From contig QBZD01000002.1 of the NCBI GenBank assembly GCA_003282485.1, forward strand, positions 4,769 to 68,768: a stretch of 64,000 bases of DNA. The letters are read 5' to 3'. Below, piece by piece: positions 1 through 64,000 of the stretch. The DNA is from Pelagibacteraceae bacterium AG-333-C14 (GTDB lineage: Bacteria; Pseudomonadota; Alphaproteobacteria; Pelagibacterales; AG-422-B15). Positions within the stretch are counted from its first letter, which is position 1; the number at the start of each line of letters is the position of its first letter. A program made the position numbers and the translations under genes. The notes under the pieces are model-generated. The model was not told the origin of the DNA. It saw only the letters and a list, made by a program, of their open reading frames with translations, and made no database searches.

Positions 1-1
1 A

Positions 2-904
2 AACTTTATAGATATTAAAGATTTTACTGCTGAAGAAATTACTGAATTGCTTAATTCAGCGATAGAAAATAAAAATCAAAACGCTATCTCAGAAAAACTA
101 TTGTCTGGAAAAAACTTAATTTTATTTTTTGAGAAAAATTCTACAAGAACAAGACTTTCATTTGATCTTGCAGTTAAACAACTTGGTGGATCATCAATTA
201 TACTTAATGATTCAGATATTCATTTGAGTAGTGGCAAGGAAAGTCTCTCAGACACCATTAAGACTTTCAGTCTCTATTCTGACGGGGTTGTAATGCGAGT
301 AAATAATCACCAGACCATATTAGATACTTTAGAAGTTTCAAGTGTACCGATTATGAATGGACTTTCAAATTTATCTCATCCGTGCCAATGCATGGCGGGT
401 CTCATGACCATCATTGAAGAAAAAGGTTCTCTAGAAAATTTGAATATTACTTGGTTTGGGCCTATAACCAATGTAGCGCATTCATGGATTGAAGCTTATT
501 CTAAAAATTTAGGATTTAAACTAAGCATCTTTTCACCTGACAGGTCGAAAGATTTATACTTATCAAAAATTAGTAAACACAAAGAAAACATAAATGTAGA
601 AAGTATTATTCATAATCAAATTGACAATGAAATTTTATCTACAGCTGATGTGATTATGACAGATACGTGGCAGTCTATGGGTGAAAAATCTGACGAAAAT
701 GTGATTAAAGAGCTAAACGGCTTCAGAGTAACAAAATCCTTAATGGATAAGGCAAAAGACGATTGTATATTCACGCATTGCTTACCTGCAAATAGGGGTC
801 AAGAAGTTGAGGAGTCAGTAATTGATGGAGCAAACTCAAGAATTTGGGAAGAGGCGTCAAATAGACTCCATATACAAAAGCAAATTCTTAGAAGATTAAT
901 ATAG
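2..904 (+). CDS. argF: ornithine carbamoyltransferase, 5' end cut by the window edge
   Basis: The reading frame is open from nt 2 (NFIDIKDFTAEEITELLNSA...), so the TTG at 47 in the ORF track is internal. Carbamoyltransferase motifs are present: 'STRTR', 'HPCQ', the OTCase-type 'DTWQSMG' and 'HCLPANRGQEV'. Confidence 0.85.
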   Translation, partial: NFIDIKDFTAEEITELLNSAIENKNQNAISEKLLSGKNLILFFEKNSTRTRLSFDLAVKQLGGSSIILNDSDIHLSSGKESLSDTIKTFSLYSDGVVMRVNNHQTILDTLEVSSVPIMNGLSNLSHPCQCMAGLMTIIEEKGSLENLNITWFGPITNVAHSWIEAYSKNLGFKLSIFSPDRSKDLYLSKISKHKENINVESIIHNQIDNEILSTADVIMTDTWQSMGEKSDENVIKELNGFRVTKSLMDKAKDDCIFTHCLPANRGQEVEESVIDGANSRIWEEASNRLHIQKQILRRLI

Positions 905-2356
905 TTATTTTTTCCAGAAGGCGGGATGAAGAATTACGAGAACAGTCAGTATCTCAAGTCTTCCTAATAACATTGAAAAAATTAATACCCATTTTGCAAA
1001 TGTACTGATTTCATAAAAGGAATTCTCAGGACCAATCATTTCGCCAAGACCAGGCCCAACATTTGCAAGTGATGTCGCAGCAGCCGACAAACTAGTAACA
1101 AAATCTAGCTCTGTTGTAGAAAGTAATAATGTAATAACAATGAAACTCAAAATAAAAATAAAGAAAAAGCTCATTACTGAAGAAGTTACATCCTCTTCAA
1201 TTTTTTTATGATTATAGTGAGGAACAAAAACTCCGTGAGGATGAAGCAGTTTTTGAATTTGCATTTTTAATGTTTGAAATAAAATTTGAAATCTAAATAC
1301 TTTTATTCCACATGTTGTTGAGCCAGCACAACCGCCTATGAACATTCCAAAAAATAAAAGATAAATTGGAAAAGGTCCCCATAAATTATAATTATCAGAT
1401 GTATAACCAGTCCCAGTAACTATAGAAATAACATTAAATGCCCCACTTCTAATTGCTTCTTCAATATCTTTTATTTCCATGAACCATAAGTATAAAATTA
1501 CCAATAGGGAGCTAAATAATATTATACCAAGAAAAGTAATTATCTGTGTATCTGATATAATTCTTTTAAATCCATCTTTGAATGCTTCAAGATAAATTAA
1601 TATTGGAAGACTACTCAGTACCATAAAAATTATTGCGACATATTCTAAAGACTTACTGTTAAAACTAGCAAATGAATTATTTTGAGTTGAAAATCCCCCA
1701 GTTGCGATTGTGGTCATTGAGTGAACTAGTGCATCAAAGAAATTCATCCCTCCTAACCAATATGCAACCAAGCAAATGAATGTGAGTAGTAAATAAATCA
1801 AGATAACGGCAGAGGCTATCTGAGCTGTTCTAGGCAGAAGCTTATCTGTTGTGTCTGAGCTTTCTGCTCTGAACACCTGCATCCCTCCAACCCGAAGAAC
1901 TGGCAAAATACTTACAGCCATTACGATAATCCCGATGCCACCCATCCATTGCAATAAACCTCTCCATATTAATATTCCTCCAGTTAATGACTCAACATTT
2001 TGAATTACACTTGATCCAGTTGTAGTAATTCCTGACATTGATTCAAATACTGAATTGGTAATATTCAATCCGTTTTCAGAGAAGTAAAATGGTAAAGCAC
2101 CAAATATACTAATTGATAACCAAGATAATGATGTAATTAGGAATGCATCCTGCATCAAAATCTTATTATTTTCTTCGTTACGAGTGGAAATTAGGAATGT
2201 AACACCAAATCCAAATGTTATTATCGCACTAGTAATAAAAGATTTCCAAGTATCATTACCCATTCCAAGATCAATTATCACTGGAATAAGCATTACGAGA
2301 CTAAGGGCGATTAAAAGATACCCTAATACATTAAGTATTATCTTAAAATTTATCAT
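905..2356 (-). CDS. trkH: Trk-type K+ uptake membrane subunit TrkH
   Basis: 483-aa polytopic membrane protein with four repeated pore-loop-like segments ('SGITTTGSS', 'TIATGGFST', 'VTGTGYTS', 'TTCGIKV'), typical of TrkH/KtrB. It converges on argF with a 0-nt gap. Confidence 0.85.
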   Translation of the reverse strand: MINFKIILNVLGYLLIALSLVMLIPVIIDLGMGNDTWKSFITSAIITFGFGVTFLISTRNEENNKILMQDAFLITSLSWLSISIFGALPFYFSENGLNITNSVFESMSGITTTGSSVIQNVESLTGGILIWRGLLQWMGGIGIIVMAVSILPVLRVGGMQVFRAESSDTTDKLLPRTAQIASAVILIYLLLTFICLVAYWLGGMNFFDALVHSMTTIATGGFSTQNNSFASFNSKSLEYVAIIFMVLSSLPILIYLEAFKDGFKRIISDTQIITFLGIILFSSLLVILYLWFMEIKDIEEAIRSGAFNVISIVTGTGYTSDNYNLWGPFPIYLLFFGMFIGGCAGSTTCGIKVFRFQILFQTLKMQIQKLLHPHGVFVPHYNHKKIEEDVTSSVMSFFFIFILSFIVITLLLSTTELDFVTSLSAAATSLANVGPGLGEMIGPENSFYEISTFAKWVLIFSMLLGRLEILTVLVILHPAFWKK

Positions 2357-2368
2357 TAAAATAATTTA

Positions 2369-2974
2369 TTAATTTTTTTTGAGAATAGATCCTTGATTGA
2401 TCATACTATAAAACTCTCTTCTTGTAGAGGAGTCAGTTCTAAATTTACCTAAGAGTTGGCTAGTAACCATTGAAATACCAGGAGTACCTATTCCTCTAGT
2501 CGTCATACATTGATGTTGTGCTTCAACTACCACTGCCACACCTTTCGGTTTAAGGACATCCTGAATACAATTAGCTATTTGAGCGGTAAGCTTTTCCTGA
2601 ATTTGCATCCTTTTCATATAAATGCGAGTTATTCTTGCAAGCTTGCTTATTCCTACAACTCTTTTATTTGGAAGGTAGGCAACATGTGCGGAGCCGATAA
2701 AAGGAGCAATATGGTGCTCGCAGTGTGACTCAATCCTGATGTCTCGGAGCATAATAATTTCATCATAACCCTCAAGTTCATCAAAAGTTTTTTTTAAAAC
2801 TTCTTTAGGATCATCATTGTAACCTGCAAACCAGTCTTCATAAGCCTTGACGACTCTCTTAGGGGTTTCTAATAAACCAGGCCTATTAGCGTCTTCTCCG
2901 ACAAAAGATAATAAGGTTTTAACAGCAGCCTCTGCTTCTTGACGAGTTGGCTTTGTATTTTTCTTTTTTTTCAT
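2369..2974 (-). CDS. folE: GTP cyclohydrolase I
   Basis: 201 aa, with 'ESHCEHHIAPFIG' and 'QIQEKLTAQIA' FolE-type signatures. Confidence 0.9.
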   Translation of the reverse strand: MKKKKNTKPTRQEAEAAVKTLLSFVGEDANRPGLLETPKRVVKAYEDWFAGYNDDPKEVLKKTFDELEGYDEIIMLRDIRIESHCEHHIAPFIGSAHVAYLPNKRVVGISKLARITRIYMKRMQIQEKLTAQIANCIQDVLKPKGVAVVVEAQHQCMTTRGIGTPGISMVTSQLLGKFRTDSSTRREFYSMINQGSILKKN

Positions 2975-3108
2975 GATTTTGAAGTCAGATTACTATATGA
3001 AAATCCATAAAATATATAGTTTAATTATTTGCTAAAAAAACAAATAAATTATCTAAATAGTCAAAAATAGAAGAAATATGTTAATTTTTCAGTGATTTAA
3101 AGAATAAT

Positions 3109-4683
3109 ATGATAATGTCCAGAAGTATGTCTTCCATAGATGAAATCAGTAAAGATGCAAAAGCATGGCCTTTTATTGAGGCAAAAAAAATAATAAAAAA
3201 AGCTCAAGCAAATAATAAACACAAAATTAGATTGCAAACTGGGTATGGTCCAAGTGGATTACCACATATTGGAACATTTGGTGAGGTAGCCAGAACAACA
3301 ATGATTTTAAATGCCATAAAGTCATTATCAGAAATTGAAGTGGAACTCGTTGCTTTCTCAGATGATATGGATGGACTTAGAAAAGTTCCTGACAATGTTC
3401 CTAATAAAAATATATTAGAGGAACATCTTCATAAACCACTCACTTCAATTCCAGATCCATTTGAGACAAGTAAGAGTTTTGGAGATCACAATAATGAAAT
3501 GCTGCAGCAGTTTTTAGATAACTTTGGTTTTAAGTATACATTTAAAAGTGCTACTGAACTTTATACTTCAGGGTATTTTGATGAACAATTAATCAATGTA
3601 CTAAAAAATTATGAGTCGATAAAAAATATTATTCTTCCAACATTAGGCGAGGAACGAAGAAAAACATATAGTCCATTTCTTCCAATATGCCCAGAGTCTG
3701 GACATGTTCTTGAAGTTGAAATTATTTCAATTAATCCTGATAAAAATACAATTACATATGTAAATAAAAACAAAGAAGTTGAGCAATCTATCTTAAAAGG
3801 AAAATGCAAACTTCAATGGAAAGTTGATTGGGCAATGCGGTGGGGCGCTCTTGATATTGATTATGAGATGTACGGAAAAGATTTAATACCTACGTTTCAG
3901 CTTTCTGCAAAAGTAAGCCGAGCACTTGGTTATGCGCCTCCAGAAAATTATTTTTATGAACTATTTCTTGATCAAAATGGAGAAAAAATATCCAAATCTA
4001 AAGGCAATGGTCTCACTATAGAGGAATGGTTGTCATACGCACCTAAAGAAACATTAAGCTATTTTATGTATCAAAACCCAAGAAGAGCTAAGAAACTCTT
4101 TCATGACATCATTCCAAAGTCATCTGATGAGTTCTTAAGCCATTTAAACAAATTTAATACGCAATCTGATCAAGAGCAGATTGAAAACCCAGTTTGGCAC
4201 ATAATGAATGGTGAAAACTCTATAGGAAATGTAAATGTAACATACAACCTTATATTAAATCTTGTTGCTGCGAGTGGAAAAAATGATCCTGCAATTATTT
4301 TAGATTTTGTTAAGAAATATGATGAAAATATTAATAGTTCTAATAGGCAATTCATCAATGACTTAATAAAAGGGGCAATTAATTTTGAAAGAGACATTAC
4401 TTCAGAACAAATAAATTATAAGACCCCATCTAGCGAAGAAAGAAAAATCTTTGAGGATCTAATAAATAGATTGCGTAGTCAGGCAGAAAGTGCAGATGCC
4501 GAAACCATTCAAACTGAGATATATCAAATAGGAAAAGATCATGATTTTGAAAACCTCAGGGATTGGTTTAAACTTATTTATCAAGTGCTTTTTGGCAAAG
4601 AAGACGGACCCAGATTTGGAACTTTTATTGCGATATATGGAATAAAACAGACAATTGAGTTAATCGAAGAAAAATTAAAATAA
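3109..4683 (+). CDS. lysK: lysine--tRNA ligase, class I
   Basis: 524 aa. 'PSGLPHIGTFGE' is HIGH-like and 'KISKSKGNG' is KMSKS-like, giving the class I LysRS architecture. The true start may be one of the Met codons 2-5 residues downstream. Confidence 0.85.
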   Translation: MIMSRSMSSIDEISKDAKAWPFIEAKKIIKKAQANNKHKIRLQTGYGPSGLPHIGTFGEVARTTMILNAIKSLSEIEVELVAFSDDMDGLRKVPDNVPNKNILEEHLHKPLTSIPDPFETSKSFGDHNNEMLQQFLDNFGFKYTFKSATELYTSGYFDEQLINVLKNYESIKNIILPTLGEERRKTYSPFLPICPESGHVLEVEIISINPDKNTITYVNKNKEVEQSILKGKCKLQWKVDWAMRWGALDIDYEMYGKDLIPTFQLSAKVSRALGYAPPENYFYELFLDQNGEKISKSKGNGLTIEEWLSYAPKETLSYFMYQNPRRAKKLFHDIIPKSSDEFLSHLNKFNTQSDQEQIENPVWHIMNGENSIGNVNVTYNLILNLVAASGKNDPAIILDFVKKYDENINSSNRQFINDLIKGAINFERDITSEQINYKTPSSEERKIFEDLINRLRSQAESADAETIQTEIYQIGKDHDFENLRDWFKLIYQVLFGKEDGPRFGTFIAIYGIKQTIELIEEKLK

Positions 4684-4691
4684 AAATTTAA

Positions 4692-5735
4692 ATGATAAGG
4701 ATATTTTTTAATATACTTAAGAACCTTGACCCTGAAGTTGCTCACAAATTAACAATAAATGCACTTAAACTTCCAAATCCATTTATTGAAAGCTGTAATG
4801 ATATCTCTATTTTAAGCAATGATATTAACGGACTCAGGTTTAAGAACCCTATTGGAATGGCTGCAGGATTTGATAAAAATGCTGAAGTTATAAATCCATT
4901 ATTCAATTTAGGATTTGGTTTCACCGAATGTGGGACTGTTACACCAAGGCCTCAATTTGGAAATGCTAAACCAAGAGTATTCCGGCTTGCATCAGATAAA
5001 GCGATTATAAATAGACTGGGATTTAATAATAATGGTATCGAAAAATTTTTGATGAATATGAGTAAATCAAATAAAAATGGAGTCCTTGGGGCAAACATTG
5101 GACCGAACAAAGACACAGAAAATTTTATTGATGATTATATTAAGCTATACACTCAAGTAATTGATTATTCAGATTACGTTACAGTAAATGTCTCTTCGCC
5201 AAACACCAAAAATTTAAGAGAGATACAAGAACACGATACACTAAACGCATTACTTAGCGAGTTGTCTCAATTAAGAGAAAACATGAAGACACAAAAAAAA
5301 ATCATCCTAAAAATTGATCCTGATAGTACGAAACAGCATTACAGCATGATACTTAATTTAGTTCAGAAATATAAAATTGACGGTTTAATAGCTACTAATA
5401 CCACTATTTCTCGTCCTCATGATTTAATGGACGAGTATAAAGATGAAGAGGGAGGCATATCAGGACAGCCACTTAAAGAATTATCGAATAAAGTGTTAAG
5501 CTTTCTTTCAAAAGAAACAAATAGAGAATTGTTGCTTATTGGTGCTGGAGGTATTTCAAACGCAGAGGATGTTTATACTAAAATTAAGTTAGGTGCATCA
5601 TTAGTCCAATTGTATACAGCTCTTACTTTCAATGGACCACAAATGATAAATAAGATTAAAAAAGATTTATCATTACTTTTGCAAAATGATGGGTACAAAA
5701 ATATTGCAGATGCAGTAGGGATTATTCATTCATGA
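4692..5735 (+). CDS. pyrD: dihydroorotate dehydrogenase (quinone), class 2
   Basis: 347 aa with 'GFDKNAE', 'GTVTPRPQFGNAKPRVFRL', 'NRLGFNNNG' and 'NVSSPNT'. Confidence 0.9.
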   Translation: MIRIFFNILKNLDPEVAHKLTINALKLPNPFIESCNDISILSNDINGLRFKNPIGMAAGFDKNAEVINPLFNLGFGFTECGTVTPRPQFGNAKPRVFRLASDKAIINRLGFNNNGIEKFLMNMSKSNKNGVLGANIGPNKDTENFIDDYIKLYTQVIDYSDYVTVNVSSPNTKNLREIQEHDTLNALLSELSQLRENMKTQKKIILKIDPDSTKQHYSMILNLVQKYKIDGLIATNTTISRPHDLMDEYKDEEGGISGQPLKELSNKVLSFLSKETNRELLLIGAGGISNAEDVYTKIKLGASLVQLYTALTFNGPQMINKIKKDLSLLLQNDGYKNIADAVGIIHS

Positions 5736-6346
5736 ACAAAATAATGGATATTCCATTTCATCAAAGAAAAAGACAAATTAACAAAAAAAATAACCGAGAG
5801 TCCATTATAACTTCCTCAAGAAAAATTCTTACAGAAAAAGGCATTGATAATGCAAGCGTTAGAGAAATCGTATCAATCGCCAACCTTGGTTCTGGTACAT
5901 TCTATAACTACTTTGATGACAAAAATGCTGTTTTTTTGATAATTATTGAAAGACTTGTAAGTGAATTTAGTGATTATTTTATGAAAAAAATAAATGAAGC
6001 TCGAACTTTTGATCAGATTGTTGAGATAGCCTTTAGTAGTTGGTTTAATTGGATTTTAGATGAAGAAGAAAATTACTTATTCATAAAGAATAACAGAAAA
6101 TACATACTGGATTTAAAGTGGCTTTCCGCTAATTCAAAGGAGTATGCAAGATTTAATAATAATCTATATGAATTTGTGATAGATATTTCAAAAAAAACAA
6201 AATTTCCTCAAAACGATATTTCTTTTATGATTACATCTGTCATGGCAGTATGTATAAATCTCGGCGATGAAATGTTGACACGAAGTGATGTATCACCTGA
6301 TGATGCTTCAAACTTTGCGACCAAACTTTTTTTGAAGGGTTTATAA
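5732..6346 (+). CDS. TetR/AcrR family transcriptional regulator
   Basis: 204 aa. N-terminal HTH 'ASVREIVSIANLGSGTFYNYFDDK' is typical of TetR. 4-nt overlap with pyrD. Confidence 0.75.
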   Translation: MNKIMDIPFHQRKRQINKKNNRESIITSSRKILTEKGIDNASVREIVSIANLGSGTFYNYFDDKNAVFLIIIERLVSEFSDYFMKKINEARTFDQIVEIAFSSWFNWILDEEENYLFIKNNRKYILDLKWLSANSKEYARFNNNLYEFVIDISKKTKFPQNDISFMITSVMAVCINLGDEMLTRSDVSPDDASNFATKLFLKGL

Positions 6347-6349
6347 TTT

Positions 6350-7153
6350 ATGGTAAAAAGTATATTTATTACCGGGGCGGCCTCTGGCATTGGTAAAGCA
6401 ACCGCAATATCATTTGCTGAAAAAGGCTGGAATGTTGGTTTGTTTGATATTAATGAGGAAGGTCTCAAAGATGTAGCTAATCTAATTGGACATAACAAAT
6501 GTATGTATCAAAAGCTAGATGTGACCAGTATTCAAGACTGGAAAGAAGCTGAAAAAAACTTTTCAGAATATACATCTGGAACATGCAATATTTTTTTTAA
6601 TAATGCAGGTATAGCAAATTTTGCTGGAGCTTTTGAAGATGTACCTGTTGATGAAATTCATAAAATTATAGATGTAAATTTTAAAGGCGTTGCAAATGGA
6701 TGTATTTCAATGCTGAGCTTGTTAAAGAATACAGAGAATAGCCTTCTTTTGAATACCAGTTCTGTAGCAGGTTTAGTGCCTACGCCCGGTATCGCAATCT
6801 ATGGGGCAACAAAGCACGCTGTAACTTCATTAACTGAATCTTTGAGAATTGAATATGAAAGATATGGTGTAAGAGTCTCAGAAATTAATCCCTGGTTCAC
6901 AGAGACGCCAATACTTGAAGCTAGAAATGTTTCATCTGATATGAAAAGCCAATGGGAAAGAGATTTTGTAAATGAGCGAACTAAGATATACCCAGTCTCA
7001 AAAGTTGTTGAAAAAGTTTGGCTGGCTTATCAAAGCAAGAAAATACACCATACTATAGGATTAGAAGCAAATCTTGCTTCGTTCTTTATGCGTTTTATGC
7101 CTTCTTTTGTTCGAAGAATGAGCAATAAACTTTTTAAAGATACTTTTATTTAA
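6350..7153 (+). CDS. short-chain dehydrogenase/reductase (SDR)
   Basis: 'ITGAASGIGKA' is the TGxxxGxG cofactor motif, with 'NNAG' and 'YGATKHAV' (YxxxK). Confidence 0.8.
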   Translation: MVKSIFITGAASGIGKATAISFAEKGWNVGLFDINEEGLKDVANLIGHNKCMYQKLDVTSIQDWKEAEKNFSEYTSGTCNIFFNNAGIANFAGAFEDVPVDEIHKIIDVNFKGVANGCISMLSLLKNTENSLLLNTSSVAGLVPTPGIAIYGATKHAVTSLTESLRIEYERYGVRVSEINPWFTETPILEARNVSSDMKSQWERDFVNERTKIYPVSKVVEKVWLAYQSKKIHHTIGLEANLASFFMRFMPSFVRRMSNKLFKDTFI

Positions 7154-8043
7154 ACTGATCTTTTTGCTTTGTCAGCATCATTTGATGATTTAATCATATT
7201 TCTAAGCATTTCCCATTCTTGATCTGTAACATCTTTTAACATTTCATAGAAATTTCCTGCATGATTTAGCCATTGAGCACCATCTATTGCAACGATTTCA
7301 CCTGTTAAATATTCACAGCCATCTGCCATTAAAAAAGTTGCAAGATTTGCGAGCTCGCTTAACTCACCAGTTCTTTTCATTGGAACTGAATTCATCAAGT
7401 CAGCCCCCTTACCTCCAGGTGCCAATCGATCCCAAGCTCCCTTTGTAGGAAATGGCCCAGGAGCAATTCCATTTAGTCTTATTCCTCTATTTCCCCACTC
7501 AGCTGCAAGTGATCTTGTCATTGTTGCCAAGCCAGATTTCGACATCGCAGATGGAACTGTATAAGGTCCACTACTGTCAACCCAAGTAGTTAGAATAGAA
7601 ATAATGCTTCCTTTTAGGTTTTCTTTTAACCATCTTTTACCAATGGCATTAGTCATATAAAAAGTTCCATTGAAAACAATATTCGAAATGGCAGTAAAAG
7701 CTCTTGGAGATAAATCTTCTGTTCTAGAAATAAAATTACCTGCTGCATTGTTTAGCAGTCCTGTAAGAGGTCCCTCATTCCAAATTTCATTAACCATATC
7801 CTCGATTGCTTCTGGGACTTTTATATCACATGAAATAGCTTTTACGGACCCACCGTGTAGATCCATTAATTCTTTTGCAGTTTCATCTAAAACTGATTTT
7901 CTTCGGCCGCAAATATAAATATCAGCCCCAAGCTCTAAATATCTTGTAGCCATTGCCTTTCCCAGACCAGATCCTCCACCAGAAACTAAAATTCTTTTAT
8001 CTTTTAATAAATCTTTTTGAAACATATTTACTCCTTTATCCAA
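7150..8043 (-). CDS. SDR family oxidoreductase, 2,4-dienoyl-CoA reductase-like
   Basis: 'VSGGGSGLGKA' Rossmann motif and 'NNAAGNF', about 290 aa. The start is more likely the Met at 8025 (MFQKDLL...), which removes the overlap with ccdA. Confidence 0.65.
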   Translation of the reverse strand: MDKGVNMFQKDLLKDKRILVSGGGSGLGKAMATRYLELGADIYICGRRKSVLDETAKELMDLHGGSVKAISCDIKVPEAIEDMVNEIWNEGPLTGLLNNAAGNFISRTEDLSPRAFTAISNIVFNGTFYMTNAIGKRWLKENLKGSIISILTTWVDSSGPYTVPSAMSKSGLATMTRSLAAEWGNRGIRLNGIAPGPFPTKGAWDRLAPGGKGADLMNSVPMKRTGELSELANLATFLMADGCEYLTGEIVAIDGAQWLNHAGNFYEMLKDVTDQEWEMLRNMIKSSNDADKAKRSV

Positions 8044-8767
8044 ATTGCGTTAAGAATGGAAGATACTTTATAAAAAAGAAAGCCAATTCTTGAATTCTAT
8101 TAGTTAAGATGAGAATACCAAATATTACCAGTAATATACCAGTAAAAATTTCTATAACACGAATATAATTTCTAATTTTTGTTAAAAATTTCATGAAGCT
8201 GTTTATAGCATATGCGGCGAGTAGAAATGGAATACCAAGGCCTGCTGAGTAGAGCATTAAAAGAACAATCCCATAAGTAATTGTTTCTGAGCTTGCCGCA
8301 ATTGATAGGACACTGCCTAAAATTGGCCCTATACATGGTGTCCATCCGAACGCAAAAGAGAGGCCAATTACGTATGATCCTACTATTCCAGGTCTATAGC
8401 TTTCAATTTGGTACCTTGTATCTCTATTTAGGAATGGAAGTTGGATAATTTGCATAAAATGAATACCAAAAATAATAATTATAATTCCACCAACAATTCT
8501 TAAAATATCTAAGTGTTCATAAATTAAGCCACTTAATAAAGTTGCTGACGCACCCAATAAAATGAATACAGTGGAAAATCCAAAAACAAAACTTAAAGCA
8601 AAATAAAATACATTCCTTTCTTTTGAAGCATCTTCACCTGAGGCAATCTTATCTAAGCTTGTACCAGCTAAAAAACATAAGTAGCCAGGCACAATAGGTA
8701 ATACGCAAGGTGATAAGAAACTAAGTAGTCCTGCTAGGACAACATAAAAATATGATATTTCAGCCAT
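8036..8767 (-). CDS. ccdA: cytochrome c biogenesis / thiol-disulfide transfer membrane protein, CcdA (DsbD-core) family
   Basis: 243 aa, about 6 TM, with the conserved Cys-containing TM motifs 'LSPCVLPIVPGYL' and 'WTPCIGPILG'. Confidence 0.8.
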   Translation of the reverse strand: MAEISYFYVVLAGLLSFLSPCVLPIVPGYLCFLAGTSLDKIASGEDASKERNVFYFALSFVFGFSTVFILLGASATLLSGLIYEHLDILRIVGGIIIIIFGIHFMQIIQLPFLNRDTRYQIESYRPGIVGSYVIGLSFAFGWTPCIGPILGSVLSIAASSETITYGIVLLMLYSAGLGIPFLLAAYAINSFMKFLTKIRNYIRVIEIFTGILLVIFGILILTNRIQELAFFFIKYLPFLTQFG

Positions 8768-9555
8768 TAAACTTTTCTAAATCTTTTAAATACTTCAGCG
8801 CCGCTCCAGCCTATAAGTATAGCGATTAGCAGGGAAATCAATCCATAAATTAAAGGATAGTTTTTTGAGAAGGAATAGATTGCCTCTTCAATACCTACTC
8901 TGGTTACCTTAAAATTATAAGAATATTCATTTGAAATTTTATTATCTATAATCAGGTATAAATTAACTTTATACTGACCAACAGGAACAGTATTCGGTAT
9001 CTCAATATAAGATCTAAATAAATTTCCATCAATTATATCAATTTCTCCATTAACCTTTCTGTATACATCTTCAATCTCTTTTGTTCTTATAAGTGCATCA
9101 TAAAAAGATTCTTTATCCTTTTCATTTTTGATATTTCCCCAGTCAATATTTAACACACTCCAGTCTATAAGCTGGGTGTCTTTTTTATTTAATAGACCAA
9201 TGTTGTTTTCATTCAAAAATTCATTGGTTATCTCATTTGTACTTGAAAGATAGTAAAATCCAGGCACGTCGTTAAAACCAACACTTTTTGAATTCAGCCA
9301 GAAACCAAAGAAAGATTCCTTTTTCCTTATGATCACATCTTCCGATGGACCGACTACTTCAATCAGAATGTCACTTTTATCATCTCTTGCTTGTGAGGGA
9401 TCTGAATAAAAGGCCCCAAATACAAGAAGATTTTTTCCAGAAAAATTTGCATCAATGTATATCTCCTCTTCATCAGATCCTATGACAAGCGCTGAGGCAG
9501 ACGAGATAAAAGCCAATACTAATAATGTAATAAAAAAGAATATTCTCAAATTCAT
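8767..9555 (-). CDS. conserved alphaproteobacterial exported/membrane-anchored protein (TIGR02186-like)
   Basis: 262 aa with an N-terminal signal peptide and a single C-terminal TM. It lies immediately downstream of a TauE/DUF81 gene, a pairing I recall for the TIGR02186 family. The family assignment is from memory. Confidence 0.5.
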   Translation of the reverse strand: MNLRIFFFITLLVLAFISSASALVIGSDEEEIYIDANFSGKNLLVFGAFYSDPSQARDDKSDILIEVVGPSEDVIIRKKESFFGFWLNSKSVGFNDVPGFYYLSSTNEITNEFLNENNIGLLNKKDTQLIDWSVLNIDWGNIKNEKDKESFYDALIRTKEIEDVYRKVNGEIDIIDGNLFRSYIEIPNTVPVGQYKVNLYLIIDNKISNEYSYNFKVTRVGIEEAIYSFSKNYPLIYGLISLLIAILIGWSGAEVFKRFRKV

Positions 9556-9556
9556 A

Positions 9557-10480
9557 TCAGAACAAAGCCCTTATGACAGAAATATTGAAAATCTCACTTG
9601 GCTCCACTAGTAAGTCTAATGCTATTTTAGTTGCAACACCTAACACTATAATTGCAAGAAGCGCTCTAATTTCTTCACCTCGAAGTTTATTAGCAGCCAA
9701 TACACCTACCTGAGCTCCGATTACTGAAGAAATTATTAAAAAGAATGCGAGAACAGCATCAACTGCGAATGTAGTAGTAGCGTGCAATAATGTGACAAGC
9801 GCAGTAACAAAAATAATTTGAAACAATGAAGTACCAATTACTTTTGATGTAGGCATTCCAAGAAAATAAATCATAGCAGGAATTAAAATAAATGTTCCTC
9901 CAATTCCCATTGTTGCTGATAAAATACCAATTACGAATCCGATGATGATAGGAGGTATGGCACTAATATATAGTTTAGATTTATAGAATTTAATTTTGAA
10001 GGGTAGTTTATGTGCCCAATTATGGTAATGAATTTTTCTCTTTACCGTTTTCCTTCTTACTCGATCCCTAATCACTTGAGAACTTTCAATGAGCATAATC
10101 AACCCAATTGAGGTAAGGAGAGAAAAATATAAAATTGATATAACAGTATCAATCTGACCTAGCGCTACTAATTTACTGAAGATCCATACCCCTAAAATTG
10201 ATCCAAAAAATGAGCCAATTAGCAATACCCCTCCCATTTTAAAATCAACCAACCCCTGGCGCCAATAGCCTATTGTTCCTGAAATTGAAGAAGCTACAAT
10301 TTGGTTAGCAGATGTGGCAACGGCTACATTTGTTGGAATCCCCATAAAAATGAGGATTGGAGTCATTAAAAAACCTCCACCCAAACCAAACATCCCTGAC
10401 AAAAAACCGACTACGCCACCTAAAGATAGCAATAAAAAAATATTTACTGAGAGCTCTGCAATTGGCAGATAAATACTCAT
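9557..10480 (-). CDS. TauE/SafE (DUF81) family anion/sulfite exporter
   Basis: 307 aa, about 8 TM, with an internal duplication carrying 'GLGGGFLMTP' and 'GIGGTFILIP'. Confidence 0.75.
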   Translation of the reverse strand: MSIYLPIAELSVNIFLLLSLGGVVGFLSGMFGLGGGFLMTPILIFMGIPTNVAVATSANQIVASSISGTIGYWRQGLVDFKMGGVLLIGSFFGSILGVWIFSKLVALGQIDTVISILYFSLLTSIGLIMLIESSQVIRDRVRRKTVKRKIHYHNWAHKLPFKIKFYKSKLYISAIPPIIIGFVIGILSATMGIGGTFILIPAMIYFLGMPTSKVIGTSLFQIIFVTALVTLLHATTTFAVDAVLAFFLIISSVIGAQVGVLAANKLRGEEIRALLAIIVLGVATKIALDLLVEPSEIFNISVIRALF

Positions 10481-10595
10481 ACCTTCACACTTTTCAGACT
10501 TTCCCCTATGATATGGATAGCAAAATTAGAAATTTGCAATTTATTAGACAATGGTTATATATTTAAATTAAATTACAATAATTATTCATAAACCT

Positions 10596-12365
10596 ATGTC
10601 ATACAAAAGTCCAATAGAAGATTTCAAATATAACCTAGCAATGCTCAATTATGATGAGATCATTGCAGGCATAGATAAATTCAAGGATTATGACTCAGAC
10701 ACACTGATGAGTGTTGTAAGTGAGATAGGTCGTCTCAATGAATTAGAGGTTGTTGATAGCAACAAAATTGGTGACCGCGAAGGTCTCAAGTATATTCCAG
10801 ACGGCCCTGAGGGCCCAGAAGTCCATACTCCTGAAGCTTTTAAAAAAATATATGAAGTTGTTAAAAGTTCAGGGTACGTAGGTGCTACGATGCCAACACA
10901 ATATGGTGGAGGTGGGGCTCCCTTTACAACAGCTATTCTTGCAGGAGAGATTGGCATTGCATCTAATATGGCATTCTATATGGGTCCAGGACTAAGTCAT
11001 GGCGCAATGAAAACAATATTAAAAAAGGCGACTGAAGAATTAAAAGATAAGTATTTACCAAACATGACTTCTGGCGAGTGGATGGGAACTATGTGTCTTA
11101 CTGAGCCACAATGTGGAACTGATCTAGGATTAATAAAATCAACAGCAAAACCAGTTGATGATCATTATGAATTAAATGGTCAAAAAATCTGGATTTCATT
11201 TGGCGAGCATGATCTTACAGAAAATATAATCCATCTTGTCCTAGCTCGAACACCTAATGCACCAGCAGGAATTAAAGGGATAAGCCTTTTCTTAGTTCCT
11301 AAGAGATTAGATGATAATTCAAGAAACCCAATTTTTTGTGGTGGTTTAGAGCATAAACTTGGCATTAATTCATCGCCAACATGTGTAATGAACCTTGATA
11401 ACGCAAAAGGTTGGCTTGTGGGTGAAGAAAATAAAGGTATGGAAGCAATGTTTCTAATGATGAATGATGCAAGACTTAAGGTTGGCTTACAAGCAATAGC
11501 TATGTCAGAAATTTCTTATCAAAATGCATTAGAGTTTGCAAAAGAGCGCAAGCAAATGAGATCAGTAGTAAAGGAAAAACAAGATCCTGATAGCAAAGCG
11601 GATAGCATTCTTGTTCACCCTGACGTTAGACGAATGTTAATGAATGTTAAATCAACTACTGAAGCAATGAGAGCACTTTGTATATATACCGCTATGAAAA
11701 TTGATCTTGCAGAAGATCATCCTGATGAGCAAGTGAGGCAGGATGCTGATGATTTTGCTGCTTTAATGACACCAATAATAAAAGCTTATTGTACTGAAAA
11801 AGGTTTCATGAATTGCTCTGAAAGTCTTCAAGTTCTTGGAGGAAGTGGCTTTACACAGGAATATCCTCTGGAACAGTATTTAAGAGACGTCAGGATTACG
11901 ATGATTTACGAAGGAACAAATGGTATTCAAGCATTAGATTTAGTGGGAAGAAAACTTACAATGCATAAAGGAAGAATGTTGCAAAACTTCCAAAAAGAAG
12001 TCCAGAGTTTTTTAAATGAAAATAAAGATAATACTGAAATAGAAACTTTCATTAAGCCACTTGAAAATGCTTTAAAAGAAGTAACGACTTCAACAATGTG
12101 GTTAATGCAAAATGGAATGCAGGACCCTGAAAATGCATTATCATCTGCAACAGATTATCTTAATTTAATGGCTTTATCTTCGATGACTTACATGTGGGCA
12201 AGAATGGCCAAGTTCTCTGTGGGCAAAAATGAGCCAATTCATAAAAACAAAATTAAAACTGGTACTTATTTTGTTGAAAAAATTATGCCTGAATTAGCAA
12301 TGTATTCTAAGAAGGTTCAGGCAGGAAAATCATCTATGATGGATATGGAAGTAGCAGAATTTTAA
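10596..12365 (+). CDS. acyl-CoA dehydrogenase, long form with C-terminal extension
   Basis: 589 aa with 'GTMCLTEPQCGTDL', 'QVLGGSGFTQEYP' and 'YEGTNGIQ'. Confidence 0.85.
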   Translation: MSYKSPIEDFKYNLAMLNYDEIIAGIDKFKDYDSDTLMSVVSEIGRLNELEVVDSNKIGDREGLKYIPDGPEGPEVHTPEAFKKIYEVVKSSGYVGATMPTQYGGGGAPFTTAILAGEIGIASNMAFYMGPGLSHGAMKTILKKATEELKDKYLPNMTSGEWMGTMCLTEPQCGTDLGLIKSTAKPVDDHYELNGQKIWISFGEHDLTENIIHLVLARTPNAPAGIKGISLFLVPKRLDDNSRNPIFCGGLEHKLGINSSPTCVMNLDNAKGWLVGEENKGMEAMFLMMNDARLKVGLQAIAMSEISYQNALEFAKERKQMRSVVKEKQDPDSKADSILVHPDVRRMLMNVKSTTEAMRALCIYTAMKIDLAEDHPDEQVRQDADDFAALMTPIIKAYCTEKGFMNCSESLQVLGGSGFTQEYPLEQYLRDVRITMIYEGTNGIQALDLVGRKLTMHKGRMLQNFQKEVQSFLNENKDNTEIETFIKPLENALKEVTTSTMWLMQNGMQDPENALSSATDYLNLMALSSMTYMWARMAKFSVGKNEPIHKNKIKTGTYFVEKIMPELAMYSKKVQAGKSSMMDMEVAEF

Positions 12366-13553
12366 TTAAGATCTGTATCCTAATTGTCTAGCGGCTAAAT
12401 CATACATAATTTCTTCTGAACCGCCACCAATTGCGTTCACTCTAACTTCTCTGTAAATTCTCTCAACTTTACCTGGACCACTATTAGCCCTGAGGTATCC
12501 TGCGCCTCCAAGTATTTGCATTGCTTCTCGTGCGCACAATTCCATAGCCTTACTTGCGTGAACTTTTAGCATAGCTAAATCGGCAATAGGACTCTCTCCA
12601 TTCATGACTCTCCAAGATAATAATTCAGTCCATGCACGAGACGTTCTTACAACTCTATTCATTTCAACGAGTTTATGTTTAATAACTTGATTATCGATGA
12701 GTGGCTTACCAAAAGTTTTTCTCTCTCTAGCCCAAGCAACAGCTTCATCAATACAAATTTGTGAATATGCATTCATTCCTGCAGCCATACCTAATCTTTC
12801 TTGACTGAAATTACCCATCACTCCAATCCAACCACTATTTTCGCCACCAATTAAATTTTCAACAGGAACTTTGCAATCATCAAAATATAGAACAGCAGTA
12901 TCAGAACTTAACCATCCCATTTTTTTAAGAGGAGTTTGAGTAAATCCAGGTGTATCTTTTTCAATTACAAGCACAGAAATTCCCGAGGCTCCTTCGCCAC
13001 CTGTTCTTACTCCAACAACAAAAGTGTCTGCTCTCATCCCGCTTGTGATGAACATTTTTGAACCGTTGACTACGAAATGGTCATCTTTTCTTACAGCTTT
13101 TGTTTTTAAGCTTGCAACATCAGAGCCACCTGAAGGTTCGGTCATTGCAAGGGCTGCTATTTTTTCTCCTTTCACAACAGGTGGAATAAATTTCTCTTTT
13201 TGCTCTTCAGTTCCAAGAGACTGAATCAAAGGAATAGCAATATTATGTGAAAGTAGACTTGCAGAAACACCGCCACACCCTTGAGCAAACTCTTCTGCGG
13301 TTACAATACCGTGGAATATATCAATGCCTTCTGTAGTACCACCGTATTTTTCATCATAACCCATGCCCATCAGACCAACCTCGGCGGCTTTTTTGTATAA
13401 TTCTCTTGGGAATTCTCCTGCTTCTTCCCATTCCTCTACAAATGGGGCTATTTCTTTAGCTACAAACTTTCTAACTTCATCTCTCCAAGCGTGATGGGAG
13501 TCATTATAAAATAAAGGTTTTTTTCCTTCTGCTATTCCAACTTTTGGTATCAT
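12366..13553 (-). CDS. acyl-CoA dehydrogenase
   Basis: 395 aa with 'ALAMTEPSGGSDV', 'QILGGAGY' and 'IGGGSEEI'. Converges on the previous gene with a 0-nt gap. Confidence 0.85.
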   Translation of the reverse strand: MIPKVGIAEGKKPLFYNDSHHAWRDEVRKFVAKEIAPFVEEWEEAGEFPRELYKKAAEVGLMGMGYDEKYGGTTEGIDIFHGIVTAEEFAQGCGGVSASLLSHNIAIPLIQSLGTEEQKEKFIPPVVKGEKIAALAMTEPSGGSDVASLKTKAVRKDDHFVVNGSKMFITSGMRADTFVVGVRTGGEGASGISVLVIEKDTPGFTQTPLKKMGWLSSDTAVLYFDDCKVPVENLIGGENSGWIGVMGNFSQERLGMAAGMNAYSQICIDEAVAWARERKTFGKPLIDNQVIKHKLVEMNRVVRTSRAWTELLSWRVMNGESPIADLAMLKVHASKAMELCAREAMQILGGAGYLRANSGPGKVERIYREVRVNAIGGGSEEIMYDLAARQLGYRS

Positions 13554-14398
13554 GTTATTTCACTTACTCCATTCTTAATTACAATTTTTTCTCGCTCTTT
13601 TACTTTAGATTGATAGTAAACCTTACTGCCGTTCTTCCACATTTCAGTAACGATTGTTTCACCAGGATATACAGGGGATGAAAAACGGCAATCAAATTTT
13701 TTTAACCTTTTAGAATCACCCTCACATACACTTTCGACGAGTGAGCGGCACGCTATACCATAAGTGCACATACCATGAAGGATAGGCTTTTCAAATCCTG
13801 CAGTCTTTGCAAAATTAGGATCGGAGTGTAGCGGATTATAATCACCTGAAAGTCTAAAAATCAGAGCTTGGTCAGGTTTAGTTTTAATTTCGTGAACAAA
13901 ATCTGGATCACCTTCTGGTCTAAATATTTCACTCTTTGGAGACTCTGGACCTCCAAAACCTCCATCACCTCTCGCAAACGTGGTACTTACAAGTTTACAG
14001 ATTTCAGTATTATCTTTTTTTAGGTTGATTGTAGTCTCAACATCTATTATTGCACCTTTGCCTGCACCTTTATCATAGCATCCTATTACTTTTGCATTAG
14101 AAATAAAATCTCCAGATACCGGCAGAGGATTTGAAAAAGACAGTTTTTGCTCACCATGCACTACTAAAATGAAATTTATATTTGCTTTTAAAAGTAGAGG
14201 TGAATGATATTGGAAGTTTGTAGCCATTGAAGGTAAAGCAACTTGTGAATTCTCATAAACATATTTTAACTCTGCCATATTCATTGGGTCATTACCTAGT
14301 CCAACTCCAAGGCTATAAAGAATTGAATCCTTATCAGAGTAAGAAATTTCAACATTCTCAGATGTCATAGACATTATTTCATCGTAATTAATAGGCAT
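13550..14398 (-). CDS. MaoC-like (R)-specific enoyl-CoA hydratase / hydroxyacyl dehydratase (double hot-dog)
   Basis: 282 aa with the hydratase-2 motif 'RLSGDYNPLHSDPNFAKTAGF'. 4-nt overlap with the downstream acyl-CoA dehydrogenase. Confidence 0.8.
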   Translation of the reverse strand: MPINYDEIMSMTSENVEISYSDKDSILYSLGVGLGNDPMNMAELKYVYENSQVALPSMATNFQYHSPLLLKANINFILVVHGEQKLSFSNPLPVSGDFISNAKVIGCYDKGAGKGAIIDVETTINLKKDNTEICKLVSTTFARGDGGFGGPESPKSEIFRPEGDPDFVHEIKTKPDQALIFRLSGDYNPLHSDPNFAKTAGFEKPILHGMCTYGIACRSLVESVCEGDSKRLKKFDCRFSSPVYPGETIVTEMWKNGSKVYYQSKVKEREKIVIKNGVSEIT

Positions 14399-14457
14399 TT
14401 TTTATGTATTTTAGTACGTTTTAAATATATATATAGTTTATATAGTTCAAATATTTA

Positions 14458-15327
14458 ATGCGAGTAAAAAATATGTCTAAACCATTTGATGTAGAAATAA
14501 ATAATTCCATAGCCCACATAAGGTTTAACAGGCCTGAAAAAAGAAACTCAATGAATGAGGATTTTTGGAATTTGTTTCCCAAAGAAGTTGAAGAATTAGA
14601 TAGTAGTGGTGAAATAAGAGCCTTGGTTGTTTCGTCAACAGGCCCTCACTTTTCATCTGGTATAGATTTGAATATGTTTAAGGATGATGTAGTTGAAAAC
14701 CAAAGTGAAAATGAACTTGGAAGAAGCAGAGGTTACTTCTTACAACAATTACATTATTTGCAGAACGCGGCTACGTGTCTAGAAACAGCTCGTTTTCCAG
14801 TAATTGCCGCTGTTCAAGGAGGTTGCATTGGTGGAGGAATAGATTTAATAACTGCAGCTGATATAAGATTATGCACAAAAGACGCTTTCTTTTTAATAGA
14901 AGAAATTAATGTTGGACTCGCTGCAGATATAGGCACTATTCAAAGACTCCCAAAAATCATCCCTGCTGGTATTGCAAGAGAATGGACAATGATGGGAGAG
15001 AAAGTTTCTGCAGATAGAGCGAAAGAGGTAGGACTTGTAAGTTCTCTGCATGAAAATCAGGAAGAAATGTTGGAAAGTGCATTTAAAATTGCTGAAAGAC
15101 TTGCTTCTAAAACGCCTTTGGCCATGTGGGTTACCAAAGAAGTTCTAAATTATTCAAGAGATCATTCAGTGAAAGAAGGGTTAGAAAATGTAGCTTTATG
15201 GAATGCGGCGACCCTTCACAAAGAAGATGTGATGAATACCATGATGGCAAAAATGCAAAAAAAAGAGCCAGAATATAGGAACTTACGAAATAAAAATTTT
15301 CTGAAACGTAAATCTGATAAGCAGTAA
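14458..15327 (+). CDS. enoyl-CoA hydratase/isomerase (crotonase family)
   Basis: 'STGPHFSSGIDL' and 'AAVQGGCIGGGIDL' oxyanion-hole segments. The start may be the Met at 14473. Confidence 0.8.
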   Translation: MRVKNMSKPFDVEINNSIAHIRFNRPEKRNSMNEDFWNLFPKEVEELDSSGEIRALVVSSTGPHFSSGIDLNMFKDDVVENQSENELGRSRGYFLQQLHYLQNAATCLETARFPVIAAVQGGCIGGGIDLITAADIRLCTKDAFFLIEEINVGLAADIGTIQRLPKIIPAGIAREWTMMGEKVSADRAKEVGLVSSLHENQEEMLESAFKIAERLASKTPLAMWVTKEVLNYSRDHSVKEGLENVALWNAATLHKEDVMNTMMAKMQKKEPEYRNLRNKNFLKRKSDKQ

Positions 15328-15346
15328 ATCAGATATAAAAAGTTAA

Positions 15347-16216
15347 ATGAGATTCAAAAAAGGAATTATTCTTGCCGCTGGTAAAGGCACTCGTTTGTTC
15401 CCATCGACTGAAGCAACACCTAAGCCCTTATTACCCTTGTATGATAAGCCATTGCTTTATTATGCTCTGTCAAATCTAATGAGCGCGGGCATTAAGGAAG
15501 TATTATTTATTTCACGTAAACAGGACATGCTTAGTTTTAAAAAACTGTTTGGCACAGGTAATCAGTTAGGGATGCGTTTTAAATATACTTTTCAGGCAAA
15601 ACAGAAAGGCATACCTGATGCAATAAATGTTGCCAATAAATTTATTGCTCAACAGCCATTTATCTTAGCCTTGGCGGACAATCTTTTTATTGGGAACAGT
15701 TTTCAAAAAACTCTAAAGCAAGTGCAATCGATAAAGTCTGGTGCAGCGGTCTTAGCTGTAAAAACTAAGTATCCTTCAAAATCTGCTGTAATTGATTTGG
15801 GGAAAAAAGGGAAAATCAAGTCAATTATCGAAAAACCAAAAAAACCTAAAAGTAATTTAACGATACCAGGATTATATTTTTATGACTCAGAATCTAAAAC
15901 GGCAGTTAGGAAACTCAAACCTTCTAAAAGAGGAGAATTGGAAATAGTTGACGTACATCTTGATTATTTAGAGAAACAACAACTCAAAGTATTCTCGCTC
16001 AAAAAAGATATAAAATGGTTTGATACAGGTGATGCTGAAGAAATGCTTGAGGCTTCCAACTATGTTCATAGATACCAAAAAAATAAGAAAACCCTTGTGG
16101 GTTCAATTGAATTAGTTGCCTTAAAAAATGGCTGGATCTCAAAAAATAAATTCAAATTAATGATTAGCAGATACTCAAACTCACAATACAAAAAAAATCT
16201 TCAAAAATTCTGTTAA
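15347..16216 (+). CDS. sugar-1-phosphate nucleotidyltransferase, RmlA-like (glucose-1-phosphate thymidylyltransferase family)
   Basis: 'GIILAAGKGTRLFPSTEATPKPLLPLYDKPLLYYALSNLMSAGIKEVLFIS' closely follows the RmlA N-terminal consensus. No rmlBCD genes are nearby. Confidence 0.75.
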   Translation: MRFKKGIILAAGKGTRLFPSTEATPKPLLPLYDKPLLYYALSNLMSAGIKEVLFISRKQDMLSFKKLFGTGNQLGMRFKYTFQAKQKGIPDAINVANKFIAQQPFILALADNLFIGNSFQKTLKQVQSIKSGAAVLAVKTKYPSKSAVIDLGKKGKIKSIIEKPKKPKSNLTIPGLYFYDSESKTAVRKLKPSKRGELEIVDVHLDYLEKQQLKVFSLKKDIKWFDTGDAEEMLEASNYVHRYQKNKKTLVGSIELVALKNGWISKNKFKLMISRYSNSQYKKNLQKFC

Positions 16217-16218
16217 TA

Positions 16219-16716
16219 ATGAATCGAGGTGATTTAATTAACTTACTTAATAAGAAATCTATTCGATTTAAGTTAACTGAACACAAACCATTATTCACAG
16301 TTGAGGACTCAAAAAATTTAAGAGGTCAGATCGAAGGAGCTCATTCAAAGAATCTCTTCTTAAAGGATAAAAAAGATAATTTTTACTTAGTCAGCTTTAT
16401 AGAAGATATTGTTGCTGATCTTAAGAAAGCTGCAATCCAACTAGGCTCAAAGAAACTATCATTTGCAAGAGAAGAATATCTTATGCAATATTTAGGAATC
16501 AAGCCAGGATCTGTATCTCCATTTGGATTAATTAATGATAATGAAAAAAAAGTTAAATTCTTCTTTGACTCAGAATTTATGAACTTCGATATAGTTAACT
16601 TTCATCCATTGGTTAATACTGCAACAGTTTCAATTGCACCAAGTGATCTGATTAATCTTATTGAAGAGCATCATTCAAAAGTAGAATTTATTAATATGCG
16701 TCAATTTCAAAAATAA
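16219..16716 (+). CDS. YbaK/ProX-type aminoacyl-tRNA editing (deacylase) domain protein
   Basis: 165 aa with 'HSKNLFLKDKK' and 'PGSVSPFG', typical of free-standing ProX/YbaK domains. Confidence 0.7.
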   Translation: MNRGDLINLLNKKSIRFKLTEHKPLFTVEDSKNLRGQIEGAHSKNLFLKDKKDNFYLVSFIEDIVADLKKAAIQLGSKKLSFAREEYLMQYLGIKPGSVSPFGLINDNEKKVKFFFDSEFMNFDIVNFHPLVNTATVSIAPSDLINLIEEHHSKVEFINMRQFQK

Positions 16717-16717
16717 A

Positions 16718-17245
16718 ATGAAAAAAGCAAAATTCATTAAAACAAAAAAAAGTATTGAAACGAGTGTATTTAAACTTCAGCTCGACGAAGTCATTTGGGT
16801 TAACGGTAGAAGAGCTATAAGAGATGTTATCCGTCATAATGGGATAACTGCTATAGTGCCAATTATAGAAAAGAAATATATTATCTTGATCAAGCAGTAC
16901 AGGTATGGAGCTGACAAAATTATGTTAGAAGTGCCAGCAGGAACAATTGACTCTGGTGAAAAACCATTACAGTGTGCAAAACGTGAATTGACTGAAGAAA
17001 CTGGTTATCATGGGAAGCAATGGAGACTTATAGGTAAATATTTTCCTACTCCAGCTTACAACACATGTATTATTCATTCATATTTAACACATTGTTATAA
17101 ACAAACAGAAACAAATTATGATGAAGATGAAGTTCTAGAAACAAAAATCTTCTCAGTAAGTGAAATTAAAAAAATGTTAAGGAATAATAAGTTTTCTGAT
17201 ATTAAAACCTATATAAGCCTAGAGAGATTTATAAAATATTATTGA
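16718..17245 (+). CDS. NUDIX hydrolase (ADP-ribose pyrophosphatase-like)
   Basis: Complete Nudix box 'GTIDSGEKPLQCAKRELTEETGY' (Gx5Ex7REUxEExGU). Confidence 0.85.
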   Translation: MKKAKFIKTKKSIETSVFKLQLDEVIWVNGRRAIRDVIRHNGITAIVPIIEKKYIILIKQYRYGADKIMLEVPAGTIDSGEKPLQCAKRELTEETGYHGKQWRLIGKYFPTPAYNTCIIHSYLTHCYKQTETNYDEDEVLETKIFSVSEIKKMLRNNKFSDIKTYISLERFIKYY

Positions 17246-17676
17246 TTTAGTATTTTCCAGATCCCTGAAGCTGACAAAATAATTTTATCTTTTGAAATTA
17301 AGTTTCCTTCTACAAATACAAGAGATTTTGTTGTTTTGGTAACTTTTCCATCACACTCAATAATGTCATCTTGAAGACCTGGGCTTACAAAATTACAGTT
17401 TAAAGAGATAGTACTGCAAGGTTTCTTTCCACAAGCAGTAAACACCATTGATCCTAAAAAAATATCTGCTAATGACATTGAGTATCCACCATGCGCAATT
17501 CCATGAGCATTTAAATGCTTATCTAAAATTTTTGTAATGAATTTAAAGTTTCCATCATTTTCTTTTTTGAAATACATAGGGCCAATGAGCACATCAAAAC
17601 CTGCATGCCATCCAAGTTTTTTATACTCTTCAGGAACCCAGTTAGGAAGAGACGTTTCTGTTTTAAGCATTACCAT
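17239..17676 (-). CDS. PaaI/hot-dog fold acyl-CoA thioesterase
   Basis: 145 aa with the PaaI-type motif 'NAHGIAHGGYSMSLADIFLG'. 3' ends overlap the NUDIX gene by 7 nt. Confidence 0.75.
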   Translation of the reverse strand: MVMLKTETSLPNWVPEEYKKLGWHAGFDVLIGPMYFKKENDGNFKFITKILDKHLNAHGIAHGGYSMSLADIFLGSMVFTACGKKPCSTISLNCNFVSPGLQDDIIECDGKVTKTTKSLVFVEGNLISKDKIILSASGIWKILNQ

Positions 17677-17865
17677 TTTAGAATCGTATGTTATAAGAAT
17701 GCGAATTTTTAGCCTCGTAATTAAATATGGTCAAGCTTTATAAAGAAATTTATATGCCAAAATTTGAGGGTATTTTTAACATCTGTAGATATATTAAATT
17801 TTAACTTTTTTTTTTATATAAAAAGTTTATGTTACATTTTTTAATATTTTCAGGAAAATATCGGT

Positions 17866-19047
17866 ATGAGAGAAGCTGCAATAATATCAACTGCTAGAAC
17901 TGGTTTAGCAAAAGCTATGCGTGGAGGATTTAATAAAACTCATGGAATTACAATGGGTGGTCATACTGTAAAACATGCAATTGAACGAGCTGGAATTGAG
18001 TCTGGTGAAGTAGAAGATATTATATTTGGTTGTGGGCAACCTGAAGCTGCAACTGGTCATAACATTGGAAGAAACGTAGCGATAGCTGGCGGATGTCCTG
18101 TTACTGTTCCTGGTACAACAATCAATAGATTCTGCTCATCAGGACTTCAAAGTATTGCTGTTGCAGCCCAAAGAATTATTGTTGATGGCATTAAAGTTGC
18201 AATAGGCGGCGGCGTTGAGTCAATTTCAATGACACAGCAGAACTTAAATATGAAACATCTGATCGAGCCTGAATTACAAAAAATATGTCCTGCCTTATGG
18301 ATGCCAATGATTAATACAGCAGACATTGTTGCTGATAGATACAAAGTAAGTAGAGAACAGCAGGATGAGTACTCGCTTCAAAGTCAGCAGCGTACAGCTG
18401 AAGCACAAAGCGCTGGAAAATTTGCTGATGAAATCGTTCCTTTGAAAACAAAAATGGACGTAATGAACAAAGAAACAAAGGAAGTTACTGAGCAAGAGGT
18501 AACAGTTGATAAGGATGAATGTAATAGACCTCAAACAACATTGGAAAGTTTAGCTGGATTAATGCCTGTCATGGGACCTGAGAAATATGTGACTGCAGGA
18601 AATGCAAGTCAGTTATCTGATGGAGCATCATCATGTGTCTTAATGGATTTGAAAGAAGCAGAAAAAAGAAATATTGAACCAATGGGAATTTTTAGAGGAT
18701 TGTCCGTTGCAGCGTGCGAGCCTGATGAAATGGGAATTGGCCCAGTTTTTGCTGTACCGAAATTGTTAGAACAACACGGCTTATCCGTTGATGATATTGA
18801 CATTTGGGAACTAAATGAAGCTTTTGCTGTTCAAGTCTTATATTGCCGTGATAAACTTGGCATAGATAATGAGAAGTTGAATGTTAATGGTGGTTCAATT
18901 TCAATTGGACACCCATATGGTATGACAGGCTCACGTATGACTGGTCATATTTTAATAGAGGGTAAAAGAAGAAACGCAAAATACGGTGTTGTCACTATGT
19001 GTGTCGGTGGCGGAATGGGAGCAGCAGGACTTTTTGAGATTTTATGA
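17866..19047 (+). CDS. acetyl-CoA C-acyltransferase (thiolase)
   Basis: 393 aa with 'NRFCSSGLQSI' (nucleophilic Cys), 'GNASQLSDGA', 'NEAFA', 'GGSISIGHPYGMTGSR' and 'MCVGGGMG'. Confidence 0.9.
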   Translation: MREAAIISTARTGLAKAMRGGFNKTHGITMGGHTVKHAIERAGIESGEVEDIIFGCGQPEAATGHNIGRNVAIAGGCPVTVPGTTINRFCSSGLQSIAVAAQRIIVDGIKVAIGGGVESISMTQQNLNMKHLIEPELQKICPALWMPMINTADIVADRYKVSREQQDEYSLQSQQRTAEAQSAGKFADEIVPLKTKMDVMNKETKEVTEQEVTVDKDECNRPQTTLESLAGLMPVMGPEKYVTAGNASQLSDGASSCVLMDLKEAEKRNIEPMGIFRGLSVAACEPDEMGIGPVFAVPKLLEQHGLSVDDIDIWELNEAFAVQVLYCRDKLGIDNEKLNVNGGSISIGHPYGMTGSRMTGHILIEGKRRNAKYGVVTMCVGGGMGAAGLFEIL

Positions 19048-19415
19048 TTGATGCTATTAAATATATTGAGAAAATTGCTTTAGTAATTATTATTTTTGCG
19101 ACTGTCATTGCTATTGGCTACGAGATTTTTGCAATGTATGAGAAATCACTTGTTGAGTTAGCTGATCTATTGTTACTTTTCATTTATTTAGAAGTCATTC
19201 AAATGATCAGAGAGTATTGGACGCTCAACAGGATCAGAATAAGCATTCCATTATTTATTGCAATCACTGCGGTAGCTAGATTAATCATACTCCAGGGCAA
19301 AACAATGGATCCAAGTATGTTGCTATATGAGGGTGGTGCAATATTGCTTATAGCAATTGCAGTGCTTATTCTTAAAGCAAGAAAACTAAAAATGTTTTCT
19401 GATGTTGACGACTAA
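19044..19415 (+). CDS. small 4-TM membrane protein, PsiE-like
   Basis: 123 aa with four hydrophobic segments. The resemblance to the phosphate-starvation-inducible PsiE family is from memory only. Confidence 0.4.
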   Translation: MIDAIKYIEKIALVIIIFATVIAIGYEIFAMYEKSLVELADLLLLFIYLEVIQMIREYWTLNRIRISIPLFIAITAVARLIILQGKTMDPSMLLYEGGAILLIAIAVLILKARKLKMFSDVDD

Positions 19416-19833
19416 AATATTTAACTATTTACAAATATTTATTTTATCTTTCCTAATTCAGAACGGGGCATATGCCATTACTTCTTCAGATGAAGAAGAA
19501 ATAATATCAGTGGTAAATGCACAGCTGCAGGCATTTCAAGATGACGATTTTGAAAAAGCTTATTCATATGCGTCTCCTACAATTAAAACAATTTTTTCTG
19601 ATTATAAAAAATTTAGAGATATGGTAGTCGGTCAGTACCAAGCAGTGTATAGGCCAAAAAGTATAAATTTTGGAAACGTTACAACGCAAGGGGGAACGAC
19701 TTTTCTTGAGGTATATTTAGTTGATCCAGATGGCATATTTGTAACTGCAATTTATACGATGCAACAGCAAGAAGATGACAGTTGGCTTATTAATGGTTGT
19801 TTTCTCAATCAAGCTAAAAGTGATCAGATTTAA
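19402..19833 (+). CDS. exported DUF4864-like protein
   Basis: 143 aa, signal peptide ('...IQNGAYA'), NTF2/SnoaL-like size. The family assignment is tentative. Confidence 0.4.
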   Translation: MLTTKIFNYLQIFILSFLIQNGAYAITSSDEEEIISVVNAQLQAFQDDDFEKAYSYASPTIKTIFSDYKKFRDMVVGQYQAVYRPKSINFGNVTTQGGTTFLEVYLVDPDGIFVTAIYTMQQQEDDSWLINGCFLNQAKSDQI

Positions 19834-21078
19834 TTATGAAGATTTTTCTATAATCTCTTGATAAAATTTTAGACTTTTTTTACTTTTCCTCGCAAGAGTT
19901 TCTCTGTTAACTTCAATGAGGCCAAATCTTGGTTTATATCCATACAACCATTCGAAATTGTCTAGAAATGACCAATAGTAATAACCTCTGATATCGAGAC
20001 CATCATCAATACACCGCTGAAGACCCTCTAATGCTGTTTTGACATAGCTTATTCTTTGTTCATCGTCATCAGTACCAATTCCATTTTCAGTAACAATCAT
20101 AGGACAGTTAATTTTTGGAGCTACATACCTCAACACATTCTCAAGTGATTCTGGATAATACTCATATCCCATCACGAGCATAGTTGAATCATTTGTATTA
20201 GGTTTTATAATTCCCTCTGGGCCATATGTATGACGTGTGTATGTTTGTATACCTATAAAGTCATCATTTTTTACCTGATCTAGGCATATATCTACAGACT
20301 CAGCATGAGCCTTATCTCTCATTTCTTCTCCACCATCAATACATTGGTAATCCATAATTGAAAGCGTGATGCCAACTGGCTGATTATGATCTAAATTACC
20401 TTTGATAACTGGAAAAGACTTTACGTGAGCTTCCATCATGCAATCTCTTATTTTAAATGGGTGCCCAAATAAAAAAGGACCAAAGTTCTCAAGGTTTGAT
20501 CCACATGATTTTGCTGCTTCACTAACAAAAGGCATAATTGTTTTCATCCCACCCTCCGGGTAGCTTGGAAAACTATGAGCAAAACAAGAGGTTAGGTTTG
20601 CCTCATTAATTGTACATACTGTATCTATGTAATCATCTAACTCTTTTGATACTTTTTCTGAGTATCTCACAAATAAATCGACATTATCTTGATTTTCCCA
20701 GCCGCCTCTTGCAGTAAACCACAGTGGTGATGTAAAGTGTTGAAATGTTACACAAGTTTTCAAACCTTTCTCTCGACAATAATCTAGAACCTTTTTGTAG
20801 TGATCAATTGCTTCTTGAGAAAATTCACCTTCACCGATTTCGATACGAGCCCATTCAACTGATAGGCGATAAGCCTGGATGGAATGATCAGCCATAATGT
20901 CTATATCTTCTTCATATTTATTCCATTGATCGCAAGCAATACCGGAAGGTTCGGCAAACGTAGTATCTTTAGTATGCTCTAAGTGCCAAAAATCTGAATT
21001 AGTGTTATTTCCTTCAACTTGGTGTGCTGCAGTTGCAGTACCCCATATAAAATCTTTAGGTAAATTTTTTAATATCAT
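19834..21078 (-). CDS. glycoside hydrolase family 1 beta-glucosidase/beta-galactosidase
   Basis: 414 aa with 'TFQHFTSPLWF', 'TINEAN' (acid/base Glu) and 'IVTENGIG' (nucleophile Glu). Confidence 0.85.
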   Translation of the reverse strand: MILKNLPKDFIWGTATAAHQVEGNNTNSDFWHLEHTKDTTFAEPSGIACDQWNKYEEDIDIMADHSIQAYRLSVEWARIEIGEGEFSQEAIDHYKKVLDYCREKGLKTCVTFQHFTSPLWFTARGGWENQDNVDLFVRYSEKVSKELDDYIDTVCTINEANLTSCFAHSFPSYPEGGMKTIMPFVSEAAKSCGSNLENFGPFLFGHPFKIRDCMMEAHVKSFPVIKGNLDHNQPVGITLSIMDYQCIDGGEEMRDKAHAESVDICLDQVKNDDFIGIQTYTRHTYGPEGIIKPNTNDSTMLVMGYEYYPESLENVLRYVAPKINCPMIVTENGIGTDDDEQRISYVKTALEGLQRCIDDGLDIRGYYYWSFLDNFEWLYGYKPRFGLIEVNRETLARKSKKSLKFYQEIIEKSS

Positions 21079-22109
21079 ATGAATTTTGCTTTATTATATC
21101 TCTCTATTATATTTTTTTTGAATTCACTTACTTTATCATTTTCTACCAGTGTTACAACAGCGCCCCCAAAACCTGCTCCTGTGAGTTTAGCTCCATATGC
21201 ACCAAACTCATTACACAAGCTCACTATGGTATCTAGTTCATCAATTGAAACTTCAAAATCTTTTGCTAAGGAATTATGACTCTCTGTCATAAGTCTACCA
21301 AAGTATTTATCGTTATTAGTTATTAAGGCATCTTTTCCATTTTTAGTTCTTTTATTTTCAGTCACCACATGTTTTGCTACTTTATATTCATTTTTGTTTA
21401 ATGAGTTTGAATCAATAATCTCGATATCAGAAATATTTGATAAAAAATCAACTTTTAATTTTTTTGCGGCTGAAATACAGAGGTCTTTTTTCTTATTAAA
21501 GTCACTTTGTTCTAAAATACGTTTTATACCACTGTCTATAATGAGAAAAGTTGAGGTGTTAAATAGAGGTATTTTTTCATAGTCATTATTTAGAGTATTT
21601 AAATAGAGTACCTTGCCACTTTCTCCAAAGACTGATGCATATTGATCCATCATACCTCCACCGACTCCAACAAATTTATTTTCGACGTCAAATGCTGCGT
21701 TGGCCAATTCAACTTCGCTAATTTCAATTTGAAAATATTTTACAAGAGATTTTAGAATACTTATATTTGTTGCGGCAGAGGATGATAAGCCAATACCTAT
21801 AGGTAAATCACTTGATATATCGATACTTATATCTTTAATCTCAATATGGTATTTATCTCTTATATACTTGCAAGATCCCAGAGCAAAATCTGACCAATGA
21901 TGATTTTTACTTTCCAGATTATATGCTTCAAAAATATCATCGTAATCATTTGATCTTATAGTTATGTTATTAGATTGTTTGTTTTCAGAGATCTTTGTCT
22001 CGACCCCTAACTTTATTTGAAGAGGCATTACATAGCCACCATTATAGTCTAAGTGCTCACCTAATAGATTAACTCTGCCAAAACTTTTACCAATAGCATT
22101 ATTTTGCAT
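21075..22109 (-). CDS. galK: galactokinase (GHMP kinase)
   Basis: 'GRVNLLGEHLDYNGG' galactokinase signature, 'PIGIGLSSSAA' GHMP motif and 'GAKLTGAGFGGA'. Confidence 0.85.
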   Translation of the reverse strand: MQNNAIGKSFGRVNLLGEHLDYNGGYVMPLQIKLGVETKISENKQSNNITIRSNDYDDIFEAYNLESKNHHWSDFALGSCKYIRDKYHIEIKDISIDISSDLPIGIGLSSSAATNISILKSLVKYFQIEISEVELANAAFDVENKFVGVGGGMMDQYASVFGESGKVLYLNTLNNDYEKIPLFNTSTFLIIDSGIKRILEQSDFNKKKDLCISAAKKLKVDFLSNISDIEIIDSNSLNKNEYKVAKHVVTENKRTKNGKDALITNNDKYFGRLMTESHNSLAKDFEVSIDELDTIVSLCNEFGAYGAKLTGAGFGGAVVTLVENDKVSEFKKNIIERYNKAKFI

Positions 22110-22116
22110 AGATCAA

Positions 22117-23466
22117 TTAACTTTTTCTTTTTGAGTTCAAGCTTGAGAATACTTTGTCGTAAAAACTACTGTCATATCTATGAAAAATCATAATTGACAT
22201 TGCAATTGTTCCAGCAACTGCAGGAAATATATATCCCATGACAAAGAGTCCCTCCAAAGTTTCAGAGCTTTGAACTATTGCATTGGGTTTATAATTAGTA
22301 CTTTCCAGAATTATTCCAGCCAACCAACCACTAAAGCCTATGCTAAGCTTGAAAATGCACACAAACGAAGAATTAATTATTCCCTCAGATCTAAATCCTG
22401 ATTTCCACTCTCCAAACTCAACAGAGTCCGCAAGCATTGACCATGTCGCTACGCCTGCCATCCCAAAACCAATGAAACCAAACGATCCAATAAAAGCGAA
22501 TAACCAAAAATTTTCATAACCAGTTATAAAATATATAATTAAATCAGTTATAACATAGAGGACTGTACCAATTATAAAAATAATTTTCTTCTCAAACATA
22601 TTTTTGATTAAATTTGCTGCTAAGGCGCCCAACATAATTTGTAAAATGACACCTAATAGAATTAATCCAAAATAAGGTTCAAGTTGGAGATTATATTTAA
22701 TGAAATAAACTACAGTTACTTGCTTAACATTGTTTGCGATCCATGTTCCTAACAGTGCAAAAATTATAAACTGCAGTGCAAAATTATTTGCCAGCATATT
22801 AATTATCTTTTTAAAGCTAATTCTTTTTTCATAGACTTTGGAATAAACTTCTTTTGTATTGAAGAAGCACAGAAAACAAAAGATAGCCCCCAGTAATGCA
22901 AAACAAGCAACAACAATTGGAAATCCTAATTGAGGACTTACAAAATATTCATCTTCTAGAAGTTTTACTAATGTTAGAGTTAATGCAGCAACAACCACTG
23001 AGCCCAAGGATCCTCCTATATATCTAAACGATGCTAACGACGTTCGTTCGTTCATATCTTGTGTCATAGCTGCAGTCATTGAGCCAAATGGAATAGCCAT
23101 AATTGTATATAAAGTTGTAAAAGAAATATAAGTGAATAGTGCCCAGTAAAATTTTCCGTCATCTGATAAGTTAGGTGAAGTAAAGCAAAGAATAATTGCC
23201 AGCAATGCTGGAATTGATCCAAACAATATATACGGTCTAAACTTACCCCAACGTGAGGAAGTATTATCTGCTATGTATCCCATAATCGGGTCAGTGAAAG
23301 CATCCCATGCTTTAGCTAAAAGAAAAACTAATCCTGCATTTGAGGGTGAAAGACCAAATACATCTGTGTAAAAAAAAAGTAGGTAAAATACAGTCAGCTG
23401 CCACATAATATTTATAGCAAAGTCACCTCCACCATAAAAAAACTTTGTTCTAAAACTTAGTTTCAT
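22117..23466 (-). CDS. glycoside-pentoside-hexuronide (GPH)/MFS sugar:cation symporter
   Basis: 449 aa, about 12 TM. N-terminal 'GGGDFAINIMWQ...DAFTDPIMGYIADNTSSRWGKFRPY' is typical of MelB/GPH carriers. Confidence 0.8.
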   Translation of the reverse strand: MKLSFRTKFFYGGGDFAINIMWQLTVFYLLFFYTDVFGLSPSNAGLVFLLAKAWDAFTDPIMGYIADNTSSRWGKFRPYILFGSIPALLAIILCFTSPNLSDDGKFYWALFTYISFTTLYTIMAIPFGSMTAAMTQDMNERTSLASFRYIGGSLGSVVVAALTLTLVKLLEDEYFVSPQLGFPIVVACFALLGAIFCFLCFFNTKEVYSKVYEKRISFKKIINMLANNFALQFIIFALLGTWIANNVKQVTVVYFIKYNLQLEPYFGLILLGVILQIMLGALAANLIKNMFEKKIIFIIGTVLYVITDLIIYFITGYENFWLFAFIGSFGFIGFGMAGVATWSMLADSVEFGEWKSGFRSEGIINSSFVCIFKLSIGFSGWLAGIILESTNYKPNAIVQSSETLEGLFVMGYIFPAVAGTIAMSIMIFHRYDSSFYDKVFSSLNSKRKS

Positions 23467-24605
23467 AAATTTTTATAAGTTGCTTCTACTAACTTTAAAG
23501 CCCTTTGATCGCCCAGCATCGAGCCAGTAAGTAGATTCATAGTGTAAGCAAAACTCAGCCCATTTTCAGGATCACCAAAAGCCATAGAGCCACCCCAACC
23601 AGTATGACCGAATGCTTTACTGCTGTTTCCAAAAAGTTTACCACCTCCAACACTGTATCCTGTAAAGCTCCATTGCATGGGTGATTTCATAACATTGTCA
23701 TCACCACTGACAGCAACTGCTGTTACCAATTTAAAAGTTTCATTCGATATGAAGTTATTTGATTGATGATTTATAAAATGATCATAAATTTTAGCGATCG
23801 ATCTTGAGTTTGCATGACAATTCATTGCTGGTATTTCGGCCAGTCTCCATTCAGTAGTATTTGCTGTTTTGGTTCTGTTAGCTGGATTGAGGAATGCGGT
23901 TACCAAATAATTATCAACATTTTCTGGATTACTAAATGCTTTACGTAAACTTTCAGAACTTATTAACTCAGCAATATTGTTGTGGTATATCTCAGGGGTT
24001 CCAATAAAACATTTTGCATCCAGCGGTTTACTGAGAAGTTCATGCAAATTTTTTCCAACTGATTTTTTTGTAATTCTTTTAATTAATTCTCCAACAAGAA
24101 AACCAATAGTTTTTGGATGATAACAAATTTCTTTATTGGGTTCATGAAAAGGTTTTTGTTTTGCAAGTAACTCACAAACATAATCCCATTTATAAAAGTC
24201 TGTTTCATCAAGAGGTTCCCTCCAACCATAAAGACCTGCCTGATGAGTTAAAAGTGTTTTTACCTTAATATCATTTTTTCCATTTTCAGAGAATTCTGGC
24301 CAATAATCGCAAACTCTTTTATCTAATTCTAAATCACCATTATCAATTAGTTTTGCAACTACCATGGCGACAATTCCTTTGCTGGTTGAATGAACATTGA
24401 CTAAGGTGTCTTTATTCCAGCTAATTTTTTTGTCACGGTCTTGAAAACCACCATAAAGATCTATGATAGGCTTACCATCTTTGTACACAGCAAATGACGC
24501 ACCAGCTTCCTCATCACTTTCAATATTTCTCTTGAAAAGTTCATAGGTTTCTTGGAACTTTTCATCAAATTCCCCATACTCTGTAACAGAATTCATAGTG
24601 CTCAT
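23463..24605 (-). CDS. serine hydrolase, class C beta-lactamase/esterase family
   Basis: 380 aa with the 'HSTSKG' S-x-x-K active-site motif and no signal peptide. 4-nt overlap with the GPH gene. Confidence 0.7.
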   Translation of the reverse strand: MSTMNSVTEYGEFDEKFQETYELFKRNIESDEEAGASFAVYKDGKPIIDLYGGFQDRDKKISWNKDTLVNVHSTSKGIVAMVVAKLIDNGDLELDKRVCDYWPEFSENGKNDIKVKTLLTHQAGLYGWREPLDETDFYKWDYVCELLAKQKPFHEPNKEICYHPKTIGFLVGELIKRITKKSVGKNLHELLSKPLDAKCFIGTPEIYHNNIAELISSESLRKAFSNPENVDNYLVTAFLNPANRTKTANTTEWRLAEIPAMNCHANSRSIAKIYDHFINHQSNNFISNETFKLVTAVAVSGDDNVMKSPMQWSFTGYSVGGGKLFGNSSKAFGHTGWGGSMAFGDPENGLSFAYTMNLLTGSMLGDQRALKLVEATYKNL

Positions 24606-24651
24606 TTATAGTGTAATAAAATTAAATTTATATATTCTTCATTTAGATTAT

Positions 24652-25560
24652 ATGAGTGAAGTAAATAACAAAACATATTTAATTGGATTTATTCTTGCCT
24701 TATCTGCTGGTTTGATATGGAGTTTTGGCGCACCTACTGTTCGCTATATGGTCGATGCTGAAATCTATCAATGGCATTATCTATTTTGTAGAGGCATTGT
24801 AGTAGCAACAATTCTCCTAATATTTTTAATATATCAAGAAGGATTAGCATTCAGACATAATTTTAAAAGAGTAGGTATATCAGGTTTAATTGGTGGTTTA
24901 GGTCTAGCTTCAGCATTTATTTTTTTCATATTTGGAATGACTTTTACTTCTGCTGCAACAACGTTATTTATGATTGGAACCCAACCTTTATTTGCAGGAC
25001 TGTTTGCTTATATTTTTCTTAGAGAGAAAGTTGGAATAACCACAGCTATTGCATGTTTTGTATCATTATTTGGAATGTTTTTAATGGCTTACAATGATTG
25101 GTTTGCAGGCACATTTTTAGGTTGGACTTTTGGTTTGTTTTGCTCAATTGGTTTTGCAATATTTGCAACAACTTTAAGATGGCAACCTGATACACCAAAA
25201 TTTACAACGATCATTATTGCTGGGATTGCATGTTCATTATTTTCAATGTGCATGATTATTTATCTTAATGATGGTTATACTATGCCGCTTAGAAATATAT
25301 TATTAAGTATGATGCATGGTTCTTTTGTAGCAATAGGGTTAATACTTTTAAGTATAGGCGCACGTTATTTGCCAGCAGCTGAATTCATGCTTCTTTCTCT
25401 TACTGAAGTAGTAGGAGGAGTCATATGGTGTTGGATACCTCTTTTTGGAGTTAACGAGGTGCCTTCAACATTCACCCTTATAGGAGGTATGATAATAATT
25501 ATTGCAATCAGCTTCTACGCTTTAGGTTCAAAACAGAAAACATCACCGCCAACTTTATGA
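24652..25560 (+). CDS. EamA/DMT family transporter
   Basis: About 10 TM with two EamA-like halves. I moved the start to the Met at 24652 (MSEVNNK...), because the 24598 start would overlap the divergent gene. Confidence 0.7.
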   Translation: MSEVNNKTYLIGFILALSAGLIWSFGAPTVRYMVDAEIYQWHYLFCRGIVVATILLIFLIYQEGLAFRHNFKRVGISGLIGGLGLASAFIFFIFGMTFTSAATTLFMIGTQPLFAGLFAYIFLREKVGITTAIACFVSLFGMFLMAYNDWFAGTFLGWTFGLFCSIGFAIFATTLRWQPDTPKFTTIIIAGIACSLFSMCMIIYLNDGYTMPLRNILLSMMHGSFVAIGLILLSIGARYLPAAEFMLLSLTEVVGGVIWCWIPLFGVNEVPSTFTLIGGMIIIIAISFYALGSKQKTSPPTL

Positions 25561-25577
25561 GTATAAGAGTTTGTTGA

Positions 25578-26741
25578 ATGAATGATATAGTATCGACCAA
25601 CTGGAATTATCCTACCCCCATATGGTTTGGGCTTTCACGCAGACTTGAAATTATAGAAGCGCTCAATGAGTTATCTATAGCCAAACCAATGATTGTTACA
25701 GATCCAAATTTTGCAGAAAATGAAAATTTTGTTGATATCCTTGCTATTCTTAAAAAGAGTCAGGTCAAATTCTCAGTATTTTCAAATATAAAAGGTAATC
25801 CCACGGGTAAGAATGTTTCAGATGGTGTTGCTCAATTTAATTCAACCAAAAGTGATGGTATAATTATAATTGGTGGAGGGAGTTCGTTGGATGCTGGAAA
25901 AGCCATTGCTTTCATGTCGAAGCAGAAAGAGAACTTATGGTTTTTTGAAGATGTCAGCGACAATTGGAAACAAGCTGTAACTGACAATCTGCCAAAAGTA
26001 ATTGCAATCCCAACAACCTCAGGAACTGGTTCAGAAACAGGACGAGCCTCACTTATTGTGGATGAAGCAGATATGACAAAAAAAATTATTTTCCATCCAT
26101 CTTTCCTGCCCAATTTAGTCGTTCTTGATCCTGAGTTGACTTTGAGTTTACCTCCTCACTTAACTGCTGCGACGGGAATGGATGCACTTGCACATTGCCT
26201 AGAAGCCTATTGCGCACGAGGGTTTCATCCAATGGCAGATGGGATAGCTATAGAGGGAATTAAAAATGTTAAGGATCAATTAGTTACTGCTTATAAAGAG
26301 CCAAAAAACATTCATGCCAGAAGTAAGATGTTAGTAACCTCATCTATGGGTTCCACAGCTTTTCAAAAAGGATTAGGAGCTATTCATTCATTGTCACATC
26401 CGATAAATGCAGTAAATGACATTCATCATGGTTTATCAAATGCTATTTTCATGCCTTATGTTCTTAACTTTAATAAAGATGTAATTGAAGATAGAATTAT
26501 TTCTTTATCAAAATATCTAGACCTTAATAAGAAATCATTTGACGGATTCATGGAATGGATCTTGAACCTGAGAAGTAATCTTTCTATACCTCATACACTT
26601 AAAGAGTTGAATGTTGATTTTGATTTTGATTTACTATCAGAAATGGCCATAAAAGATCCATCCACCCAACCTAATCCCAAAGATATATCTTTAGATCAAA
26701 TGAAGAATCTTTACATAAATTCATACGAAGGTATTCTTTAA
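25578..26741 (+). CDS. iron-containing (group III) alcohol dehydrogenase
   Basis: 387 aa with 'GGGSSLDAGKAI' and the His cluster 'ALAHCLE...HSLSHPI...HHG'. Confidence 0.85.
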   Translation: MNDIVSTNWNYPTPIWFGLSRRLEIIEALNELSIAKPMIVTDPNFAENENFVDILAILKKSQVKFSVFSNIKGNPTGKNVSDGVAQFNSTKSDGIIIIGGGSSLDAGKAIAFMSKQKENLWFFEDVSDNWKQAVTDNLPKVIAIPTTSGTGSETGRASLIVDEADMTKKIIFHPSFLPNLVVLDPELTLSLPPHLTAATGMDALAHCLEAYCARGFHPMADGIAIEGIKNVKDQLVTAYKEPKNIHARSKMLVTSSMGSTAFQKGLGAIHSLSHPINAVNDIHHGLSNAIFMPYVLNFNKDVIEDRIISLSKYLDLNKKSFDGFMEWILNLRSNLSIPHTLKELNVDFDFDLLSEMAIKDPSTQPNPKDISLDQMKNLYINSYEGIL

Positions 26742-26743
26742 CT

Positions 26744-27484
26744 ATGATAAAAACAGAAAAATTAATCTATGGCGCACTTAATTCTGATCAAAAATATGAA
26801 GGCTCAATCAGTTATGATGATAGTATAAGTACTCCTCGTCCCGGTATCCTCGTTTGCCATGCGTATGGAGGACATTCATCTTTTGATATCGAGAAATCTG
26901 AAAAATTGGCTGAATTAGGTTATTTTGCTTTTGCAATTGATCTCTATGGTCTGGGTAGACGAGGTTCCAACCCAGAAGAATCAATGGCACTAATGAATGA
27001 ATTTAATTCTGACCGAGTGTTGCTTCAAGAACGCATGATAAATGCGTTTGAAACTCTTAAAAACTTTGATCAAGTTGATAAGAATAAAACAGGGGCCATC
27101 GGGTTTTGTTTTGGTGGCAAGTGCGCTCTTGATCTTGCAAGATCTGGAGAAGACATTAAGGGAGTTGTAAGTTTTCATGGACTCTATGATGCTCCAACAG
27201 CGAGTACTGGAAAGCAGTTAAAAGGCACATTAAAAATTGATAGTTCGATATTAATTTTGCATGGTTATGATGATCCTATGGCTACTCCAAAAAGTATGGT
27301 CGAACTCGCTGATGAACTAAATTCAAAGAAAGCTAAATGGCAAATTCACGCATATGGTAATGTGGGCCATGCCTTTACTAATCCAGAAGCCAATCAGAGA
27401 GAAAGCGGATTATTTTATGACCAATATGCTGATGAGCATTCTTGGAATGAAATGAAAAATTTCTTTTCAAAATTATTTTTATAA
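26744..27484 (+). CDS. dienelactone hydrolase family protein
   Basis: 246 aa with 'GAIGFCFGG' (nucleophile Cys elbow) and 'LHGYDDP...GHAF'. Confidence 0.75.
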   Translation: MIKTEKLIYGALNSDQKYEGSISYDDSISTPRPGILVCHAYGGHSSFDIEKSEKLAELGYFAFAIDLYGLGRRGSNPEESMALMNEFNSDRVLLQERMINAFETLKNFDQVDKNKTGAIGFCFGGKCALDLARSGEDIKGVVSFHGLYDAPTASTGKQLKGTLKIDSSILILHGYDDPMATPKSMVELADELNSKKAKWQIHAYGNVGHAFTNPEANQRESGLFYDQYADEHSWNEMKNFFSKLFL

Positions 27485-27487
27485 ATC

Positions 27488-28555
27488 TCAATTAATATTA
27501 GTAATTTCTACTTTGTCAGAACCAACTGGTAGTATTGCTATAGTTCCATCATCTGCTAATGTCCAATTGTTTGGACGTACTTCATTAACACCTCTCACAA
27601 AAATTATTTTCGCAATGAAATTTTGAGGGGCTGGCGTCAAATGATAAAATATTAACTCTTTTACATTTGCTTCATTGGCAGCTTGGGCAGCCTCAATTGG
27701 AGAAGCATGATAATCCTGAATATCATAAAAGACTGTAGATAATAAGGGGTTAACGTCTTCAGAAATTTCTTCTAATCTTCCTATCATATTTTGAGAGAGA
27801 GCATCATGAAATAGTAAGTCTGCATTTTTAGCTTGTTCAACTAAGTTTTCACTGTAGTCGGTATCACCACTTATCACTATGGATCTGCCTTTATAATCGA
27901 AACGAAAACCTAGCGAGGGATCAACTGGAAAATGCTCAACTTCAAAAGCTGTTATTTTAAGTTCACCATCATCAAAAATAACTGGATTATTTAAATTAAT
28001 TATTTTTGTGTCAAAGCCGGCAAAGTCAGAGGGAGCTACTTCTTCTCCATGATGAAGTGTTCTCCACTCAGTGTCTAACTCATAAGCTTTTGTTATTCCA
28101 TCAGTCACGAGAGTGGTACCAAATGGCCCATACACTGGCAGTTTTTTGCCTCTATTTTGGGTTACCCATGAATAGAGGTGAAAGTCAGCCAAATCAGAAA
28201 TATGATCTGAATGCAAGTGAGTTAATAAGACTGCATCTAAATTACCAAGATTAATACTCCAATTTATAAGGTTTTGCCTGCTACCATCTCCAGTATCAAC
28301 TACAAACATATGATCAGGAGTCTTTATCATTATGCAGGGCTCGGCTCTTCCCTTGCCAGGTAAGGGTCCCCGTGATCCACAAACAAGACCAATAATATAA
28401 TCGCCATCAAAACTTATTAATTTATCCTGATTATTCCATTGTCTATCAAAATCAAAATCTATCAAAAGATTTTGAACAGTAGTAGTTCTTATTCCGATAA
28501 GTGCAATAATGAGTATTAAAATTGCGGTTATCAAAAAAAAATAAATTTTTTTCAT
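27488..28555 (-). CDS. MBL-fold metallo-hydrolase, membrane-anchored or exported
   Basis: 'LLTHLHSDHISD' (HxHxDH) with an N-terminal hydrophobic anchor. Confidence 0.75.
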   Translation of the reverse strand: MKKIYFFLITAILILIIALIGIRTTTVQNLLIDFDFDRQWNNQDKLISFDGDYIIGLVCGSRGPLPGKGRAEPCIMIKTPDHMFVVDTGDGSRQNLINWSINLGNLDAVLLTHLHSDHISDLADFHLYSWVTQNRGKKLPVYGPFGTTLVTDGITKAYELDTEWRTLHHGEEVAPSDFAGFDTKIINLNNPVIFDDGELKITAFEVEHFPVDPSLGFRFDYKGRSIVISGDTDYSENLVEQAKNADLLFHDALSQNMIGRLEEISEDVNPLLSTVFYDIQDYHASPIEAAQAANEANVKELIFYHLTPAPQNFIAKIIFVRGVNEVRPNNWTLADDGTIAILPVGSDKVEITNIN

Positions 28556-28557
28556 AT

Positions 28558-28935
28558 TTATTGGCTAGACATTCTCTTCGATGTTACAAGCAATAAAGTA
28601 ATAAGTAATATTTCAATAATAATAAATTGAGTTGCAAAGGTTGCATCATGTGCTACCCATGAGATCACTCTAAATAAAGCAGTAAAACCCAAAAGCATCG
28701 CAGGCGCATAAAACCAAATACTCCTTAAAGTATAAGCTGCAAGTATCATCATCAAACCAATGCAAAAAAAATAGCTTCCTACATCACCAATTAGACTACT
28801 TCGACCTAAACCTTCGGAAATTTCTAAGATACCAAAGTTAGCTCCAGCTTCGTAGGGAGAAATCACCCAGAGGAGACCAATTGCAATAAACAAGATCCCA
28901 TTGATAGCATTTAAAACAACTAAAAATTTATTCAT
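28558..28935 (-). CDS. small 4-TM membrane protein (DUF4345-like)
   Basis: 125 aa with four hydrophobic helices. The family guess is tentative. Confidence 0.4.
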   Translation of the reverse strand: MNKFLVVLNAINGILFIAIGLLWVISPYEAGANFGILEISEGLGRSSLIGDVGSYFFCIGLMMILAAYTLRSIWFYAPAMLLGFTALFRVISWVAHDATFATQFIIIEILLITLLLVTSKRMSSQ

Positions 28936-29000
28936 AATCTTTCTCCTTTAGTATTATTAAATAATGTTTATTTTTATTATAATCAATAATAAGGTTCAAT

Positions 29001-29423
29001 ATGGAAGTTAAGAATAAAGTTTATCCCAGTAAAGATCAGATGAGGGGTTTCTTTGAAACTGCAACTGATAATGAACCAATCTATATGGTTAACTTATTAA
29101 AGTTTAAAGATAAAGCTGAATACAAAGATGGAAGAAAAACAAAATTGACCGGTAGAGAAGCATACAAAATCTATGCAGAATTTGTTAAGAAGCATTTACA
29201 AAATATTGGTGGAGATCTTATTTTACACACAGATGTGACACGTATGGCAGTTGGGCAAGTTGAGGAATTGTGGGATGTAGTTGCTATCGCTAAATGGCCT
29301 TCAAGACAAATTATGGGTGAGAATATGATGCCAAATGACCCAACGTATCTTGAAGCGTACCAACATCGAGAAGCAGGTTTAGCGGGCCAACTGAATATTG
29401 AAACTAAAGAAATAAATGATTGA
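29001..29423 (+). CDS. DUF1330 family protein
   Basis: 140 aa with 'EPIYMVNLLKFKDKAEY...', a dimeric alpha/beta-barrel-like size and N-terminal pattern. Confidence 0.55.
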   Translation: MEVKNKVYPSKDQMRGFFETATDNEPIYMVNLLKFKDKAEYKDGRKTKLTGREAYKIYAEFVKKHLQNIGGDLILHTDVTRMAVGQVEELWDVVAIAKWPSRQIMGENMMPNDPTYLEAYQHREAGLAGQLNIETKEIND

Positions 29424-30102
29424 ACTATATACTTCGCCTACACCAAATGGATATAAGATTTCCGTCGCATTAGAGGAACTTGAAATACCTTACAATGTTC
29501 ACGTTGTTAATCTACAAGCTGGAGATCAAAAAAAACCTGAATTCTTAGCAATGAATCCAAATGGACGCATTCCTGTGATTGTTGATATAGAAAATAATAA
29601 TCTTTCAATTATGGAAAGTGGTGCTCAACTCATTTATTTAGCTGAGAAAGCAGGAAAACTTTTACCTACTGAAACAATTGCTCGTTTTAAAGTGATTCAA
29701 TGGTTGATGTTTCAAATGGGAGGAATTGGTCCCATGATGGGGCAGGCAAATGTTTTTTTTCGGTATTGGCCTGGCGATAAAATCCAAGCGGCTGTAGATC
29801 GTTATCAAAATGAAGGTCGACGATTATTTGAAGTAATGGAAACACGTTTAAAGGATAATGAATTTTTAGCTGATGATTTTAGTATTGCTGATATTGCTAA
29901 CTGGTGCTGGGTAAGAACGTATAAATGGTCAGGTATTAAAATAGATGGCCTGACAGGTCTTCAAAGATGGATGCAAATGATGGAAGATCGACCGGCATGT
30001 AAAAAAGGTGTAGCTGTTCCAATTGATATTATGGAGCTGATGAGAAATATGAAACAATCAAAAGACTTAACGGATACAGGATCGAAAATTATACAGAAAT
30101 AG
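29416..30102 (+). CDS. glutathione S-transferase, Nu-class (YfcG/YghU-like)
   Basis: 'LYTSPTPNGYKISVALEELEIPY...NPNGRIPVIVD' matches the Nu-class GST N-domain. Confidence 0.8.
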   Translation: MIELYTSPTPNGYKISVALEELEIPYNVHVVNLQAGDQKKPEFLAMNPNGRIPVIVDIENNNLSIMESGAQLIYLAEKAGKLLPTETIARFKVIQWLMFQMGGIGPMMGQANVFFRYWPGDKIQAAVDRYQNEGRRLFEVMETRLKDNEFLADDFSIADIANWCWVRTYKWSGIKIDGLTGLQRWMQMMEDRPACKKGVAVPIDIMELMRNMKQSKDLTDTGSKIIQK

Positions 30103-30111
30103 ATAGATATT

Positions 30112-31149
30112 ATGAGTTTACCAAATCCATTAGTAGTACTTGGCGGAGTGGGGTCACCTTATACTCGAAAAATGCTCTCCTACCTAAGATATAAAAGAAT
30201 TCCTCTTAAAATGATCTGGGGAGACCCTTCAAAATATCTAGATCAGGAAGGAATAGAAAAACCAAAACCTAGTTTGCTGCCAACGTTTGTGTTGCCTGAT
30301 GAAGATGGAAATTTGAAAGCAGTAACTGACTCCACTCCATTGATAAGAAGGATTGATAAAAAAGTCAGTGAACGAAGTACGATACCATCTGACCCAGCCC
30401 TTGCGTTCATTAATTATCTAATAGAAGATTTTGCCGATGAGTGGGGTACTAAATATATGTTTCATTATCGATGGCACGATCAAAAAGATGCAAATAATGC
30501 AGGTACTATTTTACCGCTTCAGACTATAGGAATGATGCCAGATGACATGCTAAAAAATGTTAGAGAAATGATCAGTAAAAGGCAAATTGATAGATTATGG
30601 GTAGTGGGCTCAAACAATGATACAGCGCCAATAATAGATGCAAGTTTAAGGCGCTTATTAGCTATTCTTGAAAAGCATTTTGCATCTGCATCTTACCTAT
30701 TAAGTAAAAGACCTTCTTCCAGTGATTTTGCTTTATACGGTCAACTGTCTCAGCTTGTTAACTTTGATCCAACTCCCAGAGAAATTTGCCATGAGGTTTC
30801 TTTGAGAACAGTCGCATGGGTTGGTTTAATCGAAGATCAGTCTGGCATTGAAGTTACCGATGAACAATGGGGGTCAATTGAAAGTTTACCATCGACGGTA
30901 AAAGATTTACTTATTGAAATTGGAAATGGGTATGTGCCTGCACAATTAGCAAATGCAAAAGCTATAGAAAATGGCGATAAAGAATGGGAAACAAAAATCG
31001 ATAATTGCCTTTGGAAGCAAAAATCATTTCCCTACCAGGCAAAGTGTCTTAAATGGGTTAATGAAGAATATAGTGCACTTGAAGAAAATGATCGGAAAAA
31101 AGTCAATAACCTGCTTGATGGTACAGGATGTGAAAGGTTAATATTATAA
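30112..31149 (+). CDS. glutathione S-transferase-like protein (long form)
   Basis: 345 aa with a thioredoxin-like N-domain ('GSPYTRKMLSYL') and a helical C-domain. Confidence 0.55.
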   Translation: MSLPNPLVVLGGVGSPYTRKMLSYLRYKRIPLKMIWGDPSKYLDQEGIEKPKPSLLPTFVLPDEDGNLKAVTDSTPLIRRIDKKVSERSTIPSDPALAFINYLIEDFADEWGTKYMFHYRWHDQKDANNAGTILPLQTIGMMPDDMLKNVREMISKRQIDRLWVVGSNNDTAPIIDASLRRLLAILEKHFASASYLLSKRPSSSDFALYGQLSQLVNFDPTPREICHEVSLRTVAWVGLIEDQSGIEVTDEQWGSIESLPSTVKDLLIEIGNGYVPAQLANAKAIENGDKEWETKIDNCLWKQKSFPYQAKCLKWVNEEYSALEENDRKKVNNLLDGTGCERLIL

Positions 31150-31151
31150 TT

Positions 31152-31793
31152 ATGAAGGTGGATTTATATTTCTCTTTTAGAAGTCCCTATTCGTATTTAA
31201 TTTTGCCACGCATGGTTGAATTGAGAGATAAACATGGGGTAGATGTTAATTTTAAGCAAGTTTACCCTCTTGCAATAAGGGAACCAGAATTTTTTAAAGG
31301 TAAAAATCTCTTTACTTACTTTTTAATCAGAAGAATTGATTATGTTAGACAAGCAAAAAAAAATAATATGGTTTTTGTCAAACCAAATCCTGATCCAATA
31401 AATCAAAACTTGGTGACTGGAAAAATTTCTGACCATCAGCCTTATATTTTTAAATTGGCACACTATTGTCAAGCCATTGAAAAAAGTAAGCAGCTTGATT
31501 TTGCTGTTGTGGTTTCAAATAAAATTTGGAGCGGTCTCAAGAATTGGAATACAGATGAGTCAATAGCAGATGCTACTTCAAAAGTTGGACTTAAGTTTGA
31601 AGATATTGAAAAAATACGTATTGAAAACGAACAAGCGTTAATTGATGAAATTAAGTTAAATCAAAAAGAACAGCTTGAGGCGGGACATCACGGAGTTCCC
31701 TTGTCTGTTTACAAAGATAAATTCTTTTTTGGCCAAGACCGTTTTGATGATCTGGTTAGTGAATTAAAAAAAGATGGATTAGTGATAAGTTGA
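31152..31793 (+). CDS. DsbA-family 2-hydroxychromene-2-carboxylate isomerase-like protein
   Basis: 213 aa. 'DLYFSFRSPYSYL' replaces CxxC as in the HCCA isomerase/kappa-GST family. C-terminal 'GVPLSVYKDKFFFGQDR'. Confidence 0.7.
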   Translation: MKVDLYFSFRSPYSYLILPRMVELRDKHGVDVNFKQVYPLAIREPEFFKGKNLFTYFLIRRIDYVRQAKKNNMVFVKPNPDPINQNLVTGKISDHQPYIFKLAHYCQAIEKSKQLDFAVVVSNKIWSGLKNWNTDESIADATSKVGLKFEDIEKIRIENEQALIDEIKLNQKEQLEAGHHGVPLSVYKDKFFFGQDRFDDLVSELKKDGLVIS

Positions 31794-31827
31794 TCAGAAA
31801 TAAGTATTTCCTGGTTCACAATTAATA

Positions 31828-32700
31828 CTATTGTGCTGATATTCCTCTTATTCTCTCAGATCTTCTTCGTAATAACTCTGTTACGATCAGAATTAATGTT
31901 GAAAGAACAATTAAGCACGTAGCTACAGCCATAATTGTTGGACTAAGCTGCTCTCTTAATCCTGTCCACATCTGAAGAGGTATAGTTGTTAAGTTCCTAT
32001 CGCCTCCAGCAACAAATAAGATAACAACTATCTCATCAAATGATGTAACGAATGCAAAGAGTGCACCCGAAATAATTCCTGGTGTAATAAGAGGCAGAGT
32101 AATTTTAAAAAATGTATTAGTTGGCGTACTACCAAGACTTGAAGCAGCTCTAGTAATACTGTCATCAAAACCACTTAAGGTGGCCGTTACAGTAATTACA
32201 ACAAATGGAGTTCCTAATATTATATGAGCGATTACTATGCCAGGAAACGTTGCAGCGAGACCTAATTTAGCGAGTGAAAAGAAAATTGCCGAGCCAGAAA
32301 TGATAAGTGGGATGATCATTGGTGATATCAAAATACTCATGATCAATTGCTTGTAAGGCATATACCGACTGCTGAGTCCAAGGGCAGCAACGGTCCCTAA
32401 AACTGTAGCACCAATAGTTGCGAAGAAGGCATAATAGATACTATTTCGAGCAGCTATTCCCCATGGATTTTTGGTACCATAAACCATATCTTCATACCAT
32501 CTAAGCGAGAAGGCTTCAGGTTGAAGAGCCAACATTCCATCTGAAAAGTGAATGTATTGTTCCGCATTAAATGAGAGTGGAATGATGACAAATAGTGGAG
32601 CTATTAGAAAAAAGAAAACTGCAGTACAAATAATAATATATGAGTAGTGCCAGACCCTGTATCTTGTTTCTGTATATTTAGGTAAAGCCATCTTATCCAA
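31828..32700 (-). CDS. ABC importer permease (PotC-like)
   Basis: 290 aa, 6 TM, EAA loop 'AASSLGSTPTNTFFKITLPL'. Confidence 0.8.
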   Translation of the reverse strand: MDKMALPKYTETRYRVWHYSYIIICTAVFFFLIAPLFVIIPLSFNAEQYIHFSDGMLALQPEAFSLRWYEDMVYGTKNPWGIAARNSIYYAFFATIGATVLGTVAALGLSSRYMPYKQLIMSILISPMIIPLIISGSAIFFSLAKLGLAATFPGIVIAHIILGTPFVVITVTATLSGFDDSITRAASSLGSTPTNTFFKITLPLITPGIISGALFAFVTSFDEIVVILFVAGGDRNLTTIPLQMWTGLREQLSPTIMAVATCLIVLSTLILIVTELLRRRSERIRGISAQ

Positions 32701-33940
32701 GCCTCATGTTATCTATGCCGACAATTTTATTATAGAGCCAATAAACTATTAAAACGGCCACCAACAAAACAGCTGCCATAGCAGTTGCCAGAGACCAATC
32801 AAGTGATTGCTGCATATGGTATGCAATTCTATTACTAATTAATGTTCCCTTAGCACCCCCAACTAACGCAGGAGTGATGTAATATCCAATAGAAAGAACA
32901 AAAACCAAAATCGATCCTGCACTTATGCCAGCATATGTGAGTGGAAAGTAAATTTTTCTAAATGCAAGGAAAGGAGTAGCCCCCATTGACGTTGCAGCTC
33001 TCATTAAACTTGGGGGTATAGTTTTCATTACACTGTAAAGTGGAAGAACCATAAATGGTAACAGTATTTGTGTCATCGCGATAAATGTACCAGTCATGTT
33101 GTACATTAATTCAAGCCTTCCTTCGTCTGCAACAATCCCAAGAGAGACGAGAGTATCATTTAAGACTCCCTGTTTTTGTAGTAGAACCATCCAACTGGAG
33201 GTACGCACGAGAAGTGAAGTCCAAAATGGAAGTAAAACACAAATCATAAGTAAATTTGAATATCGAGTTGGTAAAACAGAAAGCAAATGTGATATAGGGT
33301 ATGCTAGTAAGAAACAGCAGAATGTAACACCTGCGGCAACAAAAATAGTTCTTAACCAAAGAGTTACATTTATTCGTTTCTTTTCAGGTATTCGTTCAAT
33401 CGAGCCATCAAATTTTTGCTCATAGTCAAATGTTGTTAAATACTTACGGTAATGATAAGCGTCCGTTCCTCTTTTTAATGCCAGCCAATACTCAATATCA
33501 CCCCATTTTTTATGAACATCAATAAACTGATCTAGAAAATTTCCATTCTCATCGAAATCTTTAAGTTTTCTTGAAGTCTTTTTTATAAGGCTTGTGAAGC
33601 CCCCTTTTTCATAATTGAGTCTGGTCGCAATTTTGCCGTGATTCTTTTCTTCTACTAATCCTTTAAGTTCATAAAAAAAAGTCGAGGTTACATCTTCTCC
33701 AGGCATTTCACTGCCATCCCAAGATTGCATAGCTTCATGCGTATTACTTAAAAATTCATTCATTTGAACGTTATCGACACTTCGCCCAAGCATTTGGAAT
33801 ATTGGAATCACATAGGCAAAAACGATAAAAAAGAGTAATGGCGCTGCCAATAAGAAAGCTGTTGCTCTTCGTCTTCTCTCAACTTTTCTGAGTTTTACAG
33901 AGAGAAGTTCTCCATCTGATGTTCTTATTTCTGCTGACAT
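32693..33940 (-). CDS. ABC importer permease (PotB-like) with a large extracytoplasmic insert after TM1
   Basis: 415 aa, EAA loop 'AATSMGATPFLAFRKIYFPL'. A hydrophilic segment of about 140 aa separates TM1 (aa ~27-50) from TM2 (aa ~192). Confidence 0.8.
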   Translation of the reverse strand: MSAEIRTSDGELLSVKLRKVERRRRATAFLLAAPLLFFIVFAYVIPIFQMLGRSVDNVQMNEFLSNTHEAMQSWDGSEMPGEDVTSTFFYELKGLVEEKNHGKIATRLNYEKGGFTSLIKKTSRKLKDFDENGNFLDQFIDVHKKWGDIEYWLALKRGTDAYHYRKYLTTFDYEQKFDGSIERIPEKKRINVTLWLRTIFVAAGVTFCCFLLAYPISHLLSVLPTRYSNLLMICVLLPFWTSLLVRTSSWMVLLQKQGVLNDTLVSLGIVADEGRLELMYNMTGTFIAMTQILLPFMVLPLYSVMKTIPPSLMRAATSMGATPFLAFRKIYFPLTYAGISAGSILVFVLSIGYYITPALVGGAKGTLISNRIAYHMQQSLDWSLATAMAAVLLVAVLIVYWLYNKIVGIDNMRLG

Positions 33941-33968
33941 TAAGTAAGAGGATACTTAATTTAAAGGA

Positions 33969-33994
33969 CTTGGGCAACCCATAGGTTGCCCAAG
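33969..33994 (-). terminator. intra-operon stem-loop (attenuator or mRNA-stabilising hairpin) between the binding-protein and permease genes
   Basis: Perfect 11-bp GC-rich stem CTTGGGCAACC/GGTTGCCCAAG with a 4-nt loop, 10 nt downstream of the binding-protein stop. On the - strand it is followed by a partly U-rich tract (UCCUUUAAAUU). Confidence 0.55.
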
Positions 33995-34004
33995 TTTTAG
34001 TCTT

Positions 34005-35126
34005 TTATAAGTTAGCTTTCCAAGCTTCCCATGCGTCGTTGATATCAGTATTGTTATCAGCGTACCACTCTGGGTTCATAAGAACATAGTTCTTAGTGTT
34101 TGCTGGAGCTGTAGGCATGTGAGGCATAATCTCAACTGCACCTGCTTGAGGTGAATTAAACCAAGGCTCATCAGCCATGATTATGTCTAGCGATGAGATT
34201 CTGAAAGGTGCGTAAGCAATATGTTTTGCACTTCCAGCCAATCCTTCAGAGCTTGTGAAGTATTTTAATGCTTCCATTGCTTCAGCTTGGTTAGGACCAC
34301 CTTTTACAAGTACGAAGTACTCATAATCAAGAATTTGACCATCCCAAACCATTTTCATTGGTGAACCTTCGTTCACAATGGCGTTGAAATGACGTCCGTT
34401 CCAACCAGTAGCCATAATAGCTTCACCAGAAACTAACTGCTCAGGTGGTTGTGCACCAGCTGACCAGAATATGCAACCACCATTAGGGTCGTTACAAAGT
34501 TCTGAAAGCTTATCAAGAGCTCTATCGATTCCATTTTCTTCCATGTAGTCATACACGTCAGCTCCTGGAACACCATCTGCAACTAATGCAAACTCAAGGT
34601 TTGACATTGCAGAGCTATACAGAGATCTTACTCCTGGATATTTGCTTGGATTGAAGAAGTCTTCCATTGAGTCAGGATAACTTCCGTCAAAATTTATGTT
34701 ATCAGTGTTGTAAGCGTAGTTCCATGAGTAAAGAATGTTACCCACAGCACAGTCACTTGGCATTGGAGCAAAGAAGTCGTCACTTGCTTTCATGCCGTTT
34801 ACACCTGCTGGGAAGTCATTGTCGAAATCAAATTCTACAAACAATCCTTCGTCACAACCGATAATTGTATCACGTGCATACACATCGATGATGTCCCAAG
34901 TAATTGCTCCAGACTCGACTTGAGCTTTAACTTCACTCAAACCTCCACTGTAGTCGATCCAGTTTACTTGAACACCACTCTTCTCTTGATATGGGTCCCC
35001 GTAACCTAGTTTTTGACTTTCTGTATAAGCGCCACCCCAAGATACTACATTTACTTCCGCAGCTGTAGCCATTGTAGGAGCCGCTAATAAAGCAGCCAAA
35101 GACATTATTTTTGTTAATCTTAACAT
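34005..35126 (-). CDS. ABC importer periplasmic substrate-binding protein (PotD/PotF-like)
   Basis: 373 aa. Signal peptide 'MLRLTKIMSLAALLAAPTMATAAE', an aromatic/acidic-rich mature protein, and its position within the importer operon. Confidence 0.75.
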   Translation of the reverse strand: MLRLTKIMSLAALLAAPTMATAAEVNVVSWGGAYTESQKLGYGDPYQEKSGVQVNWIDYSGGLSEVKAQVESGAITWDIIDVYARDTIIGCDEGLFVEFDFDNDFPAGVNGMKASDDFFAPMPSDCAVGNILYSWNYAYNTDNINFDGSYPDSMEDFFNPSKYPGVRSLYSSAMSNLEFALVADGVPGADVYDYMEENGIDRALDKLSELCNDPNGGCIFWSAGAQPPEQLVSGEAIMATGWNGRHFNAIVNEGSPMKMVWDGQILDYEYFVLVKGGPNQAEAMEALKYFTSSEGLAGSAKHIAYAPFRISSLDIIMADEPWFNSPQAGAVEIMPHMPTAPANTKNYVLMNPEWYADNNTDINDAWEAWKANL

Positions 35127-35248
35127 GATTAATCGTCTCCTTTTTTTATATAAAGAAGATATTACATAGGGGCTTTAACAAAAACGCAACAAAAAAAAGT
35201 AAATTTTTTCAATATTTTAGGTTTGAATCTATATGTAGTATCAAATGT

Positions 35249-36337
35249 TTAGTAATCTAGTGCTCGACAGTCCTGGGAAGACCAGCCCAAATTTAATTTA
35301 TCACCAAGATTAAGCTTTGAATTACTGCTCGCGTTTGGAACTTTTAAAATAAAATCATCGTTACCCAGCAAATTTACACGTACTCTTGTATGATCGCCGT
35401 GGTAGATAATTTCTTTTATTTCAGCTTCAAATCGATTTTCAATCTGCTCAGTCGGATTAATGCTAACCCTTTCAGGTCTGAGAGAAATTCTTGATTTTTC
35501 ACCAGCAGAAGATACTGCTATTGGGTTAGCTATTATTATCTCTCCAGTGCTGGTTTCAACTTTTGCAGAACCAGAAGCTAGTTCTTTTACAGTGCCGGTA
35601 AAAGTATTATTTTCACCAATAAAGCCAGCAACAAAAGAATTAACCGGCGTCTCGTACAATTCATTTGGACCAGAAAGCTGTTGAACTTTACCATCATTAA
35701 AGACAGCAATTCTATTTGACATTGTTAATGCTTCGCCTTGATCGTGTGTAACATATACGACTGTAACACCCAATGTTTCATGAATATGTTTTAATTCGTA
35801 TTGCATACTCTCACGCAAGTTTTTGTCTAACGCACCTAAAGGTTCATCCATTAAAACTAATTTAGGATCAAATACTAATGCTCTTGCAACAGCGACACGT
35901 TGCTGTTGACCACCAGATAGTTGTGCAGGCATTCTGTTTTCAAAGCCCGTTAGTGAAACCATTTTTAAGGTCTTATTTATACGTTCTTCAATTTCTGACT
36001 TATCAATTTTTCTAACTTTTAATGGAAAGGCTAAATTTTCAAATACTGATAGGTGAGGAAAAAGAGCGTAGTTTTGAAAAACCATACCAATACCTCTTTT
36101 GTGAGGAGGTATATTATTGATTGGGTTTCCATCGAAATATATCTCTCCATTAGTAGGCGTCTCAAAGCCGGCGAGCATCATTAACGTAGTTGTTTTACCT
36201 GAACCTGATGGCCCCAATAGAGTTAAAAATTCCCCTTCAGCAATATCAAGGTCCAAACCTTTTACGACCAGTTCTTTACCGTCGTAACTTTTGTCAACCT
36301 GTTCAAATTTAACAAAATCTGACTTTTTTCCACTCAT
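35249..36337 (-). CDS. ABC importer ATP-binding protein (PotA-like)
   Basis: Walker A 'GPSGSGKTT', signature 'LSGGQQQRV', Walker B 'LVLMDEP' and a C-terminal TOBE-like domain. Confidence 0.9.
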   Translation of the reverse strand: MSGKKSDFVKFEQVDKSYDGKELVVKGLDLDIAEGEFLTLLGPSGSGKTTTLMMLAGFETPTNGEIYFDGNPINNIPPHKRGIGMVFQNYALFPHLSVFENLAFPLKVRKIDKSEIEERINKTLKMVSLTGFENRMPAQLSGGQQQRVAVARALVFDPKLVLMDEPLGALDKNLRESMQYELKHIHETLGVTVVYVTHDQGEALTMSNRIAVFNDGKVQQLSGPNELYETPVNSFVAGFIGENNTFTGTVKELASGSAKVETSTGEIIIANPIAVSSAGEKSRISLRPERVSINPTEQIENRFEAEIKEIIYHGDHTRVRVNLLGNDDFILKVPNASSNSKLNLGDKLNLGWSSQDCRALDY

Positions 36338-36455
36338 GATTTCAGACTAAGGTAAAAATAGGTGGGAATCTAGGGTTATTTACACTAAATTAATTATAGA
36401 TAAAAATTATAATAAAGTTCGTTAATTAACCAAAACAAGATATTACAAAGTATAA

Positions 36456-37889
36456 ATGAAAAAATATCAACACTACATAAATGGAGAGTGGATTGACTCC
36501 ACAGGTAATGAACTTATTGCCGTTTTAAATCCAGCAACAGAAGAAGTAATAGGAGAAATTTTAGCTGCTAATAAAGATGATATTGGTCTAGCTGTTGCGG
36601 CTGCAAAAGCAGCTTATGATTCACGAGTACTCGTCGATATGAATCCTATGGAGAGAGCAAAGTTGATGCGCAGTATTGCAGATGAGCTTAGAAAAGTCAG
36701 CAAAGACGGTGGCGCACTGTTATGTGAAGAGAATGGGAAATTGCTAGGTGCATCTGAGTATGAATTTTTGGACGCCGCAAACTATTTTGACTATTACAGT
36801 GGATTGACTGACAAAATTGAAGGTCAAACTATACCAGTGAACAATCAGGTCATGGATTATACCTTGTATGAACCATATGGCGTTTCAGGTCACATTGTTC
36901 CTTGGAACTTTCCGATTTCAATGTTGGCACGCTCACTTGCCTGTTCATTTGCTGCGGGAAATTCAACAGTTATAAAACCTGCTGAGCTTACTCCTCTTGC
37001 AACTACATCATTTTTTGCTCAGGCTATTCACAATGCAGGCGTACCGAAGGGACTTATAAATATAGTAACTGGATACGGCGTTGAAGCAGGAGCTGCATTG
37101 ACATCAAATGCTGATGTTGCTCAAATCACATTCACTGGTTCTGTGAAAACTGGAAAGACTATACTTCACGCAGCTGCCGAAAGAGCTGTGCCAGCAGTAG
37201 TAGAGTTAGGTGGTAAATCAGCTGCTGTTGTATTGCCAGACGCTGATATAGATAAAGTTGTTAACGCAACAAAAGTTGGAATATTTAGTCAAGCCGGACA
37301 AATATGTTCAGCAATGTCACGCATGATTGTTCATAAATCTATTAAAGATGAGGTATTAGATAAGTTATCAGAATTAGCAAAGTCAATAAAAGTTGGTCCA
37401 GGAAATGAAGAAGGTGTTGACCTAACACCTGTAATTTCAGAAGAACAGCTTCAAAAAGTAGAAAACTTCGCAAGATCAGGATTGCAAGCTGGAGCGACTG
37501 CAATATCAGGAGGTAATCGAGTTGATCGTAAAGGATATTTCTTTGAGCCAACAATTTATGCTGATGTAAAGCCAGATATGACAATTGCTCAAGAAGAAAT
37601 TTTTGGCCCATTCCTATCTGTGCTCGAATATGAAGATCATGAAGAAGCAATTCATATTGCAAATGATACAGACTACGGTTTAGCTGCGGGTGTATTTACA
37701 AAAGACGTTGATATGGCAACAAAGACAGCGGCTAAACTTAATGGTGGACAAGTTTATGTGAATAGTTGGTTTACCGGCAGTGTTGCAACTCCTTTTGGTG
37801 GGTACAAACAATCAGGCTATAGTCGTGAAAAAGGTCAGCAAGCTATAAAGAGCTATTTGCAATTAAAGAATGTTGGAATTCAACTTTAA
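36456..37889 (+). CDS. NAD(P)+-dependent aldehyde dehydrogenase
   Basis: 477 aa with 'PWNFP', 'ELGGKSA', 'QAGQICSAMSR' (catalytic Cys) and 'EEIFGP'. Confidence 0.9.
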   Translation: MKKYQHYINGEWIDSTGNELIAVLNPATEEVIGEILAANKDDIGLAVAAAKAAYDSRVLVDMNPMERAKLMRSIADELRKVSKDGGALLCEENGKLLGASEYEFLDAANYFDYYSGLTDKIEGQTIPVNNQVMDYTLYEPYGVSGHIVPWNFPISMLARSLACSFAAGNSTVIKPAELTPLATTSFFAQAIHNAGVPKGLINIVTGYGVEAGAALTSNADVAQITFTGSVKTGKTILHAAAERAVPAVVELGGKSAAVVLPDADIDKVVNATKVGIFSQAGQICSAMSRMIVHKSIKDEVLDKLSELAKSIKVGPGNEEGVDLTPVISEEQLQKVENFARSGLQAGATAISGGNRVDRKGYFFEPTIYADVKPDMTIAQEEIFGPFLSVLEYEDHEEAIHIANDTDYGLAAGVFTKDVDMATKTAAKLNGGQVYVNSWFTGSVATPFGGYKQSGYSREKGQQAIKSYLQLKNVGIQL

Positions 37890-38504
37890 TTAATCATTAT
37901 CTTCAAGACCAGCTCCGGCAGCTGTGCTCTTTAATTTTTCATTTTCTTCAACAAAAGTATTTGTTGATAATTCATACAACTCATCCCAAACCTCTTGAGA
38001 AAATGAATCCTCATTTTCAAATACAATTATTCTAACGTTTTTAGCATTTTCTAATATTAATGAATTAATATCACTATTACTAAACATGTACTTATCTAAA
38101 TTAAATTTAAAATTGTATTCGTCAATCTCAATGCTGACTCTTTTCCCAATAAGAAATGAAAGTCTACTTATGAAAGGAATTATAAGGAGAGGGAAGCTAA
38201 CATTATAAAAAATAATTTCTTTTAAAATTTCTATATTTTTAAAATCATCTATCAGACATACTCCTGTCAAAATAGGGCAAAGACTTTCATTATCTATTTT
38301 GTTTTGGGACTTTATGACATTAGGACCAATTGGTTTTTTATTTTTTATTTCACTTAAATAGGATTTTAAATTTTCAATACCAGCAATTCCTATTAATTCT
38401 AATACATCAATATTTTTTCCAACTTCTTCAGCTATACCCCACGAGTATCCTGCAGCTTTAGTAGCTCTTTTTGAAACTGTAATGATTTCACTCGAGGACC
38501 TCAT
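37890..38504 (-). CDS. DUF3726-like protein of unknown function
   Basis: 204 aa. The N-terminal 'KRATKAAGYSWGIAEEVGKN' and C-terminal 'AAGAGLEDND' resemble what I recall of DUF3726 proteins. It is the last gene of a tightly coupled trio. Confidence 0.45.
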   Translation of the reverse strand: MRSSSEIITVSKRATKAAGYSWGIAEEVGKNIDVLELIGIAGIENLKSYLSEIKNKKPIGPNVIKSQNKIDNESLCPILTGVCLIDDFKNIEILKEIIFYNVSFPLLIIPFISRLSFLIGKRVSIEIDEYNFKFNLDKYMFSNSDINSLILENAKNVRIIVFENEDSFSQEVWDELYELSTNTFVEENEKLKSTAAGAGLEDND

Positions 38505-38508
38505 GGAA

Positions 38509-40167
38509 TTATGAATAGATCCATCTGTCGTTAGTTTGACTTATTTCATTCATTAGAGGAGCTCCTTGATACATGCATATTCTCAACCATTTATCAGAAC
38601 GTGGGTCAAATTTTTGTGCCCCAAAAAAAGATAACTTTAATCTTAGCATATCAATGGGCATTAAATTTGAACCGATTGAATTATCTTGAATTTCCGAATA
38701 GGGTAACTTCTCAGCTATAAAGCATCTTCTTACCACATGTCTTAAATCGTTATTGTTCCTTAAAAACTCAGACAAAATTTGGTCTTCAGGAACATCCAAA
38801 AGACGATAATACAGATCATTTATATCACGAGCGATGGCAAGAGGCTGTTCCAACTCAGATCCATCGTCATCAAATCTGTTTGCTAACCTTGGCTCCTCTT
38901 TATTTTTTGAGATAAACCAGAATTTTTCGTTTGGCTCATTTTTTGAGAAATCAATCTCTATAATATCTTTGTAACCTTTAGAAATTATATTCTTTAATTC
39001 ACTTACTTTTTTATAAGTCGGTATATTGAAATATAAATCTTCATTGGAACTCATATTTGATATCAAAGGGTTAATAATAGAGTCGTAAGGCTCCATCATT
39101 AGCGAAATGATAAATTCAATACCTTCAAAACTTAAATGTTTTTCAATCCATGTATAAAGATGATCCCAAAGATTATCTTTATCTACAGATAAGGTTGAAA
39201 GATATTCACTTTCAAATTTTTCAATATCATTCCTTAAATCTTTTATTTTTTTTATTTGATACTCACTTTCTGTTTCCCAAGTACTAATCATATTTTTAGA
39301 AAGCTTGAGGCATTCCCTAAATATGCTTAGGTCACTTTCTTTAACCTTGCTTATTTCTCTAATCTGTTTTAAAGCTTCTTCTTTAGCAAAAATCCACTGA
39401 TGCAACAGAGATGGATGATTAATAATAAAAGGAGCCATGCCAAGCCCTGTAGAATTTCCTATTCCTAGTTTACGTGCTATTGACTGATCAAGTTTGATAG
39501 CCAATTTAGGATTCTTCTTTTTAGCAATATGATTAACCTGGTCAAACGTAAACTGACGCACTAAATAGACCAACATCATTTCAAGTCGAAAGGGACCATT
39601 AATTTCTTTACGGTCTTTAATTCTATATCGATCAGCTAATCCGAATTTACCAGATCCATAAACCGCCGTGGTTCTATAGAGGTAGCCAACTTTTTTTATC
39701 AAAGATAAATCAGGTTGAATTCCTTTTGAAAGTTTTTCAACAACATGATTAAAAATTCTTACAGATTTATTTGCTCTCGATAATGTTAATTCTTTATAAC
39801 TGCATCGGCCAACTTCCTGCTTAGGAACATTCAATTTTAATCTTTGAATATCTTTTTCTGTTGGTATTCCATCGTGAAGAACAAATGCTGCATCCCACTT
39901 CGTAGCAATTACTCTGTCGGACCTTTCTGAGGCATCAAGTTCATTAGCAAAGCAAATCAATGAATAGGTGCGGCTATCTTTATTAACTGAATAAACAGCA
40001 GTTCCAAAACCTTGGTCATCAAGATCAAATAAATCACATTTAAATGTCCAACTTTTAAATTCTCTCACAAAGCTTCTTAGAAAAGATAGCTTTGTTTGAT
40101 GAAAGGAGCCCAATCGCTTTAGTGTCATGACTTCATGGGGATCGCGGCGCTTAATTTGATTACGCAT
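38509..40167 (-). CDS. hypothetical protein, 552 aa, no family recognised
   Basis: Long uninterrupted ORF with no TM and no signal peptide. Its start overlaps the dipeptidase stop, and it lies 4 nt upstream of the DUF3726-like start. I recognise no catalytic motif. Confidence 0.7.
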   Translation of the reverse strand: MRNQIKRRDPHEVMTLKRLGSFHQTKLSFLRSFVREFKSWTFKCDLFDLDDQGFGTAVYSVNKDSRTYSLICFANELDASERSDRVIATKWDAAFVLHDGIPTEKDIQRLKLNVPKQEVGRCSYKELTLSRANKSVRIFNHVVEKLSKGIQPDLSLIKKVGYLYRTTAVYGSGKFGLADRYRIKDRKEINGPFRLEMMLVYLVRQFTFDQVNHIAKKKNPKLAIKLDQSIARKLGIGNSTGLGMAPFIINHPSLLHQWIFAKEEALKQIREISKVKESDLSIFRECLKLSKNMISTWETESEYQIKKIKDLRNDIEKFESEYLSTLSVDKDNLWDHLYTWIEKHLSFEGIEFIISLMMEPYDSIINPLISNMSSNEDLYFNIPTYKKVSELKNIISKGYKDIIEIDFSKNEPNEKFWFISKNKEEPRLANRFDDDGSELEQPLAIARDINDLYYRLLDVPEDQILSEFLRNNNDLRHVVRRCFIAEKLPYSEIQDNSIGSNLMPIDMLRLKLSFFGAQKFDPRSDKWLRICMYQGAPLMNEISQTNDRWIYS

Positions 40168-41138
40168 TAATGAATATTCTCTCTATAAAAATTAAACCAG
40201 TTGTCGCCTAATATTGCATCTACTTCTTTATCATCAAAGCCTACTTCTTTTAAGCCTAATTCAAGATTGTTAAACCCTAGAGTATTTTCAAACCAATCCG
40301 GCTGTCTTGGAAATGCTGCATCACTTTTAGACCCTTCTCCATAATCCTTAGTTTTTGTCCAGGTCCCATTTCTCATCCACTCAACAACAGAGTCAGGTTG
40401 ATCAAGACATAAATCTGATCCAATACCTACATGATCAATTCCCATTAGATCTACAGTCTTTGCTGTCATTTCACAAAAACTTTTAAGAGTACAATTAGTT
40501 CCTCCAAGAAGATGGTGAGGATAAAGTGAGAGACCTATTATACCTTTTGACTGACTGAGTGCTTTTAATATTTCATTTGATTTATTCCTCTTCGCTGGAT
40601 GCCAAAAAGAAGGATTGGCATGAGTGATAGCAATGGGTTTTTCTGAAATGGTAATTGCATCTAGTGTTGACTGCTCAGCTGAGTGCGACATGTCTACAAC
40701 GATTCCAACACTATTCATTTCCTTAATGACTTCTCTACCCATTCGGGTTACCCCACTATCGTTATCTTCATAACAGCCTGTAGCGAGTAGAGACTGATTA
40801 TTATAAGTGAGCTGCATAAAGACTGCTCCCAGATCATGTACTGATTTAACAAGACCAATATCATCTTCAATGGGCGAGCAATTTTGAAAGCCAAAAAAAA
40901 CTGCAGTTTTATTTTCCTCTTTTGCTTTTTCTATATCTTTGTACGTTCTGCCATGTATCAATAAATTATCAAATTTTTCAAAATAAGTATTCCACTGCTC
41001 TACATTATTTTTTACTTCATCAAAATCTTCATGATAAGCGATAGTTACATGAATTGCATGTAAACCAGCTTCATTGTTGGTTTTAAAAATTTCTTCTGAC
41101 CAATTGCAATATTGTAAATTATCGATTCTATAGGTCAT
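40167..41138 (-). CDS. membrane (renal) dipeptidase family M19 metallopeptidase
   Basis: 323 aa with 'VVDMSHSAEQSTLDAI', 'ITHANP' and 'IDHVGIGSDL', giving the M19 TIM-barrel zinc hydrolase pattern. Confidence 0.8.
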   Translation of the reverse strand: MTYRIDNLQYCNWSEEIFKTNNEAGLHAIHVTIAYHEDFDEVKNNVEQWNTYFEKFDNLLIHGRTYKDIEKAKEENKTAVFFGFQNCSPIEDDIGLVKSVHDLGAVFMQLTYNNQSLLATGCYEDNDSGVTRMGREVIKEMNSVGIVVDMSHSAEQSTLDAITISEKPIAITHANPSFWHPAKRNKSNEILKALSQSKGIIGLSLYPHHLLGGTNCTLKSFCEMTAKTVDLMGIDHVGIGSDLCLDQPDSVVEWMRNGTWTKTKDYGEGSKSDAAFPRQPDWFENTLGFNNLELGLKEVGFDDKEVDAILGDNWFNFYRENIH

Positions 41139-41347
41139 ATAATTCTAATTCGTTGATCATTGTTTCTACTCATATACTATGAAAGCGTTGAGAGGGGAAA
41201 CAATGCTAAGAAAATCAATTTTTGAGCTATTCTAATGTTTTTTTGGCGAAACTGCGACAATTTTGGCCCTAATTCTCATACTGAACTTCTTTCTTTCTTT
41301 ATTTAAGATATTATATTCAAAGAGATACTAATTTTAATAACTACATT

Positions 41348-41947
41348 ATGTACACCCCTATTAACCAATATATCGAGAGACTGGAGAATATCTCCTTTAA
41401 TGTTGATGAACTGAACAAAGCGGTATCTGACCTTGTAAAGATTAGACCGTTTGAAAATGAAAACTTAAAACCTGGCATGTTAAAATCTAATGCCATCTGC
41501 TTAAACTACGATGAGAAAGAACTTGATGAGTGGTTCGGTGGAAATATAAGAGGCAAATATTGGACAAAGCCTGACTCTTCTTTCGAGGAAATGGAGCGTG
41601 AACCATATATTGATGAGACGAGATATACATTATTTAACCCAAAGTTAGACAATACTTACTTTAAATATGTTTATGAAAAAATTAATGAGTACTTTGAAGT
41701 TGGAAGATGCAGAGTAATTAAAATGCCTCCAAGAACTACACTAAGCTGGCATCGAGATCCTGAGAAACGTATCCACGTTGCAATTAAAACAAATTATGGA
41801 GCTAGGATGTTTATTGAGCATACAGGTCATCATATTCCTGCTGATGGAAATATTTATCTAACAGATAATACTAAGTACCACACAGCGATCAATGGTGGTG
41901 AGGAAGATCGAATTCATTTAGTGGCTACCGTTTTAGGTACAAAGTAG
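41348..41947 (+). CDS. aspartyl/asparaginyl beta-hydroxylase-like Fe(II)/2-oxoglutarate oxygenase (cupin)
   Basis: 199 aa. 'LSWHRDPEKRIHVAIKTN...TKYHTAINGGEEDRIHLV' fits the HxD...H facial triad and the C-terminal R-x-H-L of that family. Confidence 0.6.
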   Translation: MYTPINQYIERLENISFNVDELNKAVSDLVKIRPFENENLKPGMLKSNAICLNYDEKELDEWFGGNIRGKYWTKPDSSFEEMEREPYIDETRYTLFNPKLDNTYFKYVYEKINEYFEVGRCRVIKMPPRTTLSWHRDPEKRIHVAIKTNYGARMFIEHTGHHIPADGNIYLTDNTKYHTAINGGEEDRIHLVATVLGTK

Positions 41948-41949
41948 CT

Positions 41950-43290
41950 TTAGCAATCAATAATATTTTTTCTTTCCCAATCTTTTTTATTTTCATCGCT
42001 TACTTTATTGTGTTCTGCGATTTCTCTTTTTTTAAGTTTTATATACTGAGAGACAACTTTTGAGCCTATAGATTTTTTTACAATCTCACTGGCTTTAAAT
42101 TTATTAAGTGACTCTATAAGAGAGTGAGGTAGCTTTTTTATTCTCTTTAACCTGTGACCTTGTGAATACATATTAACATCTATCCTCTTACCAGGATTTC
42201 TTTTATTTTTTATTCCATCCAATCCCATAGCAATTAGCCCAGCTTGCAAAAGATATGGATTAACGGCACCATCAGCAGGTCTAAATTCTATTCTTCCTGC
42301 ATCTGGTATTCTAATCATATGAGTCCGATTATTTCCAGAATAGGTTACAGCAGTAGGTGAATACGTTGATCCTGAATTGGTTGTTCTCGCATTCAAACGA
42401 TCATAACTATTTAATGATGGGTTGAACCAAGCAGAAAATGAATCAACAGATTTCATTATTCCACCAATAAAGTGGTAGCCCATTTTGGATAAGCCAAGTT
42501 CATTATCCTGATCAAGAAAATGATTTTGCTTCTTCTTTGAGTCCCATAAAGATGCGTGTGCATGACAACCATTTCCGGTTAATTCATCAAATGGCTTGGG
42601 CATAAACGTTGCCCTTAATCCGTGTTTTTCAGCAATAGATTTTACCATAAATTTAAAAAAAACATGTCGATCTGCAGTTGTGAGAGAATCTGTGTAATCC
42701 CAATTCATTTCATACTGCCCATTAGCATCCTCATGATCATTTTGATAGGGCTTCCACCCAAGCTTGATCATGGAGTCGCAAATTTCCTTTAAAATATCGT
42801 AGCGCCTCATCAATGCTGCCACATCATAGCAAGGCTTTTGAGCATCATCCCTTGAATCAGCAACCTCAGTTCCAGCTTCATTAAGTATGAAAAATTCGCA
42901 CTCTACTCCCGTCATCATTTTAAAATTGAGATCTGTCATTTGACTAATTTGTTTTTTGAGAATGACACGTGGGCATTGATCCATGGGCGCATTGTTAATA
43001 ACCAGATCACTAGCTAACCAACCAACATCAGGTTGCCATGGTAATTGTATGAGACTTTCTGGGTCTGGAACAGCAAACATGTCAGGGGCTGCAAAATCAA
43101 GGTCTAAGTAAGTTGCAAAACCGCCAAATCCAGCACCAGTTTTTTGCATTTCAGAAATAGCGCGGGCTGGCACTAATTTTGCACGTTGGATACCGAACAA
43201 ATCAACAAAACTGATTAAGAAGTATTTGATTTTCTTTTGTTGAGCGATCTTAGCTAAACTGCTTTTCATAATTAGAATTATGACTTCCAA
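41950..43290 (-). CDS. glutamine synthetase family gamma-glutamyl-amine ligase (PuuA/GmaS-like)
   Basis: 446 aa with 'GVECEFFI', 'NGCHAHASLW', 'NSYDRL' and 'NRTHMIRIP'. The start is probably the Met at 43269 (MKSSLAK...). The substrate cannot be read from the sequence. Confidence 0.8.
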   Translation of the reverse strand: MEVIILIMKSSLAKIAQQKKIKYFLISFVDLFGIQRAKLVPARAISEMQKTGAGFGGFATYLDLDFAAPDMFAVPDPESLIQLPWQPDVGWLASDLVINNAPMDQCPRVILKKQISQMTDLNFKMMTGVECEFFILNEAGTEVADSRDDAQKPCYDVAALMRRYDILKEICDSMIKLGWKPYQNDHEDANGQYEMNWDYTDSLTTADRHVFFKFMVKSIAEKHGLRATFMPKPFDELTGNGCHAHASLWDSKKKQNHFLDQDNELGLSKMGYHFIGGIMKSVDSFSAWFNPSLNSYDRLNARTTNSGSTYSPTAVTYSGNNRTHMIRIPDAGRIEFRPADGAVNPYLLQAGLIAMGLDGIKNKRNPGKRIDVNMYSQGHRLKRIKKLPHSLIESLNKFKASEIVKKSIGSKVVSQYIKLKKREIAEHNKVSDENKKDWERKNIIDC

Positions 43291-43364
43291 AATATTAAAT
43301 TCAATAATGAATTATAAGCTATATTTATGTTACATAAAACCCAATTTGGGCATACTATCATATT

Positions 43365-44432
43365 ATGGATCCAAACTTAGAAGCAAAAAAAGACAAAGTT
43401 ATTGATCTCATTAACAATCTAGAAGACAGCAACTTTGCATTGTTGCTCTTAATTCATATTTCTCGGTATCAAAATTTATTTTTGCATACAGAACCTGATT
43501 GGTCAAACAGCCCAAATAATTGGATAACTAAAGACAGACGACTCCAAGATGAGTCTATTGGAGTTCTTTCGTTCATCATTCTTTATTCTCTTACCAATGC
43601 ACATGTAGATGAAAATCTTTTTCCTGAATATAGAAAGCAAATTAAGGCAATGAAGCTTGAAGATTTCTTAGATAATAATTTTTTTATTACTCCATTTACT
43701 AATTTTATTGGAAAAAAAATATCTCTCAAAGTTCTTGAGGCATTTTTTTCAATTCCCCGTGAAAATATAAGACGATATATAAATTCTTTGATAGAGGCTG
43801 GATTTATTAGTAAAGACAAAACGTATGGCTATCTTGTAAACATGGAGGCGTATGTTCAATATATATTTACTGACTCTCTTAGTAAAATTATGAAGTCACT
43901 CATGAGAACATTCGATGATATTATTGCTAACCTTGAGGAAAAGTACCAACTAAAATTAAATTTAAAACCAATCTCATCGATAGATTTAGGAAAGACAAAA
44001 CCAGACGTATGGAATCGAATTAGATTGCCTATGTATCATTTTTGGGTAAGAGTTCTAACACTAGAAGGCAATGATCACCTTTTAAGCCCTAATGATAGAG
44101 TTGTCTTGTCTGCATCGATCTATTTTAGGAAACGTACAGGAATATTAAATTTCGCTAATATTTCTGAGTTATACGAAAATGATTATTTATTGCCAACAAA
44201 TATTTCGTCAATTGCAGAGGCATCTAAAATGCCACGAGAAACTGTGAGGAGGTGTAGTAATAAATTAATAAAGATGGGACATTTTGAAAAAAAAGGACGT
44301 CAATTGTTTAGAACTAATTACGCTCATAAAAAAGATGGAGAAATAGCAACATTTATCAAGAATAAAGCAGTTACAACTCGCGACATGATGAATTTTTATT
44401 TTAGAATCTATGAAGATTTAGTTCAGATTTAA
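43365..44432 (+). CDS. hypothetical protein with two winged-helix-like modules (putative DNA-binding regulator)
   Basis: 355 aa with an internal duplication: 'FSIPRENIRRYINSLIEAGFISKDKTYGY' (aa ~128-156) and 'SKMPRETVRRCSNKLIKMGHFEKKGRQLF' (aa ~288-316). Confidence 0.55.
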   Translation: MDPNLEAKKDKVIDLINNLEDSNFALLLLIHISRYQNLFLHTEPDWSNSPNNWITKDRRLQDESIGVLSFIILYSLTNAHVDENLFPEYRKQIKAMKLEDFLDNNFFITPFTNFIGKKISLKVLEAFFSIPRENIRRYINSLIEAGFISKDKTYGYLVNMEAYVQYIFTDSLSKIMKSLMRTFDDIIANLEEKYQLKLNLKPISSIDLGKTKPDVWNRIRLPMYHFWVRVLTLEGNDHLLSPNDRVVLSASIYFRKRTGILNFANISELYENDYLLPTNISSIAEASKMPRETVRRCSNKLIKMGHFEKKGRQLFRTNYAHKKDGEIATFIKNKAVTTRDMMNFYFRIYEDLVQI

Positions 44433-47167
44433 ATTGAGCACATTAAAATAATTTCTTCATTACACACTAGTTCAGCTTCAACAATTGAGCTGTTTTGAGC
44501 GCTTAATTGTGTATCAAGAGCTTCCAGCATAGACTTTGCTTCATTCATTGGCACCGGACCTACAATTATGGAATAGTCGTTTTTATCTAATTTATCGACA
44601 TTGATATCATATTTGAGAAATCTGCTGTCAAATCCCATGACATCGTAAATATAATTCATAAAACTGAATGCAGAATTGCCACGTGTATAGGATCCAATTT
44701 TTATATAAACAAATTCAGCATCGCTGGTATCAATTGATAATTCAGCTTCTTCAATATCACTTGCTTGGGCACTAAATGCATTCGATACAACTTCTGTAGG
44801 CTCTTCGATGAGTTGAGTGAGATCTTCTAATGCTTGAGTTGCTTCTTCAGCTAATTTATTTTCTAATTCAGCAGCATTGCTAAGTTCTGTAAGTAAATCT
44901 CTTGCAGCAGTAGCTTCTTCTACAAGACTATTCTCATCAACAGTATTTAAAATTTTCTTTTTTGGTAAAACACTAACTAATTCTAATGTTTCTTCAGTAT
45001 TATCAACTATAGCCTCATCATTTGGTAAGAGTGGTGCATCTAGTTGACTCTCCATGTCATCAACTTCTGTAATGGCTGCTTCTTCATTATCAACAGAAGC
45101 ATCATCAAGTATATTTTGAGCTTTTTGAAGAGTGTTATCAACAGAGTCTAATAAATCATTAAGACTATCAGCATCATTAATGACCATCTCATTTGAAACG
45201 ACATAATCATCTAAATCAATACTTGGCTCATCGATAATTTCTGTAATCTCTGGAATTTCGTCATCTGTTGTAATGTTGTTCGCTTCTTTTTTATCCAGAC
45301 CCAATTGGATAAGTTTTTTTCTTGCACCTTCACCTTCTTGGGCAAGAAATTCACCCTCATCCATAAATTGAAGTGTAAAATTGTCCTCAACTGAAACAAG
45401 AGCATTTGCAACTGAAACTTTTAACTTAATTCCTGACACATCACTTGGTGGATTGCCCACAAACGATAAATCAGAAGTTAAAAAAGCAAGCCATCTGGGC
45501 AAAGGAGTTCCATCTTCTTGCGTAGCTTGAAAACGTAATTTACCTGGCCCACTGATATTGAAAGTATTTTCCGAAATTTGAAATTTATTACTCGTTTGCT
45601 GTGTATTGATTGGATCATTTATAATCAGAAGCATGGGATCTTGCTCGCTGATAGGAAGATTTACGGCTGCTTGGTAAACTTCTCCCCATTCGGAAAGATT
45701 GGTTTCAATATTTTTACTTACATCCTCAATCGATAAATTTTGATGATTATCAGGAAGAATATCTTTTCCTATTGATGCATAGATTTGACCGATACTATGC
45801 TGCATTTCAGAAAATGCTAGATCTCGTCTGAGTTCCGCAACGAGTAAACTCGCTTCTTCTCGAATAACTTCAAGTTCACCAAATCTTGAGACTTTTTGGG
45901 CATTTTGAACTTGTTTACTTATCCTTTGTGCAACATCTAAATATCTTTGTGCGGTATCATATTCTTCAATGGCCAAGGCATAATTCATATTTGAGAGGTG
46001 TACTTGAGACAGTACTGTCATGGCTATCGCAAGATGACGTTCTGCAATTAAATCTTTACTTGCTTCTGATGATTTTCTTACGGCGCCTAGAGAAAATACG
46101 TTAAAAAGATTAGCTCCAATTGAAGCTCCGTATTCTGTCGTATCTTGGTTTAATAAATATTCATTATCAGAATATCCATACGTGGCATTGAATTTTATAC
46201 TAGGGATCAAACCTAATATAGCTGCTTTAGTATCCTTACTGGTAATTCTTTTTTGATATCGACTTTCCATGAGTTCAGGTCTTGAAACGAGAGCCATCTC
46301 TTCCATTGTTTCTATGCGCATATTTATATTGGTGAGGTAAGTATCGTCGCTTGATAAACTAAACTTTTGGCCAGGTAGTAATCCCATGAGTATTGCAAGC
46401 TCATTTTTAGAATTTATTAATGCCCTTTGTTGAGTTTGTAGCGTTCTCTGTACGTCAAGTAATTCTTTTTGATAAAGCAACGAGTCCATAGGTGCAGATA
46501 TGAGTAGTTCTTCAATATATTGTGAATCTGCAAGAGCAGTTTCAACTCTATCAAGAAGTGGATTCAATTTTTTTAAGAGATTTTCTGACGCTTGCGCTTT
46601 CCAGTAAGCACGAATGATGTCTCGTGTGATATTTTGAGTTGCCTTTCGCTCAAGTTCTTTTGCAATTAAGTAGCGATCTGCTTGCTGTCCAGCACGTATG
46701 TAAGATAATCCAAAGTCAAGAGCATTCCATGTAAATTCAATGTTTCTAGTTTCCAAACCTTTATCTCTTGAAATTGTATAAGACTGTGTTCCATCTAATG
46801 CCGGAGCATCTCCCATATCATTATCTACGCCAACACTTGTTGATGGTTGCAATTCATTAAACTCAGAGTAACCTGCATTGAGTGCAATATCAGGCAGCAT
46901 ATCAAATCGTTGAAGATCACTTTGTCTTTGAGCTAATGCTGACTCCATAACACTTATTCTTAAGTCACGGTTGTTTTTAATTCCAATAGCAATTGCAGTG
47001 TGCAGGTCTATGTTTTCTAGAGGTGCCTCAACTGCAAGCAAAGATAAATCCTTTTGAACACTTACATTTAATTTTTCTGCGTCGATAACATTTGGTGTTC
47101 GAGCGCAGGCGCTGAGTGCGATGAATAGGAAAAATATAATTATTTTTGTACCAATTATTCTCATCAA
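44429..47167 (-). CDS. TolC-family outer-membrane lipoprotein with a C-terminal extension (cadherin-like Ig domain, acidic linker, SPOR-like domain)
   Basis: 912 aa with lipobox 'FIALSAC' (Cys21). The region aa ~30-480 is coiled-coil/beta-barrel like TolC/OEP. 'PLPRWLAFLTSDLSFVGNPPSDVSGIKLKVSV' is a dystroglycan-type cadherin-like motif. A D/E-rich linker of about 200 aa follows. The C-terminus 'YIKIGSYTRGNSAFSF...YSIIVGPVPMNEAKSMLEAL' is SPOR-like. Confidence 0.8.
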   Translation of the reverse strand: MMRIIGTKIIIFFLFIALSACARTPNVIDAEKLNVSVQKDLSLLAVEAPLENIDLHTAIAIGIKNNRDLRISVMESALAQRQSDLQRFDMLPDIALNAGYSEFNELQPSTSVGVDNDMGDAPALDGTQSYTISRDKGLETRNIEFTWNALDFGLSYIRAGQQADRYLIAKELERKATQNITRDIIRAYWKAQASENLLKKLNPLLDRVETALADSQYIEELLISAPMDSLLYQKELLDVQRTLQTQQRALINSKNELAILMGLLPGQKFSLSSDDTYLTNINMRIETMEEMALVSRPELMESRYQKRITSKDTKAAILGLIPSIKFNATYGYSDNEYLLNQDTTEYGASIGANLFNVFSLGAVRKSSEASKDLIAERHLAIAMTVLSQVHLSNMNYALAIEEYDTAQRYLDVAQRISKQVQNAQKVSRFGELEVIREEASLLVAELRRDLAFSEMQHSIGQIYASIGKDILPDNHQNLSIEDVSKNIETNLSEWGEVYQAAVNLPISEQDPMLLIINDPINTQQTSNKFQISENTFNISGPGKLRFQATQEDGTPLPRWLAFLTSDLSFVGNPPSDVSGIKLKVSVANALVSVEDNFTLQFMDEGEFLAQEGEGARKKLIQLGLDKKEANNITTDDEIPEITEIIDEPSIDLDDYVVSNEMVINDADSLNDLLDSVDNTLQKAQNILDDASVDNEEAAITEVDDMESQLDAPLLPNDEAIVDNTEETLELVSVLPKKKILNTVDENSLVEEATAARDLLTELSNAAELENKLAEEATQALEDLTQLIEEPTEVVSNAFSAQASDIEEAELSIDTSDAEFVYIKIGSYTRGNSAFSFMNYIYDVMGFDSRFLKYDINVDKLDKNDYSIIVGPVPMNEAKSMLEALDTQLSAQNSSIVEAELVCNEEIILMCSI

Positions 47168-47350
47168 TTAAGGATATCTGTTTACTAGCTGTTATGAGAA
47201 GGGAATATAGACAAATGGCTTAAAACTCTAAAAAAAATTTGCCCAAAATGGGTATTTCAAGCTTATGAGAGTACCTTTAGAATTTTAGTCATGTATAAAG
47301 AAAAGGCTAAATGCCAATAATCATACTGGTGCGAAAAACTATATATATAA

Positions 47351-50300
47351 ATGAGCAATAAACTTATTCAGGCCTTGGAACCCCGTCTTATGCTTGACGG
47401 TGCAGCAGTCGCAACTGCAATTGATGCGGTTGATGATTTAGCTCAGTTTCAAAAATCCGAAAGCGACAAGTCATCTAAAGCAGATCACTTCAAAGTTGAT
47501 AAAGACACAAAGTTACCTTTTGTAAATTTAGATGCATCAACTCAAAATGCAAAATCAAGGCAGATTGTATTTATCGATAGTACGGTTGAAGATATTGAAA
47601 CTCTAATTAACAGTTTTGACAACAATACAGACGTGCATGTCATACAAAGTGATCAAGATGGATTTGTTACTATGCAAAATATTTTATCATCGCAAGAAAA
47701 TATAGATGCGGTTCATGTCATTGGTCACGGTAGTGTAGGACAGATTGCCTTTGGTACAGCTGTATTAAACAGTGACACATTAAATACTTATGAAAACATT
47801 CTCCAAGAGATTGGAAATAGTCTCTCAGAAAATGGAGACATTTTATTTTACGGTTGTAACGTAGCCGCAGATCAAAGTGGTGAGATCTTAATCAAACAAA
47901 TTGCAGATATTACTGATGCAGATGTAGCGGCATCAGATGATGTGACTGGTAAGGGTGGCGACTGGGATTTGGAGAAACATACAGGCATCATCGAGACAAA
48001 AAATATTACAGTTGCAGATTATGATTATGCACTTGATGCATACGGAGTAGATTCAATTAATTCAAGTGTTGTTGCTATCCATGATGCGACAAACTATGAG
48101 GCACGTTGGACAGGTGATAGTACTAACCGAGACGGACAACAGGATCCAAGTTCAGATCGATTTGTTTTATCTCAGGAAAGAGCCAGCGTCACTAGTGGCA
48201 CAGGCACATTAAATTTTGACGTCTCTGCTGGAGCAAGTTCATTCACACCCAGTGCAAGTAATCCAGTCCATGTTTATTTGCTTTTCTCTAATGATGAAAC
48301 AAATAGCAATTCGAGAAGACAGGGTAGCAGAGTTGGTCAAGTAACTTTTGATAATGAAATTCTTGGTATTTTTACAAACCCACTAAATACCATTGCAATG
48401 ACAGGGATTTCAAAATCAGGTGCCACATACCCAACATCGAGTTCAGATAAAATTGGAATGAGGGATTTAGAATATAAGAATGACAATGCTCCAGGACAAA
48501 GTGGAAATGGTGACTGGTTTGCAATATCAAACAGTAACAAGACCATTCAAATTGGTACTAAAAACGGTTTAAAAGGTGACTTTGTTCGTATCATTACCAG
48601 AGCACCAGTTTCAAACAATGACCCTGTTGGTAACAATGATACTGGCGCAGTTAATGAAGATGCAAGTGTCTCAGTAAGTTCAGGTAGTGGCGTCTTGTCA
48701 AATGATACAGATGCTGATGGAGATTCACTCACTGTAAGTGCAATATCAGGAGGATCTCTTGGATCAGCTCTAAATGGCACATATGGACAGCTAACCATGA
48801 ATGCAAATGGTAGCTACACGTATACCGCAAATAGAGATGCTGCAGACCCTCTTGATCCAGGCGATACAGTAACAGATACATTTACATACACCGTATCCGA
48901 TGGAACCGATACAGACACCGCAACGCTCACGATTACTATCACAGGAGTTAACGATCCAATAACAGCCGTGAATGATACAGATGCCGTAAATGAAGATGCA
49001 ACCATCAATCGAAGCACTTCAGACTCTCAAGAATTGGACCATGATGATACCGACCCTGATGCCGATGATGCATCTGGAAGCTTCACCATAACAGCAATTC
49101 GAACAGGCAGAGAAAGTGCAAGTGGAACCAGTGGTACGGTTGGACAAGCGCTTACTGGTACCTATGGTGTGTTAACTGTTGCTGCGGACGGTAGTTATAG
49201 TTATGCAGCGACAACAAGTGGTGCAGATGGCTTAGCTCACGGAGCGACAGCAATTGATTACTTCACCTACACAGTCAGGGATCATTCTAGTAGTCCCAAT
49301 GATACAGATACAGCTGAACTTGCAATTACAGTTACAGGAGTTGGACCAGTGGCATCGAATGATACGGGAGCAGTTAATGAAAATGCAACGCTATCTAAAA
49401 ACGCAGGTGCAGGCGTCACTGCAAATGATACAAGCGGTGATACAGAGAGTCTCGATGTAACTGCTATTTCGTCTAATGGTACTGGAACTTCTGGCACAGT
49501 AGGGCAAGCCTTAACTGGGACTTATGGTGTTTTAACATTGAATGCTGATGGAAGTTATTCATATGTTGCAAATACTGCAGCTGCTGAAGCGTTAGATGCT
49601 GGAGACAGTGTAACAGATGTCTTTACTTATACTGTGGCAGATGATGATGATGCAAGTACAGACACGGGAACATTAACAATCACCATTACAGGAGTAGATG
49701 ATGATCCAGTTGGCGTTAACGATACTGGTGCTGTTAACGAGGATGCAACACTTGAAGTTAACCAGGTAAGTAGCGGTGTTTTAGCAAACGATACCGATGC
49801 TGATGCTGATGCAAGTTTAACAGTTTCAGCAATTTCTGGTGGAACTGTAGGACAAGCAAAAAATGGCACATATGGCGCACTTACCTTAGCTTCTAATGGT
49901 ACTTATACTTATGTGGCCAATCAAAGTGGGGCTGACGGCCTTGCTGCTGGTGCCACTGCAACAGACACCTTCACATATACAGTGAGTGATGGAGCAGGAA
50001 CCACTGATACAGCTACTTTAACAATAACTGTTACAGGAATTGGACCACAAGCTGTAGATGATACAGGCGGCGTCAATGAAGATGCAACTCTCACCGTTAA
50101 TGAAGCATCTGGAGTGATCAGTAATGATGATGATAACAGTAGCTTTGATAGTGAAAGTTTAGCAATAACAGGCATTAGAACTGGTACTGAGTCTGGAAGC
50201 GGTTCGGCTGGAACAGTTGGAGCTGCATTAACAGGCACATACGGTCAATTGACAATCGCTGCTGATGGAAGTTATGAGTATGTTGCTAACCAAGCTGCGG

Positions 50301-53300
50301 CCGATGCTCTTGACCCAGGCGATACTGTTACGGATACATTTACTTACACCGTAAAAGATGATGATAATAAAAATGCTGATACTGGTGAGCTTGTTATTAC
50401 GGTAACGGGTATTAATGATGACATCACTGCAGTCAATGATACAGATGCACTAAATGCTGGTGCAACAATTACTCGAAGTACCTCAGATACACAAGAGTTA
50501 GACCATGATGATACAGACCCAGATGCGGATGATGTTTCAGGATCATTTACAATTACAGCAATTCGAACTGGGGCAAGTGAAGGCGCTGGAACCGCTAAAA
50601 CTATCGGACAAGCTTTTACAACGACTTACGGTACTATGACAGTCAATGCAGATGGATCATATACCTATGCTGCTGATCAAAACGGCTCAACAAGTTTGAG
50701 TAATGGAGCAACTGCAACAGATAGTTTCAACTATACTGTACAAGACCACAATAGTGGAGATACAGATACTGCAACTCTCGTGATTACCATTACTGGATCA
50801 AACAATAGAAACCCTGTCGCATCAAATGATACTGGAGTCATTATTGAGGATGGCACACTTACTGTTGCAGATGGTGGTTCTGCAGTTACAGGCTCTGATA
50901 GCAATAACAACAATGAAAGTGGTGACACTACAGGTGATGTCTTAGTCGGGGATACTGATCCTGATGGTGATACCTTAACAGTTACTGCTATTTCAGGAGG
51001 AACAGTTGGAGATGCCGTTACAGGTACATTTGGTACACTGACAATTCATTCAAATGGACGTTACACATATGAGGCTGATCAAGCCGCAGCTGATGCTCTT
51101 GATCCAGGTGATACTGGAACTGATACTTTTACATATACGGTAGGGGATGGAAATGATGGATTTGATACTGCAACACTAACCTTTACAATAATTGGTGCTG
51201 ACGATGATCCAGTTGGAGTGAATGACACAGGGTACATTAACGAAGATGCGACTTTAAGTGTTTCAGATGGCGGTTCTGCAGTAACTGGTTCTGATAGCAA
51301 TAATAACAATGAGAGCGGCGATACAACAGGAGATGTTCTTGCGAATGACACGGATGCGGATGGGGATGCAAGTCTTGTAGTTTCTGCGATTTCTGGTGGA
51401 ACATTAGGCCAAGGAGTAGCGGGCACTTATGGTACTCTGACTTTAAATGCAAATGGTAGTTATTCATATGTAGCTAATCAAAGCGGCGCAGATGGACTTG
51501 CAGCAAATGCAACTGCAACTGATGTGTTCACTTATACCGTAAGTGATGGTACTGGGACAACAGACACAGCAACGCTTACAATTACAGTAAAAGGGGTTGG
51601 TCCAGTTGCAAGCAATGATACGGGCAGTGTGAATGAAGATGCAACGTTATCTGTAAATGCAGGTTCAGGAGTTACGTCAAATGATACTGGCGGTGATACT
51701 GAAAGTCTAGCGGTCACAGCAATTAGAACAGGCACTGAATCAGGCAGTGGATCTTCGGGTACTGTTGGTCAATCATTAACAGGTACTTATGGTACACTTA
51801 CCATCAATGCTGATGGATCATATACATACGTTGCTGATCAAGCAGCTGCCGATGCTTTAGATCCAGGGGACTCTGCTACAGATACTTTTACTTATACTGT
51901 GGCAGATGATGACGATAAAAATACAGATACAGGTGAGATTGTCATAACTGTTAATGGAACAAACGATGATATTGTTGCAGTTAATGACACTGACGCTGTG
52001 AATGAAGATGCGACAATCTCCCGATCAACCAGTGATACACAGGAGCTTGATCATGATGATACAGATGCTGACGGTGATGATGTTCCAGGATCATTCACAA
52101 TTACAGCTATTAGAACAGGATCAGAGAGTGGATCTGGAACGTCCGGAACTATTGGGCAAGCTTTAACAGGCACATACGGCACACTTACGGTTAATGCTGA
52201 TGGATCATACACATATGTGGCTGATCAAAATGCAGCTGACAGTATTGTAACTGGACAGACAGCAACGGATACATTTACTTACACGGTTAGAGATCACAAC
52301 AGTGGATCCACAGATACAGCAGAGCTTATCTTTACAGTAACAGGTATTAATGATGAAAACCCTGTGGCTGTTGATGATACAGACACTGTACCGAAAGGTG
52401 AAACAATTACGAGAGCAGCCGATACAACTTTTGCACTTAACGCAGACGACACTGATGCAGATGGGGAGTCGTTAACAATTTCTGCAATTAGAGTAGGACA
52501 AACTGAAGGCGGTGGAGATTCAGGTACACTCGGTTCAGGTCTTGTAGGCACATATGGTACTCTTACTCTTAATGCTGATGGAAGCTATAGTTACGTTGCT
52601 GATCAGACTGCAGCAGATAGGCTTAAACGAGGAGAGAGTGCAATTGAATATTTTAATTACACTGTAACAGATGGAACAAATGAGGACATTGGTGTGCTTG
52701 CAATTACTGTTACTGGTAAAAGTGATCCACCCGTACCGGTTGATGATACTCTTGCAATTGATGCTGGTGCAACCGGAATAAAAGATGCAACTAATGGTGT
52801 TTTAAATAATGATACGGACCCCGACGGTGACAGTTTAACAGTAGACACTATAAGAACTGGTGAAGAGTCAGGTACTGGCACATCCGGTACAATTGGATCA
52901 CCTCTAACAGGAACGTATGGTGACTTAACTATAAATTCTGATGGTGGCTATGAATACAAGGCTAATAATGCGAAGGCATTAAATCCAGGTCAAACAGCAA
53001 CAGAATACTTTACGTATACCGCAACAGATGGAGAAACGCCTGTAGAAGCTCAGATAGCCATTACTGTGACTGGTATCAATGATCCACCTGAAGTAATTAA
53101 TCCAATTGAAGTGCCTGTATTAGTACAAGGGCAAAAGATTACAATCAGACACAAACAAACCTTTGATGATCCAGATACTGGTATTTATGATATTACTGAA
53201 TACAAAATTATTGATCCTGAGACAGAAGCAGAAACCAGTCTACCAGAAGGTCTTTCATTAAGGGAAAATAAACTTACAGGAAGACTTACTACACCAGGTA

Positions 53301-54454
53301 CATACACTATTACTATTAGAGCAATCGATGGTGCAGGACTCTATGCAGATCATACATTCACCATCACTGTTATTCCAAAGGTCATTATTGAGCCAGAGGT
53401 CGAACAGGCAGAAGGAGATTCATTTTCACTTGAGCCAATTGAACCTATAAAAGTAAAGCCTGCTAAAATGCAGGAAGTCATTAATGAGGTGAATATTATT
53501 GATGATGAAGGCTTTACTCTTGATACAATTTCAATTGCAGATACCGCATCCCTATCTAAGCCGCTTAAGTTTAATGGCGGCCTAAGATTGATGGATGCTG
53601 TTGCGAGCGAGGTATCGGGTGATGATAATACAGATTTAGCGATTGGTGTTAAATTAAATGACGATAATCAAAAGAATGTTGAACTATATTCAGGACAATT
53701 ATCCGACGGACAATCATTGCCTGAATGGATTAAAGTTGATCCTGAAACAGGTGAGACAACTGCAGAAATGCCAGATGGGATTGATCAGGTAGAAGTTCAA
53801 CTTGTTGCGTTAGATAAAGATGGAAATACTCGTGATATAAACATCGTTTTAGACAAAGCTAAAATCAAGAATGACCGAGACTTCACTCGTGGTACTGTTG
53901 GTCAAACTAGAGTTGTTGTTGATAATGACGCAAACGTAAACTTGATCAGAGAGAACAACAATGCATCTAATCAAACAGCAAATAATAACTTAAACGCTCA
54001 AACAGATTTTGAAGGCACAATGAAGTTAAGCAGTCTTCAAATGGATGCAGGCCAATACACAGTTGATGTAATTGATGACAATCAATCGAATGTAAAAATG
54101 TATAAAGCTGAGCTAAAAGGTGGTGTTGAACTTCCAGATTGGATTACGATTGATCCTCAAACAGGAAAAATAGCAGCCGACCCATCTAAAGGTCGAACTG
54201 GATCAGCTGCTCCCTCATTCTTAACAGATAGTCTTCAGGTTCTTGAACTAAAGATTATTGCTGAAGATGAAGACGGAAAAGAAAGAGTTATTGAAGTTGA
54301 GATTGATCTTAATGAAATAACGGGTGCTGAGACAGATGATGAAAATTCAGCATCAGATGACGAAATTTCTTTTATTCCACTTGATGAGCAATTAAAGCTA
54401 CACGCTAAGAGAGCGGATAGCTATGGCGAAAAGATTATATCTCTAGTAAGCTAA
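47351..54454 (+). CDS. giant surface/adhesin-like repeat protein (LEPR-XLL N-terminus, DUF4347, 12 VCBS/cadherin-like modules, 3 dystroglycan-type cadherin-like domains)
   Basis: 2367-aa uninterrupted ORF. N-terminus 'ALEPRLMLDGAAVA', DUF4347-like aa 71-208 ('VFIDSTVED...VHVIGHGSVGQIAFG...ILFYGCNVA...GGDWDLE'), 12 modules of about 105-135 aa ('NDTGAVNEDATL...NDTDADGD.LTV.AI.GG..G....GTYG.LT.NA.GSY.Y.A...AAD.L..G...TD.FTYTV.D......T.TITVTG.ND'), then 'LPEGLSL', 'LPEWIKVDPETG' and 'LPDWITIDPQTG' domains. No GGxGxD RTX nonapeptides. Confidence 0.9.
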   Translation: MSNKLIQALEPRLMLDGAAVATAIDAVDDLAQFQKSESDKSSKADHFKVDKDTKLPFVNLDASTQNAKSRQIVFIDSTVEDIETLINSFDNNTDVHVIQSDQDGFVTMQNILSSQENIDAVHVIGHGSVGQIAFGTAVLNSDTLNTYENILQEIGNSLSENGDILFYGCNVAADQSGEILIKQIADITDADVAASDDVTGKGGDWDLEKHTGIIETKNITVADYDYALDAYGVDSINSSVVAIHDATNYEARWTGDSTNRDGQQDPSSDRFVLSQERASVTSGTGTLNFDVSAGASSFTPSASNPVHVYLLFSNDETNSNSRRQGSRVGQVTFDNEILGIFTNPLNTIAMTGISKSGATYPTSSSDKIGMRDLEYKNDNAPGQSGNGDWFAISNSNKTIQIGTKNGLKGDFVRIITRAPVSNNDPVGNNDTGAVNEDASVSVSSGSGVLSNDTDADGDSLTVSAISGGSLGSALNGTYGQLTMNANGSYTYTANRDAADPLDPGDTVTDTFTYTVSDGTDTDTATLTITITGVNDPITAVNDTDAVNEDATINRSTSDSQELDHDDTDPDADDASGSFTITAIRTGRESASGTSGTVGQALTGTYGVLTVAADGSYSYAATTSGADGLAHGATAIDYFTYTVRDHSSSPNDTDTAELAITVTGVGPVASNDTGAVNENATLSKNAGAGVTANDTSGDTESLDVTAISSNGTGTSGTVGQALTGTYGVLTLNADGSYSYVANTAAAEALDAGDSVTDVFTYTVADDDDASTDTGTLTITITGVDDDPVGVNDTGAVNEDATLEVNQVSSGVLANDTDADADASLTVSAISGGTVGQAKNGTYGALTLASNGTYTYVANQSGADGLAAGATATDTFTYTVSDGAGTTDTATLTITVTGIGPQAVDDTGGVNEDATLTVNEASGVISNDDDNSSFDSESLAITGIRTGTESGSGSAGTVGAALTGTYGQLTIAADGSYEYVANQAAADALDPGDTVTDTFTYTVKDDDNKNADTGELVITVTGINDDITAVNDTDALNAGATITRSTSDTQELDHDDTDPDADDVSGSFTITAIRTGASEGAGTAKTIGQAFTTTYGTMTVNADGSYTYAADQNGSTSLSNGATATDSFNYTVQDHNSGDTDTATLVITITGSNNRNPVASNDTGVIIEDGTLTVADGGSAVTGSDSNNNNESGDTTGDVLVGDTDPDGDTLTVTAISGGTVGDAVTGTFGTLTIHSNGRYTYEADQAAADALDPGDTGTDTFTYTVGDGNDGFDTATLTFTIIGADDDPVGVNDTGYINEDATLSVSDGGSAVTGSDSNNNNESGDTTGDVLANDTDADGDASLVVSAISGGTLGQGVAGTYGTLTLNANGSYSYVANQSGADGLAANATATDVFTYTVSDGTGTTDTATLTITVKGVGPVASNDTGSVNEDATLSVNAGSGVTSNDTGGDTESLAVTAIRTGTESGSGSSGTVGQSLTGTYGTLTINADGSYTYVADQAAADALDPGDSATDTFTYTVADDDDKNTDTGEIVITVNGTNDDIVAVNDTDAVNEDATISRSTSDTQELDHDDTDADGDDVPGSFTITAIRTGSESGSGTSGTIGQALTGTYGTLTVNADGSYTYVADQNAADSIVTGQTATDTFTYTVRDHNSGSTDTAELIFTVTGINDENPVAVDDTDTVPKGETITRAADTTFALNADDTDADGESLTISAIRVGQTEGGGDSGTLGSGLVGTYGTLTLNADGSYSYVADQTAADRLKRGESAIEYFNYTVTDGTNEDIGVLAITVTGKSDPPVPVDDTLAIDAGATGIKDATNGVLNNDTDPDGDSLTVDTIRTGEESGTGTSGTIGSPLTGTYGDLTINSDGGYEYKANNAKALNPGQTATEYFTYTATDGETPVEAQIAITVTGINDPPEVINPIEVPVLVQGQKITIRHKQTFDDPDTGIYDITEYKIIDPETEAETSLPEGLSLRENKLTGRLTTPGTYTITIRAIDGAGLYADHTFTITVIPKVIIEPEVEQAEGDSFSLEPIEPIKVKPAKMQEVINEVNIIDDEGFTLDTISIADTASLSKPLKFNGGLRLMDAVASEVSGDDNTDLAIGVKLNDDNQKNVELYSGQLSDGQSLPEWIKVDPETGETTAEMPDGIDQVEVQLVALDKDGNTRDINIVLDKAKIKNDRDFTRGTVGQTRVVVDNDANVNLIRENNNASNQTANNNLNAQTDFEGTMKLSSLQMDAGQYTVDVIDDNQSNVKMYKAELKGGVELPDWITIDPQTGKIAADPSKGRTGSAAPSFLTDSLQVLELKIIAEDEDGKERVIEVEIDLNEITGAETDDENSASDDEISFIPLDEQLKLHAKRADSYGEKIISLVS
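47375..47395 (+). other. LEPRxLL motif (LEPRLML) at residues 9-15 of the giant protein
   Basis: Direct translation: ttg gaa ccc cgt ctt atg ctt, followed by DGAAVA. It matches the N-terminal motif I recall as the 'LEPR-XLL domain' of very large repetitive proteins, which is frequently followed by DUF4347. Confidence 0.7.
48610..53089 (+). repeat. in-frame tandem array of 12 VCBS/cadherin-like coding modules with a 4-module super-repeat
   Basis: Module boundaries are marked by recurring '...TITVTG(I/V)(N/G/D)D/P' then '(V/I).(A/V)(N/D)DT'. The subtype starting 'I(T/V)AVNDTDA(V/L)N...RSTSD.QELDHDDTD' recurs at 48959, 50423 and 51971, a spacing of 1464 and 1548 nt. Confidence 0.9.
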
Positions 54455-54464
54455 GAAAAACCAT

Positions 54465-55184
54465 ATGAACAACATTGTAACATTTGCAGTTATTGCTTGC
54501 TGTATCTTTTTTCCATTTAATTTACTAGCTGAAGAATATTCAACACGTGTTTTGGTAACTGCAACTGAAGAGGCAACAATATCAAGTGAACTTGCCTCAA
54601 AAGTTGAGTCTATTCCATTTGCAGAAGGTACAAATTTTAAAAAATCAGATGTATTAATTAAGTTGGACTGTTCTTTTTTTGAAGCCCAAAAAGATGTAGT
54701 ACAAGCGGAGTTAGAAAGTGCCATCGTAACCTTGAAGAGCAATCAAGAACTTGCAACGATGAGGTCCATTGGTGAGTATGAAGTTCAATTGTCACAAATA
54801 GCAGTAGATAGGGCTAAGTCAGAGTTGAAAATTGCTCAGCTTAATACAGATCGTTGCATTATACGTGCTCCCTATGACGGAACAATGTCCAAAGTGTTTG
54901 TAAATGAATATGAAAGCATTGAAAGGCAACAACCGATGATTCAAATTATTGGCTCTGGAATATTGGAAGCAAAACTTATGATTTCAAGTAAATGGTTGTC
55001 ATGGTTGTCTGAGGGCCATCCATTGACCATTTTAATTGATGAAAATGGTTTAAAATATAGTGCTACAGTGAATACCTTGGGGGCGAATATTGATCCAGTA
55101 AGTCAAACTATTGACGCTACTGCAAAATTTGATGAAAATTATGAAACATTACTTCCTGGAATGAGTGGGACGGCAACATTTTGA
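54465..55184 (+). CDS. small periplasmic membrane-fusion (HlyD/RND-adaptor-like) protein
   Basis: 239 aa. Signal peptide 'MNNIVTFAVIACCIFFPFNLLAEE', a lipoyl/barrel-sandwich pattern ('ATISSELASKVESIPFAEGTNFKKSDVLIKLD ... IIRAPYDGTMSKVFV') and a short coiled-coil hairpin. It starts 11 nt after the giant gene's stop. Confidence 0.75.
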   Translation: MNNIVTFAVIACCIFFPFNLLAEEYSTRVLVTATEEATISSELASKVESIPFAEGTNFKKSDVLIKLDCSFFEAQKDVVQAELESAIVTLKSNQELATMRSIGEYEVQLSQIAVDRAKSELKIAQLNTDRCIIRAPYDGTMSKVFVNEYESIERQQPMIQIIGSGILEAKLMISSKWLSWLSEGHPLTILIDENGLKYSATVNTLGANIDPVSQTIDATAKFDENYETLLPGMSGTATF

Positions 55185-56524
55185 ATGATAATTCCTCTAT
55201 AAAAATTGCGCGACTAATAACACTTGAGAAAAAGTTTCGTAATGCAGAAACTGAAACTGAGCTTACTTTTATTTGTGCCAATGAACTGCGAAGCATAGTT
55301 GATTATAATTTTTTATTCCTTCTCAACAGATCAAGTATAAATCGATTAAAAGTACATACTATTTCTGACCTATCAATTATCGATAGAACAGCACCAACGG
55401 TTACTTTTGTTGAAACATTAATAAATAAAAAAGATCTAGTCAGCTTTGAGGATATTTCGGAATTTAATCTCAACGATACTTCAATAAAAGACTTAAATCT
55501 TATTACTCCTGATAATTTTCCTAAACAATTAATATTTATTCCTCTACGTTCGCGGATTGAAAAAAATATTGGGTATCTAGTCATGGTTAGATCAGAAGTA
55601 ATCAGCAACTCTGAAAAAGATCTTTTACTTCATATTTCAGAAACTTTTAGTCATGCACTCAACTCTTTTAGGTCAAAAAATACAATCATTTCAAATATCA
55701 ACCGTTTATTTACTGGATGGATTAAATGGGCAGTGATTGCTTCTGTAACGGCAGTAATGTTTTTTCCAATTAGTATGACAGCTTTAGCGCCCGTTGAAGT
55801 AGTTGCAAAAGATCCAACCGTTGTGACTTCACCTGTAAATGGCGTGGTAAAAGAAGTTTTAATTAAGACCAATGAAAACGTAAAGCCAGGGACAGAACTT
55901 GTCAGATTGGATGATTTAAATTTTAAAAATCAGTATGAAATTGCGCTTCAAGAGCTTGAAGTGGCAGAAGCAGAGCTTTTACGCATCAAGCAGTCATCAT
56001 TTACAAATCCAGATGACAAAGCTCGTTTAGTTGAGCTATCAACAGAAGTAGGATTGAGAAAAAAAGAAGCAGCATATGCTGAAGAACAATTGAAATACTC
56101 AATCATCTATGCAGACAGAGAAGGTATTGCTGTTGTTGAAGACTTTACTGATTGGCAAGGGAGGCCAGTTAACATTGGAGAAAAAATATTAACCATAGCT
56201 GATCCTGAACAAATTGAATTTCAAATCTTCTTACCCACTAAAGACTCTCTTTTGATTAAAAAAGAAGCAAGAGTAAAAGTTTTTTTAGATAGTGACCCTC
56301 TCAATTCTTTAGACGGTAAGGTATTGCGTACTTCATATAAACCCGCACTTACATCTGAGAATATTTTAGCTTATAAGATCGTTGCAAATTATCATGACAG
56401 TCAAGGTGAGGTTCCAAGGATTGGTTTACGTGGTACCGCTAAGATTTATGGCGAAAAGACAAGTATTTTTTATTACATATTCCGTGTTCCTATAAATCTC
56501 ACGAGACAGTTTTTAGGATTTTAA
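55181..56524 (+). CDS. membrane-fusion (HlyD-like) protein with a cytoplasmic GAF-like N-domain
   Basis: 447 aa. A soluble N-domain of about 170 aa is followed by one TM ('WIKWAVIASVTAVMFFPISM'), then 'VVTSPVNGVVKEVLIKTNENVKPGTELVRLDD', a coiled coil and 'IIYADREGIAVVEDF'. 4-nt overlap with the upstream gene. Confidence 0.75.
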   Translation: MNDNSSIKIARLITLEKKFRNAETETELTFICANELRSIVDYNFLFLLNRSSINRLKVHTISDLSIIDRTAPTVTFVETLINKKDLVSFEDISEFNLNDTSIKDLNLITPDNFPKQLIFIPLRSRIEKNIGYLVMVRSEVISNSEKDLLLHISETFSHALNSFRSKNTIISNINRLFTGWIKWAVIASVTAVMFFPISMTALAPVEVVAKDPTVVTSPVNGVVKEVLIKTNENVKPGTELVRLDDLNFKNQYEIALQELEVAEAELLRIKQSSFTNPDDKARLVELSTEVGLRKKEAAYAEEQLKYSIIYADREGIAVVEDFTDWQGRPVNIGEKILTIADPEQIEFQIFLPTKDSLLIKKEARVKVFLDSDPLNSLDGKVLRTSYKPALTSENILAYKIVANYHDSQGEVPRIGLRGTAKIYGEKTSIFYYIFRVPINLTRQFLGF

Positions 56525-58630
56525 ATGATCGTTCCATATCTAAGACAAGATTTAAAATTGAGCGAGGGTCCCAAAAAAGAGGATGGCTCTTCATCATGGC
56601 TTCTATATGACTCTTTAAGAAATAAATATTTTTCGATAAATAAAAATGCTTTTGATCTTTTAAATAATTGGTCAAGTGGATCTCAATTAGAAGATTTTAT
56701 AAAAAAAATTAATGAAACTAAATTATTAGTAACTAAAGAAGAAATAAGTGAGTTCATAAATTTTCTTGATCAAAATAATTTAACGATCAAAAAAACAAGT
56801 GAAGAAATTAAATCTTTAGTAGTTCAAAAAAACAAAACCAATAAACATTGGTTGCTCAAACTTATTCACAATTATCTATTTTTCAAAATACCGTTAGTAA
56901 GACCTGGTACTTGGCTTCAAAGAAGTTTACCCATTGCCTTATTCTTGAGCTCATTAACAATCAGACGTATTATTTATGGGCTAGGTTTAATCGGAATATT
57001 TTTGACAATAACTAATTATGAGAATTTCCTTTCAACCTTTTCATATTTCTACAACATTAATGGTCTGATCTTATTTGGAATTACAATTGTTTTTGTAAAA
57101 GCATTACATGAGTTGGGTCATGCATATGTAGCTACATACTATAAGTGTAAAGTTTCATCAATTGGCTTAGCCATGTTGGTTTTCTTTCCATTCTTGTATA
57201 CGGATACATCCGATGCCTGGAAACTCACTGATCACAGAAAGCGTTTACTAATAAATTTTGCAGGCATGTTAACTGAACTGCACCTAGCCTTAATTGCTAC
57301 ATTTGCATGGGCCGTATTTCCTGAGGGCATCATGAAAAGTGCAGCATTTTTCATTGCTACATCAAGCTGGATCTCATCTTTATTGATCAATATAAGTCCT
57401 TTTATGAGGTTTGATGGCTATTATGTGCTATCAGACTTTCTTAAAGCTGAAAATTTGCAACCACGCTCATTTGCTTTAGGTCGATGGCAGATAAGAGAGT
57501 GGCTTTTTGGTTTTAAATTTCAACCACCTGAACAGTTGATAGCTAACAGAAGGTGGACTTTTATAATTTACGCATGGGCTACGTGGATTTATCGTTTCTT
57601 CATTTTTATTGGTATTGCATTATTGGTTTACTATTTAACATTTAAAATATTAGGAATTATTTTATTTGTAATAGAAATTGTATGGTTCATTTTATTGCCG
57701 ATTGTCAGAGAAGTCATACAATGGTGGAAGCTTAGAAAATCTATGAAATTCAATAGATCTTCTATGAGGTCAATGATCTTATTTGCAGTTTTTATGTTTG
57801 CTATGCTTGTTCCATGGCGCACATCCCTTAGTTTGCCAGCTGTTATTGAAGAAGGTGTTGTTCTTGATATCTTTGCCTCTGAAGATTCAAAGATAAGAAA
57901 GGTTTTTGTTTCGCATGATCAATACGTAGCTGAAGGAGACTTGCTTGTTATTATGGCCAACCCATTGATCTCTAATAAAGTCGAAAAAGCAATTGACCGC
58001 GTGAAAATGATTCAGCAAAAACTTGATCGTAGAGTGGGATCAGAACTTGATCTTAGCAATCTACTAATACTTGAGAACGAATTACAAAAAGAGATTGAAA
58101 TTCTGAATTCATTGAAAGAAGAAAACAAAGCTTTATCAATTTATGCACCATCAGATGGCATAATAAAAGATTTGATAAGTCTAACCGCTAATCAATGGGT
58201 AAATAAAAAAGATAAGCTATTTTCAATTGTTCAGTCAGAAGAAGTGCAAGTGAAAGCTTTTGTTAGCGAGACGGATCTTGATAAAATAAAAAAAGTTTCA
58301 AGTGGTTACTTTCATGCAAAAAATAATGAATTTGCGAAAGTCAAAGTCGAATTAGTATCATCAAATGTAACTTCAACCGAAGAGTTGCCGTATTTGGCTC
58401 TGACCTCAACTTATGGAGGCACAATTGCATCAAGAGAAATACTTGGAAAGAAACAGGTTCAGAGACCTGAAAATGCTGTTTATCAACTAAATTTCACTTC
58501 CTTAGAAAACCTAAAAGATTTGCAATGGCAGACAGCTGGATCTGTTAAAATAGATTCTGAGAATTATAATATTTTTCAAAATATATTTAATGCTACTACC
58601 TCAATACTCATCCAGGAAAGTGGGTTCTAG
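56525..58630 (+). CDS. fusion protein: PqqD/RRE-like N-domain, polytopic M50 (site-2-protease family) zinc metalloprotease and C-terminal HlyD-like adaptor domain
   Basis: 701 aa. 'KALHELGHAYVA' gives HExxH in a TM helix and 'FMRFDGYYVLSD' is a candidate third zinc-ligand motif, with about 8 TM. C-terminal 'DIFASEDSKIRKVFVSHDQYVAEGDLLVIMANP', a coiled coil and 'IYAPSDGIIKDLI'. The N-terminal 'WLLYDSLRNKYFSINKNAFDLLNNWSSGSQLEDFIKKI...EFINFLDQNNL' is PqqD-like. Its ATG directly abuts the upstream stop. Confidence 0.8.
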   Translation: MIVPYLRQDLKLSEGPKKEDGSSSWLLYDSLRNKYFSINKNAFDLLNNWSSGSQLEDFIKKINETKLLVTKEEISEFINFLDQNNLTIKKTSEEIKSLVVQKNKTNKHWLLKLIHNYLFFKIPLVRPGTWLQRSLPIALFLSSLTIRRIIYGLGLIGIFLTITNYENFLSTFSYFYNINGLILFGITIVFVKALHELGHAYVATYYKCKVSSIGLAMLVFFPFLYTDTSDAWKLTDHRKRLLINFAGMLTELHLALIATFAWAVFPEGIMKSAAFFIATSSWISSLLINISPFMRFDGYYVLSDFLKAENLQPRSFALGRWQIREWLFGFKFQPPEQLIANRRWTFIIYAWATWIYRFFIFIGIALLVYYLTFKILGIILFVIEIVWFILLPIVREVIQWWKLRKSMKFNRSSMRSMILFAVFMFAMLVPWRTSLSLPAVIEEGVVLDIFASEDSKIRKVFVSHDQYVAEGDLLVIMANPLISNKVEKAIDRVKMIQQKLDRRVGSELDLSNLLILENELQKEIEILNSLKEENKALSIYAPSDGIIKDLISLTANQWVNKKDKLFSIVQSEEVQVKAFVSETDLDKIKKVSSGYFHAKNNEFAKVKVELVSSNVTSTEELPYLALTSTYGGTIASREILGKKQVQRPENAVYQLNFTSLENLKDLQWQTAGSVKIDSENYNIFQNIFNATTSILIQESGF
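57107..57121 (+). other. HExxH zinc-binding motif (HELGH) of the M50 protease domain
   Basis: cat gag ttg ggt cat, in frame with the 56525 ORF (residues 195-199), inside a hydrophobic segment. Confidence 0.8.
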
Positions 58631-58636
58631 TATAAT

Positions 58637-60679
58637 CTAATTTTTATATTTTTCTAAACAGAGTAAAAAAGCATTATCGAGACAACTTTCCTCTAAAGCA
58701 TTTAATCGTCCACTCTTACCGGCATGACCACCTACTAAATTCATCTTCATTAATATTGGATTATCTGAGGTACTATTTTCTCTTAGTTTTGGGACATATT
58801 TGGCTGGTTCGTAATACTGAACTTGAGAGTCATAAAGGCTGGATGTCACTAAGACAGCAGGATAATTTGACGGTCTAATATTATCGTAGGGGGAGTAACT
58901 TTTAATATAATTATACTCATCCTCATTCGCTGGATTACCCCATTCTTTATATTCAAAAGTAGTTAGGGGAATCGTTTCATCTGACATCGTAGTCACTACA
59001 TCTACAAAAGGAACTGCTGCTATAATGCCTGTATATAATTCTGGCTCCATATTAATGATTGCTCCCATTAAAAGACCGCCAGCACTTCCACCCATTGCAT
59101 ATATATTTTTAGAATTGCCATACCCTTGATTGACTAGTGATTTTGTTGCATCAATAAAATCATAAAATGTATTTTTTTTATTAAAGATTTTACCATCATC
59201 GTACCACTGCCGACCCATCTCAGATCCACCTCTGATATTGGCGACAGCAAATACGAAACCCCGATTGAGTAGGGGTAAGATGGACGTTCTAAAAGCTGCA
59301 TCAATTATAATGCCATAAGAACCATAGCCATAAATAAGGATAGGAGCTTGAGATAAGTTAGTCCCTCTTTTATATACTAGTGATACAGGAACTTTTGTAT
59401 CATCACGGGCAGTAATTTTAAGTCTTTCCACCTCATATAGATTTTCATCGTAATTGTTTACAGGCTGCTGCCATGCCAACTCAATCCTACCTGACTCAAT
59501 ATCCTCTTTGAATATTGAACTAGGTTTCTTTGGACTCGAATACCCATAGTAAAATTCAGTATCAAGGTACTCATTATTGGTTGCTAAATAGCAGGAAAAG
59601 GCAGGGTCAGTAAATTCAATATAATTCCTATCGAGTGTTTCTCTGTTAATTTTTACTATCTTGGGCAGTCCGTCTTCTCTTATCTCTAAATAAAGATATT
59701 GAGGAAAAGTGACAAAATCTTCAATTAAAATAGCATCATCATGCTCAACAACAGTTTGCCAACTATTAAAACTATTAATTTGATCTATGGTAAATTTTAA
59801 AATTGAGAAATTTTTTTTATTTTCTGCATTACTGCTGACGTAGAAACACCCTGGTGTGTCTTCAATGGAATAAAGATGCTTATCGGAACGTTTGAGTACA
59901 CAAAACGGTTGACCGATTTCATCATCTAGATCAAGTAACCATGTCTCTGAAGACTCAGTTTTACTAGTATAGATATTTAAATATTTTTTTGTACGTGATT
60001 CATAAATATGAAGATGAAACTCTGAATCATTTTCCTCATAGATAAGAACATCTTCTTTTGGATCAGTTCCAATTTTGTGTTTAAAAACCTTATTTTCTAT
60101 CAAAGTAACAGGATCTTTTTGAGCATAGTAGAATGAAGTATTCTTCTTGTCCCAAACAATGCTCCCAGAGCTCCTCTCAACTTTACTGTCTATAATTTTG
60201 CTGGTCGTTAGATCTTTAACTTTTATGTTGTATTCTCTTCGACCCGATAGATCTTCTGCATAAGCAATTAAAAGATTATTTGGCGATGGCGTTATTGATG
60301 TAATATTTATATAATCTAAGCCCTCAGCCAGCGCATTTACATCAATAACTAACTCTTTATTTCCATTGAGCTCTCGATAGTATGTTTTATATTGCTGTTC
60401 TGAGTTAATTTCAGAGTAATACAGATAATCTCCGTATTTAATTTTTATTGAAACCTCTTTTGGTGGTATGAAACTAACTAATTCATCATAAATTTCTTTA
60501 CGGCAATCATTATTTTTTTCAAACCAATCTTCTAAGTAATTATTTTCTTCCTCTAAATAAGAAATAATTTCTGGATCTTTACGCGTATCATCTCTGAGCC
60601 AGTAATAATTATCAACACGTTCTTCGCCATGGGCAATATGAATTTTAGGAATCTTTTTTGGTTGTGGAGGTCTCATCAT
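58637..60679 (-). CDS. ptrB: oligopeptidase B (protease II), S9 prolyl oligopeptidase family
   Basis: 680 aa. The N-terminus 'HGEERVDNYYWLRDD' is the PtrB hallmark. Also a beta-propeller region, 'GGSAGGLLMG' (nucleophile Ser), and downstream Asp/His segments ('YDSQV', 'GGHAG'). Confidence 0.85.
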   Translation of the reverse strand: MMRPPQPKKIPKIHIAHGEERVDNYYWLRDDTRKDPEIISYLEEENNYLEDWFEKNNDCRKEIYDELVSFIPPKEVSIKIKYGDYLYYSEINSEQQYKTYYRELNGNKELVIDVNALAEGLDYINITSITPSPNNLLIAYAEDLSGRREYNIKVKDLTTSKIIDSKVERSSGSIVWDKKNTSFYYAQKDPVTLIENKVFKHKIGTDPKEDVLIYEENDSEFHLHIYESRTKKYLNIYTSKTESSETWLLDLDDEIGQPFCVLKRSDKHLYSIEDTPGCFYVSSNAENKKNFSILKFTIDQINSFNSWQTVVEHDDAILIEDFVTFPQYLYLEIREDGLPKIVKINRETLDRNYIEFTDPAFSCYLATNNEYLDTEFYYGYSSPKKPSSIFKEDIESGRIELAWQQPVNNYDENLYEVERLKITARDDTKVPVSLVYKRGTNLSQAPILIYGYGSYGIIIDAAFRTSILPLLNRGFVFAVANIRGGSEMGRQWYDDGKIFNKKNTFYDFIDATKSLVNQGYGNSKNIYAMGGSAGGLLMGAIINMEPELYTGIIAAVPFVDVVTTMSDETIPLTTFEYKEWGNPANEDEYNYIKSYSPYDNIRPSNYPAVLVTSSLYDSQVQYYEPAKYVPKLRENSTSDNPILMKMNLVGGHAGKSGRLNALEESCLDNAFLLCLEKYKN

Positions 60680-60717
60680 TGTCTAATATATTACTGATAT
60701 TTTTTTCTTCAATCTTG

Positions 60718-60791
60718 TGGTGCCCCATACCGGTTACGCTCCGGTGGCTGACCATTACCAATGGCCTGCTTTACTATTAAGCGAATGGGGC
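60718..60791 (-). tRNA. tRNA-Thr(GGU)-like cloverleaf with a non-canonical T-loop and encoded CCA (possible atypical tRNA, pseudo-tRNA or tRNA-like leader)
   Basis: Hand fold of the - strand, 74 nt. Acceptor GCCCCAU/AUGGGGC is 7 perfect bp. U8. D-stem GCUU/AAGC with loop AAUAGUA. Anticodon stem GGCCA/UGGUC has one G-U, with loop UUGGUAA (U33, anticodon GGU, A37). Variable loop AGCC. T-stem ACCGG/CCGGU (G53-C61). T-loop is AGCGUAA rather than UUCRANY. Discriminator A, then CCA. G1-C72, C2-G71 and G35U36 fit known ThrRS identity elements. G19, T54, psi55 and A58 are not canonical. Confidence 0.5.
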
Positions 60792-60980
60792 AGAGTTTTT
60801 ACGCTTCATATCAATAACTTATAAAGTAGATTTTGTAAATTTTTGGAGAATACCATGAGGCCAATCTACTTTTTAATCGGGGACAATTGTTTTCACAAAA
60901 TATGCTATGGTAATTGCTATTTGATAGGTTAAGTGAGTATATTTTCATGTATAATAAACAATATTTAAGCGGGAGATAAT

Positions 60981-62237
60981 TTGAAAAAATATTCAGTATT
61001 TAGTCTTTTTAAGAATGCTCTTAATCATCATGAGGATTGGGATGTGGCATGGAGAGATCCTGAGCCCAAGAAAGAATATGAAGCCGTTATTATTGGTGGA
61101 GGTGGTCATGGTTTAGCGACGGCTTATTATTTGGCAAAATATTACAATCTTAGAAATATTGCTATCCTTGAAAAAGGTTGGATTGGTGGAGGAAACGTTG
61201 GAAGAAATACAACAATTTTAAGATCAAATTACATGCACGATGCAAATAATTTGTTTTATGAAAAAGGTATGCAGATGTGGAGAGACTTAAGTCAGGAATT
61301 GAATTACAACGTCATGTATTCACCAAGGGGAATCTTAAATCTTGCTCATTCAGACGCTCAGCTAAGTGCATACGCTAGGAGAGGTAACTCAATGAAGTTG
61401 AATGGTATCGATGCATCTCTATTGGGTCGGGAAGAAGTAAGAAAGAAAATTCCATTTGCGGATTTTACTGAAAATGCTCGCTTTCCTATTTTTGGGGGAC
61501 TGCTCCAACCAATTGGTGGAACAGCCAGACACGATGCTGTCGCATGGGGATACGCTAGGGCGGCCGATGACATGGGAGTGGACATTATTCAACATTGTGA
61601 GGTTACTGGCTTTGATGTCGATAATGGCAAAGTTAGTGGAGTTCAAACATCTAAGGGATATATCAAAACACACAAAGTTGGGCTGTGTGTAGCTGGAAGC
61701 ACTTCAATTTTAGCTGAGAAATTAAATATGACTCTTCCCATTGAAGCGCACGTACTTCAAGCTTGTGTTTCAGAACCTGTAAAACCTTTGCTTGATGGAG
61801 TAGTGACTTTCGGCGCAGGACACTTTTATTGCAGCCAGTCTGATAAAGGTGAAATGGTTATGGGAGGAGATTTAGATGGTTATAATAGTTATGCTCAAAG
61901 AGGAAATTTGCCAACTATTCAACATGTGCTAACTGAAGGTGTTGCACTTTTCCCAAATTTAAGCCGATTAAAAATTTTAAGAACATGGGGTGGGATTATG
62001 GACATGTCCATGGACGGGTCTCCTATCATTGATAAAACTCATATTGAAGGAGTATACTTGAACTGCGGTTGGTGTTATGGTGGCTTTAAAGCAACTCCCG
62101 TTTCAGGGTTAACGTTTGCCCACACAATGGCATGTAATGAACCTCACGAATTAAATATTCCATTCAAATTAAATCGATATCACACAGGGCACTTAATTGA
62201 TGAAAAAGGACTAGGTACAAAAACCTGGATTAGTTAA
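60981..62237 (+). CDS. soxB: sarcosine oxidase subunit beta
   Basis: 418 aa with the 'VIIGGGGHGLATAYYLA' FAD fold and SoxB-like N-terminus 'YSVFSLFKNAL...W'. TTG start preceded by a GGGAGA Shine-Dalgarno sequence 5 nt upstream. Confidence 0.85.
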   Translation: MKKYSVFSLFKNALNHHEDWDVAWRDPEPKKEYEAVIIGGGGHGLATAYYLAKYYNLRNIAILEKGWIGGGNVGRNTTILRSNYMHDANNLFYEKGMQMWRDLSQELNYNVMYSPRGILNLAHSDAQLSAYARRGNSMKLNGIDASLLGREEVRKKIPFADFTENARFPIFGGLLQPIGGTARHDAVAWGYARAADDMGVDIIQHCEVTGFDVDNGKVSGVQTSKGYIKTHKVGLCVAGSTSILAEKLNMTLPIEAHVLQACVSEPVKPLLDGVVTFGAGHFYCSQSDKGEMVMGGDLDGYNSYAQRGNLPTIQHVLTEGVALFPNLSRLKILRTWGGIMDMSMDGSPIIDKTHIEGVYLNCGWCYGGFKATPVSGLTFAHTMACNEPHELNIPFKLNRYHTGHLIDEKGLGTKTWIS

Positions 62238-62240
62238 AAA

Positions 62241-62507
62241 ATGTTAGAAATTAAATGTCCATATTGTGGAAATAGATCTCAAAATGAATTTGCTTATGGT
62301 GGAGATGCTACAGTTAAAAGGCCAGAACTTAACAGTATGATCTCTGATCAAGAATGGGATGAGTTTGTTTATTATCGTAAAAATCCAAGAGGTAACCATT
62401 TAGAATTATGGCATCATGTATCGGGCTGCCGCCAATGGTTTAAAGTTTTTAGGAACACAGCTACACATGAAATTATCCAAACAATGGAAATGAAAGAAAA
62501 CCCTTAA
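62241..62507 (+). CDS. soxD: sarcosine oxidase subunit delta
   Basis: 88 aa. 'IKCPYCGNRSQNEFAYGGDA ... HVSGCRQWF' is the SoxD zinc-ribbon pattern. Positioned between soxB and soxA. Confidence 0.85.
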   Translation: MLEIKCPYCGNRSQNEFAYGGDATVKRPELNSMISDQEWDEFVYYRKNPRGNHLELWHHVSGCRQWFKVFRNTATHEIIQTMEMKENP

Positions 62508-62508
62508 A

Positions 62509-64000
62509 GTGCATCAAGAATTTAGAACATCATCAGGCGGTTTTATTGATAGAAGCAAAGAAATAAGCTTTATTTTTAATGGAAAAAAATATTATGGGCA
62601 TAGAGGGGACACTCTAGCGTCAGCTCTACTTGCAAACGGCATTCACCTGATTGGAAGAAGCTTTAAATATCATAGACCAAGAGGTATTTTTGCAGCAGGC
62701 GTTGAAGATGCAAATGGAAAGGTTCAACTATATAAAGACAACATTACAGAGCCTAATGTCAATGTTACTGAGGTTGAATTAGTTGAAGGCCTAAGAATAG
62801 AGAGTCAAAATTGTTGGCCATCAGTTGGCTTTGATATTGGTGGAATCAATAATTTTTTTAGCCGTTTTTTTCCTGCAGGATTTTACTATAAAACATTTAT
62901 GTGGCCAAAAAGTTTTTGGTACTATGTCTACGAGCCCTTCATAAGAAAAGCTGCAGGAATGGGAAAGGCACCTCTAGACCCTGACCCTGATCGATACGAA
63001 CATCAGTACGAGCATTGTGATATTCTTGTTGTTGGTTCAGGACCTTCTGGTATCGCAAGCGCTTTATCAGCTGCAAAAAATGGAGCACGAGTTATTCTTG
63101 CTGAAGATAAATCAAGATTTGGTGGATCTTTACTCACCGACAATGTAACTATTGGCAATAAAAATGGAGATGAGTGGGTTGAAGACTCTATTGCTGAATT
63201 AGAGTCAATGCCAAATGTAACAGTAAGAAAACGTTCTCAAGTTTTTGGTTATTATGATCATAATATGCTCGTCATGTTTGAAAGATGTAAAGATCATCTT
63301 AAAAATCCTGCACCTTATACACCTCGTCAGAGACTTTGGTATATCCGAGCTAAACATGTGATTATATCTACAGGTTCTATTGAACGACCTCTAATTTTTG
63401 CTAACAATGACAGACCTGGTATTATGCTGGCGAATTCTGCTCGAGAATATCTAAAAGTGTACGGAGTTCTACCTGGAAAAAATCCAATTGTTTTTACAAA
63501 TAACGATACAGCCTATGAAACAGCTATAGAATTTAAAGCTAAGGGAATAAATACAACTATTTTAGATACAAGAAAATCATCCAATGCTGGGGTTGTGCAA
63601 GAAGCTAAAAATCTTGGAATAGAAATAAAATTTAACCATGGCATTGCAAATACGTCAGGTTATAAAAAAGTAAATTCTGCAACTATTGGTGAATTAAATA
63701 ACACAAAAGATGGATATAAAAATTTACAAACGTTACCCTGTGACTCTATTTTTGTTTCTGGAAACTGGACGCCTACAGTTCACCTTGCGTCTCAATCAGG
63801 CAATAAACTCAAGTATGAAGTTGAAACAGATACATTCTTGCCCCACCAATCTAGACAGAAAGAGACTGTTATTGGTTCAGCCAATGGCTCGTTTACATTA
63901 AAGGAAAGTTTAGCTGATGGCTTTAAAAAGGGATTTCAAATTTCTGATGAAATTACAAAAAACAGCAAAGAGCTGTCAGTGCCAATATCAGATGAAAAGG
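62509..64000 (+). CDS. soxA: sarcosine oxidase subunit alpha, 3' end cut by the window edge
   Basis: Absent from the ORF track because it has a GTG start and no stop in the window. My translation from 62509 reads VHQEFRTSSGGFIDRSKEISFIFNGKKYYGHRGDTLASALLANGIHLIGRSFKYHRPRGIFAAG... and then 'DILVVGSGPSGIASAL', which is typical of SoxA. The frame stays open to 64000. Confidence 0.8.
   Translation, partial: MHQEFRTSSGGFIDRSKEISFIFNGKKYYGHRGDTLASALLANGIHLIGRSFKYHRPRGIFAAGVEDANGKVQLYKDNITEPNVNVTEVELVEGLRIESQNCWPSVGFDIGGINNFFSRFFPAGFYYKTFMWPKSFWYYVYEPFIRKAAGMGKAPLDPDPDRYEHQYEHCDILVVGSGPSGIASALSAAKNGARVILAEDKSRFGGSLLTDNVTIGNKNGDEWVEDSIAELESMPNVTVRKRSQVFGYYDHNMLVMFERCKDHLKNPAPYTPRQRLWYIRAKHVIISTGSIERPLIFANNDRPGIMLANSAREYLKVYGVLPGKNPIVFTNNDTAYETAIEFKAKGINTTILDTRKSSNAGVVQEAKNLGIEIKFNHGIANTSGYKKVNSATIGELNNTKDGYKNLQTLPCDSIFVSGNWTPTVHLASQSGNKLKYEVETDTFLPHQSRQKETVIGSANGSFTLKESLADGFKKGFQISDEITKNSKELSVPISDEK

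Follow-up and report, generated by a model that had tools for sequence, protein, structure and literature searches.

A widespread three-part fusion of an RRE-fold domain, an M50 site-2 protease and a periplasmic adaptor, encoded beside giant LEPR-XLL proteins

The open reading frame at 56525..58630 of the window, by which we mean the whole 64,000-nucleotide stretch of contig QBZD01000002.1 of Pelagibacteraceae bacterium AG-333-C14 that was analysed, encodes a single polypeptide in which a cytoplasmic domain of the RRE/PqqD fold, an M50 site-2 protease (S2P) and a periplasmic domain of the membrane-fusion protein (MFP)/HlyD type follow one another. Its gene is co-operonic with two further MFP genes and adjacent to the gene for a TolC-like channel, and across phyla this cassette co-occurs with the LEPR-XLL motif at the N-terminus of giant repeat proteins. 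On balance, we favor the reading that places the 701-aa protein in the inner membrane as the core of a dedicated envelope-spanning machine that processes, and probably exports, the giant LEPR-XLL protein, with the reservation that binding, cleavage and secretion are all inferred. The features of the protein are as follows.

56525..58630, plus strand: three-part fusion protein, 701 aa, ATG start
56525..56794, plus strand: cytoplasmic RRE/PqqD-fold domain, residues 1-90 (AF2, Foldseek)
56906..57808, plus strand: M50/site-2-protease membrane domain, residues 128-428, seven TM helices (AF2 model, positive-inside counts, Pfam)
57107..57121, plus strand: HELGH zinc-binding and catalytic motif, residues 195-199 (H195, E196, H199), at the cytoplasmic end of TM2
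57389..57418, plus strand: NISPFMRFDG, second S2P motif with the third zinc ligand, N289..D297-G298
57809..58627, plus strand: periplasmic MFP/HlyD adaptor domain, residues 429-701 (Pfam, Foldseek)

The reading frame given in the first-pass annotation held at these coordinates, and a chance open reading frame is ruled out by the large family of end-to-end homologs and by the invariant active-site residues. Most of the best 150 representative clusters (50% identity) contain proteins of about 700 aa that match from end to end, while roughly one in ten is shorter or matches only in part; at E <= 1e-30, 2,647 clusters match the fusion. Members of about 700 aa are found in SAR11, Pseudomonas, Nitrospira, Azospirillum and E. 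coli plasmids, the last being IncF-type plasmids that carry the system in 24 of 5,426 complete genomes. Their annotations are only generic; for instance, several homologs carry the JGI label 'putative peptide zinc metalloprotease', and the PGAP names in a sister clade are 'LEPR-XLL domain-containing protein' for the giant and 'PqqD family peptide modification chaperone' for the fusion. The rarity implied by the first-pass annotation must thus be corrected to a widespread, generically annotated family. A second correction is that a two-part RRE-S2P fusion has already been characterised as MpaP of daptide biosynthesis, with a described role in RRE-dependent removal of the N-terminal leader; what is new is confined to the third part and to the giant substrate. 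No description of the present system was found in the literature searched, and text matches to 'M50' in reviews of tripartite systems proved to be reference DOIs or residue numbers.

The assignment of the N-terminal domain rests on structure. In the AF2 model of the N-domain, residues 1-90 have a pLDDT of about 88-91 and are arranged in the order beta-beta-beta-alpha-alpha-alpha, with strands at 11-14, 25-29 and 34-38 and helices at 40-47, 55-64 and 71-83, as expected of the RRE winged helix, in which three helices come after three antiparallel strands. When the domain was compared with the PDB by Foldseek, the top eight matches were all RiPP recognition elements (probability 0.89-1.00), including TbiB1 (5v1u/5v1v), CteB (5why/5wgg) and the lasso B1 protein 6jx3. 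The best of these are leader-bound RREs of lasso-peptide and sactipeptide pathways and not DNA-binding domains. The E-values were modest (0.03-0.2). Stand-alone lasso B1 proteins reached target-normalised TM-scores of 0.58-0.66, and the CteB chains, which are 418-440 aa long, reached 0.14-0.15. Fold comparison alone gave these matches; PDB sequence searches with the N-domain and the whole fusion as single sequences returned nothing meaningful, and a PDB search with an N-domain profile returned nothing. Pfam PqqD (PF05402) matched none of 55 members of this clade at E <= 0.1, while two sister-clade fusion homologs scored 28.9 and 24.1 bits against its cut-off of 23.4. The match to the NCBIfam profile PqqD_rel_WgkC was marginal (E 1e-3; 19 bits, with the cut-off at 110). 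The profile of the daptide leader peptidases extends over their RRE-bearing N-terminus, and residues 23-390 of the fusion align to its positions 17-363. Therefore, the proposal that this N-terminus, quoted in the first-pass annotation as what are residues 22-86, resembles PqqD-type RREs held by structure (AF2, Foldseek) and is supported by the daptide-profile alignment and the sister-clade PqqD matches, even though no member of this clade is picked up by Pfam PqqD. The RRE is a model prediction, and leader binding is inferred in the absence of any binding data.

The protease domain contains an HExxH motif in a TM helix and an NxxPxxxxDG motif in a later one and exceeds the cut-off of Pfam Peptidase_M50 (PF02163; 37.2 bits against 27.2), as expected of an M50/site-2 protease, and in the AF2 model of the full-length protein (mean pLDDT 85) it has a membrane-reentrant beta-hairpin at 213-226. 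Residues H195, E196, H199, N289, D297 and G298 do not vary among 55 diverse members of the family, nor in a set of 64 sequences. The profile of the daptide HExxH proteases finds all 55 members (best 1.4e-53), and that of YydH/LiaK finds 47. The active site is thus intact and lies on the cytoplasmic side, while cleavage itself is inferred. The HELGH motif was found where the first-pass annotation had placed it, and the RFDGYY string it had pointed out corresponds to residues 295-300.

The C-terminal domain meets what is required of a HlyD-family adaptor, namely the fold, an alpha-hairpin (480-504/513-535), a C-out topology and an adjacent TolC-like gene. It also has beta-barrel and lipoyl-like parts and ends in a conserved helix with the final residues ...ESGF. 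The fusion scored 45.7 bits with Pfam HlyD_3 (cut-off 22.2) and 30.9 bits with HlyD_D23 (cut-off 30), and Foldseek matched the domain to MacA (9qgy_G and 3fpp, E 1.6e-11) as well as to EmrA, MexA and AcrA. By the seven TM helices and the positive-inside rule, the RRE is predicted to be cytoplasmic and the adaptor periplasmic, a topology of N-in and C-out. Therefore, the polytopic protease and the periplasmic adaptor claimed in the first-pass annotation both held, and a topology with the domains on incompatible sides of the membrane, which would have refuted its proposal, was looked for and not found.

The genes upstream of the fusion gene and the features of the giant protein are listed here.

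44429..47167, minus strand: TolC-like outer-membrane factor, 912 aa (Pfam OEP 9.6e-34, He_PIG 1.3e-5)
47351..54454, plus strand: giant putative substrate, 2,367 aa, with LEPR-XLL motif, DUF4347 and 12 cadherin-like/VCBS repeats
47372..47425, plus strand: LEPR-XLL leader motif of the giant, A8-LEPRLMLDGAAVATAID-25, proposed by inference as RRE ligand and M50 substrate
47564..48007, plus strand: DUF4347 domain of the giant, residues 72-219 (Pfam PF14252, 6.4e-49)
54371..54394, plus strand: C-terminal motif FIPLDEQL of the giant, residues 2341-2348, a possible second signal
54465..55184, plus strand: small MFP, 239 aa (RND_mfp, HlyD_3, HlyD_D23)
55181..56524, plus strand: GAF-MFP, 447 aa (Pfam HlyD_3 8.7e-14, TM segment)

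The TolC-like gene is divergent from the giant gene, and its product has a lipoprotein-type N-terminus (lipobox LSAC), an Ig-like (He_PIG) C-terminal extension and weak matches to NCBIfam NodT and TolC. The 239-aa MFP exceeds the NCBIfam RND_mfp cut-off (105.7 bits against 94.9) and has either a signal peptide or a lipobox (VIAC). The 447-aa MFP consists of a GAF-like cytoplasmic part (~1-170), one TM segment (~181-205) and a periplasmic MFP part; its gene overlaps that of the 239-aa MFP by 4 nt and abuts the fusion gene. Among 22 homologs of this protein a GAF match was obtained in four and a GAF_2 match in three, and a sister-clade homolog has a clear GAF_3 match (2e-12). Scans for promoters and terminators showed no enrichment over shuffled sequence, and no tRNA genes were found.

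This arrangement is conserved. When all flanking ORFs were clustered, only three families proved to be conserved, with MFPs in 77 loci, the giant protein in 57 and TolC in 45. The GAF-MFP gene lies next to the fusion gene in 71 of the 73 loci with at least 1.5 kb of upstream sequence, the small MFP is present in 63 of 80 genome loci, and the TolC-like gene lies within the cassette in 45-48 of the 80. The same gene order is found in the independent RefSeq annotation of Azospirillum and of the E. coli plasmids, whose giant protein has the N-terminus ...FALESRQLFDGAA. The first-pass annotation would have been refuted by homologs sitting beside small RiPP precursors rather than giants; this pattern failed to appear, as no small precursor is present at the locus and a giant ORF adjoins the fusion gene in 40 of 43 well-flanked genome loci. 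When giants with DUF4347 were divided by the presence of the LEPR motif, cassette genes were nearby in 22 of 31 informative LEPR+ loci, compared with 0 of 14 LEPR-minus loci (Fisher p = 6.8e-6). At least three LEPR+ loci (L123, L148, L162) are flanked on both sides without a cassette.

The giant protein itself has no Sec-type hydrophobic signal, no TM segment and no GGxGxD RTX repeats. Pfam detects 12 copies of Cadherin_4 (8e-147), Big_9 and DUF4347 (6e-49), and in the last of these C169 is invariant among 16 sequences, with H126 and G127 nearly so. Its score with NCBIfam LEPR-8K/LEPR-XLL (NF012209) is 16.5 bits, just under the cut-off of 17, but the motif ALEPRLMLDGAAVATA is plainly present and agrees with the logo made from 87 unique giant N-termini, which reads L95 E99 P74 R100 x [LM] F72 D93 G70 A90 ... 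T70; the consensus of the leader is ALEPRxLFDGAAxAT. The LEPR-XLL peptide of the giant protein is NKLIQALEPRLMLDGAAVATAID. The LEPR segment is only moderately hydrophobic. At the other end, a [LIVFMT]x[EDQ]QL motif occurs within the last 70 aa of 18 of 33 complete LEPR+ giants and of 0 of 10 LEPR-minus giants, against a background of 0.14% per 70-aa window. Because the LEPR+ giants share this C-terminal motif, export does not have to depend on the N-terminal one as its signal. The role of the C-terminal motif can be inferred at most.

What might energise such a system is not evident from the locus, as no energiser is encoded in the cassette of this clade or in the 64-kb window. A nearby ABC exporter was considered and rejected: ABC transporters are not among the conserved neighbors of the cassette, any ABC ATPase at all was present in only 10 of 80 loci, where it was small and variable in position, and the window holds no fused TMD-ABC or HlyB-type protein, its one ABC ATPase (362 aa) lying 20 kb away. 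The classical type I arrangement (ABC-MFP-OMF) calls for a HlyB-type ABC protein in the locus and is therefore not met. In the sister clade, whose relatives have 22-25% identity, a SecA paralogue of ~650 aa is encoded directly downstream of the fusion gene in 8 of 10 loci, compared with 0 of 94 loci of this clade. It matches SecA_DEAD at 1e-96 and has a preprotein cross-linking domain. The presence of this paralogue in the sister-clade operon makes a SecA-type ATPase the best candidate for the motor and, as it is the only ATPase tied to the system, implies an N-terminal, preprotein-type handling of the giant.

Comparison with known systems shows which parts have precedents. One is the daptide MpaP/DapP family (NF041824), which also has an N-terminal RRE followed by M50 and to which residues 23-390 align at E 7.7e-38. 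However, the score of 130.6 bits does not reach the equivalog cut-off of 300, and the fusion is longer by three TM helices and by a periplasmic MFP domain of 270 aa. The context also differs: the short precursors, aminotransferase and methyltransferase of daptide loci are not among the conserved neighbors, the neighboring product is a protein of 2,000-13,000 aa rather than a peptide of ~40 aa, and the host is Gram-negative with TolC in the cassette. The YydH/LiaK epipeptide proteases (NF058609) likewise use M50 to trim a ribosomal peptide precursor, but the protein of the window fails E 0.01 against their profile, and the ABC exporter and radical-SAM enzyme that partner YydH are absent here. 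In the PCATs, which act on double-glycine leaders, recognition and cleavage of an N-terminal leader and the onward transfer of the cargo are likewise combined in one inner-membrane protein, and in Gram-negative bacteria that cargo goes via an MFP and TolC; the fusion differs in having an M50 metalloprotease instead of a C39 cysteine protease, recognition by an RRE, no ABC domains and an MFP that is fused rather than separate. The Lap system (LapA/LapBCE/LapG/LapD) resembles the present one in its giant repeat-rich cadherin-like/VCBS protein, its MFP and TolC-like channel and its N-terminal proteolysis. In contrast to Lap, there is here no ABC transporter and no RTX repeat, there are three MFP paralogues, a membrane M50 with a cytoplasmic reader stands in place of the periplasmic LapG-type cysteine protease, and the N-terminal element is LEPR-XLL instead of a retention module. 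Finally, MacA, EmrA and AcrA share the fold of the C-terminal 270 aa (Foldseek E 1e-11 to 1e-8), but they are separate proteins working with an ABC, MFS or RND pump, whereas this adaptor is joined to a protease with no pump nearby.

These observations can be combined into a mechanism, which is a proposal. The RRE would capture the LEPR-XLL leader of the nascent or unfolded giant in the way that RREs capture RiPP leaders, and the M50 domain would then cut the leader off, as the homologous MpaP does for daptide leaders. The three MFPs would assemble under the TolC-like trimer and thereby bring the cadherin-like/VCBS polypeptide to the cell surface. Threading from the N- to the C-terminus would be driven by a SecA-type ATPase, which in this clade would be the housekeeping SecA, and the 447-aa MFP may be under the control of a small ligand, as suggested by its GAF domain. 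The coupling of leader recognition, leader cleavage and docking to a channel, which the first-pass annotation had put forward, is thus supported and remains inferred from anatomy and gene context. One objection comes from the protease: S2P active sites usually cleave membrane-embedded helices, and this preference, together with the moderate hydrophobicity of the LEPR segment, weighs against the M50 domain cutting the LEPR leader.

Three other explanations have to be weighed against this mechanism. The most serious is retention and release on a type I pathway, in which the giant would carry a C-terminal signal and exit with that end leading, by way of an ABC transporter whose gene lies elsewhere, while the RRE would hold LEPR-XLL as an anchor or plug until an M50 cut shed the adhesin in the manner of LapG and LapA. 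In its favor, the C-terminal motif common to the LEPR+ giants sits where type I signals lie, the periplasmic parts are ordinary T1SS/efflux-type MFPs and TolC, and the GAF domain on the second MFP recalls the ligand-controlled release known from Lap. On the other hand, a HlyB-type ABC protein is neither conserved near the cassette nor present in the window, and the sole ATPase tied to the system is the sister-clade SecA paralogue. We therefore regard this explanation as unlikely. Far less likely still is regulated intramembrane proteolysis for signaling without any role in export, in which the M50 domain would cut a regulator in the membrane, for example an anti-sigma factor, while the RRE-like domain would be a generic winged helix and the MFP would merely anchor the protease to an efflux pump. 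The classic M50 enzymes RseP and SpoIVFB do serve signaling, and the fold of the N-domain is a winged helix-turn-helix variant. However, sigma and anti-sigma genes are not conserved in the 80 loci, the N-domain matches RREs with bound leaders better than DNA-binding domains, and the relatives by sequence are leader peptidases.

The remaining possibility, that the system matures and exports a small modified RiPP-type peptide from an unannotated gene and that the giant neighbor is incidental, draws on the RRE-M50 half of the fusion, whose nearest relatives among characterised proteins are leader peptidases of RiPP pathways. It can be almost entirely dismissed. The operon genes are spaced by 10 nt, a 4-nt overlap and 0 nt, which leaves no space for a precursor gene, and the 184-nt upstream spacer contains only TTG ORFs of 25 and 31 codons, so that a hidden precursor gene was rejected. 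Furthermore, no modifying enzymes are conserved nearby, and both the strong association with the giant gene and the contrast specific to LEPR argue against this explanation.

A bolder version of the export mechanism that we prefer would make it a distinct secretion route and not a variant of type I. In this version the RRE would read LEPR-XLL on proteins of 2,000-13,000 aa, a SecA-type motor rather than an ABC protein would thread them N-terminus first into a conduit made of the RRE-S2P-MFP fusion, the two MFPs and TolC, and the protease would be the leader peptidase of the route. Taken as one joint claim, this is tentative, and we would sooner expect some part of it to fail than the whole to stand. 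The occurrence of the system on E. coli IncF-type plasmids and in culturable Pseudomonas makes the hypothesis testable by standard genetics. To our knowledge, RREs are not known outside the pathways of small-peptide natural products; if the hypothesis is true, they would gain a role beyond these as leader receptors for giant secreted proteins, and LEPR-XLL, the motif by which NCBI names some of the longest bacterial proteins, would gain a function. It would also explain how proteins with lengths from 2,000 aa to over 10,000 aa can be displayed at the cell surface without a dedicated ABC exporter, in hosts that include streamlined SAR11 as well as many strains of Pseudomonas, Nitrospira, Azospirillum and rhizobia.

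The fusion, in which an RRE/PqqD-fold domain, an M50 site-2 protease (S2P) and a membrane fusion protein (MFP) of the HlyD type are joined, contains the following features, with residues numbered along its product.

56525 to 58630, + strand: fusion open reading frame, ATG start, 701 aa
Residues 186 to 358: Peptidase_M50 (Pfam), 37.2 bits against a cut-off of 27.2
Residues 449 to 591: HlyD_D23 (Pfam), above the curated cut-off
Residues 539 to 621: HlyD_3 (Pfam), above the curated cut-off
Residues 144-163, 178-205, 237-264, 269-296, 340-371, 374-402 and 411-428: seven transmembrane helices (AlphaFold2)
Residues 213-226: beta-hairpin (AlphaFold2), at the position of the membrane-reentrant loop in site-2 proteases
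Residues 480-535: alpha-hairpin within the periplasmic domain (AlphaFold2)

The three strings quoted in the first-pass annotation were all present, namely the N-terminal string (residues 22-86), HELGH (residues 195-199, nucleotides 57107-57121) and RFDGYY (residues 295-300). The most informative NCBIfam result was the match of residues 23-390 to positions 17-363 of 379 in the daptide biosynthesis intramembrane metalloprotease profile (E 7.7e-38), whose 130.6 bits are below the equivalog cut-off of 300. The NCBIfam PqqD-family chaperone model matched residues 23-87 only marginally (E 1e-3).

The identity of the N-terminal domain in the clade of the window was not resolved by sequence methods alone: Pfam PqqD matched 0 of 55 diverse clade members, and sequence and profile searches of the PDB gave nothing for this domain. 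It is resolved by structure prediction. Residues 1-132 were modelled by AlphaFold2 with 35 homologues as input; the model was confident over residues 1-90 (pLDDT about 88-91) and showed three strands followed by three helices. When it was compared with the PDB by Foldseek, the best eight matches were all bona fide RiPP recognition elements (probability 0.89-1.00), namely TbiB1 with leader peptide (5v1u, 5v1v), the sactisynthase CteB (5why, 5wgg) and a lasso B1 protein with leader (6jx3). The E-values were modest (0.03-0.2), and the target-normalised TM-scores were 0.58-0.66 for stand-alone B1 proteins, falling to 0.14-0.15 for the CteB chains, which are much longer. The RRE call is backed by two independent lines, the daptide peptidase family, whose profile spans the N-terminal domain, and the sister clade (relatives of the fusion at 22-25% identity), whose three-part proteins score 28.9 and 24.1 bits with Pfam PqqD (cut-off 23.4) and are named 'PqqD family peptide modification chaperone' by the NCBI pipeline. 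Residues 1-15 (56525-56570, LPxLRxDLxL) are highly conserved, with R7 invariant, and form short strands added to the RRE in the model; their composition loosely resembles that of the LEPR motif of the neighbouring giant protein, and they could conceivably be a pseudo-substrate.

In alignments of family members, H195, E196, H199, N289, D297 and G298 are invariant. Foldseek, queried with the full-length AlphaFold2 model (mean pLDDT 85, from 64 sequences), retrieved MacA (E 1.6e-11), EmrA, MexA and AcrA, and in its C-terminal third the fusion is a genuine MFP. Because Lys and Arg are absent from the predicted short periplasmic loops and number 3-5 in each cytoplasmic loop, the fusion is oriented N-in, C-out, so that the RRE faces the cytoplasm and the adaptor lies in the periplasm. 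The tails of both transmembrane-anchored MFPs are conserved, LIRESGF in the fusion (58598-58627), preceded in the model by a helix at 683-699, and RQxLG[FWL] in the 447-aa protein (56486-56521).

The genes accompanying the fusion are arranged as follows.

44429 to 47167, - strand: TolC-like gene, first in cassette order
47351 to 54454, + strand: giant gene, 2,367 aa, DUF4347 and 12 cadherin-like/VCBS repeats
Then in order after the giant: the 239-aa MFP gene, the 447-aa MFP gene and the fusion

Of these, the 239-aa and 447-aa MFP genes overlap by 4 nt, and there is 0 nt between the 447-aa MFP gene and the fusion. Gene order is identical in classical SAR11, where the giant genes have 6,339 and 9,101 codons. 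Among 80 genome loci, a homologue of the 447-aa protein precedes the fusion in 71 of the 73 with enough upstream DNA, and a giant ORF is adjacent in 40 of the 43 flanked on either side by 6 kb or more (29 with a visible LEPR-type N-terminus, and 11 in which the giant runs off the fetched DNA). When all ORFs of 120 aa or more in the flanks were clustered, only three families were conserved: MFPs, the giant protein and TolC. The same five genes appear in the RefSeq annotation of Azospirillum brasilense and E. coli plasmids.

The TolC-like protein, with 912 aa, is unusually long (most homologues from other phyla have about 500-650 aa) and carries a C-terminal Ig-like He_PIG domain (residues 516-600) behind its OEP repeats. 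Residues 1-170 of the 447-aa MFP (55181-55690) form a conserved cytoplasmic domain, GAF-like in look; Pfam GAF and GAF_2 match 4 and 3 of 22 homologues, and a sister-clade homologue (locus L168, 7083-8945) matches GAF_3 at 2e-12, which suggests small-ligand regulation. In Pseudomonas, two to three additional ORFs, clustering in groups of 6-7 loci, lie between the fusion and giant genes (loci L065, 12127-14790; L078, 14143-14988; L048, 14956-15564). Judged by their N-terminal sequences, without a family search, these resemble an acetyltransferase, a phage-tail-collar-like protein and a sulfotransferase.

The giants begin with a short basic stretch and A-L-E-P-R-x-[LM]-[FL]-D-[GA]-A-x-x-A-T (frequencies L95, E99, R100, D93 and A90 in 87 unique sequences), followed by an acidic, Ala- and Gln-rich linker and DUF4347; the giant of the E. 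coli plasmid pABWA45_1, for example, begins ...FALESRQLFDGAA. The motif is the NCBIfam LEPR-XLL, for which the giant of the window reaches 16.5 bits (cut-off 17). In a reverse test with 80 metagenome loci fetched by their DUF4347 domain, cassette genes accompanied giants with the motif in 22 of 31 informative loci, whereas they were found in 0 of 14 loci whose giants start directly at DUF4347 (Fisher p = 6.8e-6). Therefore, the cassette follows the leader and not the DUF4347 domain. It is mainly because of this specific association, without binding data, that we infer LEPR-XLL to be the RRE ligand.

In addition, a C-terminal motif, xLxEQL ([LIVFMT]x[EDQ]QL), occurs in the last 70 residues of 18 of 33 complete giants with the leader and 0 of 10 without it, the background rate being 0.14% per 70-aa window. 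It may serve as a second signal or as an anchor. In the giant of the window it reads FIPLDEQL (residues 2341-2348; 54371-54394), and it is also seen in giants of comparison loci L070, L073, L078, L126, L130 and L155. In DUF4347 (47564-48007; 16 aligned sequences), H126 and G127 are nearly invariant and C169 is invariant, the His-Gly and the Cys each lying behind a hydrophobic strand; by our own reading of residue order, this might recall clan-CD cysteine proteases. Chain G of PDB entry 9qpe is a DUF4347 protein, and PA0256, a stand-alone DUF4347 protein, has been proposed to be an Hcp-dependent T6SS effector (PMC8262886). Over 48001-54000 the G+C content of the giant gene is 40-43%, compared with 31-36% over most of the window, an excess that we attribute to Gly/Ala/Asp/Thr-rich repeats as the probable cause and do not take as evidence of transfer.

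Scanned in full with HMMER for the fusion, 1.84 billion cluster representatives yielded 10,667 matches at E <= 1e-3, of which 2,647 reached E <= 1e-30. Most of the top 150 have a length near 700 aa and align from end to end, about one in ten being shorter or partial, and homologues carry generic names such as 'site-2 protease family protein', 'HlyD family efflux transporter periplasmic adaptor subunit' and 'putative peptide zinc metalloprotease'. The window comes from a Pelagibacteraceae (SAR11) genome that shows 97% protein identity to the single-cell genome AG-430-P03, and further hosts include Pseudomonas, Halomonas, Nitrospira, Azospirillum, Scalindua, Desulfobacterota, Sulfurimonas and Zetaproteobacteria. 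The system was found on 65 plasmids, and of 5,426 complete E. coli genomes 24 have it. All five genes, flanked by IS1 and IS5 elements, are present on IncF-type plasmids of E. coli and on Citrobacter plasmids; in pABWA45_1 (L165, 118682-138427) the giant gene has about 4,450 codons.

No ABC transporter was conserved around the cassette in 80 loci. ORFs with Walker A and LSGGQ occurred in only 10 of the 80, all small and variably placed, and the single one in the window lies 20 kb from the cassette. In the sister clade (Rhodobacterales, Rhizobiaceae), the gene immediately 3' of the fusion encodes a shortened SecA paralogue of about 650 aa in 8 of 10 loci (L166, 9890-11875; L168, 12023-14047; L169, 11033-12991; L174, 11616-13577; and four more), as against 0 of 94 loci in the clade of the window. 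This paralogue contains SecA_DEAD (1e-96), the preprotein cross-linking domain and a second nucleotide-binding domain, with no match to the wing-and-scaffold domain, and is annotated variously as 'DEAD/DEAH box helicase', 'prepilin peptidase' or SecA. A small DUF3467 gene is often found 5' of the MFP genes in this clade. A SecA-type motor suits an N-terminal signal and N-to-C threading better than a type I mechanism would; for the clade of the window, however, such a motor is an extrapolation.

We propose that the RRE would read the leader, that the M50 domain would then cut it, and that three MFPs and TolC would form the conduit for the polypeptide, with a SecA-type ATPase as the likely motor. 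Taken as a whole, this reading is the one we favour, with moderate confidence. Its main rival, in which a retention-and-release device is placed on a pathway using a C-terminal signal, is less likely but is kept open by the conserved C-terminal xLxEQL motif of giants with the leader. The fusion could also export RiPP peptides, or its M50 domain could perform signalling proteolysis, but both fit the gene context poorly and are very unlikely.

The RRE-S2P half of the fusion is homologous to the daptide leader peptidase and, in our preferred reading, works alike, but it fails the score and context tests for membership of that family. The assembly also differs from type I secretion in being without the defining ABC component. 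No description of the fusion, the cassette or the function of LEPR-XLL was found in the literature searched. That the system represents a separate secretion route is a substantial possibility, though less likely than not.

Follow-up and report, generated by a model that had tools for sequence, protein, structure and literature searches.

We identified in the SAR11 bacterium AG-333-C14 a gene that is very probably (we estimate a probability of about 0.88) the working elongator tRNA-Thr(GGU) of this organism, which would read the codons ACC and ACU with an elbow built from unusual bases. At the corner where the D and T loops meet, A18, A54, G55 and U58 stand in place of G18, U54, U55 and A58, and the pair G19-C56 is kept. 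Few bases in biology are as conserved as G18, T54, Psi55 and A58, which RNase P, TruB, TrmA, the ribosome and T-box RNAs recognize. We treat G18, U54, U55 and A58 here as conserved tRNA features; none is a formal criterion of the Rfam tRNA family RF00005.

The assignment builds on the observed structure of the gene, its conservation and covariation, the uniqueness of its anticodon and the coupling of its two loops. A first-pass annotation of the window (the whole analysed stretch of 64,000 nt) had left three options for this element. The one supported is that of a functional tRNA of unusual form in which the 54-58 pair is swapped, in view of its standing as sole tRNA-Thr(GGU), the compensatory changes in its stems and the coupled set of loop bases.

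Structure and detection of the gene

The gene has an acceptor stem of 7 bp, a D stem of 4 bp, an anticodon stem of 5 bp with one G-U pair and a T stem of 5 bp closed by G53-C61; U8 is present and the variable loop has 4 nt (Table 1). The near-perfect 7/4/5/5 cloverleaf with a single G-U pair that the first-pass annotation described is seen in the sequence and is also the minimum free energy (MFE) fold of the 74-nt element, at -28.5 kcal/mol and z = -2.6 against shuffled sequences. The anticodon GGU, U33, A37, G53-C61, the discriminator A and the CCA end that it listed are all found in the sequence, which likewise agrees with its T loop AGCGUAA, that is, A54, G55 and U58. Its reading of the D loop, with G18 followed by U at position 19, has to be corrected: the Rfam consensus and the AAUGGUA form of the loop that occurs in the family both give A18 and G19, so that the loop is numbered A14 A15 U16 A18 G19 U20 A21. 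Since G19 is retained, pairing with C56 is still possible.

Table 1 Features of the tRNA-Thr(GGU) locus in the window (positions in the window, strand, and basis of each assignment)
Feature	Position	Strand	Basis
tRNA-Thr(GGU) gene, 74 nt including encoded CCA	60718..60791	-	sequence, MFE fold, RF00005 score, covariation
D loop AAUAGUA; A for G18 at 60775, G19 at 60774	60772..60778	-	Rfam consensus and type B alignment
Anticodon loop UUGGUAA; GGU at 60759-60757, U33, A37	60755..60761	-	sequence; invariant in 21 aligned family genes
T loop AGCGUAA (A54 G55 C56 G57 U58 A59 A60)	60734..60740	-	sequence; invariant in all type A genes
Encoded 3′ CCA, preceded by discriminator A73	60718..60720	-	sequence
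Spacer between tRNA and ptrB, 38 nt	60680..60717	-	no terminator; one weak promoter-like match
ptrB-like oligopeptidase gene, 680 aa, downstream	58637..60679	-	Pfam Peptidase_S9_N 1e-83, Peptidase_S9 3e-57
Divergent intergenic region, 189 nt, from tRNA to sarcosine-oxidase-like operon	60792..60980	.	ORF list

G1-C72, C2-G71, G35 and U36 are identity elements for threonyl-tRNA synthetase (ThrRS) in Escherichia coli, and all of them are present. With permissive filters, RF00005 matched the gene with 47.6 bits (E = 2.4e-9; gathering score 29) and aligned end to end over model positions 1-71; in a whole-genome search the gene ranked 32nd of 33 tRNA matches. An Rfam scan of the whole window with default filters and the gathering score missed it, so the gene is visible to Rfam with permissive filters only. 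ARAGORN called no tRNA at 60718-60791, neither in the window nor in the whole genome. Of the tools suggested for checking the cloverleaf, ARAGORN was silent and Rfam scored well above its threshold. Score and structure place the element in the tRNA family RF00005, and the anticodon and acceptor stem mark it as a tRNA for threonine.

The tRNA set of AG-333-C14

The AG-333-C14 assembly comprises 1.19 Mb in 42 contigs with 33% G+C, has an estimated completeness of 84.5% and carries a permuted tmRNA. ARAGORN found 31 tRNAs in it, and the sole threonine tRNA among them has the anticodon UGU. In each of these 31 genes the T loop follows UUCRANN, the D loop contains GG and the CCA end is encoded; the odd elbow is confined to tRNA-Thr(GGU). 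At 84.5% completeness, a second Thr(GGU) gene on missing DNA is possible for this assembly.

The anticodon GGU reads ACC and ACU, which account for 9.6% and 38.7% of the threonine codons in 538 long open reading frames (ORFs), together 48%. For Ala, Pro and Leu(CUN), ARAGORN detected a U34 tRNA only in each case; given these boxes, a GGU tRNA is in principle not strictly needed for decoding.

Looking at the enzymes that act on the T loop, we found a TruB gene in AG-333-C14. No TrmA-type (PF05958) or TrmFO (TIGR00137) gene was detected in AG-333-C14, in three near-complete genomes of the family or in one complete genome of the sister family. In the genomes searched (AG-333-C14, G071, G024, G042 and G030), the sole TrmFO-like matches were ORFs of 624-632 aa scoring about 55 bits, which are probably MnmG. 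A further family genome, G050, gave a partial match in the PF05958/TIGR00137 search that covered the C-terminal part of the model only. As a hint, the absence of TrmA-type and TrmFO genes raises the possibility that U54 may be unmodified in SAR11.

Conservation and uniqueness in the SAR11 family

We searched all 60 genomes of the same GTDB family, representing four genera, by BLAST and then with a covariance model built from the family genes. The variant tRNA-Thr(GGU) was present as a single copy in 50 of the 60; the ten genomes that lack it are all incomplete (54-90%). A canonical Thr(GGU) was found by the covariance model in none of the 60, including those that are 96-100% complete, and the next-best matches, where checked, were the canonical Thr(UGU) followed by Asn or Val. 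The check for another tRNA-Thr(GGU) proposed by the first-pass annotation therefore found no second gene in either AG-333-C14 or the 60 family genomes.

Four distinct versions of the gene exist in the family, and all 21 stem pairs are paired in every one of them. Both sides have changed in 11 of the 21 pairs, and one-sided changes or breaks occur in none. As a control, we slid the pairing partner by 1-3 columns, upon which 24-44% of the positions were paired compared with 100% in the real alignment. The anticodon loop, G1-C72, C2-G71, the discriminator and the CCA end are invariant across 21 aligned family genes. The comparison with relatives that had been proposed thus did reveal compensatory changes, in more than half of the pairs, and by this covariation the stems are under selection.

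The variant elbow recurs with its two loops coupled

Within AG-333-C14's family, the joint pattern of the D loop AAUAGUA and the T loop AGCGUAA corresponds to Thr(GGU), in 38 of 59 genomes. The same two loops, letter for letter, recur in the sister SAR11 family on tRNA-Val(GAC), and Thr(GGU) is canonical there. Among 401 Pelagibacterales genomes, 278 contain the joint pattern, and a control with the reversed pattern gave a single match. In the main genus of the sister family the pattern marks Val(GAC) (237/274 genomes with a match), and a subset of this genus also has tRNA-His(GUG) with the same elbow, for example the match at G028:C1:205078-205123.

Nearly all joint-pattern matches listed for the GTDB species representatives belong to SAR11. 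The matches listed from unrelated assemblies include valid cloverleafs for Ile(GAU), Gly(UCC) and Asp(GUC), and two other alphaproteobacterial genomes among the matches listed have a type A Thr(GGU) (see below) with quite different stems. One tRNA-Gly(UCC) with the variant elbow lies on a tiny, AT-rich contig of 682 bp in the Herbiconiux daphne assembly (L142); the presence of this contig in an actinobacterial assembly is probably due to contamination from another organism or a phage.

The elbow is also frequent among viral contigs. We scanned IMG/VR for the four combinations of canonical and variant loops, taking as valid cloverleafs those that passed a strict four-stem check and treating counts from the loop-pattern scans as lower bounds. 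Variant D with variant T loop yielded at least 126 matches with at least 83 valid cloverleafs, and canonical D (AAUGGUA) with canonical T loop at least 131 matches with at least 79 valid cloverleafs. The mixed combinations gave no valid cloverleaf: canonical D (AAUGGUA) with variant T loop (AGCGUAA) occurred in six matches, a complete count, and variant D (AAUAGUA) with canonical T loop had none among the at least 112 matches listed. The two loops are strictly coupled among the viral matches listed, and position 18 hence changes together with positions 54, 55 and 58.

At least 16 anticodons are represented among the first 80 viral variant-elbow loci listed, including a CUA suppressor. This phage tRNA, on IMGVR_UViG_3300033463_000022 (L281), forms a valid cloverleaf with the variant elbow, and its anticodon CUA is of the amber-suppressor type. 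For the AAUAGUA/AGCGUAA elbow we found no description in the literature, including the review PMC7609411, which is not proof of absence.

Two types of tRNA-Thr(GGU) at one locus

The family genes fall into two types. Type A, with the D loop AAUAGUA and the T loop AGCGUAA, occurs in 39 genomes from all four genera. Type B, found in 11 family genomes, has the D loop AAUGGUA and the T loop GUCAGUA (G54 U55 C56 A57 G58). Both types together were found in none of the family genomes. Over the tRNA region the two are 67-69% identical, with differences at about 23 of the 74 positions of the tRNA itself. In phage tRNAs the type B T loop is found as well and is rarer, with six valid cases among 119 matches listed.

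The DNA of AG-333-C14 (type A1) and that of G010 (type B) are 94% identical over 1.6 kb from the tRNA into ptrB, and the aligned part of their ptrB proteins shows 97% identity. The homology extends from ptrB to the CCA end and is gone upstream of the tRNA, where each tRNA type has a flank of its own. In a tree of ptrB, types A1, A2 and B share one tight unresolved clade, and A2 appears in the outgroup too. These patterns suggest that the tRNA gene and its upstream DNA were swapped as a unit, rather than having diverged in place.

It is conceivable, if on balance unlikely, that the AAUAGUA/AGCGUAA elbow and the rarer GUCAGUA T loop are alternative solutions for the tRNA corner that spread by horizontal transfer between SAR11 and phages or mobile elements. 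Their advantage would be that they escape enzymes made for the canonical T loop, such as T-loop nucleases and TruB-type or U54-directed enzymes, and the alleles A1, A2 and B would have been swapped together with their upstream flank. Such an exchange of whole alleles would explain why the ptrB DNA is 94% identical and the tRNAs only 68%.

Neighbourhood of the gene

The divergent intergenic region separates the tRNA from genes on the + strand with the Pfam domains DAO, SoxD and Fer2_4. On the other side, counting from the CCA end to the ATG of ptrB at 60679 reproduces the 38 nt reported in the first-pass annotation, and its statement that no terminator precedes ptrB holds as well, as the spacer contains no terminator-like site. 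A promoter-like sequence, TTGAAG-16-TATATT at 60712-60685 (- strand), lies in the spacer and has its end 6 nt before the start codon of ptrB; were it a true promoter, the ptrB mRNA would be nearly leaderless. Promoter matches in the region were no commoner than in shuffled sequences, and none was located upstream of the tRNA, whose promoter presumably lies in the divergent intergenic region. With no terminator and no convincing promoter found, co-transcription of the tRNA with ptrB is possible in AG-333-C14.

Among the genomes examined, ptrB lies downstream of the tRNA in nine, namely AG-333-C14 and eight others. In most type A2 genomes, the CCA end of the tRNA is 3 nt away from the stop codon of an M50-protease fusion gene, and ptrB is absent there; in the AG-333-C14 window, the M50 fusion gene is located on the far side of ptrB from the tRNA. 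Seen across these genomes, ptrB is polymorphic, being either present between the M50 fusion gene and the tRNA or missing. Further relatives have other neighbours beside tRNA-Thr(GGU), and the upstream sarcosine-oxidase flank is common only to AG-333-C14 and G070 among the loci compared.

In two relatives, a repeat of the 5′ half of the tRNA lies at a distance upstream of the intact gene. G003 has a 38-nt exact repeat of tRNA positions 1-38 located 11.6 kb upstream, and G013 a 93-nt repeat, composed of the same 38 nt and upstream flank, located 9.5 kb upstream. The insert in G013 (L224, G013:C5, 3979-13589) encodes a ResIII/DEAD helicase, a CHAT-domain protein of 1,066 aa and a protein that matches sigma-70 region 4 weakly and below threshold; it also has several ORFs without a family match, with three ORFs of 131-231 aa lacking a Pfam family. 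No integrase was found in it by Pfam. By its content, the insert looks like a defence island. Judging from these gene orders, synteny breaks at the tRNA-Thr(GGU) locus, which in relatives is also a site of insertion, and the tRNA has stayed intact.

AG-333-C14 itself has no partial copies of the tRNA of 15 nt or longer, from either the 5′ or the 3′ half, anywhere in the assembled genome; the direct repeat of the 3′ half that had been proposed as an island boundary is thus absent. Considered as a phage attachment site, the 30-nt core of the tRNA 5′ half occurs on no IMG/VR viral contig, and tRNA-Thr(GGU) had no blastn match in 50,697 phage records.

Alternative explanations

A specialised tRNA outside ordinary translation, one that supplies an amino acid to a non-ribosomal reaction or has a regulatory function, seems very improbable to us. 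The idea has some appeal because positions 18, 54 and 55 are also altered in the non-proteinogenic tRNA-Gly of staphylococci, and because U34 tRNAs can in principle cover whole four-codon boxes in AG-333-C14. Against it, the gene has no canonical Thr(GGU) alongside in any of the 60 family genomes, whereas the non-proteinogenic tRNAs known to us are extra copies. The same elbow on tRNA-Val(GAC) and tRNA-His(GUG) of the sister family and on at least 16 phage isoacceptors argues for a general structural variant and not for one special job. We also hold it very improbable that the element lacks a decoding role and is a tRNA-shaped processing signal or 5′ leader of ptrB, as the first-pass annotation had offered as its third option, or mainly an attachment site for mobile elements. 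Its position 38 nt upstream on the same strand, with a terminator-free spacer, would suit a leader, but in most relatives the tRNA abuts the M50 stop codon or other genes and has no ptrB beside it, and the leader option is not supported. An attachment site would be in keeping with the synteny break point and with the 5′-half repeats that flank inserts in two relatives. Yet neither role would need an invariant anticodon loop, the ThrRS determinants, the CCA end and four co-varying stems, and tRNA genes used as attachment sites are normally working tRNAs as well.

The remaining option, a decaying pseudo-tRNA at an old island site, fared differently in its two parts. Decay might be read from the silence of ARAGORN and from the four missing near-universal bases, but every stem pair is intact in each of the four versions, all four genera share identical loops and no other Thr(GGU) gene was found in the family. 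Because the stems remain paired and 11 pairs are compensated, which is the pattern expected of a working tRNA, we consider a decaying pseudogene excluded for practical purposes. The island part of this option has more to it, as the locus is a synteny break point and the 5′-half repeats bound inserts of 9.5 and 11.6 kb in two relatives.

Proposed function of the rebuilt elbow

As a working tRNA-Thr(GGU), the gene would be expressed, its product charged and used in decoding, and its elbow held by new contacts, as far as this can be predicted from sequence. Transcription would start in the intergenic region by the sarcosine-oxidase operon and possibly include ptrB. The 5′ end would be cut by RNase P and the 3′ end trimmed to the encoded CCA. 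Threonyl-tRNA synthetase would charge the tRNA via G1-C72, C2-G71, G35 and U36, to judge from the intact set.

In tRNA, the outer face of the elbow is the pair G19-C56, against which RNase P RNA, the ribosomal L1 stalk and T-box RNAs stack. As this outer pair is unchanged, the L shape and the docking surface would be kept, and RNase P processing and contacts with the ribosome should work as usual. Inside the elbow, base chemistry suggests that the reverse-Hoogsteen pair U54-A58 is probably re-made as A54-U58. In the canonical elbow, G18 donates hydrogen bonds to O4 of Psi55; this contact is probably re-made with the roles reversed, as A18-G55. It also follows from the bases that G55 is not convertible to pseudouridine and that A54 cannot be methylated to T.

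Relation to known tRNAs

Compared with canonical tRNA-Thr(GGU), as represented by E. coli thrT/thrV and the sister SAR11 family, the variant shares the cloverleaf, the anticodon GGU, G1-C72 and C2-G71, along with U8, A14, A21, U33, A37, G53-C61, G19-C56, the discriminator A and the CCA end. It differs in having A18, A54, G55 and U58 in place of G, U, U and A and a D loop of only 7 nt; the sister-family Thr(GGU) has an ordinary UUCGAUU T loop. The relation to the sister-family Val(GAC) and His(GUG) and the phage tRNAs is the reverse: AAUAGUA, AGCGUAA and G53-C61 are identical, whereas the anticodons are others and the stem sequences unrelated. In contrast to tRNA-Thr(GGU), the sister-family Val genes are called by ARAGORN.

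There are partial precedents for single bases of the elbow. Eukaryotic initiator tRNA-Met has A54 and A60, and the T-loop motifs of rRNA and RNase P RNA have G at their second position, so that both A54 and a G at the equivalent of position 55 occur elsewhere. To our knowledge, none of these combines A54 with U58 and A18. In known T-loops the 1-5 pair is U-A, and in the SAR11 variant it would be A-U.

A larger group of tRNAs does without the elbow formed by G18 G19 and T-Psi-C, among them tRNAPyl, many mitochondrial tRNAs and the staphylococcal non-proteinogenic tRNA-Gly (PMC7609411; PMC4574755, the latter of which discusses the staphylococcal tRNA-Gly isoacceptors). They resemble our case in that near-universal loop bases are replaced and the tRNA still works. 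Those tRNAs, however, lose G19-C56 or the contact between the loops, or have short arms, whereas the SAR11 Thr(GGU) has normal arms, G19-C56 and a fixed set of replacements, and is the sole isoacceptor.

The textbook rule of G18, T54, Psi55 and A58 thus appears to be broken in a tRNA that probably works. With a coupled elbow set in the apparent sole tRNA for two common codons and in many phage tRNAs, the variant amounts to a natural experiment that shows which elbow contacts are truly indispensable, and it does so in SAR11, which ranks among the most abundant groups of bacteria in the ocean. A candidate for a culturable model is the cultured sister genus, whose tRNA-Val(GAC) has the same elbow, with named Pelagibacter isolates among the matches; work on structure and modification looks feasible there. 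For annotation, the finding means that SAR11 genomes can appear to be without tRNA-Thr(GGU), as ARAGORN and filtered Rfam searches skip the gene. Recognizing the locus as a hot spot of recombination and insertion also aids the reading of SAR11 genome variability.

A fragment of tRNA-Phe on the same contig

About 20.6 kb past the end of the window, a tRNA match of 34.6 bits (G000:C2:89376-89430, + strand) corresponds to a 5′ fragment, about 45 nt long, of tRNA-Phe(GAA), whose intact gene (C2:90504-90579) follows 1.1 kb downstream. By analogy with the similar layout of the 5′-half repeats at the tRNA-Thr of relatives, this fragment may be the remnant of an insertion.
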